A stretch of DNA of 62,205 nt, counting the filler, from a bacterium (lineage in GTDB: Bacteria > UBA9089 > CG2-30-40-21 > SBAY01), in the NCBI GenBank assembly GCA_040757115.1. It is 5 parts of 5 records of this genome, joined end to end, with 100 filler letters (N's around TTAATTAATTAA, not from the genome) between each part and the next. Parts side by side here need not be neighbours in the genome. Positions count along the whole stretch, not along the records: positions 15,470 to 46,885 come from JBFLYA010000018.1; 4 more parts are not named here. One strand, 5' to 3'. The notes beneath the pieces were generated by a model. It was not told where the DNA came from, searched no databases, and saw nothing but the letters and a program-made list of their open reading frames with translations. A program made the position numbers and the translations under genes. Below are positions 1-62,205 of the stretch, one piece after another (the stretch's first letter is position 1; each line of letters starts with the position of its first letter).

Positions 1-126
1 TGCATTTTGATATTTATATTTGATATTTAATATTTGATATTTGATATTTATTTGTTGTCTCCCTCAAATCCTATTTTGCAGAACCCTATACACTATTTTA
101 ACCTTTATGCTAGATTAAGACACCAC
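1..126 (-). mobile_element. End of repeated miniature element (TATAGGGTTCTGCAAAA end plus AAATATC heptamer arm)
   Basis: Near-identical reverse complement of 54366-54492; bases 1-31 are identical to 15339-15369. Confidence 0.8.
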
Positions 127-168
127 CTCTCTGTGTCTGTGCGGTGAACGGTTACCTGAATTTTTCCT

Positions 169-342
169 ACCTGTGCGGTTAAATGTAAAATGGATAATGT
201 AAAATGAGAAATGTAAAATGTATAACTGAAAGGTAATGAGTCTTGCGAAGTACTAAAATTTCCCATTTTTCATTTCCTATTTTACATTTTACATTTATTT
301 TTCCTTTGCGTCTCTGCGATGAATTAGTCTAATCGCACAGGT
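169..342. mobile_element. MITE with ACCTGTGC terminal inverted repeats and TGTAAAA arms
   Basis: Ends acctgtgcg...cgcacaggt; near-identical inverted copy at 58970-59134. Confidence 0.8.
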
Positions 343-438
343 GGGGATTTTTCCGTGTTTCATCCGTGTTCATCTGTGGCTGAATAGTTACGATTTGGTT
401 TATAATTCTTCGTGTTCTTCGTGGTGAATAGTTACCCG

Positions 439-3400
439 TTATTTAATAATCCCCAGCTTGCCAATTGCCTTCTGTCCCTGCTCGTTCTTAATCAGGTAGA
501 TATAGACACCTGAGGCAACCTCGCGTGGATTTGTCCAGCCCTCTTCATCTGTGCCATTGTTATGCTCTATCTCCTTGACTAATTCACCCACGATGTTGAA
601 TACCTTAATCGTGCATTGAGCGGTTAATCGCTTGAAATGTAATTGTTGTCCCCTTGAGGCATAGCAGGGGTTGGGATAGACGAACACCCCGGTTAAGTCG
701 CTGGCAGCGGTTATCTTTGATTTGCCTGCGGGGGCAATGTATGACAGATGAGTGATTGTTCCGTAGATGATATTTGCATCTATATCTATATTTGAGTCAG
801 CTACCAATTCCCAGATATTACCATCTGATGATAGATACAACATTAGAGTTCTCTCATCTATATTCCCTAAAACCGCCTCGTCATAGTTAAACATTATCTG
901 CACAGGATTGGTCAGTGTGCCAGTAACCTTATCCCCTGAAGTACCGTAGGCATTTAGTTCCATGCCAATACCGATATTGTGTGGTAGGTGAGCAAGTTGT
1001 CCTGCTTCAAGTTTTATAGGTGGTAATACATAAATAAGGTCTGTCCCAGTACCATATCTTACTGTAGCAGTCCCCCATGTTGCTGTCAAGGTACCTGCCC
1101 AGGTCTTAGCCAGGTCCACAGGATAGCCAACTACCATCCTGACAGAAGCTATATTGGTTCCATAGGTAGCGCTTATTGTGCCAAGTCCAGGCATAGTGGC
1201 ATAAAAGACAGTGCTTGAGCCGTGGGTAAAGAATAACCTACCAATATCTCCTAAAACTTCCCATCTACCCTCGCCATAATCAATCAGGTTATTGTTTATA
1301 TCATAGAATTTTAAAGATAAGGTGTGGGTGCTGCCCAGAGGAACACTCATACCAGTAATCTTCTGATTTAGGATACTTTCTATCTGAATATAATCATATT
1401 CGGGCATGACAATATTAACAACCTCATCAGTAAAACTATTTACAACCCCATCATTTACACTCAATATAAATGTATAGGTTCCAGGAAGTTTGGGTGTAAA
1501 GGTGGGAGTGGCTGTGGCTGAATCAGACAACAAGGATTTTTGAGGATTGCTATCTGCCTCTGTCCAACTGTAAGTAAGTTGGTCTTCATCCGGGTCAAAG
1601 CTTTTGCTACCATCAAGAGATACTATTTCATTGGCATAAGCATATCTATCAACTCCAGCATTGGCTATTGGCTGGCGATTTGTCCAGCAGACAATTGGAT
1701 TTGTAGGGGTAATCTCTGCAACACTGGGAAAATAGACTGTAGCAAAGTTGACTATCTCTGCACCTGCTGGTAGATTACTTTTTGCATTAACTGTAAAGGT
1801 AGAATAGCCGCCTTCTTTAGGACCTACTTCGCCAACATACCAGGTAATACATCTTGTCTTAGAATTATAACTTGCAACAGGGGATACCTGGGAACCATCC
1901 TTTGTGCTAAACATCTCCTTTACCTGGAGGGTAGTTTCATCCAAATCTTCATCTAAAATATCAGTAACATAAACACCATAAGCAATCCCTTCTCCTTCAT
2001 TTTCATATTCAACCTTATAGGTTAGTTCTTGACCGGCTAAGATCTTTCCTTCTTGACCATACTTGGCATTAGGGTCGTGGGGAACATCAACCTGAGTTTG
2101 ACAACCACTTCTGCTACTATCTTTAGCACTAAGATAGTCGCTCATAGCAGAGTCCAAATCTTTCCTGTGGTGAGTGTCCTGCATAATCAGTAAGTTAAGC
2201 CGGCTCTCATAAATATTCCCTCCCAGCGCATTTCTAGCAGAATCTATTGCTTCGCTATAAGTGTCTCCCATTATTTCTGTCTGACTTGCTGCAGCACTTA
2301 GAACACTTGATAATTCTATGACACTGTTTGAATTTGACAGCTCCTTATAGCTCTCGGAGCTTAAATAATTATTGTCATATAAAAAGTCTAAGAAATTCTG
2401 GCCCTCCTTATAGTCATCGTATGCGTCTTGAAGATGCTTCACCTGCCTCATAACCTCCCGCGCGATCCACGTGATAACAATAATCCCCACAATCACCGTA
2501 AACAAACCAACGCCTTTTATCTCAGCATTATCATTATCATTATTTTGTAATAACACCCCTCTGTTATTACCCTCACTACCTCGTAGCTTCTTCATATATT
2601 TCTCTATTGGAAGCTCAAACCTGATTTCAAATCCATCTTGAGTTTCTAAATACTCAAGGCAATCAAGAGAAAGCTCTTCTTGCTCAGGGGTTGTAGTTAC
2701 CGTAGCCTCTGAATAGAGAGTGCCACTGCCGGCCTGACCAGATACATCCATCTTTACCTTCATACGGTTTTCGGTATCTTCAATAACCTGATAGCTTACC
2801 TCTGCAGGGTCAATGGCAGGCTTTTCTATGAGATATGCCATATTATGAATAATGGTACGGGGGGGTATCCCAAAAACAACTTTACACATTGTAGTAAGGT
2901 ATATTATGGTGTGAGGAGGGATTTTTTCTATATTCCAAATTACATTATGTAGCCCATAGTCGTATCTACCGTTACCTGTATTTGACCTATATTCTACATA
3001 AGGTGAGAGTTTTTGGACTATCTTCACATTTTCAGCCTGCTTGGTACCCCTATTTCTGCACATAATTACATATTCTAAGGGACTGCCAGGACTAACAACC
3101 CCTTTTGGTCCCCAGGTGGTTATTTCTAACCTTGGGTGTGGCGGAAGATTCAAATCAACCCTTCCTATGGTAAGAGAAAGCCCCTTATCCTTCTCCAGCA
3201 GACCATACGCTATGCCCTCTAAGGGGCTTGTAAAGAGACCATTTAGATTAAATATACCAGGCGAAACCTTTTTAGCGTAAGTATAACCCTCTCCTTTGCC
3301 TATCTTTGAGGTATACGAAATTATGGAAAAGCCTTTGTTATAATATGGATTTTCTATTGTATTAATCGTCACATTGCTCAGCCCAAGGCTTAAATCTTCG

Positions 3401-6400
3401 TTATAGTCTCCTGTAGTGGTAACCTCTATAAATTTCTCTAAAATATGAAGGCCTACATCAGAGAATTTGGTAGTTGGTCCCTGATACTGAATCTCTCCGG
3501 TTGTGGTAAATGTTGATGAAACTATATCACTATCACCTATTTGACGAACCTTCCAGACTGCAAAATATTTATTATAGATATTACTATCTGAAACAGCCTC
3601 AGAAAGAAACCCTTCTACAAAACCTATAATTTCTCCAGAAAGTGCACCTTTTAGATAAATCCGCTTATCTTCAGGGTCAAAAAGAACAAAGCCTTCCTGA
3701 TTGCCTACATATGTGTCTTCATTCAAGGTTATATTAAACCTGGCTTTATAAAAGCCCTGGTTAGCAAAGGCACCACTTTTTATGGAGACAAATTCAATAT
3801 CGGTCAGATTTAGATTACCCTGAAAGTCTCCTTGAATCAAACCATTATTTAGAACAGCCTTTTCTACCCATACTTCTGCTGTTGAGGAACCTTCTTCTGA
3901 AAATTTCTCTTCAGTAAACTCAAGCTGGTATTCATAGGCACCCATATCTACAATCCCACCTACTATCCGGGGATTGCCATCCTTATCTGTTGTTGGAATA
4001 TCCTGTGCTGAGTTTGTGCCTCTGTTTATGCAAGGTGAGACAACTTTAAGGTGAAAGTCACCACCATTAGAATCAACAAAGAGTGGATTCAAAGAAATAT
4101 TACCCGCACAATCAGCAGTATTATTGAGCCAATTAACATCTCTGACTGTGTCGTTCTCAAGATAATCCCCTGATATATTCTCGAAGAAGCAGTTGTGATT
4201 CACTGGAGGATTTAGATTAGTTACCTGAATACCGTATTGAAAATGACCTATAATGATATTATTTGCTATCCTTGGTGAAGAATTAGAATCACAATAGATA
4301 CCACTTGAATTGTCTACAATGGTGTTGTTGGTGATGGCTGGGGAGGAGAAGTAGCAGTAGATGCCATATTCGCGGTTGTCAGTGATGATGTTGCCTGAAA
4401 TGGGTGGATGGCTGGTAGCAAGATGGATGCCATGACCATTGCTGTTTTTTATAATAGAATTCAGGATATTTGGCGAGGAATTATCACAGCAGATATTACC
4501 CATACTCCCATCACCACCACCATACTCTATCAGGCAATGGTTGATGGTGCCTGTGCCTGCCTTATTAAAGCAGATCCAATTCCAGTAGCTACCCTTAGCC
4601 CTGGTGAAGGTGATCGTGCCTGCACTGCCATCTGCTATCAGGATGCCTGACTCTGACTCTGCAAAGCCACCTATTGTCAATTGTCTGCTATTATCAAGTC
4701 TCACCTCTACCCCTGGCTCAATGGTTAAGCAGGGTGTGCCTGCTCCTTCGACATAGACATCGTCGATAATGACATAGGGAACACCCTGGTTTGTCCAGCT
4801 GCCTGAGGTATTTATTGTATCACCAAACACCTCAATGGCATTTGGGGTATTGTTGGAAAAGGTATTAGAGACTACCTTCCTTACCGAGTTTGCATATATC
4901 CTTATGGGATAGTTGTTATTGTTGGTAAAGGTATTGTCGGAAATATCTGGTGAGGAAGAAGTGCCAGAGCAATAGATGCCATAGGTATCATTCGCCAATA
5001 TTGTGTTATTGGTGATATTTGGCGAGGCATAGTAGCAACAGATGCCATTATTGCTACTGCTTCCAATGGTGCAATTTGTAATAATTGGTGAGGCAGAATA
5101 ACAAGAGATGTTGCCATCGCCACCATATTCAATCAAACAATTGTTTAAGATGCTTGAATCCTCTGCTTTATCATAAAAACAGATGCCATACCAATAACCC
5201 TTGGTTGTCGTTCCATTAGCAGTAAAGGTTACATTATTGGCAATGAGCTTGCCAAAATCATTGGCAGGATTCCCTCCAATGTATAAGCCTTTGTATTGGT
5301 CAAACTTAACCACAACCCCTGGCTCAATGGTTAGGGTTGGTGTGCTTGGTCCTTGGACATAGACATCGCCGGTACCGGTAATTACATAGGGAACATTTTG
5401 GTTTGTCCAGGTGCCTGAGGTATTTATTGTTTCAGCAAGCACCTCAATGGCATTTGGGGTATTGTTGGAAAAGGTATTAGAGACTACCTTCCTTACCGAG
5501 TTTGCATATATCCTTATGGGATAGTTGTTATTGTTGGTAAAGGTATTGTTGGAAATATCCGGGGAGGAAGAAGCGTCGTAGCAATAGATGCCATAATTGC
5601 TGCTGCTTCCAATAGTGCAATTTGTAATAATTGGCGAGGCAGAATCACAATAGATGTTGCCAATACCACCATAGCCACCATATTCAATCAAGCAATTGTT
5701 TAGGGTACTTGAATCCTCTGCTTTATCATAAAAACAGATGCCATCCCAATAACCCTTGGTTGTCGTTCCATTAGCAGTAAAGGTTGCACTATTAGCAATG
5801 AGCTTGCCAAATTCATTGGCATAATTCCCTCCAATCTCTAAGTTCGTGTATTGATTAAACTTAACCACAACCCCTGGCTCAATGGTTAGGGTTGGTGTGG
5901 CTGCTCCTTTGACATAGACATCGCCGGTAATGATATATGGAACACCCTGGTCTGTCCAGGTGCCTGAGGTATTTATTGTATCAGAAAGCACCTCAATGGC
6001 ATTTGGGTTGTTGTTGGAAAAGGTGTTATTGACTACCTTCCTTACCGAGTTTGCCCCTATCCTTATGGGATAGTTGTTATTGTTGGTAAAGGTATTGTCG
6101 GAAATATCGGGAGATGAGTCAGCATTGTAGCAATAGATGCCATAGGTATCATTCGCCAATATGGTGTTGTCGGTGATATTTGGCGAGGAGTTGACGCAAT
6201 AGATGCCATTATTGCTACTGCTTCCAATCGTGCAATTTGTAATAATTGGTGAGGCAGAATCACAATAGATGTTGCCAAGATTACCATAGCCACCATATTC
6301 AATCAAACAATTGTTTAAGATGCTTGAATCCTCTGCTTTATCATAAAAACAGATGCCATCCCAATAACCCTTGGTTGTCGTTCCATTAGCAGTAAAGGTT

Positions 6401-7290
6401 GCACTATTAGCAATGAGCTTGCCAAATTCATTGGCATAATTCCCTCCAATCTCTAAGTTCGTGTATTGATTAAACTTAACCACAACCCCTGGCTCAATGG
6501 TTAGGGTTGGTGTGGCTGCTCCTTTGACATAGACATCGCCGGTAATGATATATGGAACACCCTGGTCTGTCCAGGTGCCTGAGGTATTTATTGTATCAGA
6601 AAGCACCTCAATGGCATTTGGGTTGTTGTTGGAAAAGGTGTTATTGACTACCTTCCTTACCGAGTTTGCCCCTATCCTTATGGGATAGTTGTTATTGTTG
6701 GTAAAGGTATTGTCGGAAATATCGGGAGATGAGTCAGCATTGTAGCAATAGATGCCATAGGTATCATTCGCCAATATGGTGTTGTCGGTGATATTTGGCG
6801 AGGAGTTGACGCAATAGATGCCATTATTGCTACTGCTTCCAATCGTGCAATTTGTAATAATTGGTGAGGCAGAATCACAATAGATGTTGCCAAGATTACC
6901 ATAGCCACCATATTCAATCAAACAATTGTTTAAGATGCTTGAATCCTCTGCTTTATCATAAAAACAGATGCCATTCCAATAGCCTTTGCTTGGTGTTCCT
7001 TGATTAGAGGTAAAGGTTGCATTATTGGCAATGATCTTGCCAAAGTTATTATATCCAATGTATAAGCCTACTATGTATTGGTCAAACTTAACTATAACCC
7101 CTGGCTCAATGGTTAGGGTTGGTGTGTTTGACCCTTGGACATAGACATCGCCGGTAACGATGTAAGGGCTTCCTGCCAAAGTCCAGGTTGCACTCTCAGA
7201 GATAACCCCTGATACATCTGTGCCATAAGCCATCTGGCTTATACTTCCCAAAACCATTCCCAAAACTACCACACTAAAGATTTTCTTCAT
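439..7290 (-). CDS. Giant secreted/surface protein: signal peptide, five right-handed beta-helix modules, choice-of-anchor-Q-like motif, DUF11-like and DPN-motif domains, PKD-like domain, C-terminal FlgD/T9SS-like sorting domain
   Basis: 2283-aa ORF; five S(A/G)(T/S)WT..PY modules; [49 protein letters not shown] terminus; GGAGG RBS. Confidence 0.85.
5708..6974. repeat. Near-exact 615-bp intragenic tandem duplication (boundaries approximate)
   Basis: Alternative-frame ORFs 6063-6302 and 6678-6917 are identical and offset by 615 nt. Confidence 0.85.
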
Positions 7291-7457
7291 CTTTTTTTAC
7301 CTCCATTTTCAAAACACGAATAATATTTCTCGCAAAGACGCAAAGGTTACAATATTTTTGACAGGATGAACAAGATTAACGAGATTTTCATCTTGTAACT
7401 CCTGTAACTACCTTACCTTGCGTCATTAGCGCCTTTGCGAGAGAATTTACCAAAGAC

Positions 7458-7490
7458 AAAAAAAGCACAGTCCAATTAATTACTGTGCTT
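7458..7490 (-). terminator. Intrinsic terminator in the leader of the giant protein gene
   Basis: AAGCACAGT / 10-nt loop / ACTGTGCTT with a T7 run on the minus strand. Confidence 0.7.
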
Positions 7491-7521
7491 ATATTCTCCT
7501 AACTCTATGTCCTGCAACAGG

Positions 7522-7578
7522 TTAGAATGACTCTCTCTCTGTGTATGTATGTATGTATGTTCTGTTAGCGTTATCCAT
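7522..7578 (-). CDS. Putative 18-aa leader peptide MDNANRTYIHTYTERESF containing (ATAC)4 and (AG)5 microsatellites
   Basis: AAAGGAG RBS before ATG; TATAAT at 7671-7666; lies between promoter and terminator. Confidence 0.55.
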   Translation of the reverse strand: MDNANRTYIHTYTERESF

Positions 7579-7680
7579 CTCTTCTCCTTTAACAGATTCT
7601 ACATCTTAATCTCTTTTTACCTTGATTCGGTTCATCATTATTTAAGTGGCTGACCCCTTACCCTAATTATATCTCAATAT

Positions 7681-7780
7681 NNNNNNNNNNNNNNNNNNNN
7701 NNNNNNNNNNNNNNNNNNNNNNNNTTAATTAATTAANNNNNNNNNNNNNNNNNNNNNNNNNNNNNNNNNNNNNNNNNNNN
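7681..7780. other. Artificial contig linker
   Basis: N-run with TTAATTAATTAA (stops in all six frames). Confidence 0.97.
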
Positions 7781-8478
7781 GTCCATTTCCTTTCTATTTT
7801 TTCCATTATATCACGGAGATTTGGACAATCCAGACAAAAGATTACCCGTCCATAAAACGGAACTTTGTTCATAAATGTAAGAAATGCAAGTTTAATTTCA
7901 TCTAAATCCTTATAAAAATCAAGGTGTTCACGGTCAATATTAGTTACAACAGAGATGATGGGCGAAAGTTTTAAGAAACTTCCATCACTTTCATCTGTTT
8001 CTGCAACCATATATTCAGAATTACCCAATCGGGCATTACTTCCAATATCGTTAAATCTGCCGCCAACGACAACAGTTGGGTCGAATTCGGCTTTAGTTAA
8101 AATTAATGAAATCATTGAGGTTGTGGTTGTTTTGCCATGTGCGCCGGCAATGGCAATCCCATATTTAAGCCGCATCAACTCGGCAAGCATCTCCGCACGA
8201 GGGATAACTGGTATTCGCTTAGATTTAGCATACGCTACCTCCACATTATCCTCACTAACCGCAGAAGAATAAACTACAACATCTACATCTTTAATATTAT
8301 TAGCATTATGTCCATAATATATTTTTCCACCTAACATTTCAAGCCTTTTCGTGGTATCACCGGGATGAATATCTGACCCACTTACCTGGCATTTCAGATT
8401 TAACAACACCTCAGCAATACCACTCATACCACTACCACCGATACCAATTAAATGTATATGTTGGCCTTGTTTAAACAT
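7781..8478 (-). CDS. murC: UDP-N-acetylmuramate-L-alanine ligase, partial at contig end
   Basis: [39 protein letters not shown]; start set at MFKQG. Confidence 0.95.
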
Positions 8479-8509
8479 CCTTGCTACCTCTTTTGTGTAA
8501 AAATATTTC

Positions 8510-9637
8510 TTATATAACAATTTCTTTTACAAATGATGTTATATATTCTTTAAATAAAGGGTCGCTTAATTCATATTGACCTTTATCTATTTTTTTCAAA
8601 TAGCCTAACATTTCTAATTGAGATGTAATGTAATAAATCTGTTGTCGTTCTAAGTGGCGCAAATTATATGGGTTAGAATTACCTGAGGCGATAAAGCGGA
8701 TTACTTCTAAAAAATTCTTCTTTGTTTTAAGTTTCTCCCATATTTGTTCAAAATATACTCTTTCAGTATTCAATGTTTCCTGGATGGCGATATCAATATC
8801 TTCTTTAGTGATTATTTGTCCATTTCTTAATAAGTAAATATTTTGGCAGAGTAATTGAGTATAGTAAGGATGTCCCCAAACCCTATCAATTATCTCACCA
8901 GCGAGTTCATCGGAGATAATGATATTTTCCTGGGAAAATTTAGATATAATATACTTAACTAAAGGTGCTTTAGGAAGTAAATCTAAATGGATAACTCGAG
9001 CAAATCTGAAAAATGCAGATTTAGAATTAGAGAATAAGTTAATCATAATACTTTCTTGACTTCCAGAGAAAACATAGACTACCTTTTCTTGCATTTGAAG
9101 TATTGCCCGCATCCTCTTTATTAACATCTCTCCATTTAGTTTAACTAAATCCCCAAATTCATCATAGACCATTAATAAATTAACATTATTTTTACTTGCA
9201 TAATCTTCTGGAAATTGTAATGCCTCATCAAGTAACATTAATTCGTCTATCTTAGTTTCTCCGAATTTTAATATAAACTCGAAATCTTCGATTATCTGTT
9301 TAAATTCTATTCGCTTCATCCATTGACTTAATCCTTCTTTAATTGTTTTAACAAACTGACTAATTTTTTTATTTTCTATAACCGTATCTACAATTTTTTC
9401 AGCAAGTTCTTGTTTAGATATGACTCTAAATATATCTACATACCCACAAAGATATTTTTCTTGTTTTATCCTCTGGATAACTTCTAAGACTAAAGATGTC
9501 TTTCCATATCTTCGAGGAGCAATAATCGCAACACTTTGTCCAATTTTAAGCAATTGACAAATTTTTTCAATCTCTTTTTCACGACCGACTAAGTCATCTC
9601 CCCTAACCGGAATACCCACAGGGAAAAGTCTTTTCAT
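8510..9637 (-). CDS. P-loop ATPase (archaeal-ATPase/AAA type, probable C-terminal winged helix)
   Basis: LVGREKE, Walker [10 protein letters not shown], Walker [15 protein letters not shown]. Confidence 0.8.
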
Positions 9638-9665
9638 CCTACACTCCTTTCTTTAAAGAATAAAT

Positions 9666-9823
9666 GTAAGCGTTCAGCCATCAGGTATCAGCAATCAGTT
9701 AACATCCAGGAAATCAGGATAGTAACAAATCCTACAATTTTGCGTAAATGGTGTCTATGTGTCTGGTAGTCTATGTAACCCAGACACTTAGACACCCAGA
9801 TACCAGACTACCTGAACGGTTAC
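9666..9823. mobile_element. IS66-type MITE with perfect 8-bp target duplication GAATAAAT
   Basis: Ends GTAAGCGTTCAG...CTGAACGGTTAC; direct repeats at 9658-9665 and 9824-9831; 9751-9823 recurs inverted at 30894-30966. Confidence 0.9.
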
Positions 9824-10872
9824 GAATAAATAATATTAACCACATTTTGGGTTGCATCTGCCGTTTTAAGCGGCTGATAATTTTCAGCCATTATTTTGAG
9901 TTTATGACGATTTTCGATTAACTCAATAATAATCTTGCCTAAATTTTCAGATGATAGTTCTCTATCTTTTATCATTATTGCCGTTCCCTTTTCCACCAGA
10001 GGTCTGGCGTTATATTCCTGATGATTATCTGTGGCATAGGGATATGGGATTAAAATTGCTGGCAAATTACAAGCAATAATTTCCGCGATGGTTGTTGCTC
10101 CGGCTCGACAGATAACCAAATCTGCCACTTGATACGCTACGGGTAAATCATAAAAAAACTTTTCAACGACTATTTTTACTTTTGATTTTGTTTCCTTTAT
10201 GACTTGATAATCTTCCTCCCCGGTTGCCCAAATTATTTGTATTTTATCATCTGGGAGAAGATTTAGTGTTTGTTTCATCACCTCATTAATTTTATGTGCC
10301 CCTTTGCTTCCGCCAAAGACAAGCAAGGTAAATTTATCTCCACTTATCTCAAATCTCTTTAGTGCCTCCTGTCTATTTATCTGTCCAATCTGTAATCTAA
10401 CGGGATTGCCTGTTAGCACGGTTTTTTTCGTGGGTAGAAATCGATTAGAATCGGCAAAACTAATGGCTATTTTATCGACAAATTTAGCCAGCAAGCGAGT
10501 GGCTTTACCAGGAATAAAATTTTGCTCATGAATAACGGTTTTAATCTTAAATAAGACTGCTCCTAAGACTACAGGAACTGAGGCATAACCTCCCATTCCC
10601 AGAACAATATCTGGTTTAAACTCTATAAGATACCTTATCCCGACAAAAAAGGTTTTTATTAGTTTAATGAAAAACTTAATTTTATTTTTTCCAGTCCAGC
10701 CTTCGACATCAAGCCCTTTAAATTTAAACCCTTGTTTTTGAAGGATATCTGACTCAATCCCTTTTGTGGTACCTATAAATAAAATCTCGGTCTTTTCTTT
10801 TAATCTCTCGGCAATTGCCAGAGCCGGGTAGATATGTCCTAATGTCCCACCGCCTGTAATTATAATCCGCAT
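9820..10872 (-). CDS. murG: Lipid II N-acetylglucosaminyltransferase
   Basis: GGGTLGHIYPA, GGYAS, HEQN, GNPVR, GGSKGA, RAGATT. Confidence 0.96.
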   Translation of the reverse strand: MRIIITGGGTLGHIYPALAIAERLKEKTEILFIGTTKGIESDILQKQGFKFKGLDVEGWTGKNKIKFFIKLIKTFFVGIRYLIEFKPDIVLGMGGYASVPVVLGAVLFKIKTVIHEQNFIPGKATRLLAKFVDKIAISFADSNRFLPTKKTVLTGNPVRLQIGQINRQEALKRFEISGDKFTLLVFGGSKGAHKINEVMKQTLNLLPDDKIQIIWATGEEDYQVIKETKSKVKIVVEKFFYDLPVAYQVADLVICRAGATTIAEIIACNLPAILIPYPYATDNHQEYNARPLVEKGTAIMIKDRELSSENLGKIIIELIENRHKLKIMAENYQPLKTADATQNVVNIIYS

Positions 10873-10893
10873 TTTACCCTATGCCTCTTCTAC

Positions 10894-12018
10894 CTACTGA
10901 TGCAATCTACTGGTGAATGATTGTTGTAACGAGTACTTAGCGATATTTAAAATAATTCCCACTCCAATCATATTAATAAGTAAAGATGAACCGCCAAAAC
11001 TAATAAAAGGTAATGGCATTCCTGTAGTTGGAACTACGCCTGTAACGACACCGATATTGAGAAGTGATTGCAGGATAATTAAAGCCGTTATCCCAAATGC
11101 CAATAATGAGCCATAAGCATCTGCGGCTAAAAGACTAATTTTTAATCCCGCAAAGGCAAATAGTACAAATAGAATAATAACAAAGGCTGTCAGTAAAAAT
11201 CCACCTTCTTCGCCGATGACCGCAAAGATGAAATCTGTCGATGATTGAGGCAAGTAAAATAATTTTAACTTACCTTCACCTAATCCCTGTCCATATAGTC
11301 CTCCAGAACCTAAGGCAATTAATGACTGAATAATGTGGTAACCTTTATGCTCGGGGTCTGCCCAGGGGTTTAAAAATACCATTAATCTTCTGGCTCGATA
11401 TGGAGCACATTGAATTAAAAAATAAACTGTTGGAATAGCCAATAATACCAGCGCTATTAAATATTGCATCCTACACCCGCCGACAAATAAAATAGACACT
11501 GTCGCCATACCTAAAAGAACAACCATTCCCAGATGAGGTTGTTTTAATAGAATTACGGAAACAAGTCCTAAAAGTAACAAAGGGGGCAGAAATCCTTTAA
11601 AAAGCCCCTGAAATTCTTTTCCTCGACGAACTATAAAATCAGTCAAATAAATGATAAAGATAATTCTCATTAATTCTGATGGTTGAAAACTTATAAACCA
11701 TATTTTTAGCCATCTTGTTGCCCCACTTATCTCATATCCTATGCCAGGGATGATAGTCAGGCTAATTAAACATACCCCAAAAAGAAATAATTGCCAACTT
11801 CTCTTTTGTAACTTATGATAATTAAATTTCCAGGCACAAAAAAGTCCAATTAGCCCCATTGTCACCCAGATAAGTTGTCTTTTAAAAAAATAATATGTGT
11901 CACCAGTATGTTGTTTAGCAAAGATAGCACTGGAACTATAAATCATCAACACACCAATCCCCACCAAGGTAATCGTGATTAAAAATAATGCAATATCCAC
12001 TCGTGATTTTGACGCCAT
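10894..12018 (-). CDS. ftsW: SEDS peptidoglycan polymerase
   Basis: GATRW, FQPSE, TDFIFAVIGEE, PTTGMPLPFISFGGSS; dcw context. Confidence 0.94.
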   Translation of the reverse strand: MASKSRVDIALFLITITLVGIGVLMIYSSSAIFAKQHTGDTYYFFKRQLIWVTMGLIGLFCAWKFNYHKLQKRSWQLFLFGVCLISLTIIPGIGYEISGATRWLKIWFISFQPSELMRIIFIIYLTDFIVRRGKEFQGLFKGFLPPLLLLGLVSVILLKQPHLGMVVLLGMATVSILFVGGCRMQYLIALVLLAIPTVYFLIQCAPYRARRLMVFLNPWADPEHKGYHIIQSLIALGSGGLYGQGLGEGKLKLFYLPQSSTDFIFAVIGEEGGFLLTAFVIILFVLFAFAGLKISLLAADAYGSLLAFGITALIILQSLLNIGVVTGVVPTTGMPLPFISFGGSSLLINMIGVGIILNIAKYSLQQSFTSRLHQ

Positions 12019-12038
12019 ATAATCCTCCTTGAGTATGT

Positions 12039-12250
12039 TATAGCACTTATTAATCGAAATTTGACCCAGATATGGCTATGAAATTCCAAATCACAAATTC
12101 CAAATTCCAAACAAATTCGAATGACCAAAATTCAAAACATTACCTCCCATAGTTTGGTATTTAGTACTTGAAATTTGGTGCTTATTTGAAATTTGGTGCT
12201 TGGGATTTGGGATTTTTTACTTATCCACCCTGAGTATAATAACTGCTATA
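12039..12250. mobile_element. MITE with TATAGCA(C/G)TTATTA inverted ends and AAATTCC arms
   Basis: Inverted homolog at 61171-61401; same ends at 43156-43379. Confidence 0.8.
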
Positions 12251-13642
12251 ACAGCGTTCATTCAAAAACTGAATGCTGAATGCTGAACGCTTACTTATTC
12301 TTGCTACTTCTTCCTTGAATACCCGGCCTCTTTCTTCATAGTTTTTAAACATATCATAACTTGAGCAGGCGGGTGAAAAAAGGATTGTATCCTTTGGTTT
12401 AGATAGTTTATATGCTAATTCAACTGCCTCGTGTAAATTCTGGACTTTAAAGATATTATCAAAATGGACACCTTGAGCGATTTTATCCTTTGCTTCACCC
12501 AACAAAATCAATGTCTTTACTTTTGCTGATAACAAAGGATTTAGTCGGCTATAGTCACATCCTTTGCTTCGACCACCAGCAATTAAGATAATTGGTTTAT
12601 TAAAACTTTGCAAGGCAACAAGGACTGAATCAACATTGGTTGCCTTTGAATCATTAATAAACCGTATGCCGTTAATACAAGCCACCTCTTCTATGCGGTG
12701 CTCGACCCCTTTAAATTCTCTTAATGTCTTTCTGACCACCTCGAAATCAATTTTAAGAATAGCACTTACTCCCAGAGCCGATAGGACATTCTGGAGATTG
12801 TGAGGCCCGATTAAGGCTATATCTTGAGTTTTGCATATCTTATTTTCTTGTCCTTCAAATCGGCTAACAATCTGATTTCCTTTTAGAAAGATACCGTTTT
12901 CAAAGTCTTTTTTAGTCAGACTGAAAAAAATTGGTTTAGCCTTAGATTGTTGACTTACCTCCATAATATTTGAATCATCTGCATTTAGAACCATAAAATC
13001 ATCTTTAGTCTGGTTCTCAAAGATTCTTGCTTTTATTTTCAAGTAATCATTCAGGTCTTTATGTCTATCAAGGTGGTCTGGGGTAAAATTTAAAAAAACA
13101 CTGATATTGGGTCTAAAATCTTTTATGGTTTCTAATTGAAAACTGCTTATTTCTACAACCACAAGATAATCTTTGTCAATTTTATCTATTGCCTCGGATA
13201 ATGGATAACCGATATTGCCGGCGACGATAACTTTTTGGTCAGCGGTTTTTAAGATTTCGCCAATTAATGTTGTAGTCGTTGTTTTGCCATTTGTGCCGGT
13301 AACCGCAATCACTCGATTTTGTGGTAAAAATTGATAGGCTAATTCCATTTCTGAGATAATCGGAATACCCAATTTTTTCGCCTTTTGTAAAAATGGAATC
13401 TCTACCGGAATTCCAGGACTGACAACGATTAATTCACAGCGGGGTAAAGAGTCTTCCTTATGTCCGTCTGTTTCTATTTCTATGTCTAAATTTTTTAATT
13501 GAGTAATTTCGTTTTGCAATTGTGAGGCTGGTTTTGAGTCAGAGATTTTTACCTTTGCCCCATATTTAAGTAACAATTTAGCCGCTGACAAACCGCTTCT
13601 CGCCATGCCAACAATAATTATTCTTTTATCTTTAATATTCAT
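12221..13642 (-). CDS. murD: UDP-MurNAc-L-Ala-D-Glu ligase; last ~25 aa are repeat-derived
   Basis: GMARSG, GTNGKTTT, EISSFQL, PDHLDRH, NDSKATN, SPACSSYD; start set at MNIKD. Confidence 0.95.
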   Translation of the reverse strand: MNIKDKRIIIVGMARSGLSAAKLLLKYGAKVKISDSKPASQLQNEITQLKNLDIEIETDGHKEDSLPRCELIVVSPGIPVEIPFLQKAKKLGIPIISEMELAYQFLPQNRVIAVTGTNGKTTTTTLIGEILKTADQKVIVAGNIGYPLSEAIDKIDKDYLVVVEISSFQLETIKDFRPNISVFLNFTPDHLDRHKDLNDYLKIKARIFENQTKDDFMVLNADDSNIMEVSQQSKAKPIFFSLTKKDFENGIFLKGNQIVSRFEGQENKICKTQDIALIGPHNLQNVLSALGVSAILKIDFEVVRKTLREFKGVEHRIEEVACINGIRFINDSKATNVDSVLVALQSFNKPIILIAGGRSKGCDYSRLNPLLSAKVKTLILLGEAKDKIAQGVHFDNIFKVQNLHEAVELAYKLSKPKDTILFSPACSSYDMFKNYEERGRVFKEEVARISKRSAFSIQFLNERCYSSYYTQGG

Positions 13643-13657
13643 TTTCGTTCTTTTCTT

Positions 13658-13938
13658 GCAACCGTTCACCGCAGAGACACAGAGACGCAGAGAAGAAAAT
13701 TAAAAACTATTTACCAGATGCTTCATTCCATTCCTGATTTTCATCAGGACAATCTCTGATTTTCATCAGAGCAAGCTTTTAAGGACCGAGATATCATGAT
13801 TGATTAACAAATTTGGTTGTGATGTCCTATGTATTTTACCATGATTGCACCAATAATCTTTTCTGTTATCTGATTTATTTCCATATCTTCTCTGTGAACT
13901 CTTGCGTCTGGGCGGTGAATTACCAGCTGAACGGTTAC
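13658..13938 (-). mobile_element. IS66-type MITE, long subfamily
   Basis: G(C)AACCGTTCA...TGAACGGTTAC ends; homologous to 20256-20497 and 23988-24264. Confidence 0.85.
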
Positions 13939-13940
13939 CC

Positions 13941-15038
13941 TTACCTTAATTTCAAGGTACTTAAACTTAACAGGGTAAATATCCCGGCAATAATCCAGAA
14001 TCTCACAATAATCTTTGGTTCACTCCAACCTTTTTTCTCGAAGTGATGATGTAGAGGCGCCATATTGAATATTCGGCGTTTAGTCAATTTCATCGAACCA
14101 ACTTGAAGAATAACCGATAAAGCCTCAATCACAAATAATCCGCCGATGATTACTAATAATAATTCATTTTTAATCAAGACAGCCGCTGTCCCAAGTATAC
14201 CACCCAGAGCCAATGAGCCTGTATCCCCCATAAATACCTCTGCGGGATAGGCATTGTACCACAGGAAACCAATGGATGCTCCAATCAAGGCGGCAAGATA
14301 AATAGTTATCTCTCCTGCACCACTGACATAGATTATCTTTAGATAATGGGCGAATTTAAAGTGCCCGGCAAAATATGAGGCACCGACAAAACCAATTGCC
14401 GCAAATATTATCGCACCAATCGCCAGTCCATCCAGACCATCGGTTAGATTAACCGCATTGGAAGTGCCAACTATGACCAAAATGACAAATGGAATATAAA
14501 ACCAACTTATATCTACCGGTGCTCCTTTAAAAAAAGGAATAGAAAGGGAAGTTCCATACTGCGAATGTATCGGATGATAGCACAGATAAATTGCCAACAT
14601 AGATGCCAGGATAACCTGACCACTAAATTTATACTTAGCGACTAAACCTTCAGACCTTTGTTTGACTAATTTCAGGTAATCATCTATAAATCCAATTAGA
14701 CCTAAACCTACAGTCATTCCTATAATTATCCAGGTAAATCGAATATCAAACCGCAACCAGAGAATTGAAGATACAAGTAACGCAATTAGAATGATTATCC
14801 CTCCCATAGTTGGGGTTTCAGCCTTATGAATATGATTTTGGAGGTATTCTTTGCGAATGACTTGATTAATATGTTTTTGCTTTAATTTTTTGATAATAAA
14901 TGGAGCGATAATTAAAGATATGACTAACGCCGTGATAGCGGCATAAGCCGCCCGGAAGGTAATATATTTAAAAACCCTGAAGATGGAAAAACAAGTCTCT
15001 GGTTCGTATAACCATTCATAAAATATATGATAAAGCAT
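13941..15038 (-). CDS. mraY: Phospho-MurNAc-pentapeptide translocase
   Basis: TPTMGG, GFIDDY, NAVNLTDGLDGL, FMGDTGS, APLHHHFE; start set at MLYHI. Confidence 0.96.
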   Translation of the reverse strand: MLYHIFYEWLYEPETCFSIFRVFKYITFRAAYAAITALVISLIIAPFIIKKLKQKHINQVIRKEYLQNHIHKAETPTMGGIIILIALLVSSILWLRFDIRFTWIIIGMTVGLGLIGFIDDYLKLVKQRSEGLVAKYKFSGQVILASMLAIYLCYHPIHSQYGTSLSIPFFKGAPVDISWFYIPFVILVIVGTSNAVNLTDGLDGLAIGAIIFAAIGFVGASYFAGHFKFAHYLKIIYVSGAGEITIYLAALIGASIGFLWYNAYPAEVFMGDTGSLALGGILGTAAVLIKNELLLVIIGGLFVIEALSVILQVGSMKLTKRRIFNMAPLHHHFEKKGWSEPKIIVRFWIIAGIFTLLSLSTLKLR

Positions 15039-15168
15039 TTTTTTCCCCTCTTTTTTAGTTACCAATTATAGATTTCTGCAAAACCAGGAAACTGTAGTTT
15101 TTAAACGGGTATTTACAAAAATCAAAATGCAAAAAGCAAATATAAAAATTACATATCAAAATGTAAAA

Positions 15169-15343
15169 TTATCTCTTCCCTTTCAAGGTTAAAATACTCG
15201 ATGCAAAGATATTACCAAATTCCTCTAACTCTTTGAGAAACACTATCTTTTGGCAACTTATCGATCAATTCTATAAGTCGCACAGTAAAGTTATATAGTC
15301 TTTTCTTGAAGTCCTTTTTGAAATTTGATTTGTAATTTTGCAT
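15169..15343 (-). pseudogene. Internally deleted four-helix-bundle (23S rRNA IVP-like) gene inside a miniature element
   Basis: MQNYKSNFKKDFKKRLYNFTVRLIELIDKLPKDS joined out of frame to FLKELEEFGNIFASSILTLKGKR-stop; element end TATAGATTTCTGCAAAA at 15067. Confidence 0.75.
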
Positions 15344-15369
15344 TTTGATATTTATATTTGATATTTAAT

Positions 15370-15469
15370 NNNNNNNNNNNNNNNNNNNNNNNNNNNNNNN
15401 NNNNNNNNNNNNNTTAATTAATTAANNNNNNNNNNNNNNNNNNNNNNNNNNNNNNNNNNNNNNNNNNNN
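15370..15469. other. Artificial contig linker
   Basis: N-run with TTAATTAATTAA. Confidence 0.97.
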
Positions 15470-15614
15470 TGAGATTTCCACCAATTGCCTCACTTAAATT
15501 TTTAGCCTCAATTAAAGGGGTATTACCTTCTTTTAAAGTAATTATTGGGGTTTTATCCCTCACAGGTAAAAAATCTTTATATTGGGCAATTATCCCCTGC
15601 CAGTTATTATTCAT
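15470..15614 (-). CDS. thrC: Threonine synthase N-terminus, partial at contig end
   Basis: [26 protein letters not shown]. Confidence 0.8.
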
Positions 15615-15657
15615 TGTTTTTTTTCACCCTTTGAAAATACTTTTTTTAACTGAAATG

Positions 15658-15819
15658 GTAACTATTCAGCATACCAAGCAAGTAGGAAGTAGGTAGTAGG
15701 TAAGTAGGAAAGGGATAAAGGATGTGCACGGTATTCCTCTTCTGGGGACAATGTCTCCCCTTTCCTACTTTCCTACTCTCCTACTTTCAGGAAAATCCCC
15801 CATTTCACTGATGCATTAC
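15658..15819. mobile_element. IS66-type MITE with AGTAGG/CCTACT arms
   Basis: GTAACTATTCAG...CTGATGCATTAC; right part resembles 53321-53362. Confidence 0.7.
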
Positions 15820-16061
15820 CTTATTTCTTCAAGAGATCCCTGGCTTATATTATAGGCATTTAACTTATTCTTTATGCCTTGTTTCTTAAAACCTTCTGCA
15901 ATATTTGCTGGAATAGAAACAGCCGCTCTGCACATCTGTTGCACCAATCCATATTTTTCTTCAGTGGGGAAGTTTTTGGTTATTTCGTATATTCTTATCA
16001 CTAAATGATGGCTTTTTTGCCATACTACAAGTTGTCTAAAATCATCTAACTTCTCATTCAT
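15816..16061 (-). pseudogene. Four-helix-bundle protein truncated at a MITE end
   Basis: LVVWQKS..FPTEEKYGL..RAAVSIPANIAEG..GSLEE; stop supplied by the GTAA end at 15819; preceded by GTAACTATTCA end at 16118. Confidence 0.85.
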
Positions 16062-16118
16062 TTTCTTTCCCTTTCCTACTTCCCTACTCTCCTACTTTCC
16101 TACAGGGTGAATAGTTAC

Positions 16119-16637
16119 TCAGAATCCTATTTTTATGGTTCTTTCTGGTGGTGGAGCCATTAGAGCTTTTATGGCATCAAAGATTATCTTAAATTGGGTG
16201 TCATACTTTCCAAATTGTGCATCATACTTTCTCTCCATGTCTTCAACTTTTCTTCTCAATTCCTCATGGGAGCTTAATATTTTTCTCATCCTGGTAAATG
16301 CTCGCATGATTTGGATATTGACCAGGATAGCTCTTTCGCTGTTAAGGACAGATGACAGCATAGCTACGCCTTGTTCTGTAAAGACATAGGGATTCGTAGG
16401 CGAATGCTTCATGATTTTGAACCTATCGCAATTTGCGATAAGTTCCTCTTTTTCCTCCTTGTTTAGCTGAAACATAAAATCTACAGGAAAGCGTTTAGCA
16501 TTCCTTTTTACCTGTTCTCTCAACCTAATAGGTTTTACTTCATAAAGTTCTGCCAGGTCTCTATCCAACATCACCTTTTGGTCTCTTATTACAAAGATTT
16601 TAGTCTCTATCCTTTCTATCGGTATTAACTGATTCAT
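16119..16637 (-). CDS. ORF6N domain DNA-binding protein
   Basis: IRDQKVMLDRDLAELYEV, RFPVDFMFQL, FTEQGVAMLSSVL, terminal KIGF. Confidence 0.9.
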   Translation of the reverse strand: MNQLIPIERIETKIFVIRDQKVMLDRDLAELYEVKPIRLREQVKRNAKRFPVDFMFQLNKEEKEELIANCDRFKIMKHSPTNPYVFTEQGVAMLSSVLNSERAILVNIQIMRAFTRMRKILSSHEELRRKVEDMERKYDAQFGKYDTQFKIIFDAIKALMAPPPERTIKIGF

Positions 16638-16892
16638 GGTAACCGCCTTCTTCTACATATTTTTGAAGTAATCTTCTTGAGAATTTCCATACCCGGTCAA
16701 CCTGTTTAGCAGGTATTTCGCCTTTTTGGACATGCCTTCTTATTACTTTTGCTCATTCTGAAGATATTCTACCAAAAATTTTATCCTATGTCAACAAATT
16801 TCTTGCCATTTGTGAGGAAATTTGTTATAATAATAGAGTTAGAGGTCAAATATCCCTTTTCTGACTTCTGGTTTCTGACCTCTGTCAACAAT

Positions 16893-17062
16893 CTAATTAT
16901 GTCCCACAATTTTTACTGAACACTGTGAAGAGTGATAATTCACAATTGACAATTCACCATTCACCATTATTAAGGAAATTTAGGGAAGAAATTGTGAATG
17001 GTGAATTGCGAATTGTGAATGAATGTAACATTGTTCAGTAAAACTTATGGGTAAAGATAAAG
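16893..17062. mobile_element. MITE with ~30-bp imperfect inverted ends and CACAATT/TGAATGG arms
   Basis: cccacaatttttactgaaca / tgttcagtaaaacttatggg; flanked by TCAACAA direct repeats; interior recurs at 53001-53100. Confidence 0.75.
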
Positions 17063-17083
17063 TCAACAAATGGAGGGTTTTCA

Positions 17084-20000
17084 ATGGAGCAAGACCTTGC
17101 CTATCAATATGGAATACAAGATTGGGAACAGGAATTATTAGGAGACGAAGCTATCCCTGGCCAACTCTTAGCTGTTAAAAATCCACCTGCTCCTGGCAAG
17201 CCTGGTTTGACTGTTACCGGGGAAGAATTGACACCACAATTGGGCGAGGATATCCCTCTTATCCCCGGGAAAAACACATATCTTTCTGAAGATAAACAAC
17301 GAATTTACTCAGCTGTATCAGGGAAGATTAGTTGGAGAGGACACCGTGTCGATGTAGAAGAAGAACTGCAAATTCAAGGAGATGTAGATGAGGATGTTGA
17401 GTTTGAAGGTCGGGTAAAGATTAGCGGAAATGTTGGTGAAAAATTCAAGGTTCACGCCGGGGGTGACATTATTATTGGCGGTTTGGTGCAGTCAGCAGAA
17501 ATTATCTCTGGCGGAAGCATTGAAATAGGTCAAGAGATTTCAAAAGCGACAATAACTGCTGAGGAAGATATTAAAGCCTCTGCGGTTAAAGAAGCCACCC
17601 TCGAGGCAAAAGGAAATATTCTCATTGACGGACCAATTCTTAGTAGTAAAGTAAATGGCTATCGAGTTATCTGTTCTGGACGAAGAGGAATAATCACCGG
17701 CGGAACAACTTCTGCCAAAAAAGAAATATCTGCAATGGCAATTGGAAGTGAAAAGTCATCTGTTCAAACAGAATTAAAGGTTGGTCAAGGAGGAAGACTT
17801 TCTGTTCAGGGAATTCTTTATCCCAAAGTAAAGATGCTGTTGGGAAGAAGAAGTATGATTGTTAAAAAACCCGTTAAAAAAACCACCTATAAAATAGAAA
17901 TGAGTGGAGTAACCGCGATAACTTATGAACCGCCTAAAATCGAACCAGTCGAAGAGATAACTTCAGAAAATAAACCTCAGATAAAAACCGATTTCCCATC
18001 ATCAGTAATTTTAGCCGCTTTCTCTGTAGAAGAAGGGAAAAGGCGGGGAGCAGAATTATTAGGATTTCTGCATACCGAAGTAGGCTACAAATTACTACCA
18101 ACACCTTACTCAAAAGGTATTCTTCTGCGTGTATTTAAAGCCAATGTTATTGGTCCGTGGAGTGAGCGATGGGATGAATTATACGGACCACCGGTTGATG
18201 GTTCATTTTCTTTTGATAATCGCTCTGATGGACTTTATATCACCATTATCCATCATCGCGGGGAAGGAAAACAGGTTACCCCGCAAGATATTCTGAAGAA
18301 ATGTGAGGAGGATGGATTTGTAAATATTGAGCAGGAAAAAGTAGAAGAGGTGTGCACAAAAAGAACAAAAGAACCGGTAAAAATAGGACCACGACAATAT
18401 ATTAAAGGTACAGTCGAGGTGATTATTCCTGAAGATGAAAGTAAAGCTTCAATTTCAATTGTTCCGCCCAAATTAGGCGGGATGTTAATGAAAATAGATG
18501 AGGTGATGCAGGCTTTAAAGGGAAACGGTGTTGTCCTGACACTGGTTAAAAAAGAACGAATTATTGAGGCATTGAATAAGGCAGAATTTAATGTCTCAAT
18601 TGATGTCGCCGAACACCAATTGCCATTGCCAGGCAAAAAGGCATATTTTAATTACCAACTTGGAGTTAAGGATGGGGTGGAGATAATAAATGATACTGCT
18701 ATTCCAGGTCAATTATTAGCCGTGAAGTCACCGGCAACTTATGGAAAACCCGGAATGACTATTCGAGGGAAAGAAATTCCAGCATTATCTGGAGAGGACT
18801 TTGAACTTACCATCGGTAGAAATACCTTTTTGTCTGACAATAAGTTAAAACTATTTGCCTCTTCTTTTGGCCGTGTTGTCTGGACTGATAATCGGGCAGA
18901 TGTTGAACAAATATTTGATTTTCAAGGAGATGTAGATGAAAATATTGAATTTGACGGGATTATAAATATAAGTGGTTCACTGGGGAATAAATTTAAAGTT
19001 AATGCCTCAAGTGATGTTAATATTGGTGGTGGTATAAATGATGCCGAGATAATCTGTGGCGGAAATGTGGAGGTAAAACAGGATATTATTATCGGAAATA
19101 TCAATGCTCAGGGAAATATTATTGCCAGGTCAGCTAAAAATTCTACATTAGAGACAAAAGGAAGTATCATTCTCGAAGATGGACTCACTAACTGTACCAT
19201 CAAGGCGGATAAAATCATCTGTAAAGGCAGAAGAGGATTTATTATTGGCGGCACTATCCAGGCACAAAAAGAAATAAATGCTAAGGCTATCGGCAGTGAC
19301 CGAGTCTCAACTCAAACAACGATTACGGTTGCTCAGGGCGGTAAAATAAGCAGTTATGGTTATATATTCCCTAAAGTGAATATGATGCTGGGAAGAAGAA
19401 GTATGCTGGTTAAACGAGCCCTTAAACGACTTACGCTTAATGCTGGCTTATCGGGAATAACTACCACAGACTATGAAGAACCTAAAATAGAGATTGCAAA
19501 AAAGATGCCTATTATCCAGGTTCAAGATACCACTAAAACCGAAACCGCTAAACCTAAATTACCACCATCTGTCGTTATTTACGCCTCTTCCCTGGAAGAA
19601 GGTAAAATAAAAGGAGCAGAATTATTAAATATCTCTCCGACAGATTTAGATGGGGAGATGATTCCAAAGGAACATTCTAAATTACCAGTATTACGAATTT
19701 TCCCAAAGGATTTATTTGGTGCATGGAAAAAGGAATGGGAAGAAATGTATGGCCCGGCAAGAGATGGTTCTTTTACCCTTGAAAATAAACCCGATGGTTT
19801 ATATCTTCATCTTACACCGCATCGGGGGGCAGGTAAAGCGGTAAAACCAGAAGATATATTAGCCGAAATTAAAAACCAGGAATTTACTGGAGTGGATTCC
19901 TCTAAAGTTGTAGAGGCTTGCAAATCAAAGGTAAAAACCACAACCAAAATCGGTATAATGCAATTGACTAAAGATTTCGGCGGCAAGGTTAAAGTAGATA

Positions 20001-20248
20001 TTGGGGATAAGGGACTTAAGGCATTTTTTACGATAATCCCTCCAGACAGGGGAGCATTAATGCTTAAAAAAGAAGATGTTCTGAATGCCTTAAAAGAAAA
20101 AGGTGTAGTGGTTGGCATAAAGGAAGAGGCAATTATAAATGCCTTAAAGAATAGAGAGTTTAACAAATCTATCCTTGTTGCCGAGGCAATTCTACCAGAA
20201 TTGGGTCAAAAGGCACAATTTACATACCAAATCGGTTCTACGAAATAA
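17084..20248 (+). CDS. FapA/DUF342 family protein, internally duplicated
   Basis: Two ~525-aa repeats with PGQLLAVK.P...GKPG, GDVDE.(V/I)EF.G and PP..G....V..ALK..GV motifs. Confidence 0.8.
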   Translation: MEQDLAYQYGIQDWEQELLGDEAIPGQLLAVKNPPAPGKPGLTVTGEELTPQLGEDIPLIPGKNTYLSEDKQRIYSAVSGKISWRGHRVDVEEELQIQGDVDEDVEFEGRVKISGNVGEKFKVHAGGDIIIGGLVQSAEIISGGSIEIGQEISKATITAEEDIKASAVKEATLEAKGNILIDGPILSSKVNGYRVICSGRRGIITGGTTSAKKEISAMAIGSEKSSVQTELKVGQGGRLSVQGILYPKVKMLLGRRSMIVKKPVKKTTYKIEMSGVTAITYEPPKIEPVEEITSENKPQIKTDFPSSVILAAFSVEEGKRRGAELLGFLHTEVGYKLLPTPYSKGILLRVFKANVIGPWSERWDELYGPPVDGSFSFDNRSDGLYITIIHHRGEGKQVTPQDILKKCEEDGFVNIEQEKVEEVCTKRTKEPVKIGPRQYIKGTVEVIIPEDESKASISIVPPKLGGMLMKIDEVMQALKGNGVVLTLVKKERIIEALNKAEFNVSIDVAEHQLPLPGKKAYFNYQLGVKDGVEIINDTAIPGQLLAVKSPATYGKPGMTIRGKEIPALSGEDFELTIGRNTFLSDNKLKLFASSFGRVVWTDNRADVEQIFDFQGDVDENIEFDGIINISGSLGNKFKVNASSDVNIGGGINDAEIICGGNVEVKQDIIIGNINAQGNIIARSAKNSTLETKGSIILEDGLTNCTIKADKIICKGRRGFIIGGTIQAQKEINAKAIGSDRVSTQTTITVAQGGKISSYGYIFPKVNMMLGRRSMLVKRALKRLTLNAGLSGITTTDYEEPKIEIAKKMPIIQVQDTTKTETAKPKLPPSVVIYASSLEEGKIKGAELLNISPTDLDGEMIPKEHSKLPVLRIFPKDLFGAWKKEWEEMYGPARDGSFTLENKPDGLYLHLTPHRGAGKAVKPEDILAEIKNQEFTGVDSSKVVEACKSKVKTTTKIGIMQLTKDFGGKVKVDIGDKGLKAFFTIIPPDRGALMLKKEDVLNALKEKGVVVGIKEEAIINALKNREFNKSILVAEAILPELGQKAQFTYQIGSTK

Positions 20249-20255
20249 AAAATTA

Positions 20256-20497
20256 GTAACCGTTCAGATAGTAATTCACCGCAGAGACGCAGAAGAACAG
20301 AGAAGACAGGGAAATAAATCAGATAACAGAAAAAATTAGGTAATACATAAGACATCAAAACCAAATTTGTTAATCAATCATGATATGTCGGTTCTTAAAA
20401 GCTTGCTTTGATGAAAATCAGAGATGGAATGAAGTGTATGGTAAATAGTTTTTTATTTTTTTCTCTGCGTCTCTGTGTCTCTGCGGTGAACGGTTAC
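20256..20497 (+). mobile_element. IS66-type MITE, long subfamily
   Basis: GTAACCGTTCA...TGAACGGTTAC with AAAATTA direct repeats on both flanks. Confidence 0.88.
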
Positions 20498-20585
20498 AAA
20501 ATTACCTGGTAAGCCTTATAATAAAGATAATCTTTTTATCCGTGTTTTTTTACTTTCGATTTATCAGAGGAAGCAAAAAAAAAGA

Positions 20586-20614
20586 TTGACAAAAAGATGT
20601 TAGTTAAGTATAAT
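20586..20614 (+). promoter_or_regulatory. Sigma70 promoter of tRNA-Gly
   Basis: TTGACA-17-TATAAT. Confidence 0.85.
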
Positions 20615-20625
20615 ATAAATGGTGT

Positions 20626-20701
20626 GCGGGAGTAACTCAGCTGGTAGAGTACGACCTTGCCAAGGTTGGAGTCGAGGGTTCGAATCCCTTCTCCCGCTCC
20701 A
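20626..20701 (+). tRNA. tRNA-Gly(GCC)
   Basis: GCGGGAG/CTCCCGC acceptor stem, GCC anticodon, GTTCGAATC T-loop, encoded CCA, 76 nt. Confidence 0.97.
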
Positions 20702-20805
20702 AAATTTCTACCCGGGCAATTTATAGTGACTCATCAGTGTGTTCTCACCATGTTTTATTCAACCTTTGTAGTTTTATTCCTTTTCTGGTCTCATCTAATT
20801 TTCAT

Positions 20806-21783
20806 CTAATATCTAATTCGCGGGTCTAAATAGGCATAGAGAATATCTGCGATTAAATTGGACACAAGAACGATAACAGAGAGTAAGAAAAAAGCCGCCT
20901 GGGCTAATGGATAATCGTGAGAGAGCACAGCTTCAATCAAAAGTTTCCCTAAACCAGGCCATGAAAACACCTTTTCGGTCAGCACCCCACCATTCATCGA
21001 AAAGGCAAGACTTAATGCCAGGGCGGTGACAACAGGCAACATCGCATTTCGAGCGGCATGTTTATCACGGATTGTTTTCTCATCAAGTCCTTTTGCCCTG
21101 GCAGTAGTAATATAATCCTCCCGCAATGTTTCTAACATACTATTTCGCATAAGTAACATAGAGCCAGCAAAGAAAAGCAGTGTCAGAACAAAGAGAGGTA
21201 GGGCTAAATGGTATAAAACATCCAATATTTTCGGTAAGATTCCAATACTTTTATCTGACCAGATTTCTGGGGTTAGCATTCCGGCTAATGGAAACCAACT
21301 AAGTTTATAGGCAAATATCCATATTATTATCAATCCAAACCAGGGAATAAATATGGTATAGAAAAATAATCCAAAGACAGTGATTCCTATTTCCATGCGA
21401 CTACCTCTTTTCCACGCAAGATACTTTCCCAGTGGAAGCCCAATTAAGTAAGCTAAAATTGTGGCAGTAGTAAATAAAAGGATAGTGTTAGGTAATTTTT
21501 CCATCACAATATCAAAAACTGGTTCAGGATAATAAAATGAGTGGCCAAAATTTAAACTTAAGATATTCTTAAGATAATATCCATATTGAACGAATAATGG
21601 TTTATCTAAACCAAATTGTTCACGGATAAGTATCTTTGCCTCAGCGGGTATCTTTGGGTCTAAAATCATTGACGCCGGGTCACCTGGCATTACCCGAAAG
21701 AGGATAAACAATAAAGTCATTATAATAAACAGGGTGATTATTATCTGATAAAGCCTTTTTATGATAAATTTGCTTATATTCAT
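20806..21783 (-). CDS. Peptide/nickel ABC transporter permease (OppB/DppB family)
   Basis: MPGDPA, GLDKPLFVQY, DYITTARAKGL, EKVFSWPGLG, LDPRIRY. Confidence 0.92.
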   Translation of the reverse strand: MNISKFIIKRLYQIIITLFIIMTLLFILFRVMPGDPASMILDPKIPAEAKILIREQFGLDKPLFVQYGYYLKNILSLNFGHSFYYPEPVFDIVMEKLPNTILLFTTATILAYLIGLPLGKYLAWKRGSRMEIGITVFGLFFYTIFIPWFGLIIIWIFAYKLSWFPLAGMLTPEIWSDKSIGILPKILDVLYHLALPLFVLTLLFFAGSMLLMRNSMLETLREDYITTARAKGLDEKTIRDKHAARNAMLPVVTALALSLAFSMNGGVLTEKVFSWPGLGKLLIEAVLSHDYPLAQAAFFLLSVIVLVSNLIADILYAYLDPRIRY

Positions 21784-21853
21784 ATTTTCAAAGAAATTTT
21801 ATCATAGATTTGGGATTATGTCAACAAAAAGTCCTGGTAACCAAGCAGTTCTT

Positions 21854-22236
21854 GTACCTGTTTAGCGTATTCCAAATTGCGTTGATTTGAGGCGTAACTC
21901 TTTGTTAAACAATAGGATACCGCGGTGCGAAATATTCCACAAGGAGTTTAATGCAAATATCAAAATGTAAAAATCAAAATTACAAAGCAAAATGCAAAAA
22001 TACTTGTAAGGCAATAAAAAAAATCAAATATTAAATATTAAAAATCAAAAATAAGAATAAAAGAATTCCTTAATTTTGATATTTGCTCTTTGATTTTTGA
22101 TATGATATTTGATATGTCATTTTGCATTTTAATATTTAATTTTTGATTTTGTATTACACAACTTGTTGTGTTTGAAGTGGTTTCGCACTAAGTCAGTACC
22201 ATTCATTTGTGCTCTCTGACCACGCTAAACAGGTAC
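21854..22236. mobile_element. MITE with perfect 15-bp inverted repeats GTACCTGTTTAGCGT and a nested GTGCGAAA-ended unit
   Basis: 8-bp flanking repeats CAGTTCTT/CAATTCTT; long AAAAT(C/G)/GATATTT heptamer arms. Confidence 0.85.
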
Positions 22237-22272
22237 CAATTCTTAGCATTGCTGACCGAATTGCTACTTTGA

Positions 22273-22301
22273 TTGACATTTAATTGAAACTATGCTATAA
22301 T
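22273..22301 (+). promoter_or_regulatory. Sigma70 promoter of glnS
   Basis: TTGACA-17-TATAAT with extended TG. Confidence 0.8.
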
Positions 22302-22320
22302 TGACATAAGGTAAGTAATT

Positions 22321-23991
22321 ATGACCACAAATAAATCTGATTTTATTCGAGAGATTATTGAAAAAGATTTGGAGATAAATAAATATGGTGGTAAAGTTGT
22401 AACTCGATTTCCACCAGAACCAAACGGTTATCTTCATATTGGACATGCCAAGGCTATTTGTCTTAATTTTGGGCTGGCGGCTCAATATGGAGGTAGGTGT
22501 CACCTGCGGTTTGATGACACTAATCCGGTTAAAGAAGAACAGAAATTCATCGATGCCATCAAAAAGGATATTCAATGGCTTGGTTTCAAATGGGGTAAGG
22601 ATGAGTATTACGCCTCTGATTACTTTGAGAAATTATATGAATATGCGGTGCTGTTAATTAAAAAAGGTAAGGCGTATGTCTGTGATTTAAGTCCTGAGGA
22701 AATCAGGGAATATCGAGGCACATTAACTAAACCAGGAAAGAATAGCCCTTATCGTAACCGTTGTGTTGAAGAAAATCTGGAACTGTTTCAACGGATGCGT
22801 TGTGGTGAATTTAAAGATGGTCATTGCACCCTGCGAGCGAAAATTGATATGTCGTCTGGGAATTTGAACATGCGTGACCCGGTGATGTATCGGATTCTTC
22901 ATGTCCAACATCCCCGCACTTCCCAGAAATGGTGTATCTATCCCACTTATGATTTCGCTCATGGTCAATCAGATTCTATTGAAGGAATTACTCATTCTAT
23001 TTGCACACTGGAATTTGAAGACCATCGACCATTGTATGATTGGTTTCTTGATGAATTAAATATCCATCATTCCCAGCAAATTGAATTTGCTCGTTTAAAT
23101 CTTAGTTATACTGTGATGAGTAAGCGGAAACTACTTGAACTGGTAGAAGGAAAATATGTTACGGGTTGGGATGACCCACGAATGCCAACAATTGCAGGAT
23201 TGCGAAGGCGAGGCTATACAAAAGAAGCAATACTCAATTTCTGTGAACGCATTGGCGTAGCCAAAGGTAATAGCATGGTTGATATATCGCTGTTGGAACA
23301 TTGTATTCGTGAAGATTTGAATAAATGTGCACCTCGTGTTATGGCTGTTTTACAACCACTTCGAGTAGTCATAACTAACTATCCACAAGACAAGGTAGAA
23401 GAATTGGATGCTGAAAATAATCCTGAGGATGCCAGTATGGGTTCTCGTAAAATTCCTTTTTCTCAAGTGCTCTATATTGAAGAAGATGATTTTCGAGAAA
23501 ATCCACCAAAGGAATTTTTTCGATTATCTCCGGGGCGTGAAGTTCGTTTGAAACATGCCTATTATATCAAATGTGTAGATGTGATTAAAGATGTAAGCGG
23601 TAAAATAGTTGAGTTACACGCAGTTTATGACCCAGAAACGCATGGTGGGTGGTCACAAGACAAACGGAAGGTTATGGGCACATTACATTGGGTTTCGGCG
23701 GCTCACAGTATTGACGCTGAAGTGCGACTGTATGACCGTTTATTCCTGAAATCCAATCCAGATGAAACAGAAGATGTTGATTTCAAAACGAATTTAAACC
23801 CAAATTCATTACAAATATTAACTGGCTGTAAAGTTGAACCTACTTTATTTGATGCTCCACCCGAAAATCATTATCAGTTTTTAAGGCAGGGATATTTCTG
23901 CGTTGACGCTGATTCTTCCAATGAAAAAATGATATTCAATCGCACTGTCTCGCTGCGAGATTCCTGGGCTAAAATTGAAAAAAAACTGTAA
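22321..23991 (+). CDS. glnS: Glutamine-tRNA ligase
   Basis: [34 protein letters not shown]. Confidence 0.97.
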
Positions 23992-24264
23992 CCCTTCAGA
24001 TGGTAATTTACCGCAGAGACGCAGAGGAACAGAGAAGACATAGAAATAAATCAGATAACAGAAAAGATTATTGGTGCAGACATGGAAACACATAGGGCAT
24101 GGTGACCAGATTTGTTAATCAATCCCTGATTTTCATCAGGGCAAGTTTAATGTTGGTGTACTCAAGAGCTTGCCTTGAGGAAAAAGAGGGATGGATTTAA
24201 GCGTATCGTCCATAGATTTTAATTTTTTCCTCTGCGTCTCTGTGTCTCTGCGGTGAACGGTTAC
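23988..24264 (+). mobile_element. IS66-type MITE whose two ends supply the stop codons of both convergent neighbours
   Basis: GTAACCCTTCAG...TGAACGGTTAC overlapping TAA 23989-23991 and TTA 24261-24263. Confidence 0.85.
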
Positions 24265-25364
24265 CATAACTTCTTATAAAGTCCGATTAATCTTTCTTTC
24301 TCTAATTCCCAGTTATACCTTTCTTCAACTGCCTTTCTGCCACTTTTACCCATTTGTTTTGCCTCATCTGGATGCTCCATAAGGTATTCAATAGCCTGAG
24401 CGATCTCTCTGGGATTTAATGGGTTCACACAAATACCACAATGATTACCCTCAATTATTTCCTTCCATAAAGGGAAATCAGAGGCAATAACAGGAAGCCC
24501 ACAAGACAGGTATTCAAAGAGTTTATTAGGCAGAGCATTTATATGATTTGGCTCTGGCAAAAAGCACACAATGCCAACCTCGGCTTGAGCCATTTTTGCG
24601 GGAATATCCTGTGGTCTAACCCAGCCCTGATATTCTACCTTTTCAAAGCCTTTCAGACTTCTGACCTGCTCTTCATAGTTAGCAGGATAAAATTTACCAC
24701 AGAGAATAAGTTTTACCTCTTTCTGGATATACTCTAATGACTGAATGACCTGCGAAATTCCACGAATTTCTACCAGACCACCGACATAAATAAGGTTAAA
24801 AATGGTGCTATTATCGGTTTTATTCAATAGCGAAAAATTAGATAATACTGGAAAATTTCGCACTGCTACAATCCTTTTATGGTAAGAGAAATTATTAGAT
24901 ATATCATCTGTTGCTGTGACAATAGCATCAAAAGTCCTTGAGATAACCTTCTCTACTTTGTTAACCAGCCAGGCAATAGAGTATCTTGTCCATTCAGGGA
25001 GGTATGGTTTGGAAAGTATTTGTTTTGCATAATCTTCATGGACATCGTAAATAATTTTAGCCTTAGTCATCAATTTCAACAGTAGCCCAACAAACAACAA
25101 TTCCGGGTCATGGAAGTGATAAACATTGGCTTTTTGTTTCAGTGCTTTAATCAAACACCTGAAGGTAAGCAAGCCCATCCTTTCCAGTCTGTTTTTTGGT
25201 TTTGGTAAGGGGATAATTTTTATCCCGTCAACAGTTTCTTCTCTATCGCTTTGAGCAATGAGGATGACACCATATCCCACCTTCGCCAGACTTTTTGCCT
25301 CTTTATGAAATATCCGGACATCAAAAGGTTGATGGACACTTGAAAGTAGACAGACTTTCATCAT
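24261..25364 (-). CDS. Glycosyltransferase family 4
   Basis: DVRIFHKE, YHFHDPEL, YDVHED, PNKLFEY; start set at MMKVC after GGAGG. Confidence 0.9.
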   Translation of the reverse strand: MMKVCLLSSVHQPFDVRIFHKEAKSLAKVGYGVILIAQSDREETVDGIKIIPLPKPKNRLERMGLLTFRCLIKALKQKANVYHFHDPELLFVGLLLKLMTKAKIIYDVHEDYAKQILSKPYLPEWTRYSIAWLVNKVEKVISRTFDAIVTATDDISNNFSYHKRIVAVRNFPVLSNFSLLNKTDNSTIFNLIYVGGLVEIRGISQVIQSLEYIQKEVKLILCGKFYPANYEEQVRSLKGFEKVEYQGWVRPQDIPAKMAQAEVGIVCFLPEPNHINALPNKLFEYLSCGLPVIASDFPLWKEIIEGNHCGICVNPLNPREIAQAIEYLMEHPDEAKQMGKSGRKAVEERYNWELEKERLIGLYKKLW

Positions 25365-25373
25365 TCCTCCAAT

Positions 25374-25641
25374 GTAACTATTCACCACGAAGAGCACGAA
25401 GGGCAAAGAGATGTTACAGAACAAATCTCTTTATGCCTTTATACTCAACAGACAAAGGAGACTGTAGTTTGAATGATATCCCTAAAAGATCCATCTCTCT
25501 GGACACGCATTGTTCGTAAGTGGATTCAAGCAAACCTGGCCCAAGAGTTCGATGCACCGCTATAGCGCATCCAATGACTCTATTCGATAATTCATCAAAT
25601 TTCACTTCGTGCTCTCCGTGCCCTTCGTGGTGAATAGTTAC
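25374..25641 (-). mobile_element. IS66-type MITE carrying a truncated GxxExxY gene
   Basis: 19-bp inverted ends GTAACTATTCACCACGAAG; encodes MKFDELSNRVIGCAIAVHRTLGPGLLESTYEQC..YKG from GTG at 25605. Confidence 0.85.
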
Positions 25642-25707
25642 CATATTTGTAGTTAATTGAGTGGTTAATTTTTTTATACCCTCCTGTTCTTTTTTATTAA
25701 GATATTT

Positions 25708-25949
25708 GTAACCGTTCAGGGATATAGCCACAGAGTCACAGAGAATACAGAGGAAATATATAACTACGAATGAACACGAATAATAAAAAGATTTGTAGTG
25801 CGAGGCTTTAGCCTCGCTTCTGGCAAGCAGGAAAGCGAACCTAAAGGTTCGCACTACATTTATCGAATGTCACAGGTTAATCCGTGTCCTTATGTGGCTA
25901 ATTTCTCTAATTCTCTGTGAACTCTGTGCCTCTGTGGCTGAACGGTTAC
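25708..25949. mobile_element. IS66-type MITE containing a GTAG-REP doublet (25795-25857)
   Basis: GTAACCGTTCAG...CTGAACGGTTAC; inverted partial copy at 58804-58960. Confidence 0.82.
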
Positions 25950-26076
25950 TGGAAAGTGTATTTTCTTTCATCCCAAATCTCTAATCCCGACTCCCTGCTC
26001 CTGTGCATTTTCATTTTCCTATGTGCCAATTTGTCGGAATTTATAATCTCCACATCTCCACTATCCCCTTATCTCC

Positions 26077-26559
26077 TTATCTATCATCTTTACCGATAAT
26101 CGAATTGACGAAGAGTTCAAAATCCATCTCAAATATCTTCTTAAGTGTCATAGCCTTCTCAGTCACCCTAATAATTCGTTCTGCCTCAAGTTCATATCCA
26201 TAAGCATGCCGAAACAGGTGTCTGAACCCTCTAAGTTCATCCAGTAGATTAAAAGATTCATCGGATAAAAGATTAGGTCTGATACCATTGATTCTAATCT
26301 TCATTCGTCGCAGAAGGTCAATATGGTATCTTGTGGCGCCCTCAATCTGGTTTTCAAAGAATTCGGCAATCAACTTGAACATATCTTCGTAAGCAGAATA
26401 TAGATTATGAAGTTTATAGGCTAAACTATTGGTTAAATCCTCATTATTGATATTTTTTCTTAACTCATTAACCTTACTATCAAGCGAAGAATATATTTTT
26501 AGGACTTCCTTCTTTTGAGATTCTAAATCAGCAAGAAAGATATTTATCCTCTCTTCCAT
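26077..26559 (-). CDS. HEPN (HepT-like) RNase toxin
   Basis: LHNLY..ED, YHIDLL, FRHLFRHAY motif; overlaps upstream MNT gene. Confidence 0.85.
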   Translation of the reverse strand: MEERINIFLADLESQKKEVLKIYSSLDSKVNELRKNINNEDLTNSLAYKLHNLYSAYEDMFKLIAEFFENQIEGATRYHIDLLRRMKIRINGIRPNLLSDESFNLLDELRGFRHLFRHAYGYELEAERIIRVTEKAMTLKKIFEMDFELFVNSIIGKDDR

Positions 26560-26960
26560 TTTATGCCACCTCCCATAATAATCCTTTCTGCAAAATGTAT
26601 CTCCTCAAGAGGAACAACATTGACATCCCTTTCAAGATTCCTACTCAAGAAACTTGTGGCTAAAGTCAATTTATCTTTATCGAATCCTTTTAAGGCAATA
26701 TCTATATCAGAAAATTCTCCAAAGCGGTAAGGTTTTGTCAAGGAGCCAAAGATATATGCTTCTTCAAAAGAGACTATTCCTGAAAGCTCCTCAACAACTC
26801 TAAAAGTTTTCTCCAAGAGTTCTTTCCTTAAAAACTCCGTCTTCTCTGCTTTTTCTCTATAAGTCCTTTCGATAATCTCTAATTTCATTCCATTTAAAAC
26901 CTCAATTACTGCCTTTTCTTCATCTTCATTAAAGTATGGTTTTGTTATTGGAATATTCAT
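26544..26960 (-). CDS. Minimal nucleotidyltransferase antitoxin, fused to a 22-aa aminotransferase N-terminal relic (native start probably 26888)
   Basis: YIFGS..F..SDIDIA; leading MNIPITKPYFNEDEEKAVIEVL resembles DegT/DnrJ starts. Confidence 0.82.
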   Translation of the reverse strand: MNIPITKPYFNEDEEKAVIEVLNGMKLEIIERTYREKAEKTEFLRKELLEKTFRVVEELSGIVSFEEAYIFGSLTKPYRFGEFSDIDIALKGFDKDKLTLATSFLSRNLERDVNVVPLEEIHFAERIIMGGGIKWKRG

Positions 26961-26989
26961 TAATTATTTCCTTTCATTAGTCTCTGCTT

Positions 26990-27418
26990 TTATTTCTTTT
27001 CTTTAAAAAAGTTCTCTATTTCTCTTATAAATTGTGACCAAATCTCTGTAATATTATTAGCCAGGTATTCTAACTGATTTTCATTAAGCATGAATCCATA
27101 TCCATGAGCGAAAAAATGTCTAAAGGTCAGATATTCATAAAGTTTATCCGACAGATTCTCTGATATAATCCCGTTCGATACTGAAGAATTTAATAAATCT
27201 TTATGCCACATCTCAGATTTAGGGATATTAACATCTTTTGTCTTTAGAACTTGTTTTAGGATATTTTCTACCCCATTATAAATATTATGCAGAAATGTAC
27301 CCATCGCCGCTAATTCAATAACCGTTTTCTCTTTTCTTCCCATAGCCTCTTTAAGATTAATTAATGCTATTTTAATATTCTCTTTCTCTGCAACAACTTC
27401 CTTTGGTAGACTATCCAT
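26990..27418 (-). CDS. HEPN (HepT-like) RNase toxin
   Basis: LHNIYNGVENI, WHKDLL, FRHFFAHGY. Confidence 0.85.
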   Translation of the reverse strand: MDSLPKEVVAEKENIKIALINLKEAMGRKEKTVIELAAMGTFLHNIYNGVENILKQVLKTKDVNIPKSEMWHKDLLNSSVSNGIISENLSDKLYEYLTFRHFFAHGYGFMLNENQLEYLANNITEIWSQFIREIENFFKEKK

Positions 27419-27689
27419 AAACTCTTACCCCCATTTCTTCTACAAGGTTATTAAATAACGATTTTTGGGAGAGATCTACAAGGTCAACAGGTTTTGATAA
27501 GTATTTAAATAATTCCGCATAAAATTTGAAGAATAATCGAGGTTCAATACCTTTTACCCCGATATCTATATCGTTAGATTCATAGTCTTTTTTTATTGAT
27601 GAGCCAAATAAAATAATAGATGAAACATTATATTTTTTAGCACATTGTAAGATTATTTCTTTATCTTTTTCTGTTATCATTTTCATCAC
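27411..27689 (-). CDS. Minimal nucleotidyltransferase (MntA-like) antitoxin
   Basis: ILFGSS..SNDIDIGV..VDLVDL. Confidence 0.88.
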   Translation of the reverse strand: MMKMITEKDKEIILQCAKKYNVSSIILFGSSIKKDYESNDIDIGVKGIEPRLFFKFYAELFKYLSKPVDLVDLSQKSLFNNLVEEMGVRVYG

Positions 27690-27771
27690 CTTTTTTGATA
27701 GATTTCGGAGGATTCATTATTTCTCCAACAAGATAATCTATCTTCTCAAAAATCAAAGCAGTATTCACCTT

Positions 27772-27945
27772 TTAATAACCGCTCTTTTTATGTTTTTGTC
27801 TCCATTCAATCAATCTCTTCAACCCTTCCTTCAAAGGTGTCGTAGCTTTAAATTCTAATTCCTCTTTAACTAACTCATCAACCACATGTGAACCAATTAA
27901 TCCTGCCCCTCCAATGACCAAAATTTTATTTCCTGAAATATCCAT
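27772..27945 (-). pseudogene. NAD-dependent epimerase/dehydratase reduced to fused N- and C-termini (57 aa)
   Basis: MDISGNKILVIGGAGLIGSHVVDELVKE joined in frame to ELEFKATTPLKEGLKRLIEW; AAGGAG RBS. Confidence 0.8.
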
Positions 27946-28064
27946 TTACACACTCCTTGTCTTCTAATCTTTGAATACATAAGTAATTATAGACCAAAAT
28001 GAACACTTTGTCAATACTTATTTATATATGGTCTTCGGTCTATAGTCTATGGTCTTTTTATCCT

Positions 28065-28154
28065 CTACTTCACGGTTATCATTCCTTTTATCTTCTCAAA
28101 GATCTTTACTCCAATTCTTCTTACCTTAGTTATTTCTTCGATTAATTGAAAATC
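28065..28154 (-). pseudogene. ComEA-like helix-hairpin-helix C-terminal relic
   Basis: DFQLIEEITKVRRIGVKIFEKIKGMITVK-stop, starting exactly at a GTAACTATTTAG end (28155-28166). Confidence 0.6.
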
Positions 28155-28166
28155 GTAACTATTTAG

Positions 28167-29297
28167 TCATTTGCAACGCGCTTGCCTCTTTATATAAGAT
28201 ATTAACCTCAAAAGTTGTGAAAGTCTGTAATTAGATGGATAATCCTTAAATGTTTTTTTAGGCATGGTCAGGAATGTTTCAAATTCATCTACGGTTATGC
28301 CCAGTTTTTTAGAAACAAATATTTTTGCTTCTTCTATTGCTTTTTCATCATAAAGAGGCCGCTGTAATTCTTTTAATGCTTCGTCTCTGGTCATCTGTCC
28401 CGCTAATATAAGACTCGATAAATGGGCTTTTCTTTTATCATATCCAAATCTTACTGGTAAAAAGTATGTTTGAAAAAAATTGGTAAACCTTGATTCTCCA
28501 TGTTTACAGCCATAATATCTCCAGCCAAATTCCTTTTCTAAGAATTGTATTGCATCAGATTTTACATAAGGGATGTAATTAAGCGGTGTAACAACTACCA
28601 TACCTTTTATATATGGGTAATAGAAATAATATTGAAAGAAATTAACCGTTGGAAAGGTTTTAAGTTTAACCTTGCCAAAACATTTATGAACTGCCTTTAG
28701 ATGTTTTAAGTCCATGGCATTATATCCCCATGAAGCGGGCAAAATAGATTCACTAGCAAGGTTACCTCCCGTGAGAACATATTTAATATTGTATTGAGTG
28801 GCGTATTTATATAACATGGCAAAAAATGCGTGGTCTTGTGGGACATCCTGATTTGCCAGGCCAGATTTAAAAAAAGCCAGTTGCAAATCTCTCATTTCTT
28901 CCCAATCAACCACATAGGTGAACAAGTCTATATCAAGTTTTTTGACAAGATTTTCAATATTTTTTACTGCCAGTTCAGAATTCCAGCCTCCATCCACATG
29001 GAAAACAAGCGGTCTTAAACCAAGTATTTTTTTGGCAAAATAGGTAAGATATGAACTATCTACCCCACCACTTATCCCAATTATACAATCGTATTCTTTG
29101 TTTTTGCCATAATCTTTTATCTTTTTAACAATCTCCTGAAGTTTTTGATAACCTGATTCATCGCGATGCCAATCAGGTTTTATTTTTTCATCAAAGAAAT
29201 GGCAAAAACTACACACACCATTTTCATCAAAAGTAATCTCCCGGGCTGTAGTATCCATCACACAGCGTGAACATATTTGATAGTTTCCTTGTTCCAT
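28167..29297 (-). CDS. N-acetyl sugar amidotransferase (WbpG/WbuX-like)
   Basis: CSRCVMDT, YDCIIGISGGVDSS, HVDGGWNSE, KHGESRFT. Confidence 0.88.
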   Translation of the reverse strand: MEQGNYQICSRCVMDTTAREITFDENGVCSFCHFFDEKIKPDWHRDESGYQKLQEIVKKIKDYGKNKEYDCIIGISGGVDSSYLTYFAKKILGLRPLVFHVDGGWNSELAVKNIENLVKKLDIDLFTYVVDWEEMRDLQLAFFKSGLANQDVPQDHAFFAMLYKYATQYNIKYVLTGGNLASESILPASWGYNAMDLKHLKAVHKCFGKVKLKTFPTVNFFQYYFYYPYIKGMVVVTPLNYIPYVKSDAIQFLEKEFGWRYYGCKHGESRFTNFFQTYFLPVRFGYDKRKAHLSSLILAGQMTRDEALKELQRPLYDEKAIEEAKIFVSKKLGITVDEFETFLTMPKKTFKDYPSNYRLSQLLRLISYIKRQARCK

Positions 29298-29328
29298 TTA
29301 TGTTTCCTCTCTGAGATTGGACAGAACA

Positions 29329-30093
29329 CTATACCAATCTTTTTTCCAATTCTTGATATTCAGGATAGGTAATAAGCACCGCCCGATGCTTGCCGTGAAA
29401 AACAAACATACTTCCCGCGGCAACTGCTGATGCATTTCCTTTTTTCACCGCATCAACAAAATCATCAATCTTCCCTGCTCCTCCCATAGCTATTACCGGA
29501 ATAGATAAAACATTTGTAATTTTTCTTATCAAATCAATATCATATCCTCCCTGTGTGCCATCGCGGTCAACGGAGTTAAGTAAAATCTCACCTGCCCCCA
29601 TCTCCTGAGTTGTGATAGCAAATTCAATCGGGTCAATGTCTGTTATCTTATTTCTGGTATGGTCATAGACCTTATATTTTCCCAAAAAGTTCTTTTTTAC
29701 ATCTATCGTTACGACTATGCTCTGACTGCCAAATATTTCGGATGCCTGTTTTATAAAGTCTATATTTTTCAGGGCAAAAGAGTTTATAGAAATTTTTTCA
29801 ACTCCAATGGAAAATATCTTTTGTATATCTTCAAGGCGACTAATTCCACCGCCATAGCACAAAGGCATAAAACACTCACCGACAATATTCTGGAGTATTT
29901 CAAAATTTGGGCTTCTGCCAACCTTTGAGGCAATAATATCTAAAAATATTAATTCATCTACCTCTTTTTCATTAAATATTCTTATCGCATTTATGGGGTC
30001 ACCGACATATTTTGGTTCTTTAAATCTAATCGTTTTTACCAGCCCTTGATTTTGTAAAAGCAGGCACGGAATAACTCTGTTTTTTAGCATCAT
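29329..30093 (-). CDS. HisF-like cyclase subunit of glycan amidation module
   Basis: [33 protein letters not shown]; glycan operon context. Confidence 0.88.
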
Positions 30094-30701
30094 AACTCCA
30101 CAAAGTTTCGTAATAATGTCATGCCAAATTTATGGCTTTTTTCAGGATGGAATTGAACACCGATGATATTGTCCTTTTGAACGGCTGAAACAAAATTATA
30201 ACCGTAACAAGTTTCTGCCAGAATATCTAATCTATTATGACATACCACATAATAAGAGTGGACAAAATAAAATCGTGATTGCTCAAGACTGTTGAACATA
30301 CAGTTTTCTTTGACTAATTCCACCGTATTCCAGCCCATATGCGGTATTTTCAGGTTGCAGGAAGTGTCAAACTTGAATCTTACTACCTCTGCATCCAGCC
30401 AGCCAAGTCCTGATAAAGTTCCTTCCTCACTTCGTTTGGCCAACAATTGCATCCCAAGACAGATACCCAGTATCGGGATTTTTTTATTAAAAATTATTTC
30501 GTTTAGAATCGGTATTAATCCTGACTTATTGAGATTTGTCATCCCATTGTCAAAAGCACCAACCCCTGGAAGAATAAGCTTATCTGCCTTTTCAATATCT
30601 GGCATCTTTGAGGAACTAATAGCGTTAGCCCCTATTTTTTTGAGCATATTCAGGATAGAACCTGAATTCCCCATACTGTAATCAAGTATTACTATCATCA
30701 T
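30090..30701 (-). CDS. HisH-like glutamine amidotransferase subunit
   Basis: LPGVGAF, GICLGMQ, PHMGWN, QFHPEKS. Confidence 0.9.
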   Translation of the reverse strand: MMIVILDYSMGNSGSILNMLKKIGANAISSSKMPDIEKADKLILPGVGAFDNGMTNLNKSGLIPILNEIIFNKKIPILGICLGMQLLAKRSEEGTLSGLGWLDAEVVRFKFDTSCNLKIPHMGWNTVELVKENCMFNSLEQSRFYFVHSYYVVCHNRLDILAETCYGYNFVSAVQKDNIIGVQFHPEKSHKFGMTLLRNFVEL

Positions 30702-30842
30702 AGTTCAACCTCAACGGATAGAAATTTACTTTGTAAGTCCTGAAGGATACTCTGATTTTTGGTTACCTGAGTATCTGCATTTTCTCTATTACTCATTCTG
30801 GGAATATGTTACCAAAATTTTTATGCCGTGTCAAGTAAAAGT

Positions 30843-31000
30843 TACCACGAATTAAACGAATTTTACGAATGAATACTAATTATTAGAATTAATGTAACCG
30901 TTCAGGTAGTCTGGTGTCTAGGTGTCTATGTGTCTGGGTTACATAGACTACCAGACACTTAGACACATTTTTATTCGTCCAATTCGTGAAATTCGTGGTA
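30843..31000. repeat. Nested inverted-repeat element: CACGAATT arms around a GTAACCGTTCA-ended GTGTCTA unit
   Basis: taccacgaatt...aattcgtggta; inner 30894-30966 is an inverted copy of 9751-9823. Confidence 0.75.
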
Positions 31001-31051
31001 TATTTTATACTATCCTATATGATCGTAAAAGTTTGACACAGCATTTTATTC

Positions 31052-31080
31052 TTGACAACCAACATTGTATATGATAAAAT
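31052..31080 (+). promoter_or_regulatory. Sigma70 promoter of the pse cluster
   Basis: TTGACA-17-TAAAAT. Confidence 0.7.
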
Positions 31081-31088
31081 TTATTTAG

Positions 31089-33264
<2,176 letters not shown>

Positions 33265-33268
<4 letters not shown>

Positions 33269-34650
33269 AAACCCTTATTATTTATCCTTGTTTAAGACCA
33301 GAACGTCCCCATCGTAATTTCCCGATAGGTCTGGCGTATATTGCTAGTGCGATAGAAAGAGCAGGGTATAAATTTGATATTTTAGATATAGAGGCTCATA
33401 GATATACGGCTTCTGGACTTGAAGATATATTAAAAAAGAAAGAATTTGATGTAGTAGCATTTGGCACTCTTGTTACTGGTTACAAGATTGCAAAATTTTT
33501 AAGTAGATTAATTCGAGATATTAACAAAGATGCTGTCATTATTGCGGGTAATTCTGTTGCCTCTTCAATCCCGGAGGTATTATTATCTAAAACAGAGGTT
33601 GATATTGCTGTAATGGGTGAAGGAGATATTACAATTGTTGAACTTTTGGATGCAATAGAGAGAAATCGTCCATTAGAAGAGGTAAAAGGGATATATTTTA
33701 AAAGAAATGGTAAGATAATTTCTACCCCTAAACGCCAGGTAATTCCTGAGATAAACAGAATTCCCATACCTAATTGGGATATTTTTGATATGCAGGTCTA
33801 TGTAAATGAGGCTATCCATGATATTGCTGAACCTTATCCAATACCTAAAGAATCAATTCGTGCCTTTGTAATGAATACCGCCAGAGGATGTCCTTTCCAT
33901 TGCACATTTTGCTATCATGTTTTTCGTAAAGATAAATATAGATATAGAACCCCGGAATCAATATTGTCAGAGATAGTTCTGTTACAAAAAAAATATGGTA
34001 TAAATTACATTAATTTCTATGATGAATTGACATTCTTTTCCAAAAAGCAGGCAAATGAGTTTGTAGATAAGTTATTAGAAAGTGGACTAAAGTTTTTCTG
34101 GAATGCTGATGTTAGGGCAAATCTATTTACAGAAGATGACATAGAAATCTTAAAAAAATTTAAAAAGGCAGGTTGTATTGGATTGGGTTATTCTTTAGAG
34201 TCAGGTTACCCTGATATTTTGAAATCTATGAATAAAAAATTAGTCGTGGAAGATTTTATCCGTCAGAAAAAGGCATTAGATTTAGTGAACATAAAAACAT
34301 TTACCAGCATTGTTCTTGGTTATCCTCAAGAAACCCCTGAGACATTAAAACAGACCTTTGATATTTGTTATGAACTGGATGTCTATCCGAGTGTGGGTTA
34401 TCTTTTACCTCAACCCGGAACACCGATGTATGAATTAGCCAAAAAAAATGGGCTGATAGAAGATGAAGAGGAATATCTCTTAGGATTGGGAGATAGGCAG
34501 GATTTGAGAATTAATTTAACAAATATGCCAGATGATGTATTTCAATCAGAGGTAAAAAAGCATCTTAAAAGAATAGCGGATAAATTAAGTCTGAACCTTT
34601 CTGAAGAAAGGCTTATAAAAACAGGAAAAACAGTGATGTCAAAAAAATAA
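33265..34650 (+). CDS. Cobalamin-binding radical SAM protein
   Basis: PIGLAYIAS N-terminal B12-binding domain; RGCPFHCTFC. Confidence 0.88.
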
Positions 34651-34723
34651 TGTCAATCAAAGGTTACCAAAAGAACTGTTTTTTTACTATAATATATAAA
34701 AACTTAAATTTGAAGGTAAAATA

Positions 34724-35830
34724 ATGAAGTATTGTAAAAAATGTTTAATGCCAGATACAAGACCCGGCTCTATCTTTGATGGAGAAATGGTATGTCAAGC
34801 GTGCCGTAATTATGAAAAACGCAACACAATTAATTGGAAAGAAAGAAAAGAAGAATTAAGCAGACTCTGTGATAAATATAGAAGAGAAGATGGATATTAT
34901 GATTGTATTATTCCGGTCAGTGGTGGCAAGGATTCTCATTTCTTAACTCACACATTAGTAAAAGAGATGAATATGCATCCATTATTAGTAACGGTAACAG
35001 ATAGCTTTACCCATACAAAAGCAGGGGCACATAACCTAAGAAATCTTATAGAAACCTTTAAGCTAAACCATTATCAATACACAATTAACCACGATTTATT
35101 CAGAAGAGCAACAAGAATAGCCTTTGAAGAAACAGGAGAGGCACTTAAATTTGTAGAATATGCTATTTATACCATCCCAACTTTATTAGCTCAAAAGTTT
35201 GATATACCTTTTGTGACATTTGGAGAGAATTCTGCCTATGAATATGGAACTACGGCCAAAGAGTCTTACTTAGCCACACCAGTTGTTCAAGCAATGTCCG
35301 ACCAATTAGAAAAAGATAAACAATGGTGGATTGAAAAAGGGCTAACAAAGGAAGAGGTAAGTTCAATTCAATTAGACAAAACCAAATCCCTGCCGGAAGT
35401 AATTTATCTGAGTTATTTTGTCCCCTGGAGTAGTGTAACTAATTTAAATGTTGCAAAACGGTATGGATTTAAAGACCTATCTCATGAATGGAAAAGAGAA
35501 GGATGTATTGAAGATTTTGAACAGATAGATTCGGTAGCTTATATGGTCCATCTCTGGTTAAAATATCCCAAGTTTGGATTTCAGAGAACCTCTGATATTG
35601 CCAGTCGGCGTGTTCGAGAAGGAAGTATTAGCCTATCCCAGGCTAAAAAACTCATTATGGAATATGACCATAAGTTAGACCAGAAAGCAATGGAAGATTT
35701 TATAAATTTCACAGGATATACACCAAAGCAATTTTGGGATATAGTAGAAAAATTCTGGAATCCTGAGATATTTGAAAAGGTCGATGGTGGATGGCGGATG
35801 AAATGTCCGGTATATAAAGATTTAATTTGA
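34724..35830 (+). CDS. N-acetyl sugar amidotransferase (PseA-like)
   Basis: CKKCLMPDTRP, YDCIIPVSGGKDS, KYPKFGF. Confidence 0.85.
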   Translation: MKYCKKCLMPDTRPGSIFDGEMVCQACRNYEKRNTINWKERKEELSRLCDKYRREDGYYDCIIPVSGGKDSHFLTHTLVKEMNMHPLLVTVTDSFTHTKAGAHNLRNLIETFKLNHYQYTINHDLFRRATRIAFEETGEALKFVEYAIYTIPTLLAQKFDIPFVTFGENSAYEYGTTAKESYLATPVVQAMSDQLEKDKQWWIEKGLTKEEVSSIQLDKTKSLPEVIYLSYFVPWSSVTNLNVAKRYGFKDLSHEWKREGCIEDFEQIDSVAYMVHLWLKYPKFGFQRTSDIASRRVREGSISLSQAKKLIMEYDHKLDQKAMEDFINFTGYTPKQFWDIVEKFWNPEIFEKVDGGWRMKCPVYKDLI

Positions 35831-35837
35831 GGATAAA

Positions 35838-36488
35838 ATGTCTGAAATTACTGAACAGTTAAAAAAGTGGACAGGTGAATTTGGCAAAGAATATACGGAG
35901 AGAAATCCAACCACTCTAAAAGAATTAGAAACATTATATCAAAAAAATTATGGTATAACAAGAACTGAATTAAATAGATTGTTCTTAGAAAACCTGCCTC
36001 TTTCAATGCGGATTCTGGAGGTTGGGTCTAATGTTGGTAATCAATTACTCTGCTTGCAAAAAATGGGTTTTAAAAATTTATATGCTATTGAACCACAAAG
36101 TTATGCCGTTGAACTATCAAAATCAAGAACCAAAGATATTAATATTATCAAGGGAGATGGTTTTGATATTCCTTTTAAAGATAAATACTTTGATCTGGTA
36201 TTTACTTCAGGGGTGCTTATTCATATCCATCCCTCCAGTATCCTTCAGGTTATGAAGGAGATATACAGGTGCACAAAAACTTACATCTGGGGATTTGAAT
36301 ACTATGCTACTGAATATACCGAGATAGTCTATAGAGGGCAGGAAAATTTGCTATGGAAGGTAAATTTTTCCAAAATGTTTCGTGAAGAATTTAATGATTT
36401 AGAACTGGTTAAAGAAAAATATCTGCCGTATCTACATAATGAGAAAAATGTAGATGTAATGTTTTTATTAAAAAAGAAGAGTAAATAA
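35838..36488 (+). CDS. Pseudaminic-acid-biosynthesis-associated SAM methyltransferase
   Basis: W.GEFGKEYTERN, ILEVGSNVG, FTSGVLIHI. Confidence 0.85.
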   Translation: MSEITEQLKKWTGEFGKEYTERNPTTLKELETLYQKNYGITRTELNRLFLENLPLSMRILEVGSNVGNQLLCLQKMGFKNLYAIEPQSYAVELSKSRTKDINIIKGDGFDIPFKDKYFDLVFTSGVLIHIHPSSILQVMKEIYRCTKTYIWGFEYYATEYTEIVYRGQENLLWKVNFSKMFREEFNDLELVKEKYLPYLHNEKNVDVMFLLKKKSK

Positions 36489-36492
36489 GGAT

Positions 36493-37212
36493 ATGAAGGT
36501 TTCTATCATAACCCAGGCAAGAATAACATCTACTCGACTTCCCGCAAAGGTATTAAAAACTATAAAAGGAAAATCCCTGTTGGCTTACCATATTCAAAGG
36601 GCAAAATGGTCAGGTCTGCCTATTATTGTGGCTACAACACTAAAGAATAATGAATCTATTATTGAAGAATGCAATCTATTAAAAACTCCATACTTTAGAG
36701 GAGATGAAGATGATGTATTAAGTAGATATTATCATTGTGCCAGAGAAAACCAGATAGATACTATTATTAGAATAACCTCTGATTGTCCTTTAATAGATGG
36801 ATACTTAGTTAGAGAGGGATATGAAGAATATAAAAGATTAAAGGTGGATTATTTATCAAACTCCATTGAACGAACCTTTCCAAGAGGATTAGATTTTGAA
36901 ATTTTTTCTTTTGAGGCTCTTGAATTAGCCTACAAAAATGCAAAAGAATTGTTTGAAAGAGAACATGTAACCCCTTATATCTGGAAAAGCAATCCAAATT
37001 TATTTAGAATAAAAAATTTTTTATTCAGACTAAACAAATCTGGGTATAGAATCACTGTGGATACGGAAAAAGATTTTGAGGTGATAAAGATTTTAATTGA
37101 AGATTATGGGGCAGACCAAAAGGGTTATGAAGAAATCATTGAGATATTGGATAAGCATCCAGAGATAGTAAAGATTAATGAAAATGTTAAACAGAAAAAC
37201 GATGGAGTGTAA
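36493..37212 (+). CDS. SpsF-type cytidylyltransferase (CMP-nonulosonate synthetase role)
   Basis: QARITSTRLPAKV, RGDEDDVLSRY, RITSDCP, REHVTPYI. Confidence 0.85.
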   Translation: MKVSIITQARITSTRLPAKVLKTIKGKSLLAYHIQRAKWSGLPIIVATTLKNNESIIEECNLLKTPYFRGDEDDVLSRYYHCARENQIDTIIRITSDCPLIDGYLVREGYEEYKRLKVDYLSNSIERTFPRGLDFEIFSFEALELAYKNAKELFEREHVTPYIWKSNPNLFRIKNFLFRLNKSGYRITVDTEKDFEVIKILIEDYGADQKGYEEIIEILDKHPEIVKINENVKQKNDGV

Positions 37213-38239
37213 AAAAAGTAGAGCAATATTCAGAGTTGATGGTGGTGCAGGTATCGGCCTGGGACACATAATGCGATGTTTAAATCTGGCTGATGGATTA
37301 AAAGAAAAAAATATCCAAAGTATATTTATCACTAAAGACAATAATTCAGAAATTGAAAAGCATATTGTTAATTATTTAGTAGAGAAATTGCCTTCACATA
37401 TAGATTTGAAGGAAGACCTGGAGTTAACCATTAATTTAATTAAGAAACATCAACCTGATTTAGTCATTACTGATTCTTATGAAATTGATGAATATTATCT
37501 TGAGCAGATGAAGAAATTGAATGGGACGCTAATAAGTATTGATGACCTATCAAAATTGCATTTCTGTTCTGATATGGTGCTCAATCAGAATATCGGGTTT
37601 AAGGATAGTGATTACTCTACAGAGGGATATACAAGGTTGTTATTAGGGACTAAATATGCTCTTCTGAGAAAGGAATTTGGAGAAAAGCACTGCTTAGAGA
37701 AAGAAATAAAAAGCGTTGCAGGAAATATCTTGATTACCCTTGGTGGAACTGATATTGATAATCAGACGGTTAAAGTAATCAGGGCAATTAAAACAATCGA
37801 AGATAATCTTATTGCTACCGTAATTATGGGACCGGCCTATCAATACGAGGAAATTCTTAACAATGAGATTAAAGGAACAGACGGTCAGTTTATTTTAAGA
37901 AGAAATCCTCAAGATATTTTTGCACTGATGATGAATACTGATGTGGCTATCAGTGCAGGTGGAAGTACTTGCTATGAGCTGGCCTGTTTGGGGGTGCCGA
38001 ATATCATTCTGATCCTGGCTGATAACCAGAAGAAGGTTGCCAACGGATTGGCTAACTACGGCACTTCTGTTAATTTAGGTTGGTTTGAAGAAGTTACTGA
38101 AGAACAAATCAAAGAGGCGGTAGAGGATTTGATTAAAAATAGAGATTGGCGAGAGAAGATGAGCAGGAAAGGTAAAGAATTGGTTGATGGTAGAGGGGTG
38201 AAAAGAGTAGTAGAAGAAATTTGGAGTTTATTGGAGTGA
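37202..38239 (+). CDS. pseG: UDP-sugar hydrolase
   Basis: FRVDGGAGIGLGHIMRC, GGTD, AGGSTCYE, ADNQ. Confidence 0.88.
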   Translation: MECKKSRAIFRVDGGAGIGLGHIMRCLNLADGLKEKNIQSIFITKDNNSEIEKHIVNYLVEKLPSHIDLKEDLELTINLIKKHQPDLVITDSYEIDEYYLEQMKKLNGTLISIDDLSKLHFCSDMVLNQNIGFKDSDYSTEGYTRLLLGTKYALLRKEFGEKHCLEKEIKSVAGNILITLGGTDIDNQTVKVIRAIKTIEDNLIATVIMGPAYQYEEILNNEIKGTDGQFILRRNPQDIFALMMNTDVAISAGGSTCYELACLGVPNIILILADNQKKVANGLANYGTSVNLGWFEEVTEEQIKEAVEDLIKNRDWREKMSRKGKELVDGRGVKRVVEEIWSLLE

Positions 38240-39295
38240 ATGATGAAAAAAGTCAAGATAGGCAATAAATTAATTGGTGAAGATGAACCTTGCTTTGTAA
38301 TTGCTGAGGCAGGAAGTAATCATAACCGTGATTTCAATCAGGCATTAAAACTGATTGATGTAGCGGTTGAATCTCAGGCTGATGCAGTTAAGTTTCAAAC
38401 CTACTCTGCAGAATTTCTCTATTCAAAAAAGACACCTAAGATGAATTATCTAAAAAAAGAGAAATTGACTAAAGAAGATGAATCGGTTTGGGAGCTTATT
38501 AAGCGAATTGAAATGCCCCGAGCATGGCATAAAGACTTATCAGACTATTGTCAGGAAAAAGGAATTATGTTCCTTTCCACTCCTTTTGACCTTCAGGCTG
38601 TAGATGAACTTGAAGAGGTAGGTATGTTGGCACATAAGATTGCTTCATTTGAAATTACCCATTTACCTCTTCTGGAATATGTAGCTAAGACAGGCAAACC
38701 TATAATCCTTTCTACGGGTATGGCTAATCTTTCAGATATTGAAACAGCCCTTGAAGTGATAAATAAACAAGGCAATGAAGATGTTATTTTACTTCATTGT
38801 GCTATAAACTACCCGGCTAAATATGAAAATTTAAACTTAAAAGCGATGCAGACAATGAAACAGGCATTTCAATTACCAGTAGGATTTTCTGACCATAGCC
38901 TGGGTATTACGGCAGATATAGCCGCGGTGGCTCTGGGAGCCAGTGTCATAGAAAAACATTACACCTTAGATAGAAAATTACCCGGTCCTGACCATCCCTT
39001 TGCTTTAGAACCTGATGAGCTAAGGGCAATGGTTCAGGGGATAAGAGATACGGAAAAGGCATTGGGCTCACCAATTAAAAGACATACTAAAGATGAAGAG
39101 GAAATGTTTCATTTAGCCAGAAGAGGTCTTGTTGCCGCATGTCATATCCCCAGAGGAACAAAGATTAGCAGGGAGATGATAGAAGTTAAACGGCCAGGAC
39201 TGGGCATCCCAACCAAAATGATGGATATAGTTATTGGTCGAACCGCTATGGTGGACATCGAAGAAGATGATATACTGACCTGGGAGATGATATGA
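38240..39295 (+). CDS. pseI: Nonulosonic (pseudaminic) acid synthase, NeuB/PseI family
   Basis: IAEAGSNHN, KFQT, STPFD, GFSDH, EKHYTL, SAF domain. Confidence 0.82.
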   Translation: MMKKVKIGNKLIGEDEPCFVIAEAGSNHNRDFNQALKLIDVAVESQADAVKFQTYSAEFLYSKKTPKMNYLKKEKLTKEDESVWELIKRIEMPRAWHKDLSDYCQEKGIMFLSTPFDLQAVDELEEVGMLAHKIASFEITHLPLLEYVAKTGKPIILSTGMANLSDIETALEVINKQGNEDVILLHCAINYPAKYENLNLKAMQTMKQAFQLPVGFSDHSLGITADIAAVALGASVIEKHYTLDRKLPGPDHPFALEPDELRAMVQGIRDTEKALGSPIKRHTKDEEEMFHLARRGLVAACHIPRGTKISREMIEVKRPGLGIPTKMMDIVIGRTAMVDIEEDDILTWEMI

Positions 39296-39774
39296 TAACC
39301 TTACGAGAAGCTACAATTGAAGACAAAGATGATATTTATCATTGGAGAAATGACCCGGTAACAAGAAAACAATCCTTTAATACCAGAGAAATTCCATATC
39401 AAGAACATTGCCAATGGTTCAACAAAGCATTAGAATCTCCCGATAAACTTTTCTATATTGGGATTGATGATAAAAATGAAAAATGTGGTGTTGTCCGATT
39501 TGATCTGCAAGGTGAATTTTCTGCTGAAATAAGTGTTAATGTTCCTGCTTCAAATAGAGGTCGAGGCATTGGTTCACAACTAATTGGACAATCTTGTGCC
39601 TTGTTTTTCTCAAAGACAAAAAGAAAATTTGTCATAGCCAGAATTAAAGAAAAAAATACTGCCTCTATTAAAGCCTTCCAGAAGGCGGGATTTTTGGAAC
39701 TGTTTGGTTATAATGATACTACTGAAGGAAAAGTAGTATCTCTAATTTTACTGGTTAGCAAAAAAGAAAAATGA
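39292..39774 (+). CDS. GNAT N-acetyltransferase (PseH-like)
   Basis: WRNDP.TR..SF, RGRGIG, N.ASIKAF.KAGF; cluster context. Confidence 0.8.
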   Translation: MITLREATIEDKDDIYHWRNDPVTRKQSFNTREIPYQEHCQWFNKALESPDKLFYIGIDDKNEKCGVVRFDLQGEFSAEISVNVPASNRGRGIGSQLIGQSCALFFSKTKRKFVIARIKEKNTASIKAFQKAGFLELFGYNDTTEGKVVSLILLVSKKEK

Positions 39775-39776
39775 AG

Positions 39777-39991
39777 GTAAGCGTTCATCTACTTAAAAAA
39801 ATAACTGTAAAATGTAAAATGAGCAATTAAAAATTTAAAAGTCAATTCTGTGTTCTGGCAGTAAGAATTGATTTCCCAATCATCTTGCATAATTCTTCAG
39901 CCTCATCAAGTATATTTTGTAACCATCCTTTCATTTTACATTGCCCATTTTACATTATTATTAGATATCTTGCAATGACCTGAACGCTTAC
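39777..39991. mobile_element. IS66-type MITE carrying an internally deleted four-helix-bundle relic (39842-39934, minus)
   Basis: GTAAGCGTTCA...TGAACGCTTAC; MKGWLQNILDEAEELCKMIGKSILTARTQN between TGTAAAA arms. Confidence 0.78.
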
Positions 39992-40045
39992 TTTTAAACA
40001 AATATGGATTGACTGAAAAATTTACTGACTTCATGGAAAAGCATT

Positions 40046-40237
40046 ATGGAAAATAATCAAAAAATTAAAATAGGTAAGAGAATATTAACTAGAAAAGAAT
40101 TATTTGAAGAAAAGGGGAAATTCCGCAAAGAACGGGCTAAACTTCCTTTTAATGAAAAAATAAAGGCACTTAGTCAATTACAGGAGCTTGCATATAGTTG
40201 GGGAAACAAAAAAGATATAATCGTATGGAAAATATAA
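40046..40237 (+). CDS. Small basic hypothetical protein
   Basis: 63-aa ORF; no family recognised. Confidence 0.5.
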   Translation: MENNQKIKIGKRILTRKELFEEKGKFRKERAKLPFNEKIKALSQLQELAYSWGNKKDIIVWKI

Positions 40238-40387
40238 GACTTCTGCAAAACGAGAAAAAATGAGGTAACTGTTCAGGGTATAATGAAGGGAAAAGGGAAA
40301 ATAGTGGAAAAATGGAAAATTTAGGGACGGCTCATTTTAGTATGAAAGATTAAGGAAAAATAATTCTTTTATCTCCAGAAAAAATCA

Positions 40388-41683
40388 ATGAATAATAATT
40401 TTAATCTTGCCTATATCCTTAAACATAAACTCGTTACAAATACTTTTGTCTACACAAATTCTAATATTATTGTCTCGGCTATTCCATTTCTGCTTTTACC
40501 TATTCTAACCCGTTATTTAACCCCTGCTGATTATGGTATTGTTGCTACTTTTCAGGTAATATTAGCGATAATAACAATAGTGGTGGGATTAAATACTCAC
40601 GGTGCGGTAGCGGTAAATTTTTTCCAGATGAATGAACAGGAAATCAAGATTTATATAGGCAATATAGCCTATATTATAATTATTAGTTTTGTTTTGACCT
40701 TTGGGTTAATCAGTATGTTCATAAAGCCGCTTTCCTATCTGTTAAAATTCCCAGGAGAGTGGTTACCTATTATAGCTGTGGTTGCTTTGTCACAGGCTGT
40801 TTCTCTGGTTACTCTTACACTCTGGCAGGTAAAACAAAAACCTGTCCCTTATGGAATCTTCCAAATTGCTCAAATGCTTATTAATGTTAGTCTCTCTTTG
40901 TTCTTTGTGGTAGTATTGGGTTGGAAATGGCAGGGGAGATTATCAGGTATAATTATTACCTCTATTATCTTTGCCGTTGTTGCTGGTTTTATAATTTTCA
41001 AAAAAAAATATATAGGATTTTCCTTTAATAAGGGTTATGTTAAAGATGCTTTGTTTTTTGGCATTCCCCTTATCCCACATGCGTTAGCTGGCTGGGTGAT
41101 GACAGGCATAGATAGAATTTTCCTTAATTCAATGGTTGGCGTTGCTACAACCGGTATTTATATGGTAGGTTATCAAGTAGGAATGATTATAGGTTTATTA
41201 GCCACTTCATTTAATCAAACCTGGGCACCATTTCTATATGAAAAATTAAAGGAAAATAATTATTCTACAAAGGTAAAGATTGTTAAATTCACATATTTAT
41301 ACTATATATCTATAATTACCCTGGCATTAGTATTAAGTTTTTTAGCTCCATTTTTGCTAAAATTTTTTGTGGGAAAGAGTTTTCATTCTGCATATAAATA
41401 TGTCTTGTGGATTGCTTTGGGCTATGCGGCAAACGGTATGTATTATATGGTCGCAAATTATATTTTTTATGTTAAAAAAACCTACATTTTAGTTTGCATA
41501 ACATTTTTTTCCGCAGGTGTTAATATAGTTCTAAATTATTTTCTAATAAAGGCTAACGGAGCAATAGGTGCCGCTCAATCAGCAACAATTAGTTTTTTTA
41601 CTGTATTTATTCTTACCTGGATATTAAGTGCAAAGGTCTATTCTATGCCCTGGTTTAGCTTTTGGAAACGAAATGAGGTATAA
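40388..41683 (+). CDS. wzx: Oligosaccharide flippase (Wzx/MOP family)
   Basis: Multi-pass membrane protein; PFLLLPILTRYLTPADYG, IDRIFL. Confidence 0.85.
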   Translation: MNNNFNLAYILKHKLVTNTFVYTNSNIIVSAIPFLLLPILTRYLTPADYGIVATFQVILAIITIVVGLNTHGAVAVNFFQMNEQEIKIYIGNIAYIIIISFVLTFGLISMFIKPLSYLLKFPGEWLPIIAVVALSQAVSLVTLTLWQVKQKPVPYGIFQIAQMLINVSLSLFFVVVLGWKWQGRLSGIIITSIIFAVVAGFIIFKKKYIGFSFNKGYVKDALFFGIPLIPHALAGWVMTGIDRIFLNSMVGVATTGIYMVGYQVGMIIGLLATSFNQTWAPFLYEKLKENNYSTKVKIVKFTYLYYISIITLALVLSFLAPFLLKFFVGKSFHSAYKYVLWIALGYAANGMYYMVANYIFYVKKTYILVCITFFSAGVNIVLNYFLIKANGAIGAAQSATISFFTVFILTWILSAKVYSMPWFSFWKRNEV

Positions 41684-41684
41684 G

Positions 41685-43109
41685 ATGTTAACATTAAAAG
41701 ATTCTTTAATTATCGAAAACAATTCAGAAATATTCGATTTTAGATTTGAATTTGATAATATTCTTATGTGGCCATTTATGAGATTTGATTTGCATAACAT
41801 CCCGATTTTCAAAGAATATAATCTTGGTCAGCTTCCTTCATCAAGGGAAAAATTAACTTTTATATATTTAAAAAATACACTCCTTAATAATCCCTTCAAA
41901 TACAGTTTAAAAACCAAATATGATATTTTAATGTTTTGCTCTGGAATTACAAATGTAAAAAAGGGAGATAAATATTTTAATAGAGTAAGTGACCATTTTG
42001 CTTTTATAAATAAGGATGAAACTTTGTTAATAGAAGATTCTGTAAGAAGAAGAATATATTATACACCAAGATATTTTCCCAATATTTGCTATCACGATTT
42101 CATCCCTCTTGCAGGTTATATTAAATCAAAGTTTGTTAAGCCATGCAAAAAAGATATTATCACCATAAAAAATCTGCGAAAATTTTTAGAACAACTTTTC
42201 CCGTATCAACTTGAAAAATCAGAGTTAAATACAATAGAAAATGCTTTGTTGTATATTTCGAAAAGGTTAACTATATATTATTATTTATATAATAAATTAT
42301 TTGACAAATTTAATCCCAAAGTAATATTTTTAGAAGATGGCAGTTATGGTGGAAATAGTTATATTCTGAAATGGGCTAAGGCAAGAAATATTATTACCAT
42401 AGAACCAGAACATGGGATTGTTTTTGAAAATCATCCGGCATACAATTACGGTAACGCCATACTTAATTCAGATTTTTACAAGGAATATTTGCCTGACTAT
42501 TTCTTAACTTATGGTAAATATTGGGGTGAAGTAATAAATTTGCCTGTTAAAAAAATAGCCATTGGTAATCCTTTCTATTGCGAAAATATAAAAAAAATAT
42601 CCACTACCAATCAGTTTCAGACTAAAACAAAAATATTAATTGTCTTCTCTGGAGGGATAATTCCAGAGATGAAAAAAATTGTCTTAAAGTTCCTCTCTAT
42701 CATTGATAACAGTAAATATGATGTTTCTTTTAGAGTCCATCCCACTGAGTTACCTGATGTGAAAGAGAGGTATTCTGAGATTATAGCCAAAAATACAATA
42801 AAAATAGATACTGAATCAGATGTGTATTTAAGTTTATTAAATACAGATTTCGTAGTCGGTGAACCTTCTACTGTTTTGGTTGAATCAATAGGTTTTTGCA
42901 AATCTGTTTTTGTGATTGACCATCCATTCACAGATTTGTATTTTCCCAGAAGCATAATTAAACGATTTTCGAATGCAGAGGAATTAATGAATCTTATTAT
43001 AACACATAACTCAAACAATGAAATTAACAAAGATTATATCTGGGAACCTGATTGGGAAGTTAATTATAAAAATTTTATGAATAGATTAATGTCTGTGAAT
43101 TTGAAATAG
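41685..43109 (+). CDS. Putative nonulosonate (GT-B) transferase
   Basis: EHG, PDYFLTYG.YW, IGNP, RVHP.E motifs; follows wzx; start after GAGGT. Confidence 0.6.
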   Translation: MLTLKDSLIIENNSEIFDFRFEFDNILMWPFMRFDLHNIPIFKEYNLGQLPSSREKLTFIYLKNTLLNNPFKYSLKTKYDILMFCSGITNVKKGDKYFNRVSDHFAFINKDETLLIEDSVRRRIYYTPRYFPNICYHDFIPLAGYIKSKFVKPCKKDIITIKNLRKFLEQLFPYQLEKSELNTIENALLYISKRLTIYYYLYNKLFDKFNPKVIFLEDGSYGGNSYILKWAKARNIITIEPEHGIVFENHPAYNYGNAILNSDFYKEYLPDYFLTYGKYWGEVINLPVKKIAIGNPFYCENIKKISTTNQFQTKTKILIVFSGGIIPEMKKIVLKFLSIIDNSKYDVSFRVHPTELPDVKERYSEIIAKNTIKIDTESDVYLSLLNTDFVVGEPSTVLVESIGFCKSVFVIDHPFTDLYFPRSIIKRFSNAEELMNLIITHNSNNEINKDYIWEPDWEVNYKNFMNRLMSVNLK

Positions 43110-43155
43110 ACCTTCACCCCACCATTTTCTCTTAACATGTTGTGAATATAACACT

Positions 43156-43379
43156 TATAGCACTTATTAGTCAAAATTTGACATATAGTAGTTATTAACG
43201 AAAATTTCTCATAGAACAGATATAGCAACAGGGTTGATGGTTGATAGTTTATAGTTGATAGTTTATAGTTTCATAGACTATCAACCATCAACCATCAACA
43301 ATACTAATGTGAAGTTTTGGTTAATACTTACTATACTTATCGGCATTTCTAAGTAAAATTTTGAATAATAACTGCTATA
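43156..43379. mobile_element. Two nested TATAG-ended MITEs (inner 43184-43335)
   Basis: Outer tatagcacttatta/taataactgctata; inner tatagtagttattaa/ttaatacttactata with TGATAGT/CTATCAA arms. Confidence 0.8.
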
Positions 43380-43438
43380 TTACTGCCCTAATTATTTGCT
43401 CTGTCAGTGCTTTTTCTCTGTGGTGAACGATTACCTTT

Positions 43439-44776
43439 TTACCTACTACCTGAATGGTTACCTCTAATCGTTATCTGTGAAGTAACAATTCCTTTTTCAA
43501 ATCCCAATTGATTTAGCAATTCAGTTTTAACGGGTAATATGCATTCATTCGCTGAGGGATTTAATTTAAACAACCAATCATACAAATTTTTGTATTTTTC
43601 CACTAATAGTTTTTGTTTTTTAATCTGGTCATGAAAGTATTTATTTGGCCAGAAACGTAAATCTCGTGGGACAAAAAGGATATGTGAATGTCCTAATTCA
43701 ACCAGTTCCACAAGTTTATGTGCCTCATGTTCAAATTGAACTACCTCTTGACTTTCTCCTCTCTCCGGGTCATCAACATTAGTCAGTCGAGGTTTTTTTA
43801 TCACGCGGAATGGCAAATCAAACATCTTTCTATCAATTGAGGTATGTAGCCAGCCCATATTGGTATTAAATTCTTCTATATTCAACAAATCATTATGGCT
43901 GTGTGGTGAAATTCGGGTAAGTTCTAAAATACCCGGTCCTGTTTGACCATCTGGTCGTTTCATCAGAACGCATTTTCCGCCTTTTTTGTCCTCTGCAGAT
44001 TGCCGGGCAGATTCAAACATTATTTGCACCTGTTGTGTTTCATTGAGCCAGGAAAAATATCCCGCGATAGTTAGGTCTATTTTTGCCTCAGAGTTATCCA
44101 CATTACAGATTAAAAGTATCTCTCCACCGTTATTAATAAATTCGTCATAAAGTCCACTTTTTTCAAACGCTTGATAGACATCGCCGTGTCCTTTAGTAAC
44201 GATACTTAATCTGCCGCTTTTGCGAGTAATTAATTCTGCGGTTTTGGGATTAATTCTTGGCCAACCCAAATCCTGGCAAAAATGTTTTGGTTTGACTTTC
44301 AGATTGAAATCATTAAATTTTTTAAGGTAGTCTTTTGTATCTTTATCTGTTGACGGACTATTCATAAAATATGTTGGTATGGGTAGTCCAGTTTGATAGA
44401 TAGAATAAAGTTTGATGGCAATAAAACTAATTGGTGTGAGCATAATTGCTTGAAATATACCTTTAGTTGGTCGATAGCCTAATTCTTTCTCATACGAAGT
44501 GGCAACACCACCGTTTAAGATTATCATCCCTAACTTACCATTTTCTGCCAGGTTAAATCCTCTTTGAGAAAAGTAATCTGGCATAAGCCCATTTTGTTGC
44601 TCAATTACAGATAACTCGTCATAAGAACTCATATATTTTGTTCCTTTTAATGAACAAATCTCACCATCATAAATTACTTCTAACTCATTTCGCAGGTATT
44701 TCTGGCGAATTTCACCAAATTTTTCTACATCCATTTCTGGATAATTTTTCTTTAACCAGTCTAAATTGTTATTCAT
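43439..44776 (-). CDS. UDP-sugar pyrophosphorylase, eukaryote-type UDPGP family
   Basis: ILNGGVATS, FMNS, FCQ, GHGDVY, NVDN, KKGG, FNTN; start set at MNNNL. Confidence 0.8.
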   Translation of the reverse strand: MNNNLDWLKKNYPEMDVEKFGEIRQKYLRNELEVIYDGEICSLKGTKYMSSYDELSVIEQQNGLMPDYFSQRGFNLAENGKLGMIILNGGVATSYEKELGYRPTKGIFQAIMLTPISFIAIKLYSIYQTGLPIPTYFMNSPSTDKDTKDYLKKFNDFNLKVKPKHFCQDLGWPRINPKTAELITRKSGRLSIVTKGHGDVYQAFEKSGLYDEFINNGGEILLICNVDNSEAKIDLTIAGYFSWLNETQQVQIMFESARQSAEDKKGGKCVLMKRPDGQTGPGILELTRISPHSHNDLLNIEEFNTNMGWLHTSIDRKMFDLPFRVIKKPRLTNVDDPERGESQEVVQFEHEAHKLVELVELGHSHILFVPRDLRFWPNKYFHDQIKKQKLLVEKYKNLYDWLFKLNPSANECILPVKTELLNQLGFEKGIVTSQITIRGNHSGSR

Positions 44777-45053
44777 AACCGTTCTCCTGAAAAATAGGAA
44801 GTAGAAAGTAGAGAGTAGAAAGTAGAGAGAAAATCTTTCCTCCACCTGTTTTTTCCTATTTCTCCTGAAAATGTGTGTAACTTGTTGTAATTATTAATGT
44901 TTTGTAATAGCGATAGGGAAGTAATACCGTCTCTTCTCTTAAAAACGCACAATATCCCCCTCCCGCCATCGTCTCAAAAACTATTTGTCTCTAAACTATC
45001 GCTCCCCTTCTATTAACAACCTATTATCCATAGATTTATACTATATATTCTAA

Positions 45054-45194
45054 ATATATGGTCAGCCAGCATAGCTATTAAAAATTTCTCCTGCGTGCTC
45101 TATGGCAACATTCCTTTGTTCTTATGTCTGGCTCGGTCAGTTTCTCCTTCGGGGTCTATACCACCAGTAACGCCCGACCTCTCTTACCATATAT
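45054..45194 (-). ncRNA. Candidate bridge/seek RNA with two guide loops
   Basis: 9-bp closing stem ATATATGGT/ACCATATAT; two covarying bulged hairpins with YATAGA loops, each followed by AGGAGAAA; G-U pairs favour the minus strand. Confidence 0.7.
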
Positions 45195-45209
45195 CCTTTT
45201 GTCTATATC

Positions 45210-46395
45210 CTATGCTACTTTCTTAAGAAAAACTACATCATAACCAAGATTGAGTAGTATCTTCCTGTAACTCCCTGCTATCTTCTTTCTCCTCTTCTCA
45301 TCAAGATAACTTATCCCAATCTCTTTATATCCTACTTTATTCTTCAAAATGTAATAACTCATTATCAATATCTTATGTCCTATCGCTACTAATGCTCGTT
45401 TCTTCCCCCGCCTACCTGCAAGACGGTGATACTTTGAATTTAAATAACTATCCTTCTTCTTTGACCCCGCCCAAGCACTTTCTGTTAATGTCACTTTTAA
45501 ACCTTTATTACCGTGAGTTGTCCCACAACTTTTTTTTTACCAGCACTCTCGTTATTCCCAGGACTCATTCCTGCCCACGAGGATAAATGTGCCTCTGTAG
45601 GAAATTTACTCATATCTACGCCTATCTCGGCTATTATGGAGGCGGCACTATCTCCTTTTACTCCAGGTATGGTCTGCAGTAATTCATACTCTTTCCTATA
45701 CTTATCTATCTTCTTGTCTATCTCCTCTTCTATTCTTTCTACTATCTCCTCTATCCCCCTAATATGTCTTAATGACTCCTTTATCATAAATTTATGATGC
45801 TCCTCAAATTTCCCAAATAACGCTTCTTTTATCACTTCTTTTTTCCCTTGTAGTCTCCCTCTGGCTAAATCGCTCATCTCCTCTATAGTTAATTTCCCCT
45901 TCATTAATTCCTCTATAATTTCACTCCCACTTACTCCAAATGTCTCTGTTACTACTGACGATAACTTTATATTCGCATCCTCTAATACCCTTTGTATCCT
46001 ATTCTTCTCCGCTGAAATAGATTGAACAAGCTTCCTCCTATACCTCGTCAAATCCCTTAACTCACGAATATCCCGCGGTGGGATAAAACTCCCTCTTACT
46101 AAACCATTCCTTAATAACTTACACAACCATTCAGCATCACAAACATCGGTCTTCCGACCAGGAACATACTTTATATGTCGTGCATTTACCAGTATAACCT
46201 CAAAATCCTCCTCTAATATGTTAAATACAGGCTTCCAATATACCCCTGTGCTTTCCATGGCTACATGAGTAACCCCCTTGCTCTTAAGCCATTCCCTTAA
46301 CTTCAGCAAATCGTTTGTAAATGTCCTGTAACTTCGCACCTCCTTCGCAATACCAATTCCATCAAACATGCAGTTAAACTTTCCTTGTGCACATC
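45210..46395 (-). pseudogene. IS110 DEDD recombinase, disrupted
   Basis: DVHKESLTACLM, MESTGVYWKP, RKTDVCDA, TIPGV, NNESAGK; 1-nt frameshift near 46359, -1 shift at the A9 run (45530-45538), N-terminus removed by IS66 insertion. Confidence 0.9.
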
Positions 46396-46885
46396 GTAAC
46401 TGCTCATCATCAAGTGGCAATCTGCACCTTACAGCTTCAACAGCCACATAATATCTAAAGAACCGTTTTTTATGGCGAAGGACCTCATGGATAACAAACT
46501 GCACTTCTTTGCCCGATCATCTCTGCTAAGGATGGCAGCCTGTATTCTCCAGAAAGTCTATCGTATAAATACTTACGAAAATTCACTCCAAGTTTTCGAC
46601 ATGTATCTTTAATTGACAAAAATATCTCCCAACTCCGTGTCCCTTCCTCACTTCTGGTCGGTATGATGATCTTGCGTTTTACAACATATTCCCTTACAGC
46701 TAATTCTGCTGGATTGTTGTGCAATGGCACTTCGGGATGATCTAAGACCACCAACAATCCTGATTTCCTTTCCATTGTTTTCGCTATGCATTCATCAAGT
46801 GTAACATATCCTGTTTTTACTGAAAAGAGTTTATCAAATGCCTCATTTAATCGTTTTTTCTCTTTCTCATCTGGATTGGATTTAT
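46396..46885 (-). mobile_element. IS66-family element right part (transposase C-terminus 46485-46885)
   Basis: FDKLFS..TGY..LD, HPEVPLHNNPAELAVR..KRK, TCRKLGVNF; terminal GTAACTGCTCA at 46396. Confidence 0.85.
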
Positions 46886-46985
46886 NNNNNNNNNNNNNNN
46901 NNNNNNNNNNNNNNNNNNNNNNNNNNNNNTTAATTAATTAANNNNNNNNNNNNNNNNNNNNNNNNNNNNNNNNNNNNNNNNNNNN
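46886..46985. other. Artificial contig linker
   Basis: N-run with TTAATTAATTAA. Confidence 0.97.
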
Positions 46986-47267
46986 CCCGAATAGTAAATT
47001 TCGTGTCTTCACACTATTTCTACTATCGGCAAAAGACCTTTCTTTATTTAGCTAATTCGTGCCAAAAACTTCTATCATATTGAGTCCTATCCAAAAACTT
47101 GAACATCGAGTTATAGAAATAGGTAGAAATTGATTGTGGAAAACAACAAATTTCCATAAATTTCTATTAGTTTCTATTAATTTCAATTTTTTTATAATAT
47201 CTCCCTATCTCCTTAATCTCCACATCTCCTTTTGTTACACCACCTGAACGCTTACCAATCTTTTTTA

Positions 47268-47296
47268 TTGACATTATATAAAATTTAGTGTATAAT
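47268..47296 (+). promoter_or_regulatory. Consensus sigma70 promoter
   Basis: TTGACA-17-TATAAT. Confidence 0.8.
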
Positions 47297-47304
47297 ATAT
47301 GAAC

Positions 47305-47348
47305 ACTGGGAGGAAGAATTATAATTTTTTCATACTCCCAGTTTTTTT
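47305..47348 (+). terminator. Terminator-like hairpin immediately after the promoter
   Basis: ACTGGGAG...CTCCCAGT with a T7 run. Confidence 0.55.
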
Positions 47349-47514
47349 ATTTAATTTGGTCTAACAAAAGGCTAAAGAAATTAGAGAAAAAAGTCGATAA
47401 ATAAAGAGAGAGGAGAAGGGAAGAATATTTCTCCATTTCCCCGCTTCTTTGTTTCTCTTTTCTATCTTTGCGTCTCTGCGGTGAAAAATAAAAACTTTTT
47501 ACAAGAGGGCTAAA

Positions 47515-50500
47515 GTGAAACGATATATCACAATATTATTAAGTATTTTTATTGTTAGTTCTGCTTCTGCTGGCAGTCTTAAATTTAATGAGGGGACCAG
47601 AATGCAATCATACTTGCTTACAGTACCCTCAAATGCTGTCCCTATGGTTATAGATTTTAATCATGACGATTCAAAGGATTTAATTATAGGCGATGGGAAA
47701 GGAACGGTTTGGTTCTATCAAAATTTTGACACGACGAATAATTCCCCTCAATTTCTTAGTGGGAGTGAAATTAAAGTTGATGGATTTCCAATTAATGTAA
47801 ATTCTAATGCAGCTCCATTTGTAGTCAATTGGGATAATCAGAATGATTTAGACTTAATTGTTGGAAATGGTAATGGTGAAATAACTTTGTTTATAAGTTC
47901 AAATGGACCTTTTCCAAATAGTTCACCTGCTTTCCAACCAGGGATAGAGATTGCTGAAATTAATGTATCTTCTAATGCCACACCGTTTGTTGCTGACTGG
48001 AATGATGATGGGGAAAAAGATCTTATCATTGGCAATGCATTAGGGAATATATGGGTATATTTGAATGAAGGCACTCAAAATGAACCTCGATTTAGCCAGG
48101 GGTATCTGGTATTAGCCGGGACGACAACATTATCTGTAGGAAATGATGCCGTCCCGCAAGTTGTTCAATGGGATGGGAAGGGAAATAAAGATTTAGTGGT
48201 TGGCAATCGTGAAGGTGAGATATATGTCTTTTTAAGTAGCACTAAAACTACTACAGGCACCCCTACTTTTACTACTGGCAATAAGGTTCAAGCAAATAAT
48301 AAAGACATAGATGTAGGATTTAATGCCGCCCCGTTTATTACTGATTGGAATAATTCCGGAAATATTGATTTATTAATTGGTGAGTTAGATGGGTCTTTAA
48401 ATCTTTATCTCAACTTAAGCGATAAGCCACCTGTATTTTCTATCCCATCTAAGATTGCCGGTGCCCCAACAGACCTTGATGCTGGTAGCAGAGTTATTCC
48501 TCATGTTTTAAACTTTAATAATGATGGGGCAAAAGATATGGTTGTCGGTGATGAAAATGGCAATGTAAAACTTTATCTAAACTCTGGAAATGATAATGAC
48601 CCTAAATTTAGTGATGCCTATACATTTCAGGTAGATGCTGGGACACTAACCGGCATAGTAGATTTAGATGTCGGCGATAATGCCAGCCCGTATGTCTATG
48701 ATTGGGATGGTAATAGTATTAAAGATTTAATTGTAGGAGATAGTCAGGGTTTCATATATATATTTATTAATTCTAAAACTGATGATTCACCACTTTTTAA
48801 ACCGGGAACTAAAGCCACTACCGGAACTGGAACTAATCAACCATTAAAAGTTACAGGGGATGCTACGCCAATCATAACTGATTGGAATAATGATGGATTA
48901 ATGGACTTATTGGTAGGTGACAACTATGGTTATCTAAATCTCTTTTTAAACTCCGGGACCAACCAAAAACCCGTATTCCCTCAATCTCCTCAACGAATCA
49001 AAGCAGATGGGACGGATATTACTGTTACCCAAAATGCTAAACCTTTTGTCATAGATTTTGATGAGATTAATGGGAAGGATTTAGTTATTGGGAATAAAGA
49101 TGGATATTTGAATGTATATTTGAATATTGGTAATGACGCCAATCCAATATTTACCAATGACCAGTCTTATCATTTTCAAATTCAAGCCAACGCGCAACCC
49201 TTGCAAGTCTCAGGTTATGCCGCACCAATAGTTATGAATTGGAACAACGATAATATACTTGATTTGATTGTAGGAGAGGAAGACGGTTACATTAATCTTT
49301 ATACCGGTAGTAGAGAAAATTCGGCTCCGGTGGTTTTATGTGATACACCTGTCGGCACGCAAACTAAAGATGTAACCATTAAGTATCTCCTACAAGACGA
49401 TGAAAATAATCCTTGTTCGATTGTGGTGGAATATTCTCCGGATGGTGGGTATACCTGGATAACAGCGTCCGCAGTTGCAAATGCCGGAGATGGAATGTCA
49501 AATTTAAACTCATCTAAAGAAGGAGTAAACCATAGTTTTGTCTGGAATTCTTTTGGAGATTTAGGTGGGGTGATAAAAAAGGTAATAATAAAAATTATCC
49601 CTTCTGATAGTCAGGTGGAAGGTGAGTCTGGAAAAACAGGTGAATTCTGGGTGGATAATGTGACTATCTACAACTGGCAAAGAATAAAACTTAATGGTGC
49701 AGACCTGAATATAAATCCTTATTCCAGTCCCATAGTTATAAATTGGGACGAAAATGGAAGTGATGACCTTCTCGTAGGCGGTGAAAATGGTTATGTCTAT
49801 TTTTGCAAAAATATAGGGTCAAATCAATCTCCAGTATTTAAGGTCGCAGTTCCATTGCAAATCCAGGGAGGTGGTTTACTCCAGGTAGATAGTTATGCCA
49901 GCCCTTATGTCTGCAATTGGAATAGTAGTGGCAAAAAAGATTTATTAGTTGGAGATAAAGAAGGTTATGTGACATTTTTTGAAAATACTGGTGATCATTT
50001 AGTATTAGCGAAAGGTAAAAAAATTCAAATTGGCACATCTAACCTTAAACTCTATGGCGGTTACGCTACCCCTGTTGTGACATACTGGAATGGAGATAGT
50101 TATAAAGACTTATTGGCTGGTGATAGAAATGGTAATGTCTATCTTTATTTGAATAAAAATGTCTCACCTCAAGAAGATACCTCACCTTTATTATCCCCAG
50201 GGGTTAAGATTCAAGGAAATAGCGATTTAGATGTCGGCAATAATGCCGCACCTTTTATTATTGATTGGGATAAAGATGGTCGTGACGATTTGATTATTGG
50301 GAATGAGGAAGGGTTTGTCTTTTTCTACAAAAATCTTGGCGCAAATGGAACCCCTTCATTTAAAACAGGGTCTAAGATTAAACTCGATGGAGCGCCAATC
50401 AAAGTTAATGCCAACTCAAAACCTGGCATATTAACACAGAGCCAAGACACCATTGACTTGATAGTCGGAAGCAAAGCCGGGTATGTATTTCGATATTCCA

Positions 50501-51906
50501 TTAGCCGACCCGCTGAAAATACCCCACCACAACTAACGATTATCAATCCGAAAGGGACTCAAAGTGTTCAGACTGGCAGTGTGACGATAGGCTATATACT
50601 TGCAGATGAACAATGGAATAAATGTAATATCAAGGTAGCATATTCAACAGATGGACAATATTGGTATTCGGCAACCGGCACACCTAAATCTGACTTAGAA
50701 TCTACACCAGAAGGGACAAATCAGACATTTACCTGGTTTTCTAAAGAGGATATAATTGCGACGAAAACATACATTTACCTTCGACTTATTCCAAATGATG
50801 GCATTGCCGATGGTCCTACTGCCACGGTCAGTTTTTACTTGAGAAATAGAAATAATTTACCCATTATTACTAATGTTACAACTAAACCTGTTGGTCAATT
50901 AGGTCAGATAGAGATTTCGTATGACCTTTATGACCAGGATAGTGATTTCTGCCAGGTTTTTGTGGAATATCAAGGTGGCTCCGCAGGAAATAAATGGGCA
51001 ACTGCGACGGTCGTTGGAACGACAACTGATATTCTCCCTGGAACAGGAAAAACTTTAACCTGGCTCTCATCGGTTGATGAGAAAAATCAGTCAGCTAAAG
51101 ATTACAAAATAAAGGTTACCCCGTATGACATAGAATATGGCACTTCTGGGGTATCAACACCATTTGAGGTAAATAATACCTTTATTTCATCAGCCGTAGT
51201 TCCAAAAGGCACGACAACAATTTTAACCTTTTCTCCCACAATCATTGAAATCCTTATCCCTTTTTCCAATACTTATGATGTCCTTGTCACAGTTGAGAAA
51301 GAGCCATCTGGTATCCCCGCTATGAATACCTTAGCCGCTTTAGATAATACGGTCAGAAAGATTACCACAGCCTGGTTACCTCTAAATGTTAAATCTCCTG
51401 CCCCGCAAACAAAGGCTAAACTTACGATTGACTATACTGATTTAGGTTCTTATGAAACTGAGAATTTATTGCGAATATTTGAGTTACGCGAGAATAAATG
51501 GGTAGTGGTCGAAGGAAAACAATCCGTAGATGTGGTTAATAATCGTGTTACCGCAGAGGTAGAACATTTCTCGGTATTCAGGATTGGACTATATGCTAAT
51601 TCCCTGGCTAATTTTAGCATCTCACCAAATCCATTCAAGGATAATGATGGGATAAAAGAAAATGGTGAACTTGGTGCTGGTGGCGATTATGAAGTTATAA
51701 CATTCGTGGGTGTGAATAAGGTTGAAATTTATACCATTGCGGGTGAATTGGTTCGTGAATCCAAAAACTCGGAAATAGATTATAGCGGTTGGCGATGGAA
51801 CTTACGAAATGATGCCGGTAGATTAGTCAGTAGTGGCATTTATATTTATGTCGCTTATGATAGTAGCGGTGCCTGTGTAGTTGGAAAATTAGGAGTAATA
51901 AGATAA
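47515..51906 (+). CDS. Secreted FG-GAP/VCBS beta-propeller repeat protein with Ig-like domains and C-terminal FlgD/T9SS-like domain
   Basis: Many P..DWN.DG..DL.VG...G repeats; signal peptide; ISPNPF..IYTIAGELV..SGIYIY..GKLGVIR. Confidence 0.88.
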   Translation: MKRYITILLSIFIVSSASAGSLKFNEGTRMQSYLLTVPSNAVPMVIDFNHDDSKDLIIGDGKGTVWFYQNFDTTNNSPQFLSGSEIKVDGFPINVNSNAAPFVVNWDNQNDLDLIVGNGNGEITLFISSNGPFPNSSPAFQPGIEIAEINVSSNATPFVADWNDDGEKDLIIGNALGNIWVYLNEGTQNEPRFSQGYLVLAGTTTLSVGNDAVPQVVQWDGKGNKDLVVGNREGEIYVFLSSTKTTTGTPTFTTGNKVQANNKDIDVGFNAAPFITDWNNSGNIDLLIGELDGSLNLYLNLSDKPPVFSIPSKIAGAPTDLDAGSRVIPHVLNFNNDGAKDMVVGDENGNVKLYLNSGNDNDPKFSDAYTFQVDAGTLTGIVDLDVGDNASPYVYDWDGNSIKDLIVGDSQGFIYIFINSKTDDSPLFKPGTKATTGTGTNQPLKVTGDATPIITDWNNDGLMDLLVGDNYGYLNLFLNSGTNQKPVFPQSPQRIKADGTDITVTQNAKPFVIDFDEINGKDLVIGNKDGYLNVYLNIGNDANPIFTNDQSYHFQIQANAQPLQVSGYAAPIVMNWNNDNILDLIVGEEDGYINLYTGSRENSAPVVLCDTPVGTQTKDVTIKYLLQDDENNPCSIVVEYSPDGGYTWITASAVANAGDGMSNLNSSKEGVNHSFVWNSFGDLGGVIKKVIIKIIPSDSQVEGESGKTGEFWVDNVTIYNWQRIKLNGADLNINPYSSPIVINWDENGSDDLLVGGENGYVYFCKNIGSNQSPVFKVAVPLQIQGGGLLQVDSYASPYVCNWNSSGKKDLLVGDKEGYVTFFENTGDHLVLAKGKKIQIGTSNLKLYGGYATPVVTYWNGDSYKDLLAGDRNGNVYLYLNKNVSPQEDTSPLLSPGVKIQGNSDLDVGNNAAPFIIDWDKDGRDDLIIGNEEGFVFFYKNLGANGTPSFKTGSKIKLDGAPIKVNANSKPGILTQSQDTIDLIVGSKAGYVFRYSISRPAENTPPQLTIINPKGTQSVQTGSVTIGYILADEQWNKCNIKVAYSTDGQYWYSATGTPKSDLESTPEGTNQTFTWFSKEDIIATKTYIYLRLIPNDGIADGPTATVSFYLRNRNNLPIITNVTTKPVGQLGQIEISYDLYDQDSDFCQVFVEYQGGSAGNKWATATVVGTTTDILPGTGKTLTWLSSVDEKNQSAKDYKIKVTPYDIEYGTSGVSTPFEVNNTFISSAVVPKGTTTILTFSPTIIEILIPFSNTYDVLVTVEKEPSGIPAMNTLAALDNTVRKITTAWLPLNVKSPAPQTKAKLTIDYTDLGSYETENLLRIFELRENKWVVVEGKQSVDVVNNRVTAEVEHFSVFRIGLYANSLANFSISPNPFKDNDGIKENGELGAGGDYEVITFVGVNKVEIYTIAGELVRESKNSEIDYSGWRWNLRNDAGRLVSSGIYIYVAYDSSGACVVGKLGVIR

Positions 51907-51907
51907 A

Positions 51908-52819
51908 ATGCAAAAATTAATAAATCTCATATGTTTTATAAATCTTATAATTACTTTACCTGTTTTTGCCCAGGATAAGTATACCGGGGAAACCTGTGCT
52001 AATTTTTTAAAGTTAGATGTTGGGGCAAGACAGGGGGCTTTAGCCGGTGCCTTTGCTGGCGTAGGAGATGATGTCAATACCATCAATTATAACCCTGCGG
52101 GCTTAGTCTATGCCGGAACTATTTCTTTGACTGCCATGCATAATCAATGGTTTCAATCTATAAAATATGAATATCTTGGTTATGCTCAGCAGATGTGGTG
52201 GGGTGGAGTCCTTGGTGGAAGTTTAGCCTATCTCCATATGGGTGATATAAAAGGTAGTCTGGTTGGGAATAAACCAGCAGAGGATTGGACTGCCCGGGAT
52301 TCTTGCTTGACCATTTCTTATGCCCATCCCTGGAATGATAGACTTTCTGTTGGGGCAAATCTTAAGATTATCTATGAAAAAATAGAACAAGAGGATGCCT
52401 CTACAATAGCATTTGATTTTGGCACCTTTTATAAAACAGTGATTGATAACCTCTCCTTTGGTTTATGTCTTCAAAATGTAGGTTCCGGGCTAAAATTTAT
52501 TCAAGAAAAATCTGATTTGCCCATAAACATAAAAGCCGGGATGTCGGTAAAATTACTTGATGAACGGTTGCTCATTGCCCTTGATGCAAATAAACCTGTG
52601 GATAATGAGATGAATTTACGGCTTGGGGTTGAATATCAATTGATAGATGCCCTGGCATTACGCGCCGGGTATCGAACAGACCCGGATATTGGTTCTGGAT
52701 TCTCTGGTGGTGTGGGATTAAAAGTAATGAATTATGCGATAGATTATGGTTTTGCCCCCTATGGTAACTTAGGCGATACCCACCGCATTTCTCTGCGTAT
52801 GGACTTCTTATCTGAGTAA
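51908..52819 (+). CDS. PorV/PorQ (UPF0164)-family outer-membrane beta-barrel
   Basis: FLKLDVGARQGALAGAF, YNPAGL, LRAGY, LGDTHRISL. Confidence 0.85.
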   Translation: MQKLINLICFINLIITLPVFAQDKYTGETCANFLKLDVGARQGALAGAFAGVGDDVNTINYNPAGLVYAGTISLTAMHNQWFQSIKYEYLGYAQQMWWGGVLGGSLAYLHMGDIKGSLVGNKPAEDWTARDSCLTISYAHPWNDRLSVGANLKIIYEKIEQEDASTIAFDFGTFYKTVIDNLSFGLCLQNVGSGLKFIQEKSDLPINIKAGMSVKLLDERLLIALDANKPVDNEMNLRLGVEYQLIDALALRAGYRTDPDIGSGFSGGVGLKVMNYAIDYGFAPYGNLGDTHRISLRMDFLSE

Positions 52820-52884
52820 GGCATCTGGTAACTGTTCAGCCACTGATTAACACGGATAAAACGGAGAAGAAAGTAAAAAGTAAG

Positions 52885-53178
52885 GTAACTATTCACCACG
52901 AAGGGCACGGAGAGCACGAAGTGAAATTTGATGAATTATCGAATAGAGTCATTGGATGCGCTATAGCGGTGCATCGAACTCTTGGGCCAGGTTTGCTTGA
53001 CACCGTGAAGAGTGATAATTCACAATTCACAATTGACAATTCACCATTTACCATTATTAAGGAAATTTAGGGAAGAAATTGTGAATGGTGAATGGTGAAT
53101 AGTTACCAATTTTTTAATAATATCTCCCTATCTCCTTAATCTCCACATCTCCTTTTGTTACACCACCTGAACGCTTAC
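52885..53178. mobile_element. Composite IS66-type MITE with perfect 8-bp target duplication AAAGTAAG, carrying a GxxExxY 5' fragment
   Basis: Direct repeats at 52877-52884 and 53179-53186; 52885-53000 matches 25641-25526; 53107-53178 matches ~47184-47255; nested in outer GTAA unit 52828-53362. Confidence 0.9.
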
Positions 53179-53197
53179 AAAGTAAGAAGTAAAAAGC

Positions 53198-53332
53198 AGG
53201 AGAAATCCTCATACCCCTCCAGGGCACAAATGACGATGAAAATTGAGCATAGAGATTGGAGATTAGAGATTAGCAAGAGTGCAGGTTCTAATTCACTAAT
53301 TCTCTAATCTCTAATTAACTATTTTCAGGAAA
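53198..53332 (+). mobile_element. AGGAGA-type (IS110-like) MITE
   Basis: AGGAGAAATCCTCAT..CACAAATGACGATGAAAAT...ATTTTCAGGA; same interior as 61461-61583. Confidence 0.78.
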
Positions 53333-53417
53333 ATCCCCCATTTTATTTTACTGACGCATTACCTCAACCTTTAAATTTTTGTTGACAAAATACACTTCTT
53401 TGTATAAAATAATAATA

Positions 53418-54344
53418 ATGAGAAAAAAAGGGATAATTTCATCATTAATTCTATTAATAATATTTATGTGTGGTTGTTTCCAAAAAGAGAAGAGTATCCT
53501 ACTCCAATATAAATATCAGTCTGGCGAGATACTTAAATATAAATTCTCTAATATTTCCAAAGGGATAATTACCACAGAGGGATTACCAATTTTGGGCACT
53601 TCTACTTCCCCCATTGAAGTCCTGATGGAGACAAGCTGTAAATTTACCCAAAAAGTTACAGGAATCGAGGAAGGTGGGGTGGCAAATATAGACTTCAGCT
53701 ATGATTCTTTTGAACAAGATATTAAAACGCCAATCTTCAGCCAAAAACAGGTAAATCCATTTTTTAATCTTCTGGAAGGCAAAAGTCTTAATATAAAAGT
53801 AGGAAAAGATGGTTCTTTGTTAAAACAAATAGGGATAGAAGAGATTCCTGGTCAGATACCAGAAAATATTCAGCAAGAATTGATTCCAAAATTTAAGGCA
53901 GAATGGGAAAAAAATATAGTCACATTAATTGAGAGAAGTTATCAAAGATTCCCATTAGAAGAAATGAAAGTGGGGGATAGTTGGATTCGTGAATTAAGTT
54001 ATAATATTCCATTATTGGGCACGACGCGTGGGAAATTTACCTATACTATTGAAAAATGGACACAAATAAGAGGAATTGAGTGTGTTCAAGTAGGGATAGA
54101 GGCAAACCTGACTGTTAGTGAAAGAGAACCCTTTGTATTCCCACAGGAAATAGACATTTCAAAGGTAACATTTAACGGTGCGGCTCAAGGCAAAGGGAAA
54201 ATGATTTTTGCATATCAACAAGGAAGGTTAATGAGTAATGATTTAGAAATGGATGTCAAGATGCAGGTCAATTATAGCCAGCCTGAAAGAGAATTAAAAA
54301 TGAATCTGGATTTTAAGACACAAACATTACTCGAACTCGAATAA
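53418..54344 (+). CDS. Putative lipoprotein (DUF6263-like), probably leaderless
   Basis: MRKK + hydrophobic stretch + MCGC; FP...KVGDSW; TTGACA-17-TAAAAT ends 7 nt before the ATG. Confidence 0.65.
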   Translation: MRKKGIISSLILLIIFMCGCFQKEKSILLQYKYQSGEILKYKFSNISKGIITTEGLPILGTSTSPIEVLMETSCKFTQKVTGIEEGGVANIDFSYDSFEQDIKTPIFSQKQVNPFFNLLEGKSLNIKVGKDGSLLKQIGIEEIPGQIPENIQQELIPKFKAEWEKNIVTLIERSYQRFPLEEMKVGDSWIRELSYNIPLLGTTRGKFTYTIEKWTQIRGIECVQVGIEANLTVSEREPFVFPQEIDISKVTFNGAAQGKGKMIFAYQQGRLMSNDLEMDVKMQVNYSQPERELKMNLDFKTQTLLELE

Positions 54345-54365
54345 GAAGATTAAGAGTGAAATTTT

Positions 54366-54552
54366 GGTGGTGTTTTAATCTAGCATAAAGGTTAAAATAG
54401 TGTATAGGGTTCTGCAAAATAGGATTTCAGGAAGACAACAAATAAATATTAAATATCAAATATTAAATATCAAATATAAATATCAAAATGCAAAATTACA
54501 AATCAAATTTCAAAGAGGAAGTAGCAGGGTTTCTCAAAGAGTTGGAGGAATT
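54366..54552 (+). mobile_element. Miniature element with a differently deleted four-helix-bundle relic (MQNYKSNFK-EEVAGFLKELEE), cut by contig end
   Basis: Homologous to 1-126 and 15169-15369. Confidence 0.75.
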
Positions 54553-54652
54553 NNNNNNNNNNNNNNNNNNNNNNNNNNNNNNNNNNNNNNNNNNNNTTAA
54601 TTAATTAANNNNNNNNNNNNNNNNNNNNNNNNNNNNNNNNNNNNNNNNNNNN
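54553..54652. other. Artificial contig linker
   Basis: N-run with TTAATTAATTAA. Confidence 0.97.
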
Positions 54653-54825
54653 ACTTTGGAATTTGGTGTTTGGGATTTGGTGCTTGGAATTTGGAATTTA
54701 TTTGGAATTTGGTGCTTGGAATTTGGAATTTCTATCTAATCTGTCCACTAAAAGATGTGGGTAATGATTAGGCCAAGGGAGAACATCAACTGAGTAGCGA
54801 CAAAGCACTAGCATAAAGGTTAAAA

Positions 54826-56837
54826 CTCACATTCAACAGCAAAATTTGTAACATATTAATATTACTACACTTAATTTTTAAGATTGTCACTACATGTGGC
54901 TCTTTCTGTTTTTCTCTTCCATAATTATCCGTGATGGAGATTTTATCTTGAGGGTTTTCAAAATCCTATTTTGCATATAAGTAGGTTCACTTGTATAACC
55001 ATAAGATTTTCCTCCTACCTTCATAACAGCTATTCCCATCTGTTTAAACAGACTAAAAACCCTTTCGCCACTTACATTAATACCTCCCTCCCGTAACATC
55101 TTCTCTACTACTTTTTGCACGATATAAGCCAAAACACAGATAAACACATGAGCTTTCACTCTTTCCTCTTTATGGTGATAAAAAGGTCGAAGTTCTAATG
55201 GTGTCTTTAAACTCCGAAATGCTCTCTCTACATCTTGTAGGTCTTTATAAGATTCGATTATCTCCTCTGCACTCAAATCCTTCTCATAAGTCCGTAAAAT
55301 ATACACCCCATCCAATTCATTCTCTAATCTTATCCCTTCTTCATTCCTGAAATATTCAAAACTTTTATTCTTCTCATCTAATTTATACTTATACAAACCA
55401 TAACCATGTCGAAAAGATAAAATATCTTCAACCTTCTTAACTATCTTCTTTAAAGAAGGTCTTTTCTGTTTGTCTACCTCTCCCTTTAATTCCTCCAATT
55501 CCTTCTCTATCTCAGCCATATTCTCTTGACGCTCTTCTCTTTGCTCCTTTGCTATCTCTGGATGACGACAAATAATGTAACGAAGTCCATCCTCTCTTCG
55601 CCTCTCTCTATATTCTAAATTATCCTCAAGCCGACAATAAATCAAAGAAGTCCCTTCCAACATTATCTCCTTTACCTCTTTATTCCTACGCTTGCGTAAA
55701 GCCAATATTGATTCAAATCCTTTTTCTTTTTCTAATATTTCCAAATTCTCTTTGCTTACTAATCCCCTATCCCCAACAAAGATGCATCTGTTTATCTTGA
55801 ATTGCTCCTTTAACTTAGCCAATACCTCTTTTACTGTCTTCTTATCTACACGATTACCTTCAAATACTTCATGTCCAATCGGTAAACCATTACACAGAAT
55901 TAGCCCAATGACTACTTGAGGCTTACCAGGTTCATGATCCCTGGAGTAGCCTAATTTCGCCAACCCTTCCGGTCCATCTCCCTCAAAGTAGCTGGAAGTT
56001 AAATCATAAAATACCAGATCTACTTCCAGACTGAATAAGTCCCGAAATCTATAATAGAGGTGGTTTTCTATCTCTTCCTTCATACCTAAAAGGTAATCCA
56101 TACCCCGATAAAACTTCATCACTTCCTTTTTGGCAATATCAATCCTTTCTTCTTCTTCTTTTTGAACTGTTTCCAATACCTTCTCATCAAACCCATGATT
56201 TGACCACCAGACTCTACTTAACCATTCAAATATACCCAGCTTGCTTGTAGGATCACTTAATTTATTTACTACCATCATTTTAATCCAGTTGCTGTAGTCT
56301 AATTCTACCTTCTTGCCCTTTAGTATCTTTTCCACCAAATCTTTTAATCCCAATTCCTGCCACATAAAAGAGGCAAGATATCCTACCCCATACTCCTTAA
56401 TCTCTTCATTCCTTAAGTCTTGTGCAAAGATTAATGGTTTCTCTCCTACCTTTTGCAGTAAGCCATTGACAATCCGCTTTATATCCTTTCGTAAGACAAC
56501 TACATTGCCCAGATTAGCTATTACCCTTTGTTTGCGTTTACCTTTCTGGTAATAACTCTCTACCACCCTGACATATTCATTGATTTGACCAGTTGATGAT
56601 TTAGTCTTAACCGTCCTTACAAATGCCATTGTGTCATTCCCTCCTTCTTTTCTCAATTTCTGATAAGAAGTATAGCATTTTAAGGACAATTTGCCAAGAA
56701 ATATTTTTTGCCTTTGGACATTTTATTGTCACTCACTTTTTGGAATTTTTTAATCCCCTCTCTTCCAAATCCCTTGTAAATACAAGAAATTCTACTTTCG
56801 CTACCACTAATTTCGTCAATTTCCTGTTGAACTTGAG
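54826..56837 (-). mobile_element. IS1634-family insertion sequence
   Basis: Imperfect inverted repeats CTCACATTCAACAG / CTGTTGAACTTGAG around the transposase; no clear target duplication. Confidence 0.82.
54890..56629 (-). CDS. IS1634 DDE transposase
   Basis: FYDLTSSYFEG, GYSRD, VGDRG, VERAFRSLK, LRPFYH, AHVFICVLAY; start set at MAFVR. Confidence 0.93.
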   Translation of the reverse strand: MAFVRTVKTKSSTGQINEYVRVVESYYQKGKRKQRVIANLGNVVVLRKDIKRIVNGLLQKVGEKPLIFAQDLRNEEIKEYGVGYLASFMWQELGLKDLVEKILKGKKVELDYSNWIKMMVVNKLSDPTSKLGIFEWLSRVWWSNHGFDEKVLETVQKEEEERIDIAKKEVMKFYRGMDYLLGMKEEIENHLYYRFRDLFSLEVDLVFYDLTSSYFEGDGPEGLAKLGYSRDHEPGKPQVVIGLILCNGLPIGHEVFEGNRVDKKTVKEVLAKLKEQFKINRCIFVGDRGLVSKENLEILEKEKGFESILALRKRRNKEVKEIMLEGTSLIYCRLEDNLEYRERRREDGLRYIICRHPEIAKEQREERQENMAEIEKELEELKGEVDKQKRPSLKKIVKKVEDILSFRHGYGLYKYKLDEKNKSFEYFRNEEGIRLENELDGVYILRTYEKDLSAEEIIESYKDLQDVERAFRSLKTPLELRPFYHHKEERVKAHVFICVLAYIVQKVVEKMLREGGINVSGERVFSLFKQMGIAVMKVGGKSYGYTSEPTYMQNRILKTLKIKSPSRIIMEEKNRKSHM

Positions 56838-58754
56838 TTACGATTTATATTTATACGCCATTTCAATTCCATGTCTGGCTTTGGAATAGCCAGGGTCTAT
56901 CTCTAATGCTTGCTTGAACTTTTCAATCGCCTGGTCATACATTTTTAACATATAATAAAAACTACCAATATTATAATAACTTTGCGGGTAGATTGAGATG
57001 AGCGATTGAGTTCGTTCATCTTTAAATATCCTTTTATCAACTACCCCTCGACATAAAAATCCTTTATTTTTATCCAGCTCTTTTTTAAATTTCTCTCCAG
57101 GGACATCTTTTTCCAATACCTTGCAGAATACCCCTTGAGGAATCAAAGAATAGTTTGTAGCCATAGCAAAATCATAAGTTTTGTAAATAGTATAAGAATT
57201 AATATTATTGGTGATAATATTGTAGATTCGCTCTATTCTAATTTTTTCCAGCTGCCGCGTTTTCACCCCTAACATATCCTGAATTTCAAAAGTAAAGGCT
57301 AAATCAGGATATTTATCTTTCCATGTTTGAACATACCAATCATAATGAACTGCCAGAAATGGAACATCAATAAAAACTGCCTTCGGATGTCTTTGTTCTA
57401 CATAATGACTATACCACAGAGGAAAGGCAGTGTCATCTGTTTCCAGAAATATTATAGATTTTTCTTCCATTGGGGTTAGAATATTCCTGACCAAATCAGA
57501 GGCAAAGTAGTATTGACTTCGATTACTCTCAGGATAATTGGTAGTTAAAGGAATAATTGGCAGAGATAGGAATAAAAAATAAATAATCCCAATGTTTTTC
57601 TTATTACTCTTCATCAACCAGAGCAGAAGATATTGGACACCAACTCCCATCCAGATAGCAAAGACCATAAATGCTGGTAAATAATAATCTTGAATATTGG
57701 GGATGTTATAAAATAATGAATAAAGGATATTGGTTATTAAAATCAAAGATAAAAAGACAAAAAGACGCATTGAATACTTACAGACAAAAAACCCACCTAT
57801 TAACCCAAACCAGATGAGATAAATCGTCCATTGATGTGGGAAAAATTGGGCTAAAGAGGTGTAGAGACGACCAACGGCTTCAGAGATTTCAAAGTATCCA
57901 CCAAATTGCTCAGCGGTGATATGTTCTATAAACCTTTTCCATGTATCCGGGTCTCCCATATTAACAAGTGGATTAACTATTGCCCGCAAAGGAAGATAGA
58001 GATATAAGAAAAGAGGGGTGATGAAACAGCAAAGAAGTTTGACTGAAGAATGAAGGGTGATGAGTGATGAATATCTACATTTATAACATTCAGTCAGGAT
58101 AAAGAATATGCTTGCTGGAATTAAGTAGATAGTTTGCATGTGGTGGGTAAAGGATAACCCGAGAGTGAAGGCGAAGAGATAGAGATATGATTTTGGGTTA
58201 CACCCAATAACTCCTTCGTGCCATTTTAGTAAGATGAAGATTACGAAGGTGACAAACAAGGCGTTGAGTGTGTATTTTTCAGCAATTACTGCTTGTTGCC
58301 AGAAGGTAGAGGCAAAGGCAAGCATTAATGCCCCAACTATGGCCGAAATGAGATTAGAAATAGAAATGGAGAAAGGAAGAATCGGAGAATCAGAGAAATC
58401 TTTTTTTACTGTCCACTGTTTACTGGTCACTGCCAACTTTAAAATGATAAAATACACCATCATACAAGATAAACCCGCACATAGAGCCGAGAGCATATTC
58501 ATCCGATAGGCAATATTACCTATCGGTAGAATAGTCATCCATAGTTTTCCAAGTAAACAATAGAGTGGATAACCAGGTGGATGTGGAATACCCAGAAGAT
58601 ATGCACAGCTAATTAATTCACCAGTATCCTGAAGTGCCACATCCGGGGTAAGGGTTTTTAAATAGGTAAAAAAGGAGAGTAAAAATACAAGAATTCCACC
58701 TATCTGTCCATAATCTGGTTTAATATTCTTCTTTTTTAGTTTCCTCTTTCCCAT
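56838..58754 (-). CDS. DUF2723 (TMEM260-like GT-C) membrane glycosyltransferase with C-terminal TPR
   Basis: DTGEL, GIPHPPGYPLY, FWQQAVIAEKY, YLYLPLR, TPR tail. Confidence 0.85.
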   Translation of the reverse strand: MGKRKLKKKNIKPDYGQIGGILVFLLSFFTYLKTLTPDVALQDTGELISCAYLLGIPHPPGYPLYCLLGKLWMTILPIGNIAYRMNMLSALCAGLSCMMVYFIILKLAVTSKQWTVKKDFSDSPILPFSISISNLISAIVGALMLAFASTFWQQAVIAEKYTLNALFVTFVIFILLKWHEGVIGCNPKSYLYLFAFTLGLSFTHHMQTIYLIPASIFFILTECYKCRYSSLITLHSSVKLLCCFITPLFLYLYLPLRAIVNPLVNMGDPDTWKRFIEHITAEQFGGYFEISEAVGRLYTSLAQFFPHQWTIYLIWFGLIGGFFVCKYSMRLFVFLSLILITNILYSLFYNIPNIQDYYLPAFMVFAIWMGVGVQYLLLWLMKSNKKNIGIIYFLFLSLPIIPLTTNYPESNRSQYYFASDLVRNILTPMEEKSIIFLETDDTAFPLWYSHYVEQRHPKAVFIDVPFLAVHYDWYVQTWKDKYPDLAFTFEIQDMLGVKTRQLEKIRIERIYNIITNNINSYTIYKTYDFAMATNYSLIPQGVFCKVLEKDVPGEKFKKELDKNKGFLCRGVVDKRIFKDERTQSLISIYPQSYYNIGSFYYMLKMYDQAIEKFKQALEIDPGYSKARHGIEMAYKYKS

Positions 58755-58803
58755 ATTTTAAAATATTATCAGAGGAATTCACTCTTGTCAAATCTTTTTT
58801 TGG

Positions 58804-59134
58804 GTAAGCGTTCAGCCACAGAGGCACAGAGTTCACAGAGAATTAAGGAAATTAACCACAAATGCACACGAATTAACCTCTGACATCCCATAAATGTAGT
58901 GCGAATCTTTAGGTTCGCCTTTTGGCTTGCCAGAAGCGAGGCTAAAGCCTCATACTACAAATTTTTTCCACCTGTGCAATTAGACTAATTCATCGCAGAG
59001 ACGCAAAGGAAAATAAATGTAAAATGTAAAACAGGAAATGAAAAATGGGAAATTTTAGTCCTTCGCAAGACTCATTACCTTTCAGTTATACATTTTCATT
59101 TTACATTATCCATTTTACATTTAACCGCACAGGT
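58804..59134. mobile_element. IS66-type MITE with REP doublet (58896-58958) abutted by an ACCTGTGC MITE (58970-59134)
   Basis: Inverted homologs of 25708-25949 and 169-342. Confidence 0.8.
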
Positions 59135-59233
59135 CGAATTTTTTTAAGAAATTCTTGGTCAGCCTCTTGACAAATTTAAAGAAATATGGTATGTTAATCC
59201 CACATTAACTTTTGAGAGAAAAAGGTTTGTTAG

Positions 59234-59595
59234 AGGAGAAACGCTCATGCCCCTGCAGGGCACAAACGAAGATGAAAATGGGTTTGATGGTTTGATGGTT
59301 CAGGTGAAATCAGGCTGAAGCCTGCGGCTACCAGCCTTCTCGAGTCCCGAACCCCGAGTCCCGAGTCCCGAATTTAAGGGGGAATAAACTTGCTTTTCAT
59401 CGGTTCCTTGGTCTATGGTCTATGGTCTCTAGTCTATTTTCAGGAGAAACGGTCATGAACCGTGGGTTCACAAATGAGGATGAAAATAGTAGGTAGGAGA
59501 TAGAAGGTGGGAGGTAAGGAGATAGGCGTGAGGAGTGATGTTTTCTTTACTTTCTACTTTCTACTCTCTACTCTCTACTTCCTATTTTCAGGAGA
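59234..59595 (+). mobile_element. Tandem pair of AGGAGA-type MITEs in the RBS of nhaD
   Basis: AGGAGA at 59234, 59442 and 59590 delimit two units beginning AACG(C/G)TCATG and ending ATTTTC. Confidence 0.82.
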
Positions 59596-59600
59596 ATTAT

Positions 59601-60884
59601 ATGATGATGATTATGGTTGCAGTTGTATTTGTGCTTGCCTACACAATGATAGCCTTTGAATATTCGCTGAAGATTAACAAATCTGCCATTGCCCTGCTTG
59701 CCGCAGGCTTGATGTGGACACTGTATTCTTTTGCCAGCCCGCTTGGAGTGGAAGTCGTAAACCATCAGCTTACCGAAAATTTGGCTGAAACAGCGGCAGT
59801 CGTATTCTTTCTTATATGCGCTATGACTATTGTGGAAATAATTGACTCCCATGGAGGGTTTGAAGTCATTACCTCGCGGATTAAGGCAAAAAAACTCTTA
59901 AGCCTGCTCTGGATTATCGGATTCATTACTTTTTATCTATCAGCAATTCTCGATAATATGGCCACAACTATCGCGATGATTGCCTTAATGAAGCGATTGC
60001 TCAAGGAACGTAAGCAGAGACTCTTTTTTGCAGGCATCATCGTCATTGCGGCAAATGCAGGCGGAGCATGGAGTCCTATGGGCGATATAACCACTACTAT
60101 GCTCTGGATAGGCGGACAGATTTCCACTGTTAATATTATAAAAGGTGTATGGCTTCCTTCTATGCTCAATTTGGTGGTTCCCCTTATAATAACTTCTTTC
60201 TTCCTGAAGGGAAACATTGTGCCGCCAGATGATATAGAAGATAGAGCGACAAACATCTCGCAATTTGAGAAAAACCTGATGTTTTTTATTGGTATAGGTG
60301 CTTTGATTTTTGTCCCGATATTCAAGGCAATAACGCATTTACCTCCCTATCTTGGCATTCTGTTTACTCTTGGCATAGTCTCGCTGACCAGCAATATCCT
60401 GCATCGCCATAAGTCTGATGAGGAAAAAGAGCATCTCACCCTAACCAGGGCGCTTAAGAAAATTGATATGGCATCGGCTATATTCTTTATAGGCATTTTG
60501 CTTGCTGTGGCTACGCTTTCCGCAAATGGCATGCTTCCTGCTCTGGGGCATTGGCTTGATGCTAAAATCGGTAGTCAGGCTCTAATTGTCATTATCGTGG
60601 GGTTTGCTTCAGCAATAGTAGGTAATATTCCTCTTGTAGCGGCTTCTATGGGAATGTATCCTCTTTGTCAATTTCCGCAGGACTCTCTTATTTGGGAGAT
60701 TATGGCTTATTGTACCGGTACCGGAGGTTCGATTTTGATAATCGGTTCAGCGGCGGGTGTGGCGGCAATGGGTTTAGAGAAAATCGAGTTCTTCTGGTAT
60801 GCCAGCCGTATTGGTCCTCTTGCCTTTATTGGATATTTTTGCGGAATAGTGGCTTATCTAATTCAGTATAATCTCCTGCATTGA
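59601..60884 (+). CDS. nhaD: NhaD-type Na+/H+ antiporter
   Basis: INKSA.AL, AMTIVEIIDSHGGF, SAILDN, ANAGGAWSPMGDITT, GTGGSILIIGSAAGVAAMG. Confidence 0.88.
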   Translation: MMMIMVAVVFVLAYTMIAFEYSLKINKSAIALLAAGLMWTLYSFASPLGVEVVNHQLTENLAETAAVVFFLICAMTIVEIIDSHGGFEVITSRIKAKKLLSLLWIIGFITFYLSAILDNMATTIAMIALMKRLLKERKQRLFFAGIIVIAANAGGAWSPMGDITTTMLWIGGQISTVNIIKGVWLPSMLNLVVPLIITSFFLKGNIVPPDDIEDRATNISQFEKNLMFFIGIGALIFVPIFKAITHLPPYLGILFTLGIVSLTSNILHRHKSDEEKEHLTLTRALKKIDMASAIFFIGILLAVATLSANGMLPALGHWLDAKIGSQALIVIIVGFASAIVGNIPLVAASMGMYPLCQFPQDSLIWEIMAYCTGTGGSILIIGSAAGVAAMGLEKIEFFWYASRIGPLAFIGYFCGIVAYLIQYNLLH

Positions 60885-61084
60885 GACTTGAATGCTTCAC
60901 CGAGAATTGCTGAGGGTTAAGGATTTTTGTTGACAATAGGGAAAGATTATGGTAACATATTCCCATAATGGGCAAAAGTGAAGGTAATATCTGAATTCGA
61001 GCAAAGCAAGAATTCGTAAGAATGTTGCGTCCGCAAAATGTTGCGAAGCAAAAAATGTCCCCAAAAGCAAATTACTATCAGTGG

Positions 61085-61583
61085 AGGAGAAACGCTCATG
61101 CCCCTGCAGGGCACAAATGACGATGAAAATAGGGAGGGAACACACCCCTACACCCCTCTCAAGAGGGGAATATAACAGTTATTAGTCAAAACTTTACTCA
61201 GAGTGGATAATAAAAAAATCCCAAATCTCAAGCACCAAATTCCACATACCAAAAAGCGAATTAGAGATTAGTGAATTAGAGATTAGATTTTACTAATTCG
61301 CTAATTCGCTTAATTCACTAATTCACTAATTGGAATTTGGAATTTGTGATTTGGAATTTCAGAGCCATATCTATGTCAAATTTTGATTAATAAGTGCTAT
61401 ACAACCCCCTACCCCCCTTTGTTAAGGGGGAATAAACTTATGGTCTGTGGTCTATTTTCCGGAGAAACGCTCATGCCCACAGGGAGTGGGCACAAAGGAG
61501 GATGAAAATCGGGCATAGAGATTAGAGATTAGCAAGAGTGCAGGTTCTAATTCTCTAATCTCTAATTAACTATTTTCAGGAGA
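61085..61583 (+). mobile_element. Tandem pair of AGGAGA-type MITEs in an RBS; first unit contains a nested TATAG MITE (61171-61401)
   Basis: (A)GGAGA at 61085, 61461 and 61578; ATG follows at 61589. Confidence 0.82.
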
Positions 61584-61588
61584 CCTTT

Positions 61589-62071
61589 ATGAAAAACCGA
61601 TTACTAAGATTTTTATTCATTGCAGTAGTTTTCCTAACATTATTCTCAATAGCAAGTAGTGTATATGGTTCTACCGAACCATATACACTACCAGCAACAG
61701 AAAAAGATTTACAGCTTCCATGGTGGGCATGGTCAATTATTTTACTCGTCTTCACATTTATACTTGGAATTCTGGCTGTACTTGGCGGCGTTGGAGGTGG
61801 TGTCTTGTTCGTCCCGCTTGTTGGAGGATTTTTCCCCTTTCATATTGACTTTGTCAGGGGCGCTGGTCTTATAGTAGCACTCTCTGGCACCCTTGCAGCA
61901 GGCCCTGGACTTCTCAAGAGAAATCTTGCAAGTCTGCGTCTTGCCCTTCCAGTAGCACTGATTGCATCAACAGTAGCAATAGTAGGCGCAATGATAGGGC
62001 TTGCCCTTCCTGCATATTTAGTCAATATCCTTCCCGGTACAACCATAATACTCGATGTTCAAATTTTTTAG
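61589..62071 (+). pseudogene. TSUP/TauE-family permease truncated by an element end at 62051
   Basis: GVGGGVLFVP, FVRGAGL; only 160 aa; CTCGATGTTCAA end also present inverted at 47099-47110. Confidence 0.72.
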
Positions 62072-62205
62072 TTTTAGAGGCATAAAGTCCTTATTTTTAT
62101 TTTAGCTCAAGTGAGACAATATGCTGTTCTCCATTTCAAGAAAGGGGTTGATTCCAAATGTCCCCACTCTCGATTGACCATATGTTTCTTAGAAGCAGTT
62201 AATTG

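Follow-up and report, generated by a model that had tools for sequence, protein, structure and literature searches.

At the locus, the minus strand carries the gene of an IS110-family recombinase, and a structured RNA and the right end of the element follow on its 3' side. The window (the whole stretch of DNA that was analysed, 62,205 nucleotides) shows this gene split by an IS66-family element inserted in codon ~10; the first ~10 codons and the left end of the IS110 element are on contig C156. The recombinase gene is present in one copy in the assembly, and its two domains are recognised with E-values of 2.6e-26 (PF01548) and 2.3e-13 (PF02371). The features of the gene and of its interruption are as follows.

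45210-46395, minus strand: IS110-family recombinase gene with the domains DEDD_Tnp_IS110 (PF01548) and Transposase_20 (PF02371)
45530-45538, minus strand: run of nine A (GGU AAA AAA AAA G) at which the frame moves by -1, conserved in relatives
46396-46480, minus strand: right end of IS66, the insertion by which the IS110 element is split; 8-bp duplication GATGTGCA

The IS66 element spans positions 46396-46885 of the window and C156:1-558, the contig break and the N gap being inside it, and its 85-bp end recurs on two other contigs. The missing part on C156 reads ...ATGGTAAAAAGAGGCTGTGGATTGGATGTGCA, followed by the other IS66 end and the 8-bp duplication GATGTGCA. The frame also changes once near 46360, near codon 20. 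Since it is split by IS66 and carries this early frame change, this copy of the element is unable to move by itself.

The run of nine A had also been regarded as damage, a view that we do not retain: GGY AAA AAA AAA G with a -1 continuation occurs at 24 of 160 homologous loci (the frame is continuous in 117), and this recurrence suggests a slippery site where slippage, ribosomal or transcriptional, is probably programmed. The damage consists of the IS66 insertion and the early frame change. Loci with the run include L004-6, L026, L033-35, L041, L058, L087, L090, L104 and L117, and also L121, L127, L128, L130, L143, L156 and others. None of the papers listed by a literature search on slippage concerns IS110.

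The predicted bridge RNA begins on the minus strand 15 nt past the TAG stop codon (45210-45212) of the recombinase gene. Its parts are listed below.

45054-45194, minus strand: predicted bridge RNA, a three-way junction, from the fold, a covariance-model match at 45040-45187 and the energy of the closing helix
45174-45179, minus strand: 5' strand of P1 (GGUCGG), pairing with CUGACC at 45140-45135; basal helix of loop 1 (helix 2)
45150-45166, minus strand: inner hairpin 1, UGGUGG-UAUAGA-CCCCG (helix 3)
45123-45133, minus strand: 5' strand of P2, pairing with 45073-45064; basal helix of loop 2, a duplex found in 18 of 18 relatives
45094-45110, minus strand: inner hairpin 2, UGUUGCC-AUAGA-GCACG, the best-conserved part (helices 6 and 7)

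The minimum-energy fold consists of the closing helix and two branches, in agreement with the original prediction, whose two modules (45166-45141 and 45110-45085), two 7-mers (GGGCGTT and ACAAAGG) and closing helix GGAUAUAUGGU/ACCAUAUAUUU (45194-45186 with 45062-54) are all found where it placed them. The closing helix has a duplex energy of -12.3 kcal/mol in the window (z = -4.6 against 100 shuffles); it is strong in many relatives also, and weak in some relatives of the 3' type. The fold energy of the whole 176 nt is -39 kcal/mol (z = -2.04), a mild excess when considered alone, as 6 of 200 shuffles equal it, so that the support for the structure comes from covariation in relatives and not from the fold energy alone.

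Relatives of the recombinase (48-69% identical) were taken from genome and metagenome collections, and the RNA was first spotted beside their genes by means of a pattern describing hairpin 2. The same two-module sequence is found by this pattern next to many of these genes, downstream in loci of Bacteroidota type, upstream in loci of Bacillota, Actinomycetota and other types. Because the raw MAFFT alignment misplaced the 3' strand of P2, RNAalifold gave 12 pairs only, and it was replaced by a covariance model, R1, whose seed consists of 18 relatives; the structure was given by hand and the sequences were then re-aligned to the model. A search of 100 sources with R1 returned 44 matches, 29 of which are not in the seed, located 3' or 5' of homologous recombinase genes. 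The window is matched once, at 45040-45187 on the minus strand, with 119.6 bits (E 8e-22). In the assembly, R1 finds this single copy (150 of 3047 candidates were scored), and the hairpin-2 pattern has four matches, of which only that of the window is in the right context.

The covariation among homologs that had been put forward as a check is seen with this model. In an alignment of 42 distinct rows, which is fitted to the model and hence biased towards the structure, 81.4% of cells are paired, versus 67.6% in shuffles, and 22 of the 26 base pairs show compensatory changes on both sides; none of 500 shuffles reaches the observed values, and slid controls of the paired-cell test give 25-44%. 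The inner hairpins are the most regular (95.1% of cells paired in helix 3, with compensatory changes in 4 of its 5 pairs; 97-99% in helices 6 and 7), helix 2 reaching 79.5% (4 of 6 pairs compensatory). Independently of the model alignment, the P2 duplex that flanks hairpin 2 is formed in 18/18 relatives with unrelated sequences. The compensatory changes and the 44 matches, with 29 outside the seed, argue for a bridge (seek) RNA of an IS110-family element, as had been claimed, and so does the way the loop strands track ends and flanks. By these features the predicted RNA belongs to the known IS110/IS1111 bridge (seek) RNA class and is an expected part of such an element.

It is highly improbable that the conserved structure is something other than a guide RNA, such as a 3' untranslated region, a terminator or a DNA-level binding site of the recombinase. 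The lack of a family match in Rfam would agree with this (a cmscan of 44000-47500 with E up to 10 gave three chance-level matches and no bridge RNA), but the covariation tolerates G-U pairs on one strand, the loop strands follow each element's own flanks and ends, and in other relatives this fold is found on the 5' side of the gene. A scan of 44900-45600 for promoters and terminators gave no decisive signal.

The right end of the element lies about 350 nt from the stop codon and is directly followed by a miniature copy.

44910-45051, minus strand: 142 nt that separate the RNA from the right end, absent from one DNA contig of run X1
44861-44873, minus strand: right end of the element, CATTTTCAGGAGA, which includes the right sub-terminal repeat ATTTTCA
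44783-44860, minus strand: miniature copy without a left end; its right end is CTATTTTTCAGGAGA

Another candidate, TAGTTTTTGAGA near 44975, was considered as a decayed right end and is ruled out by the presence of CATTTTCAGGAGA at 44873-44861. The miniature copy is followed by ACGGTT-ATG of the next gene, which starts at 44776 and whose Shine-Dalgarno site is supplied by CTATTTTTCAGGAGA.

On C156, the upstream sequence consists of a flank ending in AGGAGGAGA, two miniature copies and the left end of the element, in which AACACTCATG is followed by a hairpin, by CACAAAGGAAG and then by ATGAAAAT. The element's own left junction thus reads CAGGGGA/AACACTCATG (the slash marks the junction). The original prediction supposed a left end resembling that of the miniature copies, AACGCTCATG, and took an unrelated left end as an argument against itself; the left end on C156, which starts with AACACTCATG, sides with it.

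The miniature copies are 120-170 nt long each and are found at 59240-59590, 61091-61583 and 44783-44860 in the window and on many contigs genome-wide. Their layout comprises a left end AACGSWCATG, a covarying hairpin, CACAAAnGnnGATGAAAAT, a long hairpin of variable sequence and a right end YTATTTTCAGGRGA. The genome contains at least 152 left ends and at least 293 right ends, often in mixed tandem arrays: 85 of the 152 left ends directly follow the right end of another copy, and, of 293 strict right ends, 90 have a left end after them. Many start codons have, 5-9 nt before them, an AGGAGA that comes from the right end. Among the 203 right flanks that are not part of an element, an ATG is found at +4 to +16 in 108, and the first base is A in 175. 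We also observed other repeat families directly after the right end ...TTTTCAGGRGA, namely AAGGAAGTTTCACGCCAAGCACGC (at least 12 sites) and ACCCTTCAGCCT (at least 7 sites), for instance on contigs C3, C47, C50 and C57; these two families may be further non-autonomous partners with other left ends.

The four strands of the two internal loops can be compared with these ends and flanks.

45167-45173, minus strand: 5' strand of loop 1, GCGUUAC (T5), preceded by GG of P1; predicted right-target guide, complementary to GTAACGC(CC)
45141-45149, minus strand: 3' strand of loop 1, AAGGAGAAA (T3); predicted left-target guide, in the sense of left flank plus core
45111-45122, minus strand: 5' strand of loop 2, AGAACAAAGGAA (D5); by sequence comparison, a same-sense copy of the left-end box CACAAAGGAAG
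45085-45093, minus strand: 3' strand of loop 2, CAGGAGAAA (D3); predicted donor guide, matching right end plus core
59234-59246, plus strand: AGGAGA/AACGCTC, left junction of a miniature copy that is specified by loop 1, from the sequence match; further copies at 61085 and about 61460

In the relatives whose junctions are readable, loop 1 has a 3' strand that corresponds to the left flank plus the core and a 5' strand that complements the core plus the right flank. The three copies L004-6 have the left junction TATGAAA/CCAACATG and the right end ...ACACATGAAAA in common, and their flanks differ; TATGAAA/CC on the left matches GUAUGAAA of loop 1 and ACATGAAA on the right matches ACAUGAAA of loop 2. 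In the closest relative, L085 (69% identical), the left junction ATTTGAAA/CATTCATG matches AUUUGAAA of loop 1, the right junction CAGGGGAAA/TGTTTC matches CAGGGGAAA of loop 2, and the 5' strand of loop 1, ACAUUAC, is complementary to GAAATGT at the right junction. Considering 40 distinct elements, D3 matches the expected right-end region at 8/9 or more in 35, directly after ATTTTC or TTTAC in most contexts shown, and T3 followed by the ATG of the left end is found in 21. As for T5, its mean fit to the element's own right flank is 0.737, versus 0.622 for cross pairs, and none of 2000 permutations is as high (23 junction rows, some of which are tandem junctions that lower the score). From the junction matches in L004-6, in L085 and in these 40 elements, loop 1 is very probably the target loop and loop 2 the donor loop.

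The window conforms to the same rule for the right end: D3, CAGGAGAAAU, is identical to the right junction CAGGAGAAAT at 44870-44861, and the right end is matched by loop 2 over 9-10 nt. As originally proposed, both loops have the AGGAGA(AA) arm in common. The roles assigned to the loops by the original prediction were the reverse of ours: loop 1 would be the donor loop, reading right end plus left end (AGGAGA + AACGCTC), and loop 2 the target loop, in which ACAAAGG would guide the right flank. GGGCGUU does pair 7/7 (wobble allowed) with 72 of the 152 left ends genome-wide, and 6/7 with the element's own AACACTC; the flank at 61584-61590 also fits ACAAAGG 6/7, the sequence AGGAGA-CCTTTAT being located at 61578-61590 as claimed. 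We consider this assignment very unlikely. In L004-6 and L085, the 3' strand of loop 1 corresponds to the left flank and that of loop 2 to the right end, and in the relatives both target guides are found in loop 1. The covariation of 7-mer guides with flanks, proposed as a check, holds for T5 only: the 7-mers of the ACAAAGG type have none, as 710 of 2000 permutations are as good. Moreover, ACAAAGG fits one of the 203 non-element right flanks at 6/7 or better, which is precisely the one at 61584-61590, versus a mean of 1.89 for random 7-mers, and the ACAAAGG region is conserved clade by clade and copies a box of the left end.

This box is located between the left-end hairpin and the left repeat ATGAAAAT, and it corresponds to the last nine bases of D5, in the same sense. 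The window's own left end matches D5 over 9/9 of these bases. For 21 relatives the match averages 7.19 of 9 and is at least 7 in 15 of them; for cross pairs the average is 5.75, and 16% are at 7 or more. Relatedness inflates such figures. None of the antisense matches in these 21 relatives reaches 7 of 9. There are five different versions of the box, and each goes together with its own version of the D5 strand. In loop 2, no sequence was found that consistently complements the very start of the left end. GAAUGUU, which overlaps hairpin 2, was tried as a left-end guide: it matches 7/7 in L085 and 6/7 in the window, and fails by eye in many of 14 relatives.

With loop 1 taken as the target loop, its two strands in the window jointly specify AAGGAGAAA/CGCCC. 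The match between this loop and the junction of the miniature copies, a central claim of the original prediction, is far beyond chance: besides the 72 left ends paired by GGGCGUU, GGAGAAACGCYC is present at 44 sites of the 4.3-Mb assembly, versus 0.31 expected, and all 44 are left junctions of miniature copies. Among the three AGGAGA-AACGCTC sites listed originally, those at 59234 and 61085 are confirmed, and the third (61461) reads CGGAGA. We therefore favour, with a probability of about 0.8, the reading in which the RNA is a bridge (seek) RNA whose loop 1 binds the target and loop 2 the donor, loop 1 of the window being aimed at the junctions of kin copies.

Not all the junctions fit. At the element's own left junction, the left half of the site matches 7/9, and the element's own right flank, AATAGGA, does not fit the right-target guide of loop 1, so that the neighbour's left end must be supposed to have been lost later; miniature units truncated at their 5' side, like that at 44783-44860, recur elsewhere. 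Moreover, unrelated flanks come after 203 of the 293 right ends, and no more than 11 of these flanks pair with GGGCGUU at 6/7 or better, which leaves first insertions at new sites unexplained by this guide. Since most right flanks do not fit the right-target guide, it may be that the left half (GGAGA) is enough for first insertions.

The same misfit could be taken to mean that the 3' strand of loop 1 is a target guide and that its 5' strand has been re-tuned here to the left ends of donor copies, as an extended handshake or an aid to excision that acts at the left junction, and has no part in the choice of the site. In IS621, a short handshake across the loops pairs with non-cognate DNA (PMC11208158), and excision substrates are reported to bind across both loops (PMC13626964). 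This proposal is nonetheless unlikely, because the handshake guides that are known measure 2 nt and are on the core's other side (PMC11208158), and because the same strand fits the right flanks in relatives.

In the reading that we favour, namely a target loop aimed at kin junctions, the events could be the following. The RNA would be expressed from the region on the 3' side of the recombinase gene, and the recombinase would bind it; it would fold with a closing helix holding two modules, each made of a stem, an internal loop and a hairpin. Since T3 has the sense of the left target plus core, AAGGAGAAA would base-pair with this sequence's bottom strand, and (GG)GCGUUAC would pair with the core plus the right target, the two strands specifying AAGGAGAAA-CGCCC. 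The site so specified would be a Shine-Dalgarno-like AGGAGA, or the right end of another copy, joined to the miniature left end AACGCTC. D3, CAGGAGAAA, is identical to the right end plus core, and D5 repeats, in the same sense, the box inside the left end. Because loop 1 specifies the junction of a kin copy, new copies would land just upstream of resident ones, and mixed tandem arrays would be built in this way.

More tentatively, and with less than even confidence, we propose that the target loop has been retuned to the kin boundary AGGAGA/AACGCYC, so that the element and the miniature copies devoid of guide home to each other and accumulate in mixed tandem arrays immediately before start codons, the right ends restoring the Shine-Dalgarno sequence. 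By the same tentative proposal, a single recombinase might have rewritten the translation starts of at least 100 genes without silencing them, its Bacteroidota relatives possibly doing likewise at ATGAAA. It would also imply, just as speculatively, that the clade recognises its donor through a same-sense box of the left end, behind a hairpin, a mode undescribed for IS621. If homing to kin junctions is true, a target AGGAGAAACGCTC should be preferred over AGGAGAATTATAT, while recognition of the left half should lead to equal use of the two.

Several relatives of Bacteroidota type (L004-6, L033, L026, L042, L087, L070 and L127) carry guides that read nnATGAAA. Each is placed exactly on a start codon; the gene concerned frequently encodes a signal peptide, and ATGAAA is re-created by the right end of the element. 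In L033, three copies of the whole element are arranged head to tail.

Among known systems, the element resembles the IS1111 group (ISEc11, ISKpn4, ISPa11; Siddiquee et al. 2024, PMC11187229; Durrant et al. 2024, PMC11208160) in that the RNA is in a long non-coding end 3' of the DEDD recombinase gene, and in having sub-terminal inverted repeats, here of 7 bp (TGAAAAT/ATTTTCA). In IS1111-type seekRNAs, the complement of the top strand is reported to lie 5' of the match to the bottom strand (PMC11187229), which is the order of T5 and T3 here. The element differs from this group in that the left repeat is ~37 nt from the end, behind a conserved hairpin, and not 6-7 nt from it: IS1111 elements have repeats of 7-17 bp and extend past them by about 7 nt at the left terminus and 3 nt at the right one, whereas the extensions found here are about 37 and 5-6 nt. 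Moreover, the RNA is 5' of the gene in close relatives that share the ends of the window's element.

With IS621, of the IS110 group (PMC11208160, PMC11208158), the RNA shares two internal loops, target first and donor second, in which each loop has one strand per DNA strand and the guides cover the core. The RNA of IS621-like elements is upstream of the gene, whereas that of the window is 3' of it. In the same texts, the 5' strand of each loop of IS621-like RNAs pairs with the bottom strand, while here it is the 3' strand that would do so; the strand roles are thus mirrored, and the mirrored order is that reported for IS1111-type seekRNAs (PMC11187229). Another difference is that D5 copies a sub-terminal box of the left end in the same sense, instead of being the complement of the start of the left end. 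The RNA is of a known class, with some unusual features which can be tested.

When L004, L085 and the window are set against L022, L046, L052, L072, L078, L101, L107, L007, L061 and L010, the left-end hairpin, the box and the ATGAAAAT/ATTTTC repeats prove to be shared, with the RNA either 5' or 3' of the gene, which suggests that the RNA module has moved within one clade whose ends did not change.

Elements of the IS900/IS901/IS902 group, of the IS110 family, insert between the ribosome-binding site and the start codon. We know of no arrays of miniature copies in this group, nor of any regeneration of the site by the right end. The hed frame is described as lacking its own ribosome-binding site and start codon (PMC8141618). 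As regards miniature copies, the text on MITEPpu9/ISPpu9 of Pseudomonas putida (PMC12288879) describes a short non-autonomous element with the ends of an IS110-family element, which is sometimes in tandem and beside its parent element. MITEPpu9 has eight copies according to this text, versus at least 152 left ends and 293 right ends here; in addition, the arrays described here are mixed and directly upstream of start codons, and the target loop of the bridge RNA matches their left junction. A non-exhaustive search of the literature, partly through incomplete texts, found no miniature derivatives in such numbers, and none whose junction is matched by a target loop.

Bridge RNAs are being developed as programmable recombination tools, for which the natural variety in the reading of DNA is useful. 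In the clade considered here, the two-loop RNA is compact and well conserved, and there are many natural junctions with which its four strands can be compared. A target loop pointing at the junction of its own element would be a natural case that could explain the arrays of miniature copies, and the 5' strand of the donor loop, which mirrors a sub-terminal box of the left end, is another feature of the clade. For genome biology, the element would be an example of RNA-guided insertion exactly at the signals for the start of translation, with restoration of these signals.

Two further observations concern the RNA and the miniature copies. A 396-nt DNA contig of run X1 has a right-end-like sequence, ...CGATTTTCAGGA, joined to position 45264; it continues through the RNA and skips 45051-44910. 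It differs from the window at 45104 and 45127, two unpaired positions of the RNA, and its depth figure is 1274, versus about 300-323 beside it (about four times). It may be that this contig represents extra modules that carry only the RNA, and hence further RNA copies, a reading for which the depth is only a hint since contig depth is a weak measure.

Inside the miniature copies (59490-59585, and 44850-44795 on the minus strand) there are long hairpins, with a purine-rich arm facing a pyrimidine-rich one. G-T pairs are numerous in them and confined to one strand, a hint that the structure forms at the level of RNA.

Follow-up and report, generated by a model that had tools for sequence, protein, structure and literature searches.

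Small repeated units located at ribosome-binding sites in the genome of a groundwater bacterium probably descend from an IS110-family element of the IS1111 type, here called IS-B, as MITE-like, non-autonomous derivatives that are guided onto the Shine-Dalgarno (SD) sequence. They were studied in a window (the whole stretch of DNA analysed, 62,205 nucleotides including filler) taken from a genome of 4.32 Mb (G000). Scaffolding across N runs assembled the window from five contigs (C88-C92), and nothing but this scaffolding links the IS110 element (C90) to the two unit arrays (C92). A first-pass annotation had described the units as IS110-like MITEs that insert into ribosome-binding sites and rebuild them. 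This interpretation proved largely right: each of the outcomes it had named as contradicting it (no enrichment at SD positions, no empty alleles, different termini on IS110 copies) was tested, and none was encountered. The relevant features are the following.

43439-44776, minus strand: UDP-sugar pyrophosphorylase family (UDPGP) gene (Pfam PF01704, E 3e-34)
44783-44860, minus strand: partial unit, with cargo and right end and without the hairpin left end
44861-46395, minus strand: IS-B, IS110-family element of IS1111 type; right end ATTTTCAGGAGA at 44872-44861, transposase at 46372-45210
45040-45190, minus strand: predicted bridge/seek RNA of IS-B (alignment and consensus fold, covariation tests)
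within 45179-45161, minus strand: 5' strand of the first internal loop of the predicted RNA
45149-45140, minus strand: loop-1 guide AAGGAGAAAC of the predicted RNA
45093-45080, minus strand: loop-2 guide CAGGAGAAATTTTT of the predicted RNA
46396-46885, minus strand: end of an IS66-family element that interrupts IS-B (PF03050, E 3e-8); the contig ends inside it
53204-53332, plus strand: degenerate single unit, left end AATCCTCATA, right end ATTTTCAGGAAA
59234-59239, plus strand: left-border AGGAGA of array 1, read as the original SD of the host gene and left half of the target
59240-59447, plus strand: unit 1, with hairpin TGCCC-ctgca-GGGCA, composite cargo and right end ATTTTCAGGAGA (59436-59447)
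59448-59595, plus strand: unit 2, with hairpin TGAACC-gtg-GGTTCA; its cargo forms a long hairpin that GAAAAT/ATTTTC closes
59601-60884, plus strand: CitMHS/NhaD-like transporter gene (Pfam PF03600, E 3e-29)
61085-61090, plus strand: left-border AGGAGA of array 2
61091-61465, plus strand: unit 3, right end ATTTTCCGGAGA; an element from a different repeat family is nested in the cargo (about 61171-61401)
61466-61583, plus strand: unit 4, with hairpin TGCCCAC-aggga-GTGGGCA and terminal AGGAGA (61578-61583)
61589-62071, plus strand: TauE/TSUP-like membrane protein gene (PF01925, E 1.8e-5, under the curated cut-off)

Inspection of the sequence found every unit where it had been placed (53204-53332, 59234-59595, 61085-61583 and 44783-44860). 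The start codons of the NhaD-like (59601) and TSUP (61589) genes lie 5 nt past the AGGAGA of units 2 and 4, and that of the UDPGP gene (44776, minus strand) 6 nt past the AGGAGA of the partial unit, which is situated between this gene and the right end of the IS110 element. By position, the terminal AGGAGA of unit 2 (59590-59595) is the SD of the transporter gene; the degenerate unit is followed by another repeat and not by a gene start. Promoter-like sequences occur upstream of array 1 (TTGACA-17-TATGTT, 59167-59195) and on the side of array 2 (TTGACA-17-TAACAT, 60930-60958). In the predicted folds the terminal AGGAGA is unpaired both in unit 2 (MFE -55.9 kcal/mol, z -4.72) and in unit 4. The repeat family nested in unit 3 was also seen as insertion/deletion differences between G000 and its congener G001. 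A scan of the window at Rfam gathering thresholds returned a tRNA only, with no family over the units or the IS-B RNA, and permissive scans gave only hairpin look-alikes far below threshold. Two candidate functions for the units were discarded: a small ORF starting at the ATG of ..CTCATG.., with AGGAGA ahead of it, was rejected because reading frames differ from unit to unit, so that the units hold no conserved peptide, and a hammerhead or other ribozyme core (GATGA/GAAA words) was dropped because there was no Rfam match.

Across the genome the units follow the layout AGGAGA|AACGCTCATG-hairpin-CACAAA..GATGAAAAT-variable hairpin-ATTTTCAGGAGA. What they retain is a left end of about 50 nt (AAC-G-nn-CATG, a hairpin of 5-7 bp, CACAAA and ..GATGAAAAT) and a right end of which only the last 12 nt, ATTTTCAGGRGA, are conserved; the interior is a replaceable hairpin with the 7-bp subterminal inverted repeat TGAAAAT/ATTTTCA at its base. 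The median unit length is 148 nt. A search of the 4.32-Mb genome with nhmmer gave 191 left ends; the exact right-end 12-mer has 249 occurrences and the reversed motif none, and with up to one mismatch allowed the counts are 495 and 67. This pattern is far above chance. Covariation of the left-end hairpin, proposed from the copies in the window, holds genome-wide: 177 of the 191 left ends could be parsed into 70 distinct hairpins, with a contiguous stem of at least 5 bp in 153 and of at least 6 bp in 132, while random re-pairing of arms among copies gave at least 6 bp in 40.5 on average and in 54 at most (200 trials). The strict left-end pattern is present in 94 copies in G000, 82 in G001, 4 in G003 and 1 in G004; none was detected in 37 other relatives, and the reversed control gave none in any genome.

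Like MITEs, the units share their ends with an autonomous element, lack a transposase gene and are present in many copies. The classical definition also includes terminal inverted repeats and a target-site duplication; the unit ends are not inverted repeats of each other, and the flanking AGGAGA copies represent target and donor end rather than a duplication made by insertion, so 'MITE-like' is the accurate word.

The left flanks at which arrays begin define the site of insertion. From 71 distinct flanks the consensus [A/C]AGGAGA was obtained, with A at -1 in 71, G at -2 in 61, A at -3 in 58, G at -4 and at -5 in 62 each, A at -6 in 54, A (27) or C (26) at -7, and no signal beyond. On the right side, the base that follows the right end is A in 82% of the 65 element-borne SDs, and A follows 33% of the 328 ordinary ones. 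Among the 74 arrays whose left flank is something other than a unit, 66 could be evaluated for a start codon: an ORF of at least 80 aa begins 3-9 nt past the last AGGRGA in 22 and 0-19 nt past it in 34, while the same test gave 633 positives among 20,000 random positions and 367 among 5,910 ordinary AGGRGA hexamers. Copies are thus enriched at the SD position. The other 32 arrays have no gene start inside 20 nt, and many of them end in other repeats or at contig ends. Counted over the genome, 97 right ends are positioned 3-12 nt ahead of an ORF of at least 80 aa. The units lie between SD and start codon in a fixed orientation, as IS900-type elements do, and since they bring a replacement ribosome site at their own end, the genes behind them would remain translatable.

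These data also bear on whether the host keeps the units as modular 5'-leader elements that tune, for example, translation or mRNA stability, and not solely as selfish DNA, a reading compatible with descent from IS-B and one that we consider unlikely. In its favor, element right ends supply 65 of the 393 AGGAGA hexamers found in SD position, the SD is unpaired beside a strong hairpin in the two predicted folds, and the terminal right ends of arrays are rich in AGGAGA (65 against 13 AGGGGA) in comparison with internal ones (37 against 48), as if selected for SD function. However, unit content and number differ at the same genes in two genomes about 98% identical, and the AGGAGA/AGGGGA contrast could also stem from subfamilies active at different times.

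The origin of the ends was traced to IS-B. As annotated earlier, the IS110 copy of the window terminates in the right end of the units, ATTTTCAGGAGA (44872-44861). It combines the DEDD_Tnp_IS110 N-terminal domain (PF01548, E 2.2e-26, from profile position 25 because the N-terminus is cut) with the Transposase_20 C-terminal domain (PF02371, E 1.9e-13), the composition of the IS110 family, and some 350 nt of non-coding sequence follow the gene on its 3' side. On one point the first-pass reading needed correction: the window copy is itself defective, with its 5' part cut off by the IS66-family element and a frameshift in the transposase at a run of 9 A. The same IS66-family end recurs on contigs C245 and C412. 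No intact IS-B was found in the G000 assembly, where the window copy is the only one apart from two further right ends at contig ends; the protein was not found in 40 relatives at E<=1e-20, and the closest transposases in public collections reach 73% (genomes) and 71% (metagenomes) identity. Since IS-B is broken here and only those two right ends are left besides, we infer the source of recombinase and guide RNA.

Relatives of the transposase from other phyla, with 66-73% identity, were recovered at nine loci in genomes (L012-L020) and at 13 in metagenomes (L132-L144), and they share both unit ends. Where the contig is long enough, the left end reads ..GA|AACnnnCATG-hairpin-CAC..ATGAAAAT and lies 150-180 nt 5' of the transposase ATG; the right end, ATTTTCAGGTGA or ATTTTCAGGGGA, corresponds to ATTTTCAGG(T/G)GA 350-600 nt past the gene, and this ATTTTCAGGNGA right end comes after the conserved 3' bridge/seek RNA. 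The 7-bp repeat TGAAAAT/ATTTTCA is kept in units and relatives alike, its left copy about 40 nt from the end and its right copy 5 nt from it. One unit subfamily in G000 consists of the left end and a stretch of about 32 nt matching the terminal bases of IS-B.

IS-B-type elements are predicted, from alignment and folding, to encode a structured RNA 3' of the transposase gene, one loop of which matches the DNA left of the insertion and a second the right end of the element itself. IS-B has the long 3' non-coding region typical of the IS1111 group, and the structured segment is present at eight of nine close genome loci, the contig of the ninth ending within it; no second copy of the predicted IS-B RNA was found in the assembly. 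In two distant relatives (L021 and L022, 58% identity) a homologous RNA lies upstream of the gene. Comparison of loop 1 with the left flank of its own element in 16 elements gave a mean of 4.19 matches at 5 variable positions, against 1.73 for non-cognate pairs, and 0 of 10,000 permutations reached the observed sum. In all six elements for which a right end was found, loop 2 is identical to the final 7 bases of that end (7/7); for L017, the seventh of this comparison, no right end was identified. Guide segments thus track target flank and element end as they do in the IS1111 group, and the matches run in the order top-strand complement, then bottom-strand match. In the window IS-B the loops are AAGGAGAAAC and CAGGAGAAAT, i.e., guides AAGGAGA(AAC) and CAGGAGA(AAT), so the programmed target is the SD followed by A, and the donor end is nearly identical to it. 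The signal is smaller for the right half of the target (2.20 of 5 positions, compared with 1.53; the observed sum was reached in 295 of 10,000 permutations). By this weakly supported assignment, the window IS-B appears to predict AACGCC, the start of another unit and not a native SD-ATG spacer, so that first insertions into native sites would need a half-match. Inspection by eye revealed no RNA segment that covaries with positions 4-7 of the left end, and no guide for this end was identified.

Loops and relatives together weigh on two other explanations of the repeats. They might form an independent REP-like family on which IS110 elements land, the shared ATTTTCAGGAGA being a target rather than an element end. 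A second, unrelated IS110 (IS-A) behaves exactly so: its end was found at 25 contig ends inside unit left ends, between CACAAAG and GACGATGAAAAT, next to hairpins that differ and with the following 120 nt identical, and IS110-family elements are known to target repeats (PMC11208160). IS-A is a parasite of the units and not their parent, the second point on which the first-pass reading needed correction. For IS-B the landing-site explanation is very unlikely and largely refuted already, given that relatives in other phyla have their own hairpin and ATTTTCAGGNGA borders with no such repeat family seen around them, and that their outer flanks vary and are matched by loop 1 while loop 2 equals the right end. 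It is also very improbable that a Y1 transposase (IS200/IS605 or REP-associated) moves the units as palindrome-associated elements, inserting them 3' of a short word in single-stranded DNA. Hairpins do occur near both ends, and insertion is strand-specific, 3' of a fixed word and with no obvious target duplication. Nevertheless, both ends belong to a DEDD (IS110-family) element, the guide RNA loops account for the target, and the left hairpin does not resemble those of the cargo, which is not the arrangement of IS200/IS605 or REP elements.

Descent from IS-B thus being preferred, the arrays could have arisen mainly by unequal homologous recombination or replication slippage, with guided re-insertion in a minor role. 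Some units are hybrid or truncated, with 37 of 140 right-end-to-right-end segments having no left end; moreover, at one locus (C86) G001 carries two units of the same subfamily where G000 carries one, with identical flanks. Stacking by insertion is favored by the 117 of 191 left ends that directly abut a preceding right end; duplication would not produce neighbors that differ in hairpin or cargo, as 49 of 50 adjacent pairs do, and the guide of the window IS-B, on its weak assignment, predicts AAGGAGA|AACGCC, the left border of an existing unit. We consider a mainly recombinational origin of the arrays unlikely. IS110-family elements excise as double-stranded circles and insert with no target duplication; the junction of tandem units is identical in sequence to a circle junction.

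The empty alleles expected by the first-pass annotation were borne out in part. Unit numbers vary between the two genomes (two in G001 for one in G000 at C86, none for three at a gene start, and none for five at a further site), but the last two alleles carry further rearrangement and DNA searches of G001 found no clean empty site. The differences at shared loci and the distribution of the strict pattern point, as judged from sequence, to recent activity. Elsewhere the comparison is coarser: the NhaD-like locus breaks in G001 at the border of units 1 and 2, C156 breaks at its array, C49 and C322 differ between the two genomes when compared by length, and C451 and C452 have no G001 ortholog at useful identity. 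Differences at C68 were rejected as unit gain or loss, as they belong to other repeat families. In sequencing reads the stretch is present in one study; Logan contigs over 58760-62070 are short and broken at repeats, the joints listed come from other copies, and none spans an array.

The following course of events would account for these observations under descent from IS-B. A DEDD recombinase and guide RNA, provided in trans by full-length copies absent from the assembly, would excise units in circular form and insert them at AGGAGA|A by recombination inside a shared GAAA. The host SD would remain at the left border and the AGGAGA of the unit would be placed 3-8 nt ahead of the start codon; because of this placement translation would survive and insertion would be nearly neutral. 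Each insertion would remake target-like borders, AGGAGA|AACGC.. on the left and ..CAGGAGA|A on the right, and since target-like sequence is recreated at both, further units could stack head to tail. More tentatively, and with somewhat less than even confidence, these events may amount to a genus-specific take-over: a bridge/seek-RNA recombinase naturally retargeted to the commonest functional word of the genome, the SD, whose donor end evolved into the same word, making insertion self-healing for the host and self-seeding for the element.

Such a system would tie an old observation, that IS900-type elements land on translation signals, to a guide-RNA mechanism. It would also show the outcome of convergence between target and donor guides: insertion that is nearly neutral, a regenerated target, tandem arrays and amplification to hundreds of copies. 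To bridge-recombinase research the units offer natural donors of minimal size (some 50 nt of left end, hairpin included, and 12 nt of right end), many natural retargeting events within one clade, and a hint that a structural element acts in cis in addition to base pairing. The units add 0.1-0.8 kb to 5' leaders and provide the ribosome site. Gene starts and operons in these genomes should be called with them in mind, and they explain part of the assembly fragmentation. If the take-over holds, about one in six AGGAGA-type ribosome sites would be element-borne, with leaders growing by modular stacking, the left-end hairpin and 7-bp repeat would be a cis requirement missing from the guide RNA model, and the guidance of IS-A to the unit left end would complete a three-level chain of RNA-guided parasites.

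Ribosome-site targeting by IS900 and one IS110 MITE are already in print; an SD-targeting swarm of IS110 MITEs was not found in a search of the openly accessible literature. IS900 and its mycobacterial relatives, also of the IS110 family, have the target motif CATGNNNNNNTCTCCTT, whose reverse complement, AAGGAGA-N6-CATG, presents at a gene start the same seven bases as loop 1 of the window IS-B (PMC8141618). Like the units they insert between ribosome site and start codon in a single orientation; unlike them, IS900 is a complete IS, present 16-22 times in each genome, and it was reported to exploit host signals for its own hed ORF (PMC8141618; Doran et al.). In the IS900 account consulted here, no MITE swarm, rebuilding of the host SD or tandem stacking is described (PMC8141618). 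In Pseudomonas putida, MITEPpu9/ssr9 of ISPpu9 is small, has flanks like both ends of the IS110-family IS, is thought to be moved by the transposase in trans and is in some copies tandem (PMC12288879). The units resemble it as small elements with IS110-family ends, some in tandem; however, MITEPpu9 has eight copies, holds an sRNA gene and lies in REP sequences (PMC12288879), whereas the units number hundreds, carry a replaceable hairpin cargo and sit on ribosome-binding sites.

With IS621 (PMC11208160) the predicted IS-B RNA shares two internal loops, for target and donor, and a proposed recombination at a short common core, but it lies on the 3' side, the core is in GAAA and not CT, and the guide for the other half of the donor was not found in it. 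IS-A looks more like the IS621 type, with a 5' RNA, a CT core and the guide words ATCGTCCTCG and ACAAAG in its leader. With the IS1111 group (ISEc11, ISPa11, ISKpn4) IS-B has in common a DEDD transposase (PF01548 and PF02371), a long 3' non-coding region, a structured RNA with the top-strand and then the bottom-strand target match, natural retargeting through guide change, possibly the subterminal inverted repeats, and mini-elements that in that group are mobile in trans (PMC11187229, PMC11208160). The order of matches is that of IS1111 seekRNAs, and a mini-IS whose left end measured 50 bp and right end 46 bp was mobile with an IS1111-type transposase and seekRNA supplied in trans (PMC11187229). 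The subterminal inverted repeats of the group measure 7-17 bp (PMC11208160), typically 11-13 bp plus extensions of 7 and 3 bp (PMC11187229). In contrast, the repeat of IS-B has just 7 bp and its left copy lies about 40 nt inside, behind a covarying hairpin, instead of 6-7 nt (PMC11187229, PMC11208160); the more distant relatives L021 and L022 carry the RNA upstream of the gene; and the target and donor guides of IS-B are almost one word.

Five contigs (C88-C92), scaffolded together, make up the window; they come from a genome of 462 contigs (4.32 Mb, 36.8% G+C), and the public sequencing runs that contain this stretch are labelled as groundwater metagenome. Every one of the small, gene-less MITE-like units claimed in the first-pass annotation was confirmed:

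59240-59447, unit 1 of array 1, before a CitMHS/NhaD-like transporter gene
59448-59595, unit 2 of array 1, before the same gene (ATG 59601)
61091-61465, unit 3 of array 2, before a TauE/TSUP-like gene
61466-61583, unit 4 of array 2, before the same gene (ATG 61589)
53204-53332, degenerate unit
44783-44860, minus strand, right half of a unit, before a UDPGP-family gene (Pfam)

The proposed placement at Shine-Dalgarno (SD) sites also held, since arrays begin directly 3' of a host AGGAGA and end in ATTTTCAGGAGA, with the ATG 5-6 nt further on. Promoter-like sites (10/12 matches, with TG) occur upstream of both C92 arrays, so the units sit within 5' leaders. Taken on the minus strand (59242-59268 and 61095-61117), the left-end hairpin precedes TTTCTCCT and has a terminator-like score; it could stop transcription leaving the element or antisense to it. 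Unit 3 carries a nested member (~61171-61401) of a separate small repeat family with inverted ends TATAGCAC/GTTATTA..TTTGAC, whose presence at other loci differs between this genome, G000 (C68, C405), and its sister genome G001, as do several more hairpin-repeat families. A further very high-copy element forms two clusters of about 80 G000 contig ends each, and one of its ends lies at 53100-53150, shortly before the unit that begins at 53204.

Genome-wide, 191 left ends were detected with an nhmmer profile, 177 of them with a right end at most 600 nt away (median unit length 148 nt), and 117 of the 191 abutting a right end on their 5' side. Exact copies of the right-end 12-mer number 249 (reversed control, 0), rising to 495 when one mismatch is allowed (control, 67). 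Right ends spaced by at most 450 nt form 263 singles, which include chance matches, 63 doubles, 18 triples and longer runs of 4 (five), 5 (four) and 6 (two). Neighbours in 49/50 adjacent unit pairs have unlike hairpins or cargo. The suggested covariation of the left-end hairpin was borne out: stems of at least 6 bp are formed in 132/177 units against a mean of 40.5 on random re-pairing, the sequence being variable and the pairing kept. A long hairpin closed by GAAAAT/ATTTTC makes up the cargo, and the AGGAGA that follows it stays unpaired in two predicted folds. The hairpin left end is absent from 37 of the 140 right-end-to-right-end segments, which start with AAT plus cargo or AAGG.GATGAAAAT, as if an internal, target-like GATGA/AAAT word were also used for recombination.

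Enrichment at the SD position was evident, as 82 of 329 terminal right ends have the start of an ORF (80 aa or longer) at 3-9 nt, compared with 633/20,000 random positions and 367/5,910 ordinary AGGRGA hexamers in the same start-codon test. The left flank is something other than a unit in 74 arrays, of which 66 were evaluable: an ORF of 80 aa or more begins 3-9 nt past the last unit in 22 and at 0-2 or 10-19 nt in 12 more; the other 32 have no such start, and many of these enter other repeats or the nested insertion sequence. Of the 393 AGGAGA hexamers lying 3-12 nt upstream of an ORF of 100 aa or more, 65 are unit right ends. The border hexamer varies with position, AGGAGA and AGGGGA numbering 38 and 2 at array starts, 37 and 48 at internal junctions, and 65 and 13 at terminal ends before genes, which could reflect either selective pressure to retain a functional ribosome site or subfamily history.

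The IS110 element of the window, IS-B (44861-46395, minus), encodes a transposase matching PF01548 and PF02371, and its 3' end is ATTTTCAGGAGA, the right end of the units, as had been noted. Its 5' side is truncated by an IS66-family element (PF03050; 46396-46885, minus), the same end of which recurs on C245 and C412. The transposase gene is split into two frames at a nine-A run (45530-45545, minus), where one added A would restore the conserved C-terminal motif; the frameshift may be a sequencing error, the mark of a dead copy or a slippage site. At two contig ends (C267, C130), complete units follow a related 3' end. No close copy of the IS-B protein turned up in scans of public genome and metagenome collections, which did return a clade of relatives in other phyla with 66-73% identity. 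These relatives share the left end of the units, GA/AACnnnCATG, hairpin, CAC.. and ATGAAAAT, 150-180 nt 5' of the transposase ATG, and end in ATTTTCAGGTGA or ATTTTCAGGGGA 350-600 nt 3' of the gene. Because both ends are common to units and relatives, comparison of termini indicates that the units derive by internal deletion from insertion sequences of the IS-B kind.

All close relatives also share a structured segment 3' of the transposase gene, a predicted guide RNA. In order, it comprises GGTCG, a variable strand with TTAC at its end, a short hairpin, CCCCG, loop 1 (ten variable bases), TGACC, a second domain that a covarying stem closes, GAGCACG and loop 2 (fourteen bases). Loop 1 ends in GAAAC, and its first part is a repeat of the element's left flank: across 16 elements the cognate flank matches at 4.19 of 5 variable positions and other flanks at 1.73, a sum reached by 0/10,000 permutations. 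The last seven bases of the element are the start of loop 2 in 6/6 cases. In some elements the strand facing loop 1 is complementary to the right flank (6/6 in L020 and L143); overall, this complementarity is weakly supported (295/10,000 permutations reach the observed sum). In the window, the IS-B guides are AAGGAGAAAC in loop 1 (45149-45140) and CAGGAGAAATTTTT in loop 2 (45093-45080). The left target predicted from loop 1 is AAGGAGA, in agreement with the consensus of the 71 array-start flanks, [A/C]AGGAGA with no conserved base farther out; A is enriched directly after the right end (82% vs 33%). The crossover point cannot be placed exactly because target and donor share AGGAGAAA; in the relatives it lies inside a shared GAAA. 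Two more distant loci (L021, L022; 58% identity) carry a homologous RNA (GGTCG .. CCCCG-guide-CTGAC ..) upstream of the transposase gene, which implies that the RNA switched sides within the clade. Loop 1 of L141 is the SD-like CAGGAGAAAC and the flanks of L137 and L140 are CGAAGGA; judging from these words, retargeting to purine-rich SD-like sequences may recur in the clade.

A second IS110-family element, IS-A, is different from IS-B; its transposase (412 aa) is encoded on the opposite strand, and its 5' leader spans about 590 nt. At 25 contig ends of G000 it is inserted at a fixed position (CACAAAG/GACGATGAAAAT) within the left ends of units, and 17 contig ends carry its other side; the junctions have a CT core in common. 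The leader contains ATCGTCCTCG (left target, core and own end) and ACAAAG, the complement of the right target. IS-A appears to parasitise the units under RNA guidance. The sole assembled copy, a 2,196-nt contig (L009; G018:C289, 1-2196), matches the G000 ends at 98% identity. G018 falls in the same phylum as G000 and in a different family; the copy could have been transferred recently, or the contig could be mis-binned from a sample that the two genomes share.

The unit family is nearly restricted to one genus, the strict left-end pattern occurring 94 times in G000, 82 in G001, 4 in G003, once in G004 and in none of 37 other relatives. At the genes they share, G000 and G001 have about 98% identity, yet their arrays are unlike. 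One unit faces two with the same flanks before a GTG start, and two face three, the third truncated, at another locus. Before an aminotransferase-like gene G000 has three units and G001 none, its leader being a plain AAGGAGA-8 nt-ATG, and the 2.7 kb upstream also differ; a GTTTCAGRAGA/AAC site has five units versus none, with other changes too. Unit numbers thus vary and two zero-unit alleles exist, both with further rearrangement; this comparison gave no clean empty site.

The IS-B recombinase and its RNA would mobilise the units in trans, with circles as putative intermediates, and first insertions at native sites would proceed with a match to the left half alone. A 2026 preprint reportedly deals with half-match recombination. 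Mobilisation in trans is plausible by analogy with the mini-IS experiments in PMC11187229. The layout and order of the IS-B-clade RNA agree with those of IS1111 seekRNAs and bridge RNAs (PMC11187229, PMC11208160). In the literature searched, we found no account of such units in a swarm numbering hundreds, of a donor end restoring the ribosome site, of nearly identical target and donor guides, or of tandem stacking as their result. An IS110-family MITE, MITEPpu9, is described with eight copies (PMC12288879). An IS110-family element aimed at translation signals is already in print: the target motif of IS900, CATGNNNNNNTCTCCTT (PMC8141618), is the reverse complement of AAGGAGA-N6-CATG, the first seven bases of which are also the left target predicted for IS-B.
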